Positions 1 through 32,000 of a stretch of 32,000 bases of DNA are shown here, piece after piece. Position 1 is the first letter of the stretch; each line of letters begins with the position of its first letter. This DNA comes from Candidatus Electronema aureum (lineage in GTDB: Bacteria > Desulfobacterota > Desulfobulbia > Desulfobulbales > Desulfobulbaceae). A program made the position numbers and the translations under genes. The stretch is from the NCBI GenBank assembly GCA_004284765.1, contig NQJD01000006.1, positions 60,001-92,000 of the forward strand, written 5' to 3'. A model generated the notes under the pieces. It worked only from the letters and a program-made list of their open reading frames with translations, was not told the origin of the DNA and ran no database searches.

Positions 1-28
1 CCTGTAGTTACGAAGAGGAAAGGAGAGA

Positions 29-865
29 ATGGCCCGCATCGGCATGGTCAATTACATCAACATGGCACCGATTTATGAGGTATGGAAGGAGCAGGTGCGC
101 CGTCCTGACTGGATCATGCTTGATGCCCCGCCTGCGCAGCTCAACCGCCTGCTGGCTGCTGGTTCGATTGATCTTGGCTTTGTCTCGGCCTACGAGTACG
201 CTGCCCGTCCGTGGCTGTACCGACTCATGGCTGATCTGTCCATCTCCGCTACCGGGCCAGTGGGCAGCGTCTTCCTTTTCTCCTCCGTGCCACCAGAGCA
301 GTTAGACGGCAAGTTAGTGCTGCTCACCGGCCAATCCGACACCTCGGTCTGCTTGCTGCGGCTGATCTTAGAGGAATTCATCAAGGTCAGGCCGCGCTAT
401 GTGCGAGGGGAAATCTTTGCTCCGCACACGCCTGCTGAAAAGCCTGCGGCACTGCTGGCTATTGGCGACGAAGCCCTGCGCCTCAATGCCGCGCCTGATC
501 CACGCTATCCAGTACAGATTGATCTGGGAGAATGCTGGCATCAGCAGACTGGCCTGCCTTTTGTTTTTGCGGTCTGCGCGGTGCGCGAGGACTTTCTTCA
601 GGGTAACACAGAGGTAGCGCGGGAGATACAGCAAACGCTTATTAGCTGTCGAGAACAGGGCTTGGCCCGCTTATCGGAAATCTGCACCAAGGCCGCAGCC
701 CGCATTCCCCTGATGACTGCGGCAGCTTGCCTGCGCTATTTCCAGTCGATAGAGTACGACCTTAGCCCGATCAAGCAAGAGACCTTGGCGCGGTTCTTTG
801 CGCTGCTGATCCAGCGTGGTGAGGCCAGTCCTGCCGCCCTGCCGCTGAAGCTCTTTCCCTGCTGA
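29..865 (+). CDS. mqnA: MqnA-family protein (chorismate dehydratase-like, futalosine menaquinone pathway)
   Basis: 278-aa ORF with a GGAAAGGAGAG Shine-Dalgarno just upstream. The N-terminal pattern IGMVNYINMAPIY...GSIDLGFVSAYEY and the size fit the periplasmic-binding-protein-like MqnA/MqnD family. It ends 1 nt before ubiE. Family assigned from memory, not from a search. Confidence 0.65.
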   Translation: MARIGMVNYINMAPIYEVWKEQVRRPDWIMLDAPPAQLNRLLAAGSIDLGFVSAYEYAARPWLYRLMADLSISATGPVGSVFLFSSVPPEQLDGKLVLLTGQSDTSVCLLRLILEEFIKVRPRYVRGEIFAPHTPAEKPAALLAIGDEALRLNAAPDPRYPVQIDLGECWHQQTGLPFVFAVCAVREDFLQGNTEVAREIQQTLISCREQGLARLSEICTKAAARIPLMTAAACLRYFQSIEYDLSPIKQETLARFFALLIQRGEASPAALPLKLFPC

Positions 866-866
866 C

Positions 867-1568
867 ATGATCCCCTTGGAGAAGGAGCAGGTACGGGACA
901 TCTTCACCTCGGTCAGCCTGAAGTACGACCTGCTCAACTCGCTGCTCTCGCTCCTCCTTGACCGCTGCTGGCGCTGGCGTACCGTGCGTCTACTGCGGGA
1001 CTTTCCTCACGGCCCAGTGCTTGATCTCTGCGCAGGTACTCTGCCGCTCTCTTTGGAATTGACTCGACAGGCGAAAGATCGGACCGTGCTGGCGGTTGAT
1101 TTCTGCGAGGGGATGCTGCGGGCGGGCATCAGCAATCTGACGGATACGCAGCGCAGGGGAAGGATATATCCGGTCTGTGGTGATGGTGAAGAGATACCTG
1201 CGCCAAGCAACACCTTCTGGGGCTGCACAGTTGGCTTCGGGGTGCGCAACTTAGCCAACACTCGGCAAGGGTTAGCCGAGATGCACCGGGTGCTGCGGCC
1301 CGGCGGGAGGTTGCTGATCTTGGAGCTATCGCGGCCCCGCAATCGCTTCGTTAAGCCGATCTACAACTGCTACCTGAACTACATGCTCCCCCGGATTGCC
1401 GATATCTGCGCAGGCCACCGCCAAGCCTACGAGTACCTTGCCAGTTCTATCGCCTCCTTTTATGAACCGGAAGAACTCCTTGCCATGCTGCGCGAGGCAG
1501 GCTTCAGTGGCGTTGAGCGCAGGCAGCTCTCATTGGGCATCGTGTCTATCTATATAGGAAACAAATGA
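867..1568 (+). CDS. ubiE: demethylmenaquinone/ubiquinone C-methyltransferase (UbiE/MenG)
   Basis: 233 aa. UbiE-type N-terminus (IFTSVSLKYDLLNSLLSL...WRW), SAM-binding motif VLDLCAGT, and LRPGGRLLILE. ATGA overlap with the next gene. Confidence 0.85.
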   Translation: MIPLEKEQVRDIFTSVSLKYDLLNSLLSLLLDRCWRWRTVRLLRDFPHGPVLDLCAGTLPLSLELTRQAKDRTVLAVDFCEGMLRAGISNLTDTQRRGRIYPVCGDGEEIPAPSNTFWGCTVGFGVRNLANTRQGLAEMHRVLRPGGRLLILELSRPRNRFVKPIYNCYLNYMLPRIADICAGHRQAYEYLASSIASFYEPEELLAMLREAGFSGVERRQLSLGIVSIYIGNK

Positions 1569-2131
1569 AGCCGCCCCGCCGCATCCTGCTTGCCATCACC
1601 GGTGCCACCGGCATGATCTACGTCACCGCCCTGCTGGACCTGCTGGCCGGGCAGGAGGTCGAGGTTCATGCTGTCATCTCCGACGCGGGCCGGAAGGTGC
1701 TGCGGCTGGAAGAGAATCTTGCCCCGGAAGAGCTGTCCGGCATCAGCCGCTGGTTTGCTGCGGATGACTTCACCGCGCCGCCTGCCTCTGGTTCAGCTTG
1801 TTACGAGGCGATGCTGATTCTGCCCTGCACAGTCGGCACCTTGGGGGCAATTGCCGCTGGTTGCTCTGCCAACCTGATTCACCGGGCAGCAGATGTGACC
1901 CTCAAGGAGCGGCGGCCTCTGCTGCTGGCGGTGCGCGAGACCCCACTCAATCGCACCCACCTCCGCAACATGCTCGACCTGCACGATGCGGGAGCGATCA
2001 TCTGCCCGCCCATGCCCGCCTTTTATTTGCATCCCGCTGACCTACACGAGATGGCGCGGCAGTTCGCTGGGCGGCTCTGTGACTTGATTGGGATCAGGGT
2101 TGAGGGAATGCAGCGGTGGGAGGGGGTGTAA
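1565..2131 (+). CDS. ubiX: UbiX-family flavin prenyltransferase
   Basis: 188 aa. RILLAITGATG flavoprotein N-terminus, LILPCTVGTLGAIA and LLAVRETPL motifs typical of UbiX/Pad1. Start overlaps the ubiE stop (ATGA). Confidence 0.85.
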   Translation: MKPPRRILLAITGATGMIYVTALLDLLAGQEVEVHAVISDAGRKVLRLEENLAPEELSGISRWFAADDFTAPPASGSACYEAMLILPCTVGTLGAIAAGCSANLIHRAADVTLKERRPLLLAVRETPLNRTHLRNMLDLHDAGAIICPPMPAFYLHPADLHEMARQFAGRLCDLIGIRVEGMQRWEGV

Positions 2132-2254
2132 TTTGTTACAGCATGATGTATATTTTCAAAGGACTCTTGAACAGGCGAGGCAAGCATTGACAATGCCTGT
2201 GGGTAAGAGTGAACCGGAATTTGTTGCCACTCAAGATTAATTCAAGGTTTTTTC

Positions 2255-3349
2255 ATGACCAATCCCTTTCTCCCCTCCGCCCTACCTGTGCTGATCGGCT
2301 CTCTGCCGCTCAACAATCATCGAGAGGCATTAGAACTGATCTTCGCCGCCACGCCGGAAATACCACTTTGGCCGCAGCTGCCGGGCAATCCCCTTGAGCA
2401 GATGATGCCGCAGTTCGCCGAGGGCATTCCCTGCATCCGCGAGGAAAACTTGGCTTCACCAGAAGGCCGCATTCTTTTTGACATCAGCAGCGCGGATTTC
2501 GAGGCGCAACAGCTGGCCTTTTATGAAGACTATATGACCGTTCAAGAAGACCCGGCCAAGCTGGCGGATTCCCGTTTCCGAGTCAGCCGCGAACGGGCCG
2601 AAGGTCTGTATCAGTTTACTGAGAGCCTCCAAGCTAGCCGTAACGGAAACCGTCCTGCTGCTGTCAAAGGCCAAGTCACCGGCCCTTTCACCATGCTCAC
2701 AGGGATCAAAGACCGCCTTGGCCGCGCCGGGTATTACGACGACACGGTGCGAGAAATGGTGGTCAAAGGCATTGCCATGAAAGCGGCTTGGCAAACCCAC
2801 TTCCTAGCTACCAGCGGCCTGCCAGTGATTGTCTTCATTGACGAGCCTGCCTTGGCCGGGCTGGGGTCTTCGGCCTTCATCTCGGTGAGCAACGCGGCAG
2901 TGCAGGAGATGATCAACGAGGTAGCCGAGGCGATTCATGCGGCTGGCGGACTCGCCGGGATTCATGTCTGTGCCAACACCGAGTGGGAGATTTTGCTCTC
3001 CTCGAAAATCGACATCCTCAGTTTTGATGCCTATAGCTTTTTTGACAAGCTCGCGGCCCTGACCGAACAGGTGCATGGCTATCTTGACCGAGGCGCAATC
3101 CTTGCTTGGGGTGGCATTCCGACTGGCAATGCGGCGGATATCGACAAAGAAAGCTCTGAATCGCTCACGCAGCTCTGGGAAAAACAGGCAAAAAAGCTGG
3201 TTCGACCTAGCCGCGACCTGCCTGCGCTGCTTCGGCAGATGCTGATTACTCCGAGCTGCGGCACAGGCTCCCTCAGCCGCGTCAGAGCAGAAAAGGTCTT
3301 GGAGATGACCAAGGCGGTGTCCGCCAATCTTCGGGAGAAGTATCTATAA
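2255..3349 (+). CDS. UROD/MetE-C-terminal-like superfamily protein (function unknown)
   Basis: 364-aa ORF. Segments resemble cobalamin-independent methionine synthase / uroporphyrinogen decarboxylase-like TIM barrels: LIGSLP near the N-terminus, IFIDEPAL, GIHVCAN, and ITPSCGTGS near the C-terminus. Only a superfamily-level call is possible by eye. Confidence 0.45.
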   Translation: MTNPFLPSALPVLIGSLPLNNHREALELIFAATPEIPLWPQLPGNPLEQMMPQFAEGIPCIREENLASPEGRILFDISSADFEAQQLAFYEDYMTVQEDPAKLADSRFRVSRERAEGLYQFTESLQASRNGNRPAAVKGQVTGPFTMLTGIKDRLGRAGYYDDTVREMVVKGIAMKAAWQTHFLATSGLPVIVFIDEPALAGLGSSAFISVSNAAVQEMINEVAEAIHAAGGLAGIHVCANTEWEILLSSKIDILSFDAYSFFDKLAALTEQVHGYLDRGAILAWGGIPTGNAADIDKESSESLTQLWEKQAKKLVRPSRDLPALLRQMLITPSCGTGSLSRVRAEKVLEMTKAVSANLREKYL

Positions 3350-3418
3350 TTATTATCCATAACTCATGGATAGTGGATGAATGACAAGTGATGAGTTATT
3401 CACTATTACCCATAACTT

Positions 3419-3558
3419 CTTCCCGCATTCAGCTTAGTTCTGTCTTGACAGCATGACTGAACAATCATGATTGAACTGAAATCCGGCATGAAAGCTGTCG
3501 CCGTCAGCCTTCGCAGATATGGACTAATGGCTTTGGCGACGTTGAAGTTGAGGTGAGA
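3419..3558 (+). repeat. left copy of the direct repeat flanking the R-M cassette (140 bp); contains the endonuclease gene's Shine-Dalgarno
   Basis: Three blocks match 5370-5463. Block 3434-3456 equals 5385-5407 (23/23). Block 3468-3492 matches 5408-5432 (22/25). Block 3528-3558 matches 5433-5463 (30/31). This copy carries two extra segments, 11 bp at 3457-3467 and 35 bp at 3493-3527. It contains the palindrome CTGTCTTGACAG (3440-3451) and GAGGTGAG (3550-3557), 12 nt before the ATG at 3570. Confidence 0.85.
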
Positions 3559-3569
3559 GACAGAAAAAT

Positions 3570-4211
3570 ATGATGCAACAGCCATTTGATCGCCGCAAGC
3601 ATGTCTATCACAACGATGCATTTGTTGAGCTGGTGAAAGATGCTGTGCGTTTCTTCAACGGAACACCTGTTCACAGCCTTCCTCCGCCAGAACATTTTTC
3701 AGGAACAGGTGTGTATGCGCTTTATTACACAGGAACTCATCCTCTCTATGCCAGATATGCGGAACTGAACCGCCTGTCTTATGATTTCCCGGTGTACGTT
3801 GGCAAAGCAGTGCCCAAAGGCTGGCGGCAGTCCAGAACGTCTGATGATGCTGCAAATCAATCCAACGAGCTGTTCAGCAGGCTTCGAGAACACAGCAGAA
3901 GCATCGAAGCTGCGGCTGGACTGCATCTGCATGATTTCTCCTGCCGCTTTGTCATCTTTGAGCGGGAAGGTTCAGATATGATTGGGGTCATTGAGGCCGC
4001 ATTGATCAAGCTGAATCGTCCGTTATGGAATTCCTGTCTTGACGGCTTTGGCAATCACGATCCCGGCAAAGGACGGTATGAGCAGGCGAGGTCTGATTGG
4101 GACATCATTCATCCGGGAAGAAACTGGGCTGACCGTTTGAAAGCCAGTTCACACAGTAGAGATTCCATTCTTGCCAAGATTGCAGCGCATCTGCAAGCGT
4201 TGAAGAAATAA
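3570..4211 (+). CDS. Eco29kI-family GIY-YIG type II restriction endonuclease
   Basis: 213 aa. GIY-YIG-like GVYALYY...VYVGKA. Conserved family segments as I remember them: LREHSRSIEAA, LWNSCLDGFGNHDPGKGR, SDWDIIHPGRNWA. Stop overlaps the methyltransferase start (TAATG). The apparent lack of CCGCGG in the window is consistent with this specificity. Confidence 0.8.
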   Translation: MMQQPFDRRKHVYHNDAFVELVKDAVRFFNGTPVHSLPPPEHFSGTGVYALYYTGTHPLYARYAELNRLSYDFPVYVGKAVPKGWRQSRTSDDAANQSNELFSRLREHSRSIEAAAGLHLHDFSCRFVIFEREGSDMIGVIEAALIKLNRPLWNSCLDGFGNHDPGKGRYEQARSDWDIIHPGRNWADRLKASSHSRDSILAKIAAHLQALKK

Positions 4212-5407
4212 TGAAGTGTCTTGAAATTTTCTCAGGAGCAGGCGGGCTTGCCAAAGGATTGGAAAATGCCGGATTTGAACACGCCTCTTTTGTTGAAATC
4301 AACAGAGACGCTTGCGCCACCCTCAGAAAGAATTTTCTTCCCGCTCTTGTTTACGAAGGAGATATTGCAACCTTTAATCTTTCTGCGCTTGGAACGGTTG
4401 ACATCGTTGCAGGAGGGCCACCCTGTCAGCCTTTTTCGTTAGGCGGCAGACATAAGGCGCAGCAGGACAGCCGAGATTTGTTTCCGCACGCTGTTCGCTG
4501 CATTGAGAGATTGCAGCCAAAGGCGTTCCTGTTTGAGAATGTGAAAGGGTTGCTCCGGCCTTCCTTTGCAAAATATTTTGAATACATTCTTCTGCGGCTT
4601 GCATATCCGTATTGCAGCATGTTGAAGGGTGAATATTGGCCGGAGCATCTTGCGCGGCTGCAACAAATAACGCCAAAAAGTTATGACGGCATCAGGTATG
4701 ATGTGCAATTTAAGCTGCTCAATGCCGCTGATTTTGGTGTGCCACAGAAACGCGAACGAGTGCTTGTTGTCGGCATCCGTTCAGACCTCAGCATCAAATG
4801 GAAATTTCCTGAGCCAACGCATTCAGAAGACAGGCTTCATTGGGAAAAATATGTGACCGGCGCATATTGGCAGCGGCATGGGATGGCAAAACAGAACAAT
4901 GATGCGCTGCAACGTTTGCTCCGGCAGCGATATGGTCTGTTTGAGCCGAAAGGACAGCCTTGGCAAACTGTGCGGGATGCGCTGAAGAATGTCCCTTGGC
5001 CGCAGGATGCGCACGGCATCTCTGATCATATTTTCAAAGACGGGGCAAGAACATATCCCGGTCACACCGGCAGTGAAATTGATCAGCCAGCAAAGACTCT
5101 TAAAGCGGGCGGGCACGGCGTTCCGGGCGGCGAAAACATGATCCGCTATGAAAATGGCTCTGTGCGGTATTTCACCGTTTATGAGGCCAAGCTGCTGCAA
5201 ACGTTCCCGGAAGATTTTGCAATCGTCGGCGCATGGGGAGAGGCGATGCGGCAGCTTGGCAATGCGGTTCCGGTTGCGCTTGCCGAGTTGTTTGGCAAAA
5301 AATTATTTGCTCTGCTTTCTCACAAGGAAAATTTGATGAAATGCAACGAAGTCAGGGTACATCCTGTAACTTCCCGCAGCCAGGTTAGTTCTGTCTTGAC
5401 AGCATGA
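4211..5407 (+). CDS. DNA (cytosine-5)-methyltransferase
   Basis: 398 aa with canonical C5-MTase motifs: I EIFSGAGGL, IV GGPPCQPFS, VI ENVKGL, VIII QKRERV, X GNAVPV. The last ~13 codons (5370-5407) read into the right-hand direct repeat, so the C-terminal tail is probably an incidental extension. Confidence 0.92.
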   Translation: MKCLEIFSGAGGLAKGLENAGFEHASFVEINRDACATLRKNFLPALVYEGDIATFNLSALGTVDIVAGGPPCQPFSLGGRHKAQQDSRDLFPHAVRCIERLQPKAFLFENVKGLLRPSFAKYFEYILLRLAYPYCSMLKGEYWPEHLARLQQITPKSYDGIRYDVQFKLLNAADFGVPQKRERVLVVGIRSDLSIKWKFPEPTHSEDRLHWEKYVTGAYWQRHGMAKQNNDALQRLLRQRYGLFEPKGQPWQTVRDALKNVPWPQDAHGISDHIFKDGARTYPGHTGSEIDQPAKTLKAGGHGVPGGENMIRYENGSVRYFTVYEAKLLQTFPEDFAIVGAWGEAMRQLGNAVPVALAELFGKKLFALLSHKENLMKCNEVRVHPVTSRSQVSSVLTA

Positions 5408-5463
5408 TGATCGAGCTGCAATCCGGCATGAATGGCCTTGGCGACGTTGAAGTTGAGGTGAGA
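5370..5463 (+). repeat. right copy of the direct repeat flanking the R-M cassette (94 bp)
   Basis: See the left copy. It has the same CTGTCTTGACAG palindrome (5391-5402) and the same GAGGTGAGA end, but no substantial ORF follows. Confidence 0.85.
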
Positions 5464-5485
5464 AGTGGAAAAGAAGCTAAACCAA

Positions 5486-5684
5486 GTAGGTCTGCTTGAG
5501 TGTAACGAAAGCGGACGGCTTTGACTTAAATATGAGTTACGCAGTTGGATTTATAACCCGTTGATTTTGTTCAACTGGCGATTTGTGTCACTGAAATTTA
5601 ACGTGCTGTAATAATTGAACTTCAGGTTTCAACTGCGTAACTCCTATTAAATTGTCTGATTTCGTTATACTCAATCAGACCTAC
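5486..5684. repeat. ~200-bp imperfect palindrome (MITE-like element or long hairpin)
   Basis: GTAGGTCTGCTTGAGTGTAACGAAAGCGGAC (5486-5516) is the near reverse complement of GTCTGATTTCGTTATACTCAATCAGACCTAC (5654-5684). The inner arms AATATGAGTTACGCAGTTGGA (5529-5549) and TCAACTGCGTAACTCCTATT (5629-5648) also pair. The sequence is AT-rich. No transposase is present. Confidence 0.6.
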
Positions 5685-5716
5685 GTAAACACGTAACTTA
5701 AAAGGAATCGAGTGAT

Positions 5717-6166
5717 ATGAACAACGATATGCTTCAAAAGAATTTCAAAGGGGGAGATGCTGTTGAAGTATACGCAAATCCTGCCGCTTATACTTTACTT
5801 GAGATGGACAAAAAAGTCAGCAATGAAATGACTTGGATTAAGGGCAGATATGTTTCAAAAGTTGGCACGAAACAGCATTGTGTGGATATTTCCCCAGGAT
5901 ATAGCGATACTTTCAGTGATGAATGTATTCGTCCGTTTGAAACATCATTGACTGAACAAAAAATCGCTTTATCCAGTGAATTGAATTTCATCAAGATGGA
6001 ATTCAATAGTTTTATAAATAGTTTTGCAGCTCGACAGAGGGCGAGAGGCAGGTCTCCAAAACCTGAAACTGAAGTAGAGAAAGATATCACCAATCTTGCC
6101 AAGATTACTCTTAAACTGGTGCAATATATAGAAAAATCTCAAGGGAAAAGCGACGCCAAATCTTAG
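5717..6166 (+). CDS. hypothetical protein (orphan, AT-rich codon usage)
   Basis: 149-aa ORF preceded by AAAGGAA 10 nt upstream. The lines I counted are about 33-40% GC, against about 55-65% in neighbouring genes. I recognise no family. The C-terminal half looks helical and has a basic patch, RQRARGRSPKPE. Confidence 0.55.
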   Translation: MNNDMLQKNFKGGDAVEVYANPAAYTLLEMDKKVSNEMTWIKGRYVSKVGTKQHCVDISPGYSDTFSDECIRPFETSLTEQKIALSSELNFIKMEFNSFINSFAARQRARGRSPKPETEVEKDITNLAKITLKLVQYIEKSQGKSDAKS

Positions 6167-6216
6167 TAGTTCGGCGGCCAACAACGGCCTATCTGCCACT
6201 TACATCGCCCCAAAGT

Positions 6217-6489
6217 CAATTGGAATTGCCCCGATGCACACTGGAATCACCCCGTTTCCGATTGGAATTGACACGTTTTCAACTGGAATCAAGGCGGTTC
6301 CAATCGAAAACGGCCCGATGTCAATTGGAAACGAGGCAATTCCGGTTGACTTTGCACCAATTCCAACAGGAATCAGGACGATTCCAATCGAAAACGGCCT
6401 GATGTCAATTGGAAACAGATCAATTCCAACAGGAATCACGGCAATTCCAGTGTGCATCAGGACGTTTCCGGCGTGCTCTGCAACAGGAA
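6217..6489. repeat. array of 13 tandem 21-bp repeats (consensus about CAAyTGGAATCAnGrCGrTTC) with GGAAT/ATTCC half-sites
   Basis: Cutting the sequence every 21 nt from 6217 gives 13 aligned units: caattggaattgccccgatgc, acactggaatcaccccgtttc, cgattggaattgacacgtttt, caactggaatcaaggcggttc, caatcgaaaacggcccgatgt, caattggaaacgaggcaattc, cggttgactttgcaccaattc, caacaggaatcaggacgattc, caatcgaaaacggcctgatgt, caattggaaacagatcaattc, caacaggaatcacggcaattc, cagtgtgcatcaggacgtttc, cggcgtgctctgcaacaggaa. Units 5-6 and 9-10 are 37/42 identical, giving an 84-bp higher-order period. Confidence 0.9.
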
Positions 6490-6582
6490 ATGCTGTATAT
6501 TTACTGCGTAAAATTTGCGGCGGAGGACATCTCGGCCACTGCCGGACAAACAACACAGCGTCCCAGACAAGGAGAAAGCATC

Positions 6583-7188
6583 ATGCGTTTCCCGAAGACA
6601 GAATCGGAGATCATGGCCTTGGTGCAGAACATCATCAGCGGGCTTGCGAACAATCCGAACTTTCCCTCGCCGCCGGTCTCCCCAGCCGCTTTGCAGGCCC
6701 GGCTGGATGCGGCAGTCAATTCCAGCAATAATCAAATTATGGCGCAGGCGGCGGCGAAACAGGCCACTGACACCAAGCAGGCTGACTTTGACGCGCTGAT
6801 TGCGGACGTAAAAACTGTGCTCCATTATGCCGAAGATGCGGTGCATGACGATGATGCCAAATTGTCGGCATTGGGCTGGGGCGGCAAGTCTGCGCCGCAC
6901 GCCTTGCAGGCACCCGGCCAGCCGAGGCTGCTTGAAGTGCTGCGGCAGGGCGCGGGCCAGCTGACGCTGGATTGGAAAAAGCCTGCGGACGGCGGCGCAC
7001 CGGCTTCCTACAAGATCGAACGGCGCGACTTGACCGACGGCGGCGCGTGGACGCTGGCCGGCATTGCAATCGAAACCGAAGTCACGCTCAATAATCAGAA
7101 GCGCGGCAAGGAATTGGAATACCGCGTCATTGCGGTCAACAAGGCGGGCGAAGGAGAGCCGGGCAACACGGTGACGGCATTGCTGTAA
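6583..7188 (+). CDS. small fibronectin type III domain protein (helical N-terminal domain plus C-terminal FN3)
   Basis: I place the start at ATG 6583, which has AAGGAGA 7 nt upstream. The ORF-track start at 6409 lies inside the repeat array. The C-terminal ~95 aa (PGQPRLLEV...LTLDWKKPADGGAPASYKIERR...WTL...EYRVIAVNKAGEGEPGN) is a typical FN3 pattern. The stop lies 3 nt before murD. Confidence 0.75.
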   Translation: MRFPKTESEIMALVQNIISGLANNPNFPSPPVSPAALQARLDAAVNSSNNQIMAQAAAKQATDTKQADFDALIADVKTVLHYAEDAVHDDDAKLSALGWGGKSAPHALQAPGQPRLLEVLRQGAGQLTLDWKKPADGGAPASYKIERRDLTDGGAWTLAGIAIETEVTLNNQKRGKELEYRVIAVNKAGEGEPGNTVTALL

Positions 7189-7191
7189 AGG

Positions 7192-8595
7192 ATGCGTAAA
7201 AACATGATTGAACTGCGATCAAACACCAAAGCCATCGCCGTTGGCCTCGGCAAATCCGGGCTAGCGGCGGTGCGATATTTGCACAGCCTTGGGCTGAAAA
7301 CCGCTGCCTCGGAATATAAAAAGCAGATCACGGCGGAAGAGCAGGCGGTGCTGGCGGAGTGCGGCGCGGACTTGGAACTCGGCGGCCACACGCCAGAATT
7401 CTTCGCCGATGCCGACTTGATCGTGGTCAGTCCCGGAGTGCCGACCAACCTGCCGGTGTTGAACGCCGCTCGCAGCCGGAGCGTGCCAGTGGTCGGCGAA
7501 TTGGCCTTGGCTGCCGGGCGCATTCCGGTGCCGGTGATTGCTGTGACCGGTTCCAACGGCAAAACCACTGTCACCAGCTTGATCGGCCATCTGCTGCGAA
7601 GTTCCGGCAAGCAAGCCTTTGTCGGCGGCAACATCGGCACGCCGGTTTTGGAATATCTGCTGGAGCCAGGCGAAACCGAGGCGGCGGTGCTGGAGCTGTC
7701 CAGTTTTCAGTTGGACATGGCGGGCGATTTCCGGCCTGACATCGCCCTGCTGCTCAATCTTTCGCCGGATCACATTGACCGGCACGGCAGTTTTGAAAAT
7801 TACGCCGAAGCCAAGCGGCAGATATTCGTCCGACAGGGTAGTGCGGACATTGCCATCCTCGGTGCAGATGACCCGATGGTTGCCGCCAAACCGGTGACAA
7901 CCGCAGGGACAGTGCTGCATTTCGGCACGCAGCCGGGCTGCCGGGCCAAAGTTGAAGGGCAACAAGTGCGGCTGGAACCCGGTTTCGGTGCGGACGGCGC
8001 GGTGGAGAGTTACGATTTATCCGCCACCCGGCTCAGTTCGTTAGTCAATGCCTACAACGCGGCAGCGGCAATTTTGGCGGCGCGGGCTTTCGGCTGCTCT
8101 GCCGATGGCATCCAAGCGGGATTGGCCGATTATCAGCCGCCCATGCACCGGATGACTCCTGCCGGGGAAATCAACGGGGTTTGTTTCATCAACGATTCTA
8201 AAGCGACCAACATCGGCGCAGTGCAGGCGGCCTTGGCTGGCTTCAAGAAAGATGTGGTGCTGATTGCAGGCGGGCGAAACAAGGGCGGTGATTTCACCGA
8301 GCTAATTCCGGCTTTTCGCCAGCATGTCCGACAGGTAGTGCTGATCGGCGAGGCCGGGCCGGATTTGGCTGTCGCTGCTGAAGCTGCCGGAATCGGGCAT
8401 CAGTTCGCAGACGACATGCGCGATGCGGTGCGCAAAGGATTTGCATTGGCCAAGCCGGGCGAAACCGTGCTGCTTGCCCCGGCCTGCGCCAGCTTTGACA
8501 TGTTCGACAACTATGAGCACCGGGGAAGGGAGTTTAGCAGGTGGGTAGGGGAGTTGGCAGGAACAAACAGCCAAGACACGGCCTTAAACAGATAG
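7192..8595 (+). CDS. murD: UDP-N-acetylmuramoylalanine--D-glutamate ligase
   Basis: 467 aa. N-terminal GLGKSG Rossmann motif, Mur-ligase P-loop VTGSNGKTTV, and its position in the dcw cluster. The start could be ATG 7192 or ATG 7204. Confidence 0.9.
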   Translation: MRKNMIELRSNTKAIAVGLGKSGLAAVRYLHSLGLKTAASEYKKQITAEEQAVLAECGADLELGGHTPEFFADADLIVVSPGVPTNLPVLNAARSRSVPVVGELALAAGRIPVPVIAVTGSNGKTTVTSLIGHLLRSSGKQAFVGGNIGTPVLEYLLEPGETEAAVLELSSFQLDMAGDFRPDIALLLNLSPDHIDRHGSFENYAEAKRQIFVRQGSADIAILGADDPMVAAKPVTTAGTVLHFGTQPGCRAKVEGQQVRLEPGFGADGAVESYDLSATRLSSLVNAYNAAAAILAARAFGCSADGIQAGLADYQPPMHRMTPAGEINGVCFINDSKATNIGAVQAALAGFKKDVVLIAGGRNKGGDFTELIPAFRQHVRQVVLIGEAGPDLAVAAEAAGIGHQFADDMRDAVRKGFALAKPGETVLLAPACASFDMFDNYEHRGREFSRWVGELAGTNSQDTALNR

Positions 8596-8608
8596 GCGAA
8601 ATACGTCC

Positions 8609-9697
8609 ATGCGCATCATCATCACTGGCGGCGGAACTGGTGGCCACCTCTTTCCTGGCATCGCCTTGGCAGCAGCATTGCGGCGGCGGTTTCCCGGCTG
8701 CGAGATTATGTTCATTGGCACCAAGCGGCAGCTTGACCGCGACGCGCTGGCTGGGCTGGATTTCCGGCAGGAATCTATCACCTGCATGGGACTCAAGGGC
8801 ATGGGCTTGACGCATCGCATCAGGAGCCTCGCCAGCCTGCCGAAAGCCGTGCTGGAAGCCCGCCACCTTATCAAACAATTTCAGCCGGAGCTGGTATTCG
8901 GTGTAGGTGGCTACGTCACCGGGCCGGTGCTTTTGGCTGCTCGGTTGCTCGGCGTGCCTGCCTGCATTCATGAGCAGAACGCCATTCCCGGTCTCGCCAA
9001 TCGCCTGACCGCCCGTTTTGTCAATAAAGTCTTTGTCTCTATTCCCGGTGATTATCCTTTCCCGCTGAAAAAAACCGTAGTTTCCGGCAATCCTGTTCGA
9101 GCGGAAATCTTAGCCGCTGCGGAGCAGAAGCAGAGCCAGCAAACAGCCGATCAGCCTTTCACGCTCTTGGTCATGGGCGGCAGTCTTGGCGCACACCGGA
9201 TTAATATGCTGATGCTGGAGGCAATGGCGATTATCAAAAAACAGCAACCCGTTCCCTTTCGCCTGATTCACCAGACCGGCGCAGCCGATGCCGAGCAGGT
9301 GCGGACAGGCTATGCCGCAGCAGATATCGAAGCCGAGGTTGTGCCCTTTATCAAGGATATGGCTGCGGTCTATGCTCAAGCTGATTTGGCCGTTGCGCGG
9401 GCTGGGGCGACTTCGCTGGCCGAGTTAGCCGTGATGGGTCTGCCTGCTCTGCTCATTCCTTATCCACACGCGGCGGACGATCATCAGGCCACCAATGCGA
9501 GTTATTATGTTGCAGGCGGCGGCGCGAGGATGTATAGGGAAGAGGAGCTTAATGCCGGGCGGCTGGCAGCGGCGATCATGAAGCTAGCAGGAAATGCGAA
9601 CAAGCTGGCGCAAATGGGCGCGGCAATGCGGCAGATGGCCGTACCGGATGCGGCGGAACGGATTTTGGCTGATTGCATGGAATTGATCGAAAAATAA
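8609..9697 (+). CDS. murG: undecaprenyldiphospho-muramoylpentapeptide beta-N-acetylglucosaminyltransferase
   Basis: 362 aa. GGGTGGHLFPGIALA N-terminal motif and GT28 architecture. Sits 13 nt after the murD stop. Confidence 0.92.
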   Translation: MRIIITGGGTGGHLFPGIALAAALRRRFPGCEIMFIGTKRQLDRDALAGLDFRQESITCMGLKGMGLTHRIRSLASLPKAVLEARHLIKQFQPELVFGVGGYVTGPVLLAARLLGVPACIHEQNAIPGLANRLTARFVNKVFVSIPGDYPFPLKKTVVSGNPVRAEILAAAEQKQSQQTADQPFTLLVMGGSLGAHRINMLMLEAMAIIKKQQPVPFRLIHQTGAADAEQVRTGYAAADIEAEVVPFIKDMAAVYAQADLAVARAGATSLAELAVMGLPALLIPYPHAADDHQATNASYYVAGGGARMYREEELNAGRLAAAIMKLAGNANKLAQMGAAMRQMAVPDAAERILADCMELIEK

Positions 9698-11106
9698 TGT
9701 ACAAAAAAAATAAACATATTCATTTTGTTGGTATTGGCGGCATCGGCATGTCTGGCATCGCCGAACTACTGCTTTATCTCGGCTATAAAGTCAGCGGCTC
9801 CGACCTCCGCAGCTCGGATACCACCCGCCGCCTGCAAAAAATTGGTGCGATCATTCATCAGGGCCATCAGGCGGATTGGGTCGCAGGAGCGGACGTGGTG
9901 GTGGTTTCCTCGGCAGTGGCAGCAGACAACCCCGAAGTTTTAGCTGCCCGCGAACAGCAGATTCCGGTGATTCAGCGGGCCGAAATGCTGGCTGAGTTGA
10001 TGCGCCTGAAAAAATACGGCATCGCAGTGGCGGGCAGCCACGGCAAAACCTCTACGTCCTCGCTGATAGCGGCGGTGCTGCACGAGGCAGGTCTTGATCC
10101 GACCGTAGCCGTAGGCGGCAAAGTTGATTGTTTCGGCGGCAGCAACGCCCATCTCGGCGAAGGCGAATTTTTGGTGGCTGAGGCCGATGAGAGCGACGGC
10201 TCCTTTCTTAAACTTTGGCCGGTGATTGAGGTCGTGACCAATATTGATTTGGAGCATGTGGATTATTATCGTGATCTCCATCACATCAAAGAGACCTTCC
10301 TCGAATTCATCAGCCGCATTCCTTTTTATGGCGCGGTGGTGCTGTGCTTGGATGATGCCAATATCGCCAGCCTGCTGCCGCAAATCCAGCGGCGCAAAAT
10401 TACCTATGGACTGACCGAGCAGGCTGATCTTCATGCGGCAAAAATCGAAAAGCAGGGTTTGAGCAGCGAGTTTTCCGTCTATTTTCGCGGCAAAGAGCTG
10501 GGCCGGGTGCGGCGCAATTCGCCAGGGCGGCACGTCATCCTCAACACCCTTGCCGCCATTGCCGTGGCCTTAGAATTGGAGATTGAATTTCCGGTCATCG
10601 CTCATGCTTTGGAGAAATTCGAGGGCGTGCAGCGGCGATTACAAATCAAGGGTGAAAAACAGGGCATTCTGGTGGTGGATGACTACGGCCATCACCCCAC
10701 GGAAATCCGCGCCACGCTCGATGCCATCCGCGACGGCTGGCCTGACCGTCGTCTGGTGGTGGTTTTCCAGCCGCACCGTTACACTCGCACCAAGGGGCTG
10801 TTTAACGAATTCGCCACCGCCTTTTACCGTGCTGACGTGCTGATTCTGACCGATATTTATGCGGCCAGCGAGCAGCCCATCGAGGGCGTGACCAGCGCAG
10901 CTTTGCTGGAGGCGATCAAGCAGCACGGTCAACGGCAGGCCCATCATCACGCCAATTTAGCCACGCTTCCGGCTGATCTTTTTGATTTCATCGAGCCGGG
11001 CGATTTGGTGCTGACCTTGGGCGCGGGCAGTATCGTTCAAATCGGCGAGCAGTTGCTTACTTTGCTGGAACAGAAAGGAATTTCCTCTGTCGAGCTAAAA
11101 TCATGA
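9697..11106 (+). CDS. murC: UDP-N-acetylmuramate--L-alanine ligase
   Basis: HFVGIGGIGMSGIAELL and AGSHGKTSTSSL motifs. I prefer ATG 9697 (TAATG overlap with the murG stop, giving MYKKNKHIHFVGIGG) to the ORF-track start at 9673. Confidence 0.92.
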   Translation: MYKKNKHIHFVGIGGIGMSGIAELLLYLGYKVSGSDLRSSDTTRRLQKIGAIIHQGHQADWVAGADVVVVSSAVAADNPEVLAAREQQIPVIQRAEMLAELMRLKKYGIAVAGSHGKTSTSSLIAAVLHEAGLDPTVAVGGKVDCFGGSNAHLGEGEFLVAEADESDGSFLKLWPVIEVVTNIDLEHVDYYRDLHHIKETFLEFISRIPFYGAVVLCLDDANIASLLPQIQRRKITYGLTEQADLHAAKIEKQGLSSEFSVYFRGKELGRVRRNSPGRHVILNTLAAIAVALELEIEFPVIAHALEKFEGVQRRLQIKGEKQGILVVDDYGHHPTEIRATLDAIRDGWPDRRLVVVFQPHRYTRTKGLFNEFATAFYRADVLILTDIYAASEQPIEGVTSAALLEAIKQHGQRQAHHHANLATLPADLFDFIEPGDLVLTLGAGSIVQIGEQLLTLLEQKGISSVELKS

Positions 11107-12044
11107 ACGAGCGGCAGCTCGGACGACTAGCGGCAGCTGGCTTGGCTGAACTTCGCTTCGACGCGCCGATGGCTGAATACTGCACTTTGCGAGCAGGCGG
11201 CAAGGTAGCCGCGCTGATCGAGGTGGCGAATCTGGAAGAATTGCGCCGTGTTCTCGCTTTGCTGGCTGAGGAAGAAATTAAATTTCTTATTGTCGGGCGG
11301 GGTTCCAATCTGCTCGTGGTGGACAGCGGTTATTCTGGAGCAATCATCCGACTCAAAGGCGAGTTCAACACGATAGCCCTGCAAGAGTGCAACGAAATTG
11401 CAACGATAATCAAAGTTGGAGCAGGTTGCGCCTTGGGTAAATTGGTCTCTTGGTGCAGCGGGCAGGGCTTGGCTGGGCTGGAATTTTTAGTTGGCATACC
11501 CGGCTCAGTCGGTGGTGCGGTGCGAATGAACGCCGGTGCTTGGGGCCAAGAAATCGGCGCACGATTGGAAGCAATTGAGCTGATAGACAGGCAAGGCAAG
11601 TTACGCCAGATTCCGTTCTCCGGCCTCCGTCTGAGCTATCGCACCCTTGACCTTGCTGAGGGAAGAATCGACAATACGATCATCACTGCTGCGTTATTTA
11701 GCTTGAAGACTGATCGCGAGGAAGATATCCGCAGCCGTTGCGCCGCGTATCTGGAACGGCGAAAAGGCAAGCAGCCCGCTGGCGTGGCTTCCGCAGGCTC
11801 GTTTTTCAAAAATCCACCCGACGATTTTGCAGGGCGACTGATTGAAGTTGCTGGATTGAAAGGTACGAGCTGTGGCGCAGCAATGATTTCGCCGGTGCAT
11901 GGAAATTTTCTCGTCAACACCGGCGGCGCGTCAGCAACGGATATTTTAACCCTCATGGAGCAAGTGCAGGCGGCGGTTTTTGCCCAGTTTGCGATCAAGT
12001 TGGAACCGGAAGTGCGGATCATCCAAGAGAATGATTCCCCGTGA
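11103..12044 (+). CDS. murB: UDP-N-acetylenolpyruvoylglucosamine reductase
   Basis: 313 aa. FAD-binding PCMH-type N-terminus (LRAGG...GRGSNLLV) and C-terminal MurB domain. ATGA overlap with murC. Confidence 0.9.
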   Translation: MNERQLGRLAAAGLAELRFDAPMAEYCTLRAGGKVAALIEVANLEELRRVLALLAEEEIKFLIVGRGSNLLVVDSGYSGAIIRLKGEFNTIALQECNEIATIIKVGAGCALGKLVSWCSGQGLAGLEFLVGIPGSVGGAVRMNAGAWGQEIGARLEAIELIDRQGKLRQIPFSGLRLSYRTLDLAEGRIDNTIITAALFSLKTDREEDIRSRCAAYLERRKGKQPAGVASAGSFFKNPPDDFAGRLIEVAGLKGTSCGAAMISPVHGNFLVNTGGASATDILTLMEQVQAAVFAQFAIKLEPEVRIIQENDSP

Positions 12045-12994
12045 TGTACTCGCAAAGTCCGTTAGTTGGCTCGAAGAGGAAACGATACCGGCAGCACCGG
12101 GCAGGACGTTCCAGCACCTTCCGCAGCTTCCGCGCTGCCATTGCGGGTTCAAGATGGTCTGCGCCGTCGGTCAATAACGGCCCATACCGAAAAGATGCAG
12201 CCACCAGCAGTCAAGAAGCGGCCCAACTTCTGCATCTGTCCAAGACAGCTCTGCTGGCCGGGCTGCTGGCGGTACTGCTGGTTGTGACCGGGCTACGTGG
12301 CTATCAGGCGTTAGAGAATTCTGGTGCTTTTCAGGTGCGACAAATCACGGTGCAAGGCTGCCGCACCGTGCGTGAAGAACAAGTGCTGGCCTTGGCTGAC
12401 ATTCGGCAGGGAATGCCGTTGCTTGGCTTCAATTTACCGGAAACAGAACAGCGCATCCGCAGCCATCCTTGGATTGATCAAGTCAGTATCCGGCGTTCGT
12501 GGCCGGACAGCCTCCACATTCAGGTGCAGGAACGGCGACCTTTGGCTCTGGTCAATATAGAAAAAAGCAGCAGCCAAGGTTTATATTATATTGATCAAGG
12601 CGGCACGATTTTCGCTCCGGTTGAATCTGGTCAAGATATTGATTTTCCAGTGATCACTGGTGTAGATTTGCCCGGAGAGTCGAGAGGATTCAATCTTTCT
12701 GAAGGTGCGACAGCAGACGCAGTGCAATTTCTCCGTTTGGCCGCTCAAGGTAATCCCATTTTGCCCATGCAGGCTTTGTCAGAAATTCAAATAAGCCGGG
12801 ACAAGGGAATTATTGTATATCTTGCGGAACACCCCTTTCCTATTTATATAGGATATGGTAAGATTAAAACCAGATATTATCAGCTCGTCAGACTACTTGA
12901 GCGGTTGTATCGCAAAGAGAAGATTGAATATATCAGAGAAATTCGCATGGATTATCAGACTGACCGCATTCTGGTGGCCAGTCTGAAACCGTAG
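12041..12994 (+). CDS. ftsQ: cell division protein FtsQ
   Basis: 317 aa. Basic N-terminal tail, one TM helix (LLAGLLAVLLVVTGL), POTRA-like VRQITVQGCRTVREEQVL, and its position between murB and ftsA. Start overlaps the murB stop. Confidence 0.8.
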   Translation: MMYSQSPLVGSKRKRYRQHRAGRSSTFRSFRAAIAGSRWSAPSVNNGPYRKDAATSSQEAAQLLHLSKTALLAGLLAVLLVVTGLRGYQALENSGAFQVRQITVQGCRTVREEQVLALADIRQGMPLLGFNLPETEQRIRSHPWIDQVSIRRSWPDSLHIQVQERRPLALVNIEKSSSQGLYYIDQGGTIFAPVESGQDIDFPVITGVDLPGESRGFNLSEGATADAVQFLRLAAQGNPILPMQALSEIQISRDKGIIVYLAEHPFPIYIGYGKIKTRYYQLVRLLERLYRKEKIEYIREIRMDYQTDRILVASLKP

Positions 12995-13006
12995 GCGGAG
13001 TGTGTA

Positions 13007-14281
13007 ATGGAAGAGCTGGATATAAAAGAAGTGATGCCTGAGGAGACCGGAGAAATTAAGCCGGTTCGTGAGGCCGGTTCGGGTGAGCTGGTTGCCGGGT
13101 TAGATATTGGTACCACTAAAATTTGCGCGGTGATTGGCGAAGTCTTTCCTGACGGCTGTCTGAACATCATCGGCGTGGGTACCGCAGCCTCGTCGGGCAT
13201 GAAAAAAGGCGTGGTGGTCAACATTGAATCGACGGTTAGAGCTATCCGCCAAGCCATCGACAGTGCCTCAGACATGGCGGGTTGCGATATCGAATCCGTG
13301 TATGTGGGCATTGCTGGTACGCATGTCAAGGGCTTTAACTCCCCTGGTATCATTGCCATTAATAACCAGCAAATCCGCCAGCGGGAAATCGACGCGGTCA
13401 TTCAAGCCGCGCAAACCGTCAAGGTCTCGGACAACCAGCAGATCATTCACGTTTTGCCGCAGGAATACATGGTCGATGATCACACCGGTATTCAGAATCC
13501 GCTCGGTATGACTGGAGTGCGTTTAGCTACCAATGTGCATATTGTCACTGCTGATATCACTTCGCTACACAATCTGATCACCAGCTGCAACCGGGCGGGG
13601 CTGAACGTAACCGAAGTAGTGCTGGAGTCAGTGGCTTCGTCTAAAGCTGTGCTGACCCCGGACGAAATGGAACTGGGTGTGGCTCTTTTGGATATTGGCG
13701 GTGGCACCAGCGACTTAGCTGTGTTCTGCAACGGCACGATCAAATATACGTGGGAGTTGGCCTTAGGCGGCAACAATTTGACCAATGATCTCTCGGTTGG
13801 TCTGCGTACTCCGCTCCAAGAGGCGGAAATGCTTAAATATCGCTATGGGGCCGCAGTTTCTTCGTTGATTAAGGAAAATCACATTATTGAAGTGCCGACG
13901 GTGGGCGACCGCAAGGCTCGCAAGGTTTCCCAAAAAGTGCTGGTGGAAATCTTAGAAGCTCGGATTGAGGAAATTTTACAGGTAGTGAACAAAAAAATTT
14001 GTGGCTCAGGCTACCGAAATCGGATCAACGCGGGCATGGTTATCACCGGCGGCACTGCCCTGTTAGCCAATATTGTTGATCTGGCCGAACAAATTTTTGA
14101 CATGCCAGTGCGGATTAGCTGCCCGCAGGGTGTGGGCGGCAGAGTAGAGGATATTGAATCACCTCGGTGTACTACAGCGGTCGGATTAGTGCTGTACGGT
14201 AGCACAGCTCGCAGCATTCAGCCTGCGGAAAGCGGAAACGTAGTCAGTAAACTGAAAAATTTTCTGAAAAATATTATTTAG
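13007..14281 (+). CDS. ftsA: cell division protein FtsA
   Basis: 424 aa. Actin-like ATPase motifs GLDIGTTKICAVIGE and LDIGGGTSDLAV. Confidence 0.92.
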   Translation: MEELDIKEVMPEETGEIKPVREAGSGELVAGLDIGTTKICAVIGEVFPDGCLNIIGVGTAASSGMKKGVVVNIESTVRAIRQAIDSASDMAGCDIESVYVGIAGTHVKGFNSPGIIAINNQQIRQREIDAVIQAAQTVKVSDNQQIIHVLPQEYMVDDHTGIQNPLGMTGVRLATNVHIVTADITSLHNLITSCNRAGLNVTEVVLESVASSKAVLTPDEMELGVALLDIGGGTSDLAVFCNGTIKYTWELALGGNNLTNDLSVGLRTPLQEAEMLKYRYGAAVSSLIKENHIIEVPTVGDRKARKVSQKVLVEILEARIEEILQVVNKKICGSGYRNRINAGMVITGGTALLANIVDLAEQIFDMPVRISCPQGVGGRVEDIESPRCTTAVGLVLYGSTARSIQPAESGNVVSKLKNFLKNII

Positions 14282-14297
14282 AAAATCTGAAAAAGAA

Positions 14298-14326
14298 TTG
14301 AGCGGCAAGCGGAGCAGCGGTACAAT
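14298..14326 (+). promoter_or_regulatory. candidate sigma70-type promoter for ftsZ
   Basis: TTGAGC (14298-14303), a 17-nt spacer, then TACAAT (14321-14326), in the ftsA-ftsZ spacer about 40 nt upstream of the ftsZ start. This is a sequence match only. Confidence 0.35.
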
Positions 14327-14367
14327 GAATTTCATTGATGCAGCGGAAAAGGCTTGAGGGGAATGGC

Positions 14368-15567
14368 ATGTCATATCGAATGGCAGAAGAAAAGGCAGTA
14401 GCGACGATCAAAGTGATCGGGGTCGGCGGCGGCGGCGGTAATGCCATCAACACGATGGTGGAACACCGGTTAGCCGGAGTACAGTTCATTGTTGCCAATA
14501 CGGACATGCAGGCTCTGGAAAAATCAAGGGCGGACATCCGTATTCAGCTGGGGCCAACCGTGACCAAAGGCATGGGCGCAGGTGCTGATCCTGAGATGGG
14601 CAGGAGGGCTGCCGAAGAAAGTTTGGAAGACCTGAGCAACGCCATCGAGGATGCAGATATGGTCTTTGTCACCGCTGGTCTTGGTGGTGGCACAGGCACT
14701 GGAGCTGCACCGGTAATTGCTGGACTTGCCAAGGGAAAAGGCGCGTTGACCGTTGCAGTTGTCACCAAGCCCTTTTATTTTGAAGCCAAGAAGCGGATGC
14801 GCAACGCTGAAGCGGGCTGGGAAGAGCTGAAGAAGAACGCAGACACTATCATCACCGTGCCGAACGACCGACTGCTCGGCCTGATGCAGAAAAACTCCAC
14901 GATGGTGGAGATGATGAAGATGGTCGATGATGTCCTTCTGCAAGCGGTCAAGGGCATCACCGACCTGATTAATCTGCCTGGTCATATCAACGTTGACTTT
15001 GCCGACCTCAAAACGGTCATGAAGGAAGTCGGCCCGGCAATCATGGGTTCTGGCTCCGCTTCCGGCGAAAATCGTGCTGCTGAGGCCGCTAAACGGGCCA
15101 TTGACAACCAGCTACTGGAAGACGTGGGCATCGACGGGGCACTCGGTATTCTGATCAACATCTCCGCCACCAGTACCATGACCATGAACGAGTTCATGGA
15201 GGCTTCTGCCTTAATTCAGGATAAGGCGCACGAAGATGCCAATATCATCATCGGTGCGCTTTTCGACGAAAACATGGGCGACGAGCTGCGAGTGACGGTG
15301 ATCGCTACCGGCATTTCTCGGCGCGAGGAAGGCGAGACCATCTCCGAGTTAGATGCAGTGGGGCGAGCTGGACGTAAAAACCTCAAACAGCAACCAGCAG
15401 CAGAGCCAGAGCGCATTCTCCAAGAGCCGGAACATCGAGCTGTGAGCTTTGCTCGGCCTAATCCCGTGCCGAAAGGTATCCGGCCTATGCCCACTCCCGT
15501 CTTTGACGATCAAAACGATCTGGCTGAATGGGACGAACCGGCCTACATTCGCAAAAAATCCAACTGA
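14368..15567 (+). CDS. ftsZ: cell division protein FtsZ
   Basis: Tubulin signature [11 protein letters not shown] and N-terminal [18 protein letters not shown] prefer ATG 14368, preceded by GAGGGG with a 6-nt spacer, to the ORF-track start at 14335. Confidence 0.95.
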
Positions 15568-15597
15568 GCCGCAGTCGGCTGATTCAGCGGTTTTTTC

Positions 15598-17331
15598 TTG
15601 CATCCCCTGCTGGCAGCGGAGACTGGCACAGTCCGCAAAAAATGGAAGGGCCGCCTGCCTGCGGCCCTGCTTTATCCCAACACCTATCCTTTAGCAGTCT
15701 CCAATCTCGGCTTTCAGCTCGTTTATCGCTTGCTGAACCGCTTTGATCATCTTGTCTGCGAACGCTTTGTCTATCCGCAGGGAGAGGAGCCGTTCCGCTC
15801 GCTGGAATCCGACCGTCTTCTCTCCGATTTTCCCCTGATTTTTGGCTCAATCAGCTTTGAGCAGGATTACCCTCGCTTGGCTGCCATGCTCGCTGCTGGA
15901 GGAATTGCGCCTTATGCTGCCGACCGCAGCAACTTGGTTACTACCGGAAACCCACTCGTCATTTTGGGTGGAGTTGGAGTATTCATGAATCCAGAACCGC
16001 TGGCTCGCTTTGCCGATTTAATGGTGATCGGTGAGGCTGAAGTGGTTTTGCCGCAGCTGCTGACTGAACTCGCTACGACCAGCAACCGACAGGAATTGCT
16101 GCACCGTATTGGCGCAACGATTCCCGGTTGTTATGTGCCAAGTGGCTACAGTTTTCGTTATGATAACGACGACGGGCGGGTGTTGGATATCGCTGTTGAT
16201 TCTGGCTTACCCCAGCGGGTGCGCCGAGCCGTGCTGCAAACCACTGACCGGGCCGCGCATTCTGAGCTGCTCTCACCAGAAGCTGAACTGGGCATGTATA
16301 TGACCGAGCTGGGCCGTGGCTGTAGCCGTGGTTGCCGCTTCTGCGCCGCTGGATTCATCTATCGTCCGCCCCGGCTTTGGGATGCGGATGCGGTTTTAGC
16401 TGGTTTAGCCGAGCGGCCTGATGGCGTTGACCGTGCTGGTTTGCTCGGCATGGAAATGGCTGACTCGGCGACGCTGGATCAGATCGCCGCCTTCTTGACC
16501 GAAACCGGTTGTGCCCTCTCCTTTTCTTCGCTGCGTGCTGACCGAATTTCCCCGCGCCTGCTGGAGCTGCTCTCTCGCTCTCAGTTGAAATCAGCGGCTA
16601 TTGCGCCAGACGGCTGTTCGCAACGGCTGCGCCAAGTGATCAACAAAGGGCTGGCCGAAGAAGATTTGCTTGCGGCGGCGGCGGCCTTGGCTGAGGCGGG
16701 CATTTTCACTCTCAAGTTATATGTAATGATTGGCCTGCCCACAGAAACCCAGCAAGACCTTGACGAGCTGATCGACTTAGTGCGCAAAGTCCGGGATTGC
16801 ATCTTGCCCATCGGCAGAAAGAAAGGACGGGTCTGCGAGATCGTCCTCTCGGTCAATAGCTTTGTGCCGAAGCCGTGGACACCTTTCCAATATCTCTCCT
16901 TTGGCGGCTTGAACGATGATGAGGTGTTACGCGACCAAAGCGAAAAAAACGCCCTACTGCGGCTGAATAACACCATCAGGCAGCTCAAAACCGCGCTCGC
17001 AGGGATAGATAATCTCCAGTTCAAAGCTGATCGGCCTGAAACTGTGCTACCACAAGCGGTCTTTGCCCGTGCTGATCGCCGCATCGCTCCGGTGCTTTTG
17101 GATATCGGTACGGGTAAATCTTCTTTCAAACAGGCGATGAAGGCGCATGGCCTGACCGCTTGGCAATACGCTATCCGGCCCAAAACGGCAGACGAGCTGT
17201 TTTGCTGGGAAGTGCTTGATCAAGGGATCAAGAAGGACTATCTGCACCGCGAGCTGGAAAAGGCTCTGCGGGCTGAAGCAACTCCACCCTGCGATACATC
17301 ACGCTGCCGCCGTTGCGGGGTGTGTCAATAG
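15598..17331 (+). CDS. B12-binding-domain radical SAM protein
   Basis: 577 aa with a TTG start. CxxxCxxC cluster motif in GRGCSRGCRFCAAG. The N-terminal part resembles a cobalamin-binding-like domain. The C-terminus has an extra Cys cluster, CDTSRCRRCGVC. Confidence 0.8.
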   Translation: MHPLLAAETGTVRKKWKGRLPAALLYPNTYPLAVSNLGFQLVYRLLNRFDHLVCERFVYPQGEEPFRSLESDRLLSDFPLIFGSISFEQDYPRLAAMLAAGGIAPYAADRSNLVTTGNPLVILGGVGVFMNPEPLARFADLMVIGEAEVVLPQLLTELATTSNRQELLHRIGATIPGCYVPSGYSFRYDNDDGRVLDIAVDSGLPQRVRRAVLQTTDRAAHSELLSPEAELGMYMTELGRGCSRGCRFCAAGFIYRPPRLWDADAVLAGLAERPDGVDRAGLLGMEMADSATLDQIAAFLTETGCALSFSSLRADRISPRLLELLSRSQLKSAAIAPDGCSQRLRQVINKGLAEEDLLAAAAALAEAGIFTLKLYVMIGLPTETQQDLDELIDLVRKVRDCILPIGRKKGRVCEIVLSVNSFVPKPWTPFQYLSFGGLNDDEVLRDQSEKNALLRLNNTIRQLKTALAGIDNLQFKADRPETVLPQAVFARADRRIAPVLLDIGTGKSSFKQAMKAHGLTAWQYAIRPKTADELFCWEVLDQGIKKDYLHRELEKALRAEATPPCDTSRCRRCGVCQ

Positions 17332-17375
17332 ACCTAAATCACTGACTATCAACGAATATCTTTGCAGTTAAAAGT

Positions 17376-18023
17376 TTAGCTCTTTCCTAATCTATTCAGC
17401 GGACAGTCCTCACATTTTGGTTTTGACTTGCCGCAAAATTTCTTGCCCACTCGGACCAGTAGCGCGTGATATTCGTTGAATAAGGCTACATCTTCTTTCA
17501 GATTATCCATAAACAAATCCTGAATCTGGAAATAGTCCGAGTCTTCAGAAATCAGCTCGTGGCGCATCAAAATGCGGTTAGTATAGGTATCGACAACAAA
17601 GATAGGCTTGCTTGCCGCATACAGGACGATGGAATCAGCGGTCTCTGGTCCGATACCTTTCACTGCCAGCAGCAGCTCTCGCAGCGCGGTAGTCGGCTGA
17701 TTCAGTAAATCTTCCACGCCGCCTTGTTCCTTAATCAAGGCAAGCAAGTTCTTTAGCCGAGCTGCCTTGAGATTGTGATACCCAGCTGGACGGATATATT
17801 CAGCTAAAGTCTCCAGCGGTAGGGCGGATAGGGCTGCTGGAGAAAGCAGCTCTGCCGCCTTTAGGTTAGCAATTGCTTTCTCGACGTTGCACCAGTTGGT
17901 GTTTTGGGTAAGGACAGCACCTATCATCACCTCAAAGGGACTGTCGCCGGGCCACCAGTGCTGCGGGCCAAAATGCGCCAGCAACCGGTTGTAGATTTCT
18001 TGCAGAGCTGCTGAAGCACGCAC
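17376..18023 (-). CDS. endonuclease III-related HhH-GPD DNA glycosylase family protein
   Basis: 215 aa. VLTQNTNW, a helix-hairpin-helix VKGIGPETADSIVLYA, and a C-terminal Cys cluster CGKSKPKCEDC. Confidence 0.75.
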   Translation of the reverse strand: MRASAALQEIYNRLLAHFGPQHWWPGDSPFEVMIGAVLTQNTNWCNVEKAIANLKAAELLSPAALSALPLETLAEYIRPAGYHNLKAARLKNLLALIKEQGGVEDLLNQPTTALRELLLAVKGIGPETADSIVLYAASKPIFVVDTYTNRILMRHELISEDSDYFQIQDLFMDNLKEDVALFNEYHALLVRVGKKFCGKSKPKCEDCPLNRLGKS

Positions 18024-18026
18024 GGC

Positions 18027-19118
18027 CTACTCTCCGTCGCCGAGGCAGATGCCGATGGAGCGAGCGGTCAACACCTTGTCGCTGGCCGGATCAACCTGCT
18101 TGCGGCGGCGGATGGCCTCCTCAAGCGGCACAGCAGACATAGTCGGCGGTGTCCAAGCCACCATGTGATCGAACTGGCCAGCCTCAGCCATCCGTACAGC
18201 TGCTCCGCCGAAACGAAGGGCCAGTAGGCGGTCAAAAGTAGTAGGCGAGCCGCCTCGTTGCAAATGGCCTAACACTAAAGAGCGGGTATCTTTGCCGATG
18301 CGCTGCCGAATTTCCTCAGCCACCCATTCGCCAATACCGCCGAGCAACATCTCGGCCCTCCCAGCCTCACCTTTACCTCGGTTCATCACCTGACCGCCTT
18401 GCGCCTTGGCTCCTTCCGCCACCACCACGATAGAATAATGCTTGCCGTGCAGCTCGTTCTCAGTGATCTTCCGGCAGACTGCCTCCATATCAAAGGGAAT
18501 TTCTGGCAACAAAATTACGTCTGCACCGCCGGAAATGCCGGAATACAGCGCAATCCAGCCGGATTCACGGCCCATGACCTCTACAACCATCACTCGGTCG
18601 TGCGACTTAGCGGTAGAATGCAGTTTGTCGAGGGCTTCGGTAGCGGTCGATACAGCGGTGTCAAAGCCAAAAGTGCGGTCAGTGGCCTCTAAATCGTTAT
18701 CAATGGTCTTGGGTACGCCGATCACGGGCATTCCCATCAAGGCAAAACGATGGGCGATGTCGAGGCTGCCGTCGCCGCCGATAGCAATGTGGCAATCAAA
18801 ACCCATCCGCCGAAAGCTGGCCATAACTCGCTCGGAAACATCAACAATCTGCACCTCACCCGCCAAATTTGGCACTGGCATGGCAAAGGGATTACCCTTG
18901 TTGGTGGTGCCGAGAATAGTGCCGCCGATGGGGGTGATACCCTCCACATCGTCCGAGGTTAGGCGTACCAGTTCGTCTGGGTCAAGAAAACCCTTGTAAC
19001 CGTGTTTGCTACCATAAACCTCCCAGCCAAGCCGAGAGGCTGATTTCACGACTGCAAAAATAACCGCATTCAGGCCGGGCGCATCGCCGCCGCCGGTGGA
19101 AATTACTATCTTGCGCAT
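18027..19118 (-). CDS. pfkA: 6-phosphofructokinase
   Basis: GGGDAPGLNAVI, IGGDGS, PKTIDND and MGRESGWIAL motifs. I place the start at ATG 19118 (MRKIVISTGGGD) rather than the ORF-track start at 19196. Confidence 0.85.
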   Translation of the reverse strand: MRKIVISTGGGDAPGLNAVIFAVVKSASRLGWEVYGSKHGYKGFLDPDELVRLTSDDVEGITPIGGTILGTTNKGNPFAMPVPNLAGEVQIVDVSERVMASFRRMGFDCHIAIGGDGSLDIAHRFALMGMPVIGVPKTIDNDLEATDRTFGFDTAVSTATEALDKLHSTAKSHDRVMVVEVMGRESGWIALYSGISGGADVILLPEIPFDMEAVCRKITENELHGKHYSIVVVAEGAKAQGGQVMNRGKGEAGRAEMLLGGIGEWVAEEIRQRIGKDTRSLVLGHLQRGGSPTTFDRLLALRFGGAAVRMAEAGQFDHMVAWTPPTMSAVPLEEAIRRRKQVDPASDKVLTARSIGICLGDGE

Positions 19119-19346
19119 GGTTGATCCTGTCTGTTGTTGTTGAAAAAGGTGCTGCCGTCTATCTGAAATAGTACGGGCAGTGCGGCAGCTTTGCAACGTT
19201 TTTCAAAACCTTCAAAAGGCTCATCTCCTAAACTTTCAAAAAAGTAATCGCACGTGAGAATAAATCTCATTAAAAAATCCATCACCCATTGACTTATCAG
19301 CGCGGAAGCCGTACCATAAAAATAAGCCACAAATCCTCCTTTGATC

Positions 19347-19385
19347 ATCCCCCTGCCTCTTCACTGGACAGGGGGATATCTTTTT
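19347..19385 (+). terminator. hairpin plus T-run (intrinsic-terminator-like) in the pfk/rpe divergent spacer
   Basis: ATCCCCCTG (19347-19355) pairs with CAGGGGGAT (19369-19377) across a 13-nt loop, followed by ATCTTTTTA. No annotated plus-strand gene lies upstream, so its role is unclear. Confidence 0.3.
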
Positions 19386-19523
19386 ATGCAAAACGGACAG
19401 CTTGAACACTGTCATGAAACCTTGCCATCAGCAAGAGGTTCATGGTACCTTGCAGGTTGATTGCGTAGTCTATTTATCAACGTCCTTTTTCAAAGCATAC
19501 ACTGCCATTCTCCTGCTGAAAAA

Positions 19524-20192
19524 ATGATGAAAAAATTGATGATTGCTCCCTCTATCCTCTCTGCCGATTTTTCTCGGCTCGGTGAAGAAATTCGGGCGGT
19601 TGAGGCCGCTGGTGCTGAAGTGATTCATATCGACGTGATGGACGGCCATTTTGTGCCGAATATCACCATCGGCCCATTGGTAGTCAAAGCGGTGCGAAAA
19701 ATCACCACGTTGCCACTTGATGTTCATTTGATGATTACGGAACCTGATAGGTACATTAAAGATTTCGCCGAAGCTGGAGCGGACTGGATCACCGTCCATG
19801 CCGAGGTGTGCGTTCATCTCCACCGCAGCCTGAATTACATCCGCAGTCTCGGCAAAAAGGCAGGCGCAGTGCTAAATCCGGCCACACCGCTTTCGGCTTT
19901 GGACTACGTGCTGGAAGAGCTTGATCTGGTTATGCTAATGAGCGTCAATCCCGGTTTCGGTGGCCAATCCTTCATTGAATCGACGCTGGGCAAATGCCGG
20001 AAATTGCGGGCCATGCTCGATGAGGTCAACCCAGCAGCGGGCATCGAGATCGACGGCGGCATCAGCCCTAAGACGATCAAAACAATGGCTGAGGCCGGGG
20101 CTAATATTTTTGTTGCTGGTTCAGCCATCTACGGGCAACCGGATTATGCAGCAGTCATCCGTGAGATGAAGGCATTAGCCAATTTTAAATAA
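19524..20192 (+). CDS. rpe: ribulose-phosphate 3-epimerase
   Basis: IAPSILSADFSRLGEE, HIDVMDGHFVPN and SVNPGFGGQSF motifs. Start set at ATG 19524 or 19527 rather than the upstream TTG at 19461. Confidence 0.9.
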   Translation: MMKKLMIAPSILSADFSRLGEEIRAVEAAGAEVIHIDVMDGHFVPNITIGPLVVKAVRKITTLPLDVHLMITEPDRYIKDFAEAGADWITVHAEVCVHLHRSLNYIRSLGKKAGAVLNPATPLSALDYVLEELDLVMLMSVNPGFGGQSFIESTLGKCRKLRAMLDEVNPAAGIEIDGGISPKTIKTMAEAGANIFVAGSAIYGQPDYAAVIREMKALANFK

Positions 20193-20193
20193 A

Positions 20194-20469
20194 ATGACCC
20201 TGCTGGAGCGGTATCAGCACTGGGGCGAGATCGTGATGCGGATTTTCCGCTTTGATCTCCAAGCGCATTTTTTCTGGGGCTTTGCGCTCACCCTGCTGGG
20301 CGTGTACTGGCCACCGCTTTATCTCTCTGGCATTGTGGTGAATGTGGCCAAAGAAGCACTTGATCTCTGGAGCAAAAAACTTTGGAGCTGGGACGACGTG
20401 CTGTTGGGTATCGCTGGTTCGCTGGCTGCATTTGGTTATCTGTATTCACAAAATCTGCTGATCTATTAG
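20194..20469 (+). CDS. small hypothetical membrane protein
   Basis: 91-aa ORF starting 1 nt after the rpe stop. It has two or three hydrophobic segments (FFWGFALTLLGVYW, LLGIAGSLAAFGYLY). No family recognised. Confidence 0.45.
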   Translation: MTLLERYQHWGEIVMRIFRFDLQAHFFWGFALTLLGVYWPPLYLSGIVVNVAKEALDLWSKKLWSWDDVLLGIAGSLAAFGYLYSQNLLIY

Positions 20470-20496
20470 ATATCCTGCGTAATCACGACTCAAAGT

Positions 20497-21132
20497 ATGT
20501 CTCACGTGTTCCGCGTCTTTGCCTCCTCATTAGGCAAAAAATATATCATGGCTCTAACCGGGCTGCTGCTCGGTGGTTTCCTACTGGTTCATGCGGCAGG
20601 AAACAGTCTGATTTTCCAAGGCCGCGAGGCATTCACTGCTTACGCTGAACACCTGCATTCATTTCGCCTGATTCTACCAACAGCGGGTTTGCTGCTGCTG
20701 GCTATTTTTTTACTACATATCGTCACTGGTATCAGCCTGTTTTTGAGCAACCGAAAGGCTCAAGGTCACAGATACGCAGTCAGCAAGTCTGCTACCGAGA
20801 CGCAGGCGTGGATTGCACGCACCATGCCTGCCACCGGGACTACCGTGCTGGCATTTCTTCTTCTGCATCTTGGCACAGTGCATTTTGCTGACCAAGCTGT
20901 GCCGCTGGCAGACAGAATCAGTCAAACACTTACTGATCCCTTGCTGGCTGTACTTTATGCCGTCGGGATAGCAGCTTTAGCCTTGCATATCAGCCACGGA
21001 TTTTGGTCACTGACGCAGACATTTGGAATTAATCACCCCAGATATAATGGGTTAATCAAAATCTGCACGTATTTAGTAGTTATCTTGGTGAGTAGTCTTT
21101 TCATTGGTATCATGTTTTCTTTTAGAAGATAA
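20497..21132 (+). CDS. sdhC: succinate dehydrogenase/fumarate reductase cytochrome b subunit, b558 family
   Basis: 211 aa with five predicted TM helices. His residues sit in helices as in the Bacillus/Wolinella-type di-haem subunit (LLVHAAGN, LLHIVTG, LLLHLGTVH, ALHISHGFWS). Confidence 0.65.
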   Translation: MSHVFRVFASSLGKKYIMALTGLLLGGFLLVHAAGNSLIFQGREAFTAYAEHLHSFRLILPTAGLLLLAIFLLHIVTGISLFLSNRKAQGHRYAVSKSATETQAWIARTMPATGTTVLAFLLLHLGTVHFADQAVPLADRISQTLTDPLLAVLYAVGIAALALHISHGFWSLTQTFGINHPRYNGLIKICTYLVVILVSSLFIGIMFSFRR

Positions 21133-21135
21133 TCT

Positions 21136-22416
21136 GTGCTTGCACGCAACCTCACCGACTTTGACCAGCAGCACATCTGGCATCCCTATACCTCGATGAT
21201 CGAGCCGCTGCCCGTTTATCCGGTACAATCGGCTAACGGGGTGCGTATCCGGCTTTGTGATGGTCGCGAGCTGATCGACGGCATGTCCTCTTGGTGGGCG
21301 GCTATTCACGGTTATAATCACCCAGTGTTGAACGCAGCTCTCTGCGCCCAAGCGGAGAAAATGGCCCATGTGATGTTTGGTGGTTTGACTCACGAACCAG
21401 CAATAGAACTGTGCCGTCTGCTGGTCGAATTGACTCCTGTTGGTTTAGATAAAGTCTTTCTCTGTGATTCAGGCTCAGTGGCCGTTGAAGTTGCTCTAAA
21501 AATGGCGGTGCAATATCAGCAGGCAAAAAAGTTACCGAAAAAGTGCCGTTTTCTCACTGTACGCGGTGGTTATCACGGCGACACCTTGCACGCCATGTCC
21601 GTCTGCGACCCAATCACCGGGATGCACAGTCTGTTTGCTCATGTCTTGCCCCAGCAATTTTTCGCCCCGCGTCCGCACTGTCGCTTCGCTGCCGACTGGC
21701 AGATAGAGGACATCGCAGAAATAGCCGCGCTACTGACTCAACATCACGAGAAAATTGCAGCGGTGATCATTGAGCCAATCGTTCAAGGTGCTGGTGGAAT
21801 GTGGTTTTATCATTCCCAGTATCTGCGCGAGCTGCGCCAGCTCTGTGATCACTTCGATGTCCTGTTGATCTTTGATGAAATCGCCACTGGCTTTGGTCGC
21901 ACGGGCAAATTATTTGCTGCGGAACACGCCGGAATTAGCCCGGATATTCTCTGTCTCGGCAAGGCTCTGACGGGTGGCTACATGACTCTTGCTGCCACCC
22001 TTTGCACCGACCACGTGGCTCGTACTCTCTCTCAAGGTGAGCCGGGCCTGTTTATGCACGGCCCCACTTTTATGGGCAATCCGCTGGCCTGCGCGGTGGC
22101 GGTGGCTTCGATCAAGCTGCTGCTGCAAAGCAATTGGCAGGAGAAAATTGCGGCCATTGAGCGACAGCTACGGCAGGAGTTAGAAGCCGCCCGATGGTGC
22201 AAGCAGGTCGCGGAGGTGCGGGTACTGGGGGCTATCGGCGTGATCGAGATGCAGCAGTCGGTGAATATGGCCGCGTTACAAAAGTTTTTTGTCGAGCAAG
22301 GCGTGTGGATTCGACCCTTTGGTCGACTGATTTACCTCATGCCGCCGTACATCATCAGCGCGGCGGATTTGACTGAGCTGACCCGCGCCGCTGTTATCGC
22401 CGCTGGTTCTTCTTGA
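21136..22416 (+). CDS. bioA: adenosylmethionine-8-amino-7-oxononanoate aminotransferase
   Basis: 426 aa with a GTG start. [22 protein letters not shown], and [15 protein letters not shown] with a downstream PLP lysine context ([10 protein letters not shown]). Confidence 0.9.
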
Positions 22417-22419
22417 AGA

Positions 22420-22869
22420 GTGGAAGCGGATATTGTAAAATTCACGCACGTTTTTTTATCTCTTCAGCAGACGGCAGGCATCGTGAATACAGGCATTCGT
22501 CGATTTACCCGGGTGAATTTCAACCAAAGTGTGCAGCTGGATTTCGGGAAACGGAACTATGAGCAGCAGATTGTCTGTAATCTCAGCCTTGGCGGTCTCT
22601 GCGTCAAGGGGCAGTTTGAGCAAAAAGTTGGCGATGTTTGCAAAATAGCTATGCGAGAGGCTGGTGTTTCTGGTCCGCCGGTGAATTTTCAGGCTAAAGG
22701 CGTGGCGGTTTGGGTTAACGGCGAGAGCATGGCTATAGAATTCACCGAAATGGAATACGACAGCTTTCTTTTCCTCCAGACCGCGTTGCTTTATCAGGCT
22801 GATGATCCGTTGTTGCTGGGTACCGAATTTTGCCGAGATGTCGCCTTTAATGTGCTGGAGGAAGAATAA
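22420..22869 (+). CDS. PilZ domain protein (putative c-di-GMP receptor)
   Basis: 149 aa. RxxxR (RRFTR) followed by NxSxxG (NLSLGG), the two PilZ signature motifs. The GTG start is uncertain. Confidence 0.7.
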   Translation: MEADIVKFTHVFLSLQQTAGIVNTGIRRFTRVNFNQSVQLDFGKRNYEQQIVCNLSLGGLCVKGQFEQKVGDVCKIAMREAGVSGPPVNFQAKGVAVWVNGESMAIEFTEMEYDSFLFLQTALLYQADDPLLLGTEFCRDVAFNVLEEE

Positions 22870-22872
22870 GGG

Positions 22873-23961
22873 CTATGGCTTGGTGATGATCGCCATTGCG
22901 TCACCGTAGCTGAAAAAACGATAGCCCTGCGCCACGGCCTCAGCATAAGCGGCAAGAATTCGTGTGCGTCCCACCAATGCTGAAACGAGAAAAAGCAGCG
23001 AGGACTGGGGCAGATGAAAGTTGGTGATCAAATTATCAACGGCTTTAAAGCGGCAGCCCGGATAGAGATACAACCCGCAAAGGCCCTCGGTCGGTGTAAT
23101 TCGTCCTGTCTCATCTGCCGCAAACTCCAAGGTTCGGGTGGTGGTGGTACCCACAGCCCAGATTCTGCCGCCCATTGCCCGCGTAGCATTGACGGCCTCA
23201 GCAGTTTCAACAGGAACACGGACGAATTCTTTGTGAATCTGATGTTCGCGAATGTCGCTGCTGCGTACAGGGGCAAAGGTGCCGTAGCCCACATGCAGAG
23301 TGACAGGGGTCTGTTGAATCCCCTTTTCCTTCAGCTCGTCCAGCAAATTGTGGCTGAAATGCAGCCCAGCCGTGGGCGCAGCCACTGAGCCGATATGGCG
23401 AGCGTATTCAGTCTGATAACGCAACGAATCAGCGGTGCTGTTGCCCTCTGGTCTTCTGATATAGGGCGGCAGAGGCAGCTGGCCGTGCTGCTCCAGCAGT
23501 TGTTCCAAGTTAGCTGATTCTGGATATAACAGAGTGATACGTACCTTGCCATCCGGCAGAATTTCTTCAACTCGCGCTTGTAGCTCCTCAGCAAAGTGAA
23601 TCAGACTACCTCGCTGCGGACGCTTTGAACTTCTGACCAAGGCCAAGGCCGCTGCCTCACCTGCTTTGCTGCTGGTTTCTGGAAAATGCAACAGCAACAG
23701 CTCGGCCTTACCGCCGGTGTCCTTTACGCCAAACAGTCTGGCCGGAAAAACTTTAGTGTTGTTGACTACCAGCAGGTCTCCGGGGCGCAGCAGCTCGCCA
23801 AGTGCTGCAAAGCGGCTGTGTCTGATCTGGCCTTCCGTACAATCCAGCACCAAAAGCCGCGATTGTTCACGTCGATCAGCAGGTTGCTGGGCGATGAGGT
23901 GTTCTGGGAGAAAATAATCGTACGAGGAGAGACGGAAGTCCTCCGGGATGTTGTCCGGCAT
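22873..23961 (-). CDS. queA: tRNA preQ1(34) S-adenosylmethionine ribosyltransferase-isomerase
   Basis: YDYFLPEHLIAQQPADRREQSRLLVL N-terminus, GELLRPGDLLVVNNTKV, VGTTTTRTLE. I place the start at ATG 23961; the ORF-track extension to 24171 overlaps the upstream gene. Confidence 0.92.
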   Translation of the reverse strand: MPDNIPEDFRLSSYDYFLPEHLIAQQPADRREQSRLLVLDCTEGQIRHSRFAALGELLRPGDLLVVNNTKVFPARLFGVKDTGGKAELLLLHFPETSSKAGEAAALALVRSSKRPQRGSLIHFAEELQARVEEILPDGKVRITLLYPESANLEQLLEQHGQLPLPPYIRRPEGNSTADSLRYQTEYARHIGSVAAPTAGLHFSHNLLDELKEKGIQQTPVTLHVGYGTFAPVRSSDIREHQIHKEFVRVPVETAEAVNATRAMGGRIWAVGTTTTRTLEFAADETGRITPTEGLCGLYLYPGCRFKAVDNLITNFHLPQSSLLFLVSALVGRTRILAAYAEAVAQGYRFFSYGDAMAIITKP

Positions 23962-24031
23962 GATACTGGCAAATATTTGGAAAAAGAAAAGGCAGCTGCC
24001 GGAGCTTATCCGGCAGCTGAGAAGATGCTGC

Positions 24032-25399
24032 TTAGAGATCAGGCACAGATTCAGGTAAAACGTAGTCGCCGTCGCTTGGATCAGACGGATAAGCGGGTCT
24101 GTATTCCGGGAGATACGGCTTGTCGTAGGTAATTTCGCCGTTCTCGCTACAGAAGGGAGCGCAATCCTCACTTCTGCTGCTCTGTACGCTGACCTTACTG
24201 TCTGATTTGCCGTCCGCGTCGGTTACCACCGAGATATTGATGTTGGTTTCCGTGCGGCTCCTCTTGCCTTCTATTCTGCTACTCTGCTCATCAACTTCGA
24301 TTGCCCGCTCTGCTGGAACGCTGATTGCGCCTTTGCGATCAACAGTGACGCAGGAAATAGTTTTGCTCCCAATGGCAGCAAAGGTGAACACGGTGTCCAC
24401 TTCACGCGGCTGACTGAGCCAACCGGAGCTAACAGGCCGGAACGAAGTTCTATCGGAATCCTCAGCCTTGCATTCCACCTTGATCTGATCACCATCAGGA
24501 TCAGAGCCGGGCAGCACGTGGACGTATGCAGGAACATTTACTTTGACCGCTCCTGGACCAAAGCTAATTCTGGGCGAATTCGGTTCCCTGTTATTCTGCT
24601 CCACTCGTATGCTGCGGTTGACCCACGCGCTTGAGCAGCAGCTATTCCGCGTGATACAGGAAATAGTTTTATCACCGGGCGCATAAAAGCGGAAAGGCAC
24701 CGTAACGGTTGCACCTTCCCGAATCCAGCCAGAAGTATAAGGATTGCTCCGGGGGCGATCAGAATCCTCTGCAATACATTGCACCTGCACTAATCCGCCG
24801 TCATAGCGGGAAGAACCAGCGGTCACATGAATGCGGACTTGATTATTGAGCCGAACTGGTTGCGGGCGGTTGGCAATACGAGGTTGTCCCAAATCTTCTC
24901 CGCCTCTGATAGAGGTATTTTCATCATCAAAAGATGAAAGCTCTGAATTTTCTTCGTAGCCGTCGATCTTCAGCGGGCCAACCCAAGCATGACCGTAGCT
25001 GTTGAAGAGATACGCGTAATAGCTCTGCGCCGGACTACGGCTGTCTAACCGCACGGTTAGATTCACCGAACTGTTGCCTAATGGCACAATGTCAGAGGCA
25101 ACTGACGTGCCGTTGTAACTCCCAGTTCGGATAGAGATGTTGCTTTCTGTATTGAAAAATAAGCCGTCCTTCTTGCGGATGGTGAAACGGACAGATGGCC
25201 CTCTGGCCTTAGCGGACATTTCGAGAATTGCTCCCCACGTACCACCGCCTTCTTGAATCCGACGCATTTCAGGGCCGTATCCGGCTGAGGCACTGCCTAC
25301 CGCGATGAATAAAGAAAGAAAAAACACTATACACATGAACAGGCTGCGCTCAAATTGCGCCCTGCTTCTGTCTGCTCTGATGATGCGAGAAAAGATCAT
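24032..25399 (-). CDS. secreted protein of unknown function with two tandem Ig/PKD-like repeats
   Basis: 455 aa. GGAGG lies 6 nt upstream of ATG 25399. Signal-peptide-like FMCIVFFLSLFIAVGSASAG. Two ~85-aa repeats (24599-24844 and 24290-24544) share the pattern V.C.AEDSDR...SGW...V.F.F.A.G.KTISC.T. The tail is acidic and Pro-rich. Confidence 0.7.
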   Translation of the reverse strand: MIFSRIIRADRSRAQFERSLFMCIVFFLSLFIAVGSASAGYGPEMRRIQEGGGTWGAILEMSAKARGPSVRFTIRKKDGLFFNTESNISIRTGSYNGTSVASDIVPLGNSSVNLTVRLDSRSPAQSYYAYLFNSYGHAWVGPLKIDGYEENSELSSFDDENTSIRGGEDLGQPRIANRPQPVRLNNQVRIHVTAGSSRYDGGLVQVQCIAEDSDRPRSNPYTSGWIREGATVTVPFRFYAPGDKTISCITRNSCCSSAWVNRSIRVEQNNREPNSPRISFGPGAVKVNVPAYVHVLPGSDPDGDQIKVECKAEDSDRTSFRPVSSGWLSQPREVDTVFTFAAIGSKTISCVTVDRKGAISVPAERAIEVDEQSSRIEGKRSRTETNINISVVTDADGKSDSKVSVQSSRSEDCAPFCSENGEITYDKPYLPEYRPAYPSDPSDGDYVLPESVPDL

Positions 25400-25531
25400 A
25401 ATCTGCCTCCATCGTAATGAAATTGCTGCTCCGGCTGAAATGCAGGACGCAGAAAGGTTCCGATTGTATTATTATACCCGTAGGAAGACGGGGCGCATAG
25501 TTCATTCTTTGAGACCACAGGAAGCGGCCTG

Positions 25532-26188
25532 ATGACAATCCTGATTGCAGCGGCAACAGACTTGGAAATGCAGGCTTTTGGCGCAGATAGAGACGCTGTC
25601 GCCTACGTCCTGCGACTGATCACCGGCATTGGGCCAATGGAAACCGCTTTGTCACTGACCTCCATGCTCCACCAGTACAGCGGACAGATCAGCGCGGTGG
25701 TCAATTTCGGTATTGCCGGAGCCTATCCTGACAGTCCAGCCCAGCTCTTAGATATCTGCATAGCTAAACAGGAAATTTTAGGCGATCTCGGCATCTGTCT
25801 GCCAGAACGGATCGAACGTTTTGCGGAACGGGGCTTGGCGGTCAGGGACAGCTTTATTTTAGATGATAGATTGCGCAAAGCAGCGGCACAGGCTCTGCGG
25901 CACATTGGAATTACCTTTCTGCAAGGGAATTTTGTGACCGTGAGCAGTTCAAGCGGCACGACGGAAAGAGCGCAGCAGATAGGCCGTCAATATCAGGGCT
26001 TGTGCGAAAACATGGAAGGCGCGGCAGTGGCTATGGTCTGCGAGGCTTTCCACCTGCCCTGCGTGGAGTTGCGTTGCATCAGCAATAGAGCTGGAGAACG
26101 GGATAGAAAAAACTGGCGACTGCGAGAAGCCTGTCTGCGGACTGGTCAAACAGCTGCTGCGGTGACAGAATTTCTCCTGACGGACTGA
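25532..26188 (+). CDS. mqnB: futalosine hydrolase (MqnB) / nucleoside phosphorylase-I family
   Basis: 218 aa. ITGIGPMETA, NFGIAGAY, CENMEGAAVA and SNRAGERD motifs of the MTA/SAH-nucleosidase fold. The short length and the futalosine genes elsewhere in the window favour MqnB over Pfs. Confidence 0.65.
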   Translation: MTILIAAATDLEMQAFGADRDAVAYVLRLITGIGPMETALSLTSMLHQYSGQISAVVNFGIAGAYPDSPAQLLDICIAKQEILGDLGICLPERIERFAERGLAVRDSFILDDRLRKAAAQALRHIGITFLQGNFVTVSSSSGTTERAQQIGRQYQGLCENMEGAAVAMVCEAFHLPCVELRCISNRAGERDRKNWRLREACLRTGQTAAAVTEFLLTD

Positions 26189-26231
26189 AGGATGCAGAAA
26201 ACATCCTTCAGCCTGCGGAGGATGTTTTCTG
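26189..26231. terminator. bidirectional hairpin between convergent mqnB and the lytic transglycosylase gene
   Basis: CAGAAAACATCCT (26195-26207) and AGGATGTTTTCTG (26219-26231) form a perfect 13-bp stem with an 11-nt loop. An alternative smaller stem, AAGGATG/CATCCTT (26189-26208), overlaps it. Confidence 0.6.
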
Positions 26232-26232
26232 T

Positions 26233-28296
26233 CTATCCGTTTTTGATCACCAACGTAACACCAGGTTGAAGTTCGCTGTTGTTCAACCGGTTCCAGTTTT
26301 TGATTTCTTTGGCAGAAACTTGGAGTTTTTTGGAGATGGACCAGAGCGAATCTCCGCTGCGTACTTTGTAATAGCTGACCGAGTCTTCAGCCTCAGCTTT
26401 TTGTTTTTTGCTGCCAGAAAGAGTGATGACCGCAGCTTCGGTTTTCGTGCTTTTCGGCGCAGCAGCAATCAGTTCCGCTCCGGGTTTCCGTTTTGTGCTG
26501 CCAGCAGTCAATTCAACAATACCTGCCGGAGCTGCAACCTCAGCCTCATCAACAACAGGAGCAGGTGCAGTTTCGGCGACAGAGGCCAGCTGAACCGTCT
26601 CTTGCGCAGCCGGATAAACAGTGAGCTGCTGTCCAGCCTTTACTTTACTCGCTTTAGCTATCTTATTCCATTTCATGAGCAGAGCTGTTGGCACGCCGTA
26701 TTTGTCGGCCACCTCAGACAGTGTTTCGCCTTTTTTCAGCTTATGCGTGACGAACTCCTGCGTTGCTGCTGCACTCTTTTGCTCTTCAGCAGCGGCAGGT
26801 GCTGTTGTGTTGTTTTTCGCCAGTGCAAGTTGCTCCGAACCAGAAGAGGCCGAAGGAACGCGCAGACTCTGTCCGGCTTTCAACTTTGAAGAACGGAGGT
26901 TGTTGACCTTGAGCAACGCGGTCAGACTGATGCCGTACTTCTTGCTAATCTGTTGCAGTGTCTCATTTTTGGCAACTTTATGAGATGTAAATTCTCCTGC
27001 AACAGATGCAAGCGCAACAGGTTTGGCAATCGCCACCGCCTGCGCCTTAGGCAAGTTAGCAGCTACCAGTGCGCTGCGACCCACAGGCACCTTGAGCAGC
27101 CAGCCGCGTTTCGTCTCAGGAACTTGATCTTGAAGCAGATCGTTATTCAAACTACGCAGCTGCTCAACGCTCACAGAGGCACTGGTGGCCACTGCCTGAA
27201 GCGGGGTGTTTGATGGTACGCGAACTAACTCATGCTGCATCGGCCTCATATGCCTGATGTTGCTAAAGCCGTATTGCTGAGGATTGCGAGCAATCAGCAC
27301 CGCCGCGATCATCTGGGGGACATAGCGCTTGGTTTCTAACCGCAGATGATCATGCTGGGCCAGTTCCCAAAAATTTTTAGCCTTATATTGTTTCAGCCCC
27401 CGCTCGACTGCGCCTTCGCCAGCATTGTAGGCAGCCACGGCTAAATGCCAGTCACCGAAGCGTTTATACAGAGCCTTGAGATACGCGGCAGCGGCTTTGG
27501 TTGATTTCTCTGGGTCGCGGCGTTCATCTGCCCAAGAATCAACCCGCAGGCCAAAATTACGGCCCGTGCCGGGAATGAACTGCCACAGCCCAGAAGCGTG
27601 GGAAGGTGAATAGGCCGAAGGGTTGAAGCCTGATTCGATCATGGCCAAGTAGGATAACTCCAGCGGCAGCCCGGCTTTTTCCAGCTCAACAGTAATGAAC
27701 GGCATGTACATGGAGGAACGCTCCATCCAACGGATGAAATTTTTCCGCTGCTTGCCTTGGAACAGATTGAGATAAAACTGTACCTGTTTGTTGACTAACA
27801 CCGGAAAATCGCAGGTGCCTCTTCGCCCAGTTGATGTACCCGGTGTGATAACAGCGAATTCTTCCGATTCTTCCGACTCAATTGCAATCGGCTCAGGAAC
27901 ATCGGCCTGCACTACAGGTACGGCCTCTTTTTTAACTGGGGCTGGAATGACCGGCTCCAGATTGCACTGAACTGTCTGGCCGTTTAAGTTGTCTGCTGTC
28001 CATTCGCCAGTTTTTTTTAGCTCTTCTAACTCTTCTTTCAGTTCTTCTTCAGACTCAACCAGCGTTGGCTCTGGCGTTTCCTGTAGGGCAGGCTGGGCTG
28101 CTGGCTGGGTCGCCTGCTGCCGCTCCTGCTGCTCAAAATAGCGTTCAACAATAAGTCTCAACTGTTCGGAATCATCATCAGTCTCTGCTTTTTGGTCATT
28201 ATACCCGCTGCTGGTACTCACCGGTGAGCAGCCCGCAGGGAGTGCTAACGGAACAAGCAGCATGATGTACGAAATGACTTTTTTTGTTTTCTTCAT
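26233..28296 (-). CDS. mltD: lipoprotein lytic murein transglycosylase with LysM repeats (MltD-like)
   Basis: 687 aa. Lipobox LPAGC. SLT catalytic region MIESGFNPSAYSPSHASGLWQFIPGTG. Three clear C-terminal LysM repeats (HKVAKNETLQQISKKYG, HKLKKGETLSEVADKYG, YKVRSGDSLWSISKKL) plus one degenerate repeat. Confidence 0.85.
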   Translation of the reverse strand: MKKTKKVISYIMLLVPLALPAGCSPVSTSSGYNDQKAETDDDSEQLRLIVERYFEQQERQQATQPAAQPALQETPEPTLVESEEELKEELEELKKTGEWTADNLNGQTVQCNLEPVIPAPVKKEAVPVVQADVPEPIAIESEESEEFAVITPGTSTGRRGTCDFPVLVNKQVQFYLNLFQGKQRKNFIRWMERSSMYMPFITVELEKAGLPLELSYLAMIESGFNPSAYSPSHASGLWQFIPGTGRNFGLRVDSWADERRDPEKSTKAAAAYLKALYKRFGDWHLAVAAYNAGEGAVERGLKQYKAKNFWELAQHDHLRLETKRYVPQMIAAVLIARNPQQYGFSNIRHMRPMQHELVRVPSNTPLQAVATSASVSVEQLRSLNNDLLQDQVPETKRGWLLKVPVGRSALVAANLPKAQAVAIAKPVALASVAGEFTSHKVAKNETLQQISKKYGISLTALLKVNNLRSSKLKAGQSLRVPSASSGSEQLALAKNNTTAPAAAEEQKSAAATQEFVTHKLKKGETLSEVADKYGVPTALLMKWNKIAKASKVKAGQQLTVYPAAQETVQLASVAETAPAPVVDEAEVAAPAGIVELTAGSTKRKPGAELIAAAPKSTKTEAAVITLSGSKKQKAEAEDSVSYYKVRSGDSLWSISKKLQVSAKEIKNWNRLNNSELQPGVTLVIKNG

Positions 28297-28651
28297 ATAA
28301 TAGAATTCCAGTTGTCAGATTAAGGATATCCTTCTGATTTACAGGTGCTTTTCCAGAGGATCATCTGGATGCAGTCCGCAAGGCAGCTGTCCATTCTTTG
28401 CTTTCTACCATAAAATGACGACATTTTACAAGGAAAAACATATTCTTGATCTTCTCGCTTCTCTTTACTGTCATTTTTAGTCATATTTTTGTCCGTATTT
28501 CAAGCTGTTTCGCTCTCAACGCTTTGTGCTATCCTGTTCTTCTATCGTTGATTCTGCTGGACAGTCTGAGCGTCAAAGAATATCATGACGGCATGTCAGC
28601 GGTCTTTCCGCAGTTTCGCCTTCCAATTCTTGATTTCTACTCCACGGCAAG

Positions 28652-31600
28652 ATGCGTGTGCGCGGTATTTGTTCCTGTTTTTTCAGGCTCTTTTTCTTTC
28701 TTGCAGTTCTTGGCCTGCTAACGGCGGCAGGAGCATTGGGCTGGGTGTATTGGTTGGTGATCAAAGTGCCTTGCCCGGAAATTGAACCTCATCGCATCGC
28801 CTCCATTCTTGGTAAAGAAAGCCCGGTTTATTACCGAGATGGACAAGAAAAAATAGGGGTTCTGTTCGAGGATATTCACCGCCAGTATCTGACCTACGAA
28901 CAACTGCCGAAAAATTTTGTCAAGGCCTTAGTTGCGGCGGAAGACGATCAGTTTTTCAACCATTACGGAATTGATCTCCCCGGTATTGCCAAAGCAATGC
29001 TGGTTAACTACCAAGCAGGCCGCATCATTCGTGGCGGCAGCACTCTTACTCAGCAGACGGCCAAGAATCTCTTTAAACGTCCTGACCGGAGCTATCAGGC
29101 CAAGCTGAAGGAGATGCTTTACGCTCTGCGCCTCGAACACCGCTATCCCAAAGAAAAGATTCTCGAATTCTACAGCAATCAGTTCTATGTCAGCGGCAAC
29201 GGCCACGGCTTAGGTGTCGCGGCTCGCTATTATTTCGACAAAGAACCAGCCGGACTGAATTTGACCGAAACCGCCTTCATCGCTGGCTCGGTCAAGCGGC
29301 CTAATTACTACAATCCCTTTATCAAAAAAGACAAGGCTGCGGCTACTGAAGCCCGCCGCAATGCCGAGGAACGGGTCGGCTATGTGCTGGGTAGAATGCT
29401 CAAGCTCGGCATGATCAACCAAGGAGAACATGATGCGGCCAAAAAGGCTGGGCTGAACTTCAAGCGAGGCCGCACCAGTTTTGACCTTAACACGGTCATG
29501 GACATGGTCAGAAATGGGTTAGCCTCCAAGGCTATGTCTGAGATGCTGGCCCAAAACGGAATCGACAACATCGTCACCTCTGGTGCAAAAATTATCACGA
29601 CCGTTGACCAAGCCTTGCAGACCGAAACCCTGTACAGTTTGCGCCGAGAGCTATCTCGTCTCGACGTGCAACTGCGCGGCTATAACCGGGACGAGGTACA
29701 GTTAGAATACAAAGACGCTGAGGGCGATAACAGCGAGGATGAGGACGAAATCAAAGAGAAATCCTTTGTCTTTGGCACGATCAAGGCAATAGACCTGAGT
29801 AAAGCAGAGCAGCCAACAGTCTCGGTCAGTTTCGGCCCTAAGCATCCTGGCGGTATGATTGACCGTCAAGGCTTGGAGCATATACTGACCGCTTTGGCCA
29901 AATATCGGCGGCAGCAATGGGCCAAGCCGGGGCAAAAAGACCTGAATGACTTGTTAGCACGGCTCAAGCCCGGCGACAAGGTGTATGTCAGCGTACGGGA
30001 AGCGGATATTTTTGACGGTGTGCTGGCCTTGGAGTTAGAGCGCTATCCCAAGCTGCAAGGCGCGGCCTTAGTGATGCAACAGGGTGCGGTGCGTGCTCTT
30101 GCAGGTGGGGTTGATAACCGCTTTTTCAACCGAGCAGCGGATGCAAAACGACTGATGGGTTCAACGATGAAGCCCTTTCTTTATGCCGCTGCGCTCCAGC
30201 TCGGCTGGAGTCCGCTCGATCATCTCGACAACCGCCGCCGGGTCTTTATCTTCCGTGATCAGGCCTATTTTCCCCGCCCGGATCACAAAAGCCCCTTTTC
30301 GCATGTCTCTATGAGTTGGGCCGGAGTCAAGTCAGAAAACGTGGCCTCAGTGTGGCTGCTGTATCACCTCACTGACAAACTCACGCCTGCCGGGTTGTTA
30401 GAAACAGCCGCCTCAGTTGATATGACTCCTCGGCCAGAAGAAACCTATCAGGATTTTAGCAGCCGGATGCAAACTGACTTCGGCCTGCGTATCTCCCCTG
30501 CTGATCTGGACTGTGCGGCATACGAGCAGGCAGTACGCAAGGCAGAGGCAGATTTCCAGTACGAAGGCCGTCAAGACGAGCTATCCCGCTGGAAAACCAT
30601 TGGCTGCGGGCAAACTTTCGGCAAATTCCGGACGCAGATATTTAGCTCGATGCAATCCAGTAAACTGAAGGCCGAGCAGAAAGCCGAATACCAAAAGCAG
30701 CTCGGCCTGCTCAGTAATAGTGGTCTCAGCTGGCCTGATTTACAACGTCGGCGGCAGCAGTTGGATAGATACCGCGAGCATCTTGCTCAGATAGACATGC
30801 CAGCAGTGCAGGTGCAGAGCTTTTTTCCGAATGCTGCGGCGGAGCTGCCGCAGCAACCCGCTGAAGATCGTTCTTTTGGTACCTTAGCTGAGGATACTGC
30901 GGGGCGATTGGTTTTCACCTTACGCAGCAGCCTACCAGAAAGCTGGCAGTTCGTGGATCCGTTTGAACTGCGTCGTCGTCTTTCCTCCATGTATTCAGCG
31001 GAACAGGAAACACTCTGGAACAACGTCCTGCTGGAAGGCAGGGTAAGTGCTGGCGGAACCGCCATCGTAGAGCGGCTGATTAGAGCAGAGCGAGCTACTA
31101 TGGCCCAGCAGCAGCCCTATTCTGTAGAAATGCTGGTCAGATTCAGGGACTACCGAATCATGCTCGGTCTTCAGTATCTCATCCGACTGGCTCGTGAGGC
31201 CGGAGTCGTTAGCAAGTTAGAACCAGTGCTGTCTTTCCCGCTTGGCTCTAACGTTATCTCGTTGATGGAGAGTGTCCGCATCTACGAGATGCTGGTGACA
31301 GGCAACCGCTACAATGCCCAACTGGTTGAAGATGCCGCAACCACCTCAGAAGAGGAGCTATCCGGTCAAGACGGTCTTGCTTTGATTGAGCGGATCGAGC
31401 AGCCTGATGGCAAAGTTATCTATGCTCGCCAGCCAGCAGTGAAGCCGGTGTTAGATCAAAAGAGCAGCAGTGAGGTGAGAAGCATCCTCCAGAACGTGGT
31501 GCGTTACGGCACCGGACATTCAGCCAAGGAGAATGTCCGACTGTCCAGCAGCAGAGAGGAGCAAGCCACTGACACGAAGAAAAGCCCTGCTCTCCCTCTG

Positions 31601-32000
31601 ATGGGCAAAACAGGCACGGCCAACGATTACCGCAATACCGCCTTCATCGGTTTTGTGCCAACAGGAACCGACATGGACGGCGAGGCCCTTCTCTCTTCCG
31701 CTGGATACACGGTGGGCGCGTATGTCGGCTTTGACAGTAATGAGTCGATGAAGCACGGTACGTTCCGGGTGAGCGGCGCATTAGGTGCCTTGCCGATCTG
31801 GAACAGGATTGCCGAAACACTGTACCGACTTGAAGGCGTTGCTGATCGACTTGACCCAGCAGCTCTTGCCCTTGATAGCATCAGCCTCCGATATCCAGAG
31901 ACCGGTCAGCTGTTTATGCCGGTGGATGATAAGGGCGGCGGCAGGATGCGGCGGGGCAAGGACGGCATTAAAACCGATATCGCGCCGGAAGAGCCTACCG
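28652..32000 (+). CDS. class A penicillin-binding protein (GT51 transglycosylase + transpeptidase), 3-prime partial
   Basis: The open frame from ATG 28652 runs off the window, which is presumably why it is absent from the ORF track. TM helix FRLFFFLAVLGLLTAAGALGWVYWLVI. GT51 motifs EDDQFFNHYGID, GGSTLTQQ, KEKILEFYSN. Transpeptidase motifs STMK (about 30161), SEN (30332) and KTG (31607). Confidence 0.85.
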   Translation, partial: MRVRGICSCFFRLFFFLAVLGLLTAAGALGWVYWLVIKVPCPEIEPHRIASILGKESPVYYRDGQEKIGVLFEDIHRQYLTYEQLPKNFVKALVAAEDDQFFNHYGIDLPGIAKAMLVNYQAGRIIRGGSTLTQQTAKNLFKRPDRSYQAKLKEMLYALRLEHRYPKEKILEFYSNQFYVSGNGHGLGVAARYYFDKEPAGLNLTETAFIAGSVKRPNYYNPFIKKDKAAATEARRNAEERVGYVLGRMLKLGMINQGEHDAAKKAGLNFKRGRTSFDLNTVMDMVRNGLASKAMSEMLAQNGIDNIVTSGAKIITTVDQALQTETLYSLRRELSRLDVQLRGYNRDEVQLEYKDAEGDNSEDEDEIKEKSFVFGTIKAIDLSKAEQPTVSVSFGPKHPGGMIDRQGLEHILTALAKYRRQQWAKPGQKDLNDLLARLKPGDKVYVSVREADIFDGVLALELERYPKLQGAALVMQQGAVRALAGGVDNRFFNRAADAKRLMGSTMKPFLYAAALQLGWSPLDHLDNRRRVFIFRDQAYFPRPDHKSPFSHVSMSWAGVKSENVASVWLLYHLTDKLTPAGLLETAASVDMTPRPEETYQDFSSRMQTDFGLRISPADLDCAAYEQAVRKAEADFQYEGRQDELSRWKTIGCGQTFGKFRTQIFSSMQSSKLKAEQKAEYQKQLGLLSNSGLSWPDLQRRRQQLDRYREHLAQIDMPAVQVQSFFPNAAAELPQQPAEDRSFGTLAEDTAGRLVFTLRSSLPESWQFVDPFELRRRLSSMYSAEQETLWNNVLLEGRVSAGGTAIVERLIRAERATMAQQQPYSVEMLVRFRDYRIMLGLQYLIRLAREAGVVSKLEPVLSFPLGSNVISLMESVRIYEMLVTGNRYNAQLVEDAATTSEEELSGQDGLALIERIEQPDGKVIYARQPAVKPVLDQKSSSEVRSILQNVVRYGTGHSAKENVRLSSSREEQATDTKKSPALPLMGKTGTANDYRNTAFIGFVPTGTDMDGEALLSSAGYTVGAYVGFDSNESMKHGTFRVSGALGALPIWNRIAETLYRLEGVADRLDPAALALDSISLRYPETGQLFMPVDDKGGGRMRRGKDGIKTDIAPEEPT

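Follow-up and report, generated by a model that had tools for sequence, protein, structure and literature searches.

We report that the 21-bp repeat array at positions 6196-6468 of the window (by which we mean the whole stretch of 32,000 nucleotides that was analyzed) is non-coding, and that it belongs to the gene that follows it, an FN3-family gene at 6583-7188 on the + strand encoding a protein of 201 amino acids, and not to the dcw cluster. The array and the FN3 gene together form what is apparently an undescribed repeat-plus-gene module, of which the FN3 gene is the conserved partner. Between arrays of this kind the unit sequences are completely different; what is retained is the period, the phase, a number of about 12 units, and the dyad symmetry. 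An earlier sequence-only reading named no described motif that matches the array, and this stands: searches of Rfam, Pfam, PADLOC, PHROGs, NCBIfam, and the literature gave no matching motif or family.

Extent and anatomy of the array

The array, which we assign to neither strand, has 13 head-to-tail units, whose consensus when read in the hairpin register is TTGGAATC-N5-GATTCCAA. The units at both edges are degenerate, and the matches to the consensus, unit by unit, are 12, 19, 16, 15, 15, 15, 16, 13, 15, 14, 15, 15, and 12 of 21. The periodicity is far above chance: the identity at lag 21 is 0.58 (over 252 bp), against a background for the whole window with mean 0.277 and standard deviation 0.039; the second-best place in the 32 kb reaches 0.377, and in all of 2000 shuffles of the array the best-lag identity is at most 0.374. 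The 13 consecutive 21-bp units without a register slip that had been described from the letters alone are real. Every GGAA in the array (9 of 9) falls at unit phase 6, and every TTCC (8 of 8) at unit phase 19. TRF calls the array at periods 42 and 84, and a block of 84 bp (4 units) is duplicated inside it; the higher-order repeat reported earlier, 6301-6342 versus 6385-6426, is indeed identical at 37 of 42 positions.

The limits of the array had been given as 6217-6489. The count of 13 units holds, and the identity of the 13th does not. The stretch 6469-6489 (again on no particular strand) matches the consensus at 5 of 21 positions and is not a recognizable unit; in the alignment of orthologues it falls within a right border that is conserved, CAGTGTGCATCAGG.CGTTTCCGGCGTG.... 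On the left side, the 21-mer 6196-6216 agrees with the consensus at 12 of 21 positions, and for these reasons the array is better placed at 6196-6468. Cutting 6217-6489 into 21-mers results in the unit type CAAyTGGAATC-nnGnC-GATTC. As for the inverted sites created by adjacent units, GGAATCAGGACGATTCC is found at 6369-6385 as proposed, and GGAATCACGGCAATTCC spans 6432-6448, one base beyond the end first assigned to it (6447).

Two kinds of repeat change were considered and rejected. The array sequence is the same in three independent assemblies of the strain, so it is not a contingency locus or hypervariable switch; and the decay of units follows no gradient, as opposed to what a CRISPR-like polar growth would leave.

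Arrays accompany FN3-family genes in distant bacteria

An array with a 21-bp period lies at most 700 bp upstream of the start in 35 of 49 full-length FN3-family loci, and these arrayed loci come from cable bacteria, Planctomycetota, Hydrogenedentota, Sumerlaeota, and Thiotrichales (at least 5 phyla). Genomes carry 2-5 copies of the FN3 family. The end of the array is 6-200 nt from the FN3 start codon, and arrays also precede FN3 pseudogenes (L049, L063, L065, L072, and L079). The remaining neighbors are unrelated between loci, with 81 Pfam families in 70 downstream proteins, and the contexts include polysaccharide loci, restriction-modification islands, toxin-antitoxin islands, and a region in which a Fic protein is encoded together with an eCIS_core-domain protein (PF13699). 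The loci are found on long chromosomal contigs, and the FN3 family has no match in 72,556 plasmids, 50,697 phages, or IMG/VR. The 32-kb window has a single array, and the arrays in related loci, about 0.5 Mb in all, are found solely beside FN3 genes.

The reciprocal search looked in metagenomes for three copies of GGCATT at 21-bp spacing, and the matches listed were used as a control set. Among the matches listed, we observe mostly unrelated repeats, most of them with at least one open frame; the sole FN3-type locus among them (L196) has its array 690 nt downstream of the FN3 gene. A link to diversity-generating retroelements was also considered and rejected, as Avd-like neighbors occur in 3 loci only and are members of the broad 23S-rRNA-IVP family.

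The FN3 protein has an acidic, helical N-domain (residues 1-100), in which a short helix packs on a helix of 53 residues, followed by a titin-like FN3 domain (residues 110-200). The family is acidic throughout, with a median pI of 5.0, and 4.7 for the N-domain. In Pfam, fn3 is its sole domain; there is no Rep-like match, and no DNA-binding fold was recognized. Both of the neighboring proteins that had been put forward as possible binders of the array fare badly. The FN3 protein is an unlikely binder: as the specific binder it is disfavored by the uniformly acidic charge of the family together with the turnover of arrays at 75-78% protein identity. The other candidate, the 149-aa ORF at 5717-6166, is restricted to the strain of the window.

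What the arrays conserve

Even where two FN3 proteins share 75-78% identity (L029 and L038 are an example), the units of their arrays are unrelated in sequence. The number of units ranges from about 7 to 18. In 34 of 35 arrays there is no register shift between the two halves, and among seven orthologues the array indels are exclusively of 21, 63, or 84 bp. This supports the strict phasing at two helical turns claimed for the window array. One subfamily of relatives has a period of 20 bp. All arrays fit one register, with skeleton C-t-T-g-a-A-A-y-G-n-G-g-C-r-T-T-t-c-A-a-G, and this common register and skeleton suggest a single origin. As to a possible inversion of the cable-bacteria arrays with respect to those of other lineages, the forward and reverse-complement fits are equal.

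Dyad symmetry, measured against column-shuffled matrices, has z > 2 in 33 of 35 arrays, with a median of 4.0, versus a median z of 0.4 in a control of 83 unrelated metagenomic 21-bp arrays. The proposed dyad-symmetric sites directly upstream of the FN3 gene are supported. The two most regular arrays seen, L044 and L049, have units with little or no dyad symmetry (L049 is unscored).

When arrays are compared with one another, covariation is seen at all 9 pairs of dyad-related positions. The dyad positions hold standard pairs in 74.4% of cases versus 55.0 ± 1.8% in shuffles (0 of 500 shuffles exceed that value), and slid controls give 28-37%. Double-sided changes number 68 versus 29 in shuffles, and extra pair types 25 versus 19, both exceeded in 0 of 500. 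The same positions can be filled by stems as different as CTTACAATG/CATTGTAAG, TCTCATCCG/CAGATGAGA, and TTGGAATC/GATTCCAA. Within arrays the picture is another one. In the lineage of the window, pairing is 71.1% versus 70.4% in shuffles, and the compensation z is -1.2 and -3.0 in two registers; over all arrays, the compensation within arrays is small. Single units pair poorly, with 45-63% Watson-Crick pairs per position. On these alignments, then, the dyad symmetry appears to be maintained by a concerted change of both half-sites between arrays, and the half-sites inside one array appear to vary independently.

Other properties were evaluated as candidates for what the arrays share. Intrinsic curvature (calculated with Bolshoy wedge angles) is predicted to be strong in arrays of the GAAAyGAGGCrTTTC type, with an end-to-end/contour ratio of 0.18-0.34. 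It is not general, because the window array (0.87) and the arrays of the AAGCTT type are not strongly curved. Folding of the entire array back on itself as a single long hairpin was rejected, since there is no preferred center. Tandem sigma-70 promoters or a cluster of terminators were rejected as well; consensus sites are absent from the four arrays scanned.

What reads the symmetry?

The evidence on the dyad symmetry points both ways: to a protein on duplex DNA, or to pairing in RNA or single-stranded DNA. Tentatively, and with more doubt than confidence, we favor the reading in which the array is a platform of duplex DNA that exerts control over the FN3 promoter, all its sites facing the same side of the helix. 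We infer for this reading that the symmetry is recognized by a protein, that binding is cooperative, and that promoter control is the output. The array and the adjoining FN3 gene would be a self-contained two-part module, with the array as a non-coding cis element. About a dozen dyad-symmetric sites, placed exactly two helical turns apart, would all lie on one face of the DNA, so that a symmetric protein could assemble cooperatively along the array. Such a protein (dimeric or higher) would assemble over the 250-300 bp that directly precede the FN3 start, and the assembly would set the transcription of FN3 and, in the window genome, probably also that of murD and of the gapless run of division genes behind it. 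That the symmetry is found in the consensus of an array, and not in its single units, is what one would expect from protein half-sites that drift independently. The linkage to FN3 genes, the non-coding character, the protected helical phase, the dyad symmetry peculiar to these arrays, the preferential conservation of core positions, the place just ahead of the start codon, and the sameness of the array in three assemblies also speak for this reading.

Several observations weigh against the duplex-DNA platform. A DNA-binding protein linked to the arrays was not found, and the sole conserved neighbor is acidic. A sequence-specific, co-evolving binder is hard to picture when units are unrelated at 75-78% FN3 identity, and a single generic host factor would be unable to recognize every unit variant. 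Complementarity independent of sequence is the classical sign of base pairing, as opposed to a protein site. The polarity of the arrays relative to the gene would fit transcription through the array. In many loci the array lies too close to the ribosome-binding site to leave room for a promoter, and no consensus promoter was found near the four arrays scanned.

The main rival to the duplex-DNA platform is the reading in which the array acts as single-stranded nucleic acid, either as RNA (the 5′ leader of the FN3 mRNA, or an antisense RNA) or as extruded DNA hairpins, which we consider rather unlikely, if to be taken seriously. Each 21-nt unit would be a stem-loop with a stem of 7-9 bp and a loop of 3-7 nt, and the row of hairpins would control mRNA stability or translation, or be bound by a structure-specific factor. 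The covariation between arrays at all 9 dyad pairs, and the very different stems at the same positions, are what such hairpins would leave, and a co-evolving protein becomes unnecessary. The arrays also have a sense-strand polarity: in 30 of 35 it is the sense strand that is rich in purines, and this strand has four times as many SD-like tetramers as the other. Many arrays reach within about 40 nt of the start codon. The local folding energy is somewhat below that of shuffles on both strands (median z of about -2.2 and -2.5), but it shows no consistent strand preference, just as the asymmetry between G-U and A-C mismatches tracks the base composition of the lineage and not one strand. Against the hairpins too are the poor pairing of single units, the absence of compensation within arrays in the lineage of the window, and the regular arrays L044 and L049 with their little or no unit symmetry. 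Independent hairpins do not need a strict 21-nt phase with zero small indels. There are no terminator-like hairpins and no Rfam match, the array yielding just two sub-threshold matches to microRNA models, at 24-25 bits versus gathering thresholds of 79-83.

Could the array have no function at all? In this scenario, which we hold to be unlikely, it is an old tandem repeat that arose a single time beside an ancestral FN3 gene, was passed on along with that gene, and was homogenized by unequal crossing-over, and the symmetry comes from a palindromic founder unit plus mutational bias. The one register and common skeleton of all arrays would follow from such a history. Between orthologues the arrays diverge about as much as four-fold degenerate sites, the whole-unit indels and the internal 84-bp duplication are typical of unequal crossing-over, and many modules are decaying. 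However, the unselected drift of half-sites should erase the symmetry, and 33 of 35 arrays keep it despite complete turnover. Small indels are absent though substitutions are plentiful. Between orthologues the core positions of the unit are preferentially conserved over its spacer positions (Spearman 0.71). The unit number is confined to about 7-18, and the array has stayed beside the gene through transfer into at least 5 phyla and repeated formation of paralogues.

Comparison with known repeat systems

It is very improbable that the array is an operator of the MraZ type for the dcw cluster, a plasmid-type centromere (parC/ParR, omega), or an iteron origin, analogies that the sequence-only reading had drawn. 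In their favor are tandem sites at two helical turns right upstream of an operon, one that in the window genome extends to murD...ftsZ. The link to dcw operators fails because similar arrays accompany FN3-family genes in unrelated contexts, also outside dcw clusters. The analogies with centromeres and origins fail because genes for ParA, ParM, ParR, omega, and Rep are absent beside every array examined, and because the family is missing from the plasmid, phage, and viral collections searched; there are, moreover, 2-5 copies per genome with differing unit sequences.

The architectural likenesses deserve to be spelled out. Iterons (R6K, pPS10, and RK2, and lambda ori with its O protein) are tandem sites of about 19-22 bp in helical phase, which can be dyad-symmetric and adjoin the gene that they serve, with a sequence specific to the element and a common architecture. 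The array shares with them phased direct repeats in the range of 17-22 bp (21 bp, with 34 of 35 arrays free of slips). It lacks an initiator of the Rep/O type beside it, its neighbor being an acidic helical+FN3 protein; iterons come in 3-7 units versus about 12 in the module, and the arrays are chromosomal, multi-copy, and missing from plasmid and phage collections. Centromeres of types II and Ib (R1 parC-ParR, pSK41 parC, and omega of pSM19035) have short repeats immediately upstream of an operon, regarded as cooperative one-face platforms that also autoregulate the promoter. The array likewise consists of short repeats immediately upstream of a gene or operon, but neither a partition NTPase nor a ribbon-helix-helix adaptor was found near it, its units are of 21 bp as opposed to 7, 10, 11, or 20 bp, and its neighboring genes are unrelated between loci. 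The MraZ operator, which precedes mraZ where the dcw cluster begins, consists of short direct repeats spaced by about 10 bp, whereas the array has a dyad-symmetric 21-bp unit and precedes FN3-murD, not mraZ.

In CRISPR, repeats of 23-55 bp are separated by unique spacers about as long as the repeats, and cas genes lie close by; the units of the array abut, only 3-5 central positions vary, and there are no cas genes among the array neighbors. REP/BIME elements are of 20-40 bp, variably spaced, tied to RAYT transposases, and dispersed over tens to hundreds of places. Like the array they are non-coding imperfect palindromes whose sequence varies by lineage while the palindromic character is kept, and they also can cluster inside operons; in the module, on the other hand, each arrayed FN3 gene has a single tandem array in strict phase, and the 32-kb window plus about 0.5 Mb from related loci contain nothing else of the kind. 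A summary of REPs is found in PMC3733652. PARCEL repeats resemble the array in being dyad-symmetric tandem repeats that are alike on both strands, with horizontal spread and a patchy distribution. They lie inside ORFs and encode a motif of 25 residues (75 bp, with 3 nt to a codon), whereas the array has 21-bp units, lies outside the gene, and has no consistently open frame. The sponge RNAs of the Csr/Rsm systems (CsrB, RsmZ) have many short hairpins, one about every 20 nt, whose loops are rich in purines, and some window units do read GGAATC-AGGAC-GATTCC, with AGGA in the loop. But the Electrothrix-type orthologues (TTTAAATC...GATTTAAA), like most of the remaining arrays, lack the GGA motif, no Rfam model matches, and hairpins have weak support within arrays.

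Coding potential

As noted earlier, several frames stay open through the array: one of pattern GIxxIPx at 6234-6731 on the + strand, which overlaps the FN3 gene out of frame, and one at 6200-6556 on the - strand, of which gene callers give 6200-6457 as an 85-aa "hypothetical protein." We regard both as spurious. That the array is the gene for a heptad-repeat protein (from the GIxxIPx frame, or from a - ORF of 85-118 aa) is scarcely credible: 21 bp do equal 7 codons, both ORFs are open in the window, and six homologous "hypothetical proteins" have been automatically annotated from related arrays, but any + frame is open in only 10 of 35 arrays and any - frame in 16 of 35, 14 of 35 have stops in every one of the six frames, no frame or strand stays open throughout the set of arrays, the 20-bp units of one subfamily are incompatible with a fixed peptide repeat, and the unit sequence, hence the peptide, is not conserved between arrays. 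The non-coding nature proposed in the sequence-only reading is thus confirmed. Neither ORF is conserved, related arrays being rich in stops on the - strand; the 6234-6731 ORF matches no family, and the heptad protein has no counterpart in Pfam. The Electrothrix-type orthologues L011-L015 have 2-14 stops in nearly all of their 30 frames, the exceptions being two + frames of L014 that are open and one + frame of L015 with a single stop. It is only the palindromic nature of the unit that makes the two strands "encode" one and the same peptide.

Possible meaning of the module

Should the array have a function, it would be a cis element that keeps its architecture (period, phase, symmetry, and unit number) while its sequence turns over completely. 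It would be linked to a single small family of proteins in distant phyla, among whose members are the electrically conductive cable bacteria. A rule of architecture alone escapes sequence similarity searches, which is probably why arrays are annotated as "hypothetical proteins." It is possible, though we think it doubtful, that the array and the acidic helical+FN3 protein form a previously unrecognized module, in which a cis element defined by geometry and evolving by concerted compensation represents a new class of structure-read scaffold. Such a module would have been transferred between phyla and multiplied within genomes, and the scaffold could be, for example, a platform for assembling or positioning the FN3 protein, or a new form of expression control, rather than a variant of an iteron or operator. 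In the lineage of the window, the module stands at the head of murD...ftsZ, and may thereby feed into the control of the cell wall and division in a filamentous multicellular bacterium. The at least 35 natural variants, with differing stems and one geometry, are a ready mutational series for the question of protein on DNA versus hairpin.

Surroundings of the array in the window

The spacer between array and FN3 gene (6490-6582 on the + strand, 93 nt) has conserved TGTATATTT and GTAAAAT blocks and an AAGGAG ribosome-binding site at 6569-6574, and, unlike the array, it shows indels of 1-2 nt between orthologues. The TATATT at 6496-6501 and TAAAAT at 6509-6514 pointed out earlier are both where they were said to be, and judging by their sequence the TGTATATTT/GTAAAAT blocks might be a -10 region; a scan for consensus promoters gave no sigma-70 match in the spacer. 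Downstream, murD (7192-8595 on the + strand) starts 3 nt past the FN3 stop and is probably co-transcribed with FN3 in the window genome, where the operon runs on into murD...ftsZ. The adjacency of FN3 and murD is specific to the cable-bacteria lineage, and elsewhere murD is outside the module.

On the other side, a variable low-GC island (3570-6166, + strand), also outside the module, abuts the left edge of the array. It has, all on the + strand, an Eco29kI-type endonuclease (3570-4211), a C5 DNA methyltransferase (4211-5407), and the strain-specific orphan ORF of 149 aa (5717-6166). At the related locus L006, the position of this island is occupied by an Eco57I-type gene and a PIN toxin.

The phased array and its limits

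Head-to-tail units with a 21-bp period run with zero register slip across window 6196-6489. The lag-21 identity of the array is 0.58 over 252 bp, compared with a window-wide mean of 0.277 (sd 0.039) and a next-best score in the window of 0.377, and in shuffles of the array the maximum at any lag never exceeds 0.374. This bears out the regular 21-bp array of the sequence-only reading. GGAA always falls at unit phase 6 and TTCC at phase 19; TRF assigns periods of 42 and 84 to the array. Thirteen units had been placed at 6217-6489. The number stands, but because the 21-mer at 6469-6489 agrees with the unit consensus at 5/21 positions and that at 6196-6216 at 12/21, the best limits are 6196-6468. 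The higher-order match of 37/42 holds on recount, TATATT and TAAAAT had been correctly positioned, and both inverted sites described are present, although the second ends at 6448, not 6447. The array sequence is the same in three independent assemblies of the strain. The observation itself is confirmed, and its interpretation is partly supported.

An array that goes with the FN3 gene

To the right of the array, starting 94 nt past 6489 (its end in the sequence-only reading), lies the gene for a 201-aa protein with a single Pfam domain, fn3. At E < 1e-5, over 460 proteins are related to this FN3 protein, each of about 201 aa and with identities of 55-97%; its N-terminal domain is found only in this architecture (359 clusters at 50% identity). 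A survey using one genome per GTDB species found 76 loci, in Ca. Electronema (the closest, 85%), Ca. Electrothrix and other Desulfobulbaceae, and also in Planctomycetota, Hydrogenedentota, Sumerlaeota and one Thiotrichales MAG, with partial matches only in others. Several genomes have 2-5 FN3 copies. The family had no match in plasmid, phage and IMG/VR collections, and a full-text literature search returned no description of either array or family.

In 35 of the 49 loci with a full-length gene, a 21-bp-period array lies in the 700 bp preceding the start; it has about 7-18 recognisable units and ends 6-350 nt ahead of the ATG. We grouped the other 14 by array type or position. Three have 20-bp-period arrays, two an 8/16-bp periodicity, and three a weak 21-bp periodicity. 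The array precedes a frameshifted upstream FN3 copy in locus L049, lies about 1.1 kb upstream of the gene in L030 and L051, and is downstream of it in L032; in at least one locus (L048) the upstream sequence is too short. The downstream array of L032 (1286-1607) has a counterpart in the metagenome locus L196 (11600-11912), both 270-690 nt past the FN3 gene; that of L196 precedes an unrelated gene of >605 aa.

Arrays also precede FN3 genes that are truncated or internally deleted (L063, L065, L072, L079). Frameshifts, internal deletions and C-terminal fragments are frequent, with the array still beside the gene (L049 3120-3738, L063 3918-4255, L065, L072, L078, L079), and the family has a high birth-and-death rate.

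Two neighbours recur: a LamG_3 protein (about ten loci, planctomycete-type) and DNA methyltransferases (six loci). Apart from these, the neighbouring genes are unrelated, with 81 Pfam families in 70 downstream proteins. This is at odds with an element of the division and cell-wall (dcw) cluster: the array belongs to the FN3 gene. The module occurs among polysaccharide clusters, toxin-antitoxin genes and restriction-modification genes, and one contig has it flanked by an eCIS_core-domain (PF13699) protein on one side and a Fic protein on the other. The LamG_3 protein has 375 aa in L027 (4694-6320), L031 (1634-3274) and L085 (8695-10312), planctomycete- and Hydrogenedentota-type loci; between it and FN3 there is often a small 23S-rRNA-IVP/Avd-like four-helix-bundle gene or a PDDEXK_3 gene.

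What is new here is the module of array plus FN3 gene, cross-phylum, multi-copy and conserved at the level of geometry. We rather doubt, while finding it possible, that it is a categorically new kind of thing.

Geometry kept, sequence lost

The unit consensus is wholly different between lineages, and also between paralogues of one genome (for example TTGGAATC..GATTCCAA, TTTAAATC..GATTTAAA, CTGCGAATGAGGCATTCGCAG, ..CAAGCTTG.., and GATGAGATCTCATC). Every array can be aligned in one register with a weak common skeleton, which suggests common descent. Among seven orthologues, array indels are only of 21, 63 or 84 bp, and the adjoining 93-nt spacer has indels of 1-2 nt. Dyad symmetry of the unit has z > 2 against column-shuffled matrices in 33/35 arrays (median 4.0), compared with a median of 0.4 for 83 unrelated 21-bp-period metagenome arrays. 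Between orthologues, conservation is higher at the core positions of the unit than at its spacer positions (Spearman 0.71), and the overall divergence of the array is about that of four-fold degenerate sites.

Taking the consensus unit of each array as one sequence, the nine dyad-related position pairs form standard pairs in 74.4% of cases (55.0 ± 1.8% in 500 shuffles), with 68 double-sided changes (29 in shuffles) and 25 extra pair types (19 in shuffles). None of the three values is exceeded in any of the 500 shuffles, and slid controls give 28-37%. Within arrays, single units in the window's lineage show no compensation (71.1% paired, 70.4% in shuffles; z of -1.2 and -3.0 in two registers), and all arrays together show a small excess only.

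The FN3-sense strand is purine-rich in 30/35 arrays (p=1.6e-5), and SD-like tetramers are four times commoner on it. The tetramers enriched, despite the quasi-palindromic unit, are GGAG, GAGG, AGGA and AAGG. The unit centre is G-rich on the sense strand (CGAGGCA) in 26 arrays and C-rich in the cable-bacteria dcw group that includes the window. In an exploratory wedge-model calculation, GAAAyGAGGCrTTTC-type arrays (L020, L023, L027, L034, L035, L038), in which A3 and T3 tracts are spaced by one helical turn, are predicted to be strongly curved for that reason, unlike the window's array.

Duplex platform or paired strand?

We tentatively favor, at less than even confidence, a platform in duplex DNA for a symmetric protein, with the sites on one helix face. 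The constrained features are geometric (two helical turns, dyad symmetry, about a dozen units beside the gene start). A platform of this kind accounts for the strict phase and the intolerance of small indels, for half-sites that drift independently inside one array, and for the position by the promoter. The weak point is that the binder is missing. FN3 proteins 75-78% identical accompany arrays with unrelated units. The FN3 protein is acidic family-wide (median pI 5.0, N-domain 4.7), and the confident AF2 model of its N-domain, in which a short helix packs against one helix of 53 residues, has no recognisable DNA-binding fold.

A hairpin array in single strand (leader RNA, antisense RNA or extruded DNA) is unlikely, but a serious contender. 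Base pairing explains why complementarity is kept irrespective of sequence, the strand polarity, and arrays that reach the ribosome-binding site. But individual units pair weakly, neither strand is preferred, there is no compensation within arrays, and the exact phase is left without a reason. Concerted evolution weakens the within-array test, since recent single-unit mutations are noise around a selected consensus, and therefore both the duplex platform and base pairing stand. A functionless hitch-hiking repeat is improbable: symmetry, phase and unit number outlast complete sequence turnover, which makes a purely neutral satellite unlikely.

Known systems and the coding reading

In anatomy the array most resembles iterons and repeat centromeres or operators, in evolutionary behaviour REP-like palindromes or RNA helices. 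That it belongs to one of the systems named in the sequence-only reading is very improbable. Rep and partition genes are absent beside the arrays, and the family is not resident on plasmid or phage in the collections searched, so neither centromere nor origin holds up. The mraZ context of an MraZ operator is absent, neither spacers nor cas genes occur at the array, no Rfam model matches, and no frame is conserved across arrays as in a repeat-protein gene: once a defining feature other than phased repeats is asked for, membership fails in every case. A non-coding, phased multi-site element does fit, with no register shift between array halves in 34/35 arrays; the dcw, centromere and origin assignments do not.

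PARCELs (PMC2996958) are repeats of about 75 bp that encode a 25-residue motif. Both they and the array are palindromic and alike on both strands, but only PARCELs are coding. A coding array is scarcely credible, in agreement with the sequence-only reading: all six frames are closed in 14/35 arrays, any + frame is open in only 10/35 and any - frame in 16/35, Electrothrix-type orthologues of the window's locus have abundant stops on either strand, and 20-bp-period variants rule out a fixed peptide repeat. The unit is palindromic, and for that reason alone both strands yield the same GI..IP 'peptide'. Six 'hypothetical proteins' in the databases stem from gene calls on such arrays, into which FN3 ORFs have also been extended (232-284 aa). 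Gene-caller products include window 6200-6457 (-) and the database proteins P0001-P0007 and P0127, with the array as 78-144-aa proteins. These are all database artefacts, as the palindromic unit is stop-poor.

Genomic neighbourhood

Left of the array is a low-GC island with an Eco29kI-type endonuclease (3570-4211), a C5 methyltransferase (4211-5407) and an orphan 149-aa ORF. The restriction-modification pair (3570-5407) is complete and directly left of the array. In the related locus L006 its position is taken by an enzyme of the Eco57I type together with a PIN toxin, and arrays in L009, L011, L013, L033 and L034 have related C5 methyltransferases nearby. The array's left flank has the look of an insertion hot spot for defence genes.

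From 3 nt past the FN3 stop, murD, murG, murC, murB, ftsQ, ftsA and ftsZ follow in that order (7192-15567); ftsW is missing between murD and murG, where L006 has a 411-aa gene with no Pfam match, and ddl is missing too. Menaquinone genes, rather than mraY, lie upstream of the island, and therefore this genome has a split dcw cluster. Directly after ftsZ, as in locus L001, comes a 577-aa radical-SAM protein (Radical_SAM_N2 + Radical_SAM; 15598-17331).

L006 carries at 8135-8200 (minus strand) a relic of the 5′ end of murD (ATGATTGAACTTAAACCC...), 65 nt long and diverged, with the Eco57I-type gene on one side and the array on the other; intact murD comes after the FN3 gene. The relic is the scar of a recombination that brought array, FN3 and murD into this lineage. 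Since it abuts the array's left edge, the transferred segment has its left limit at the array.
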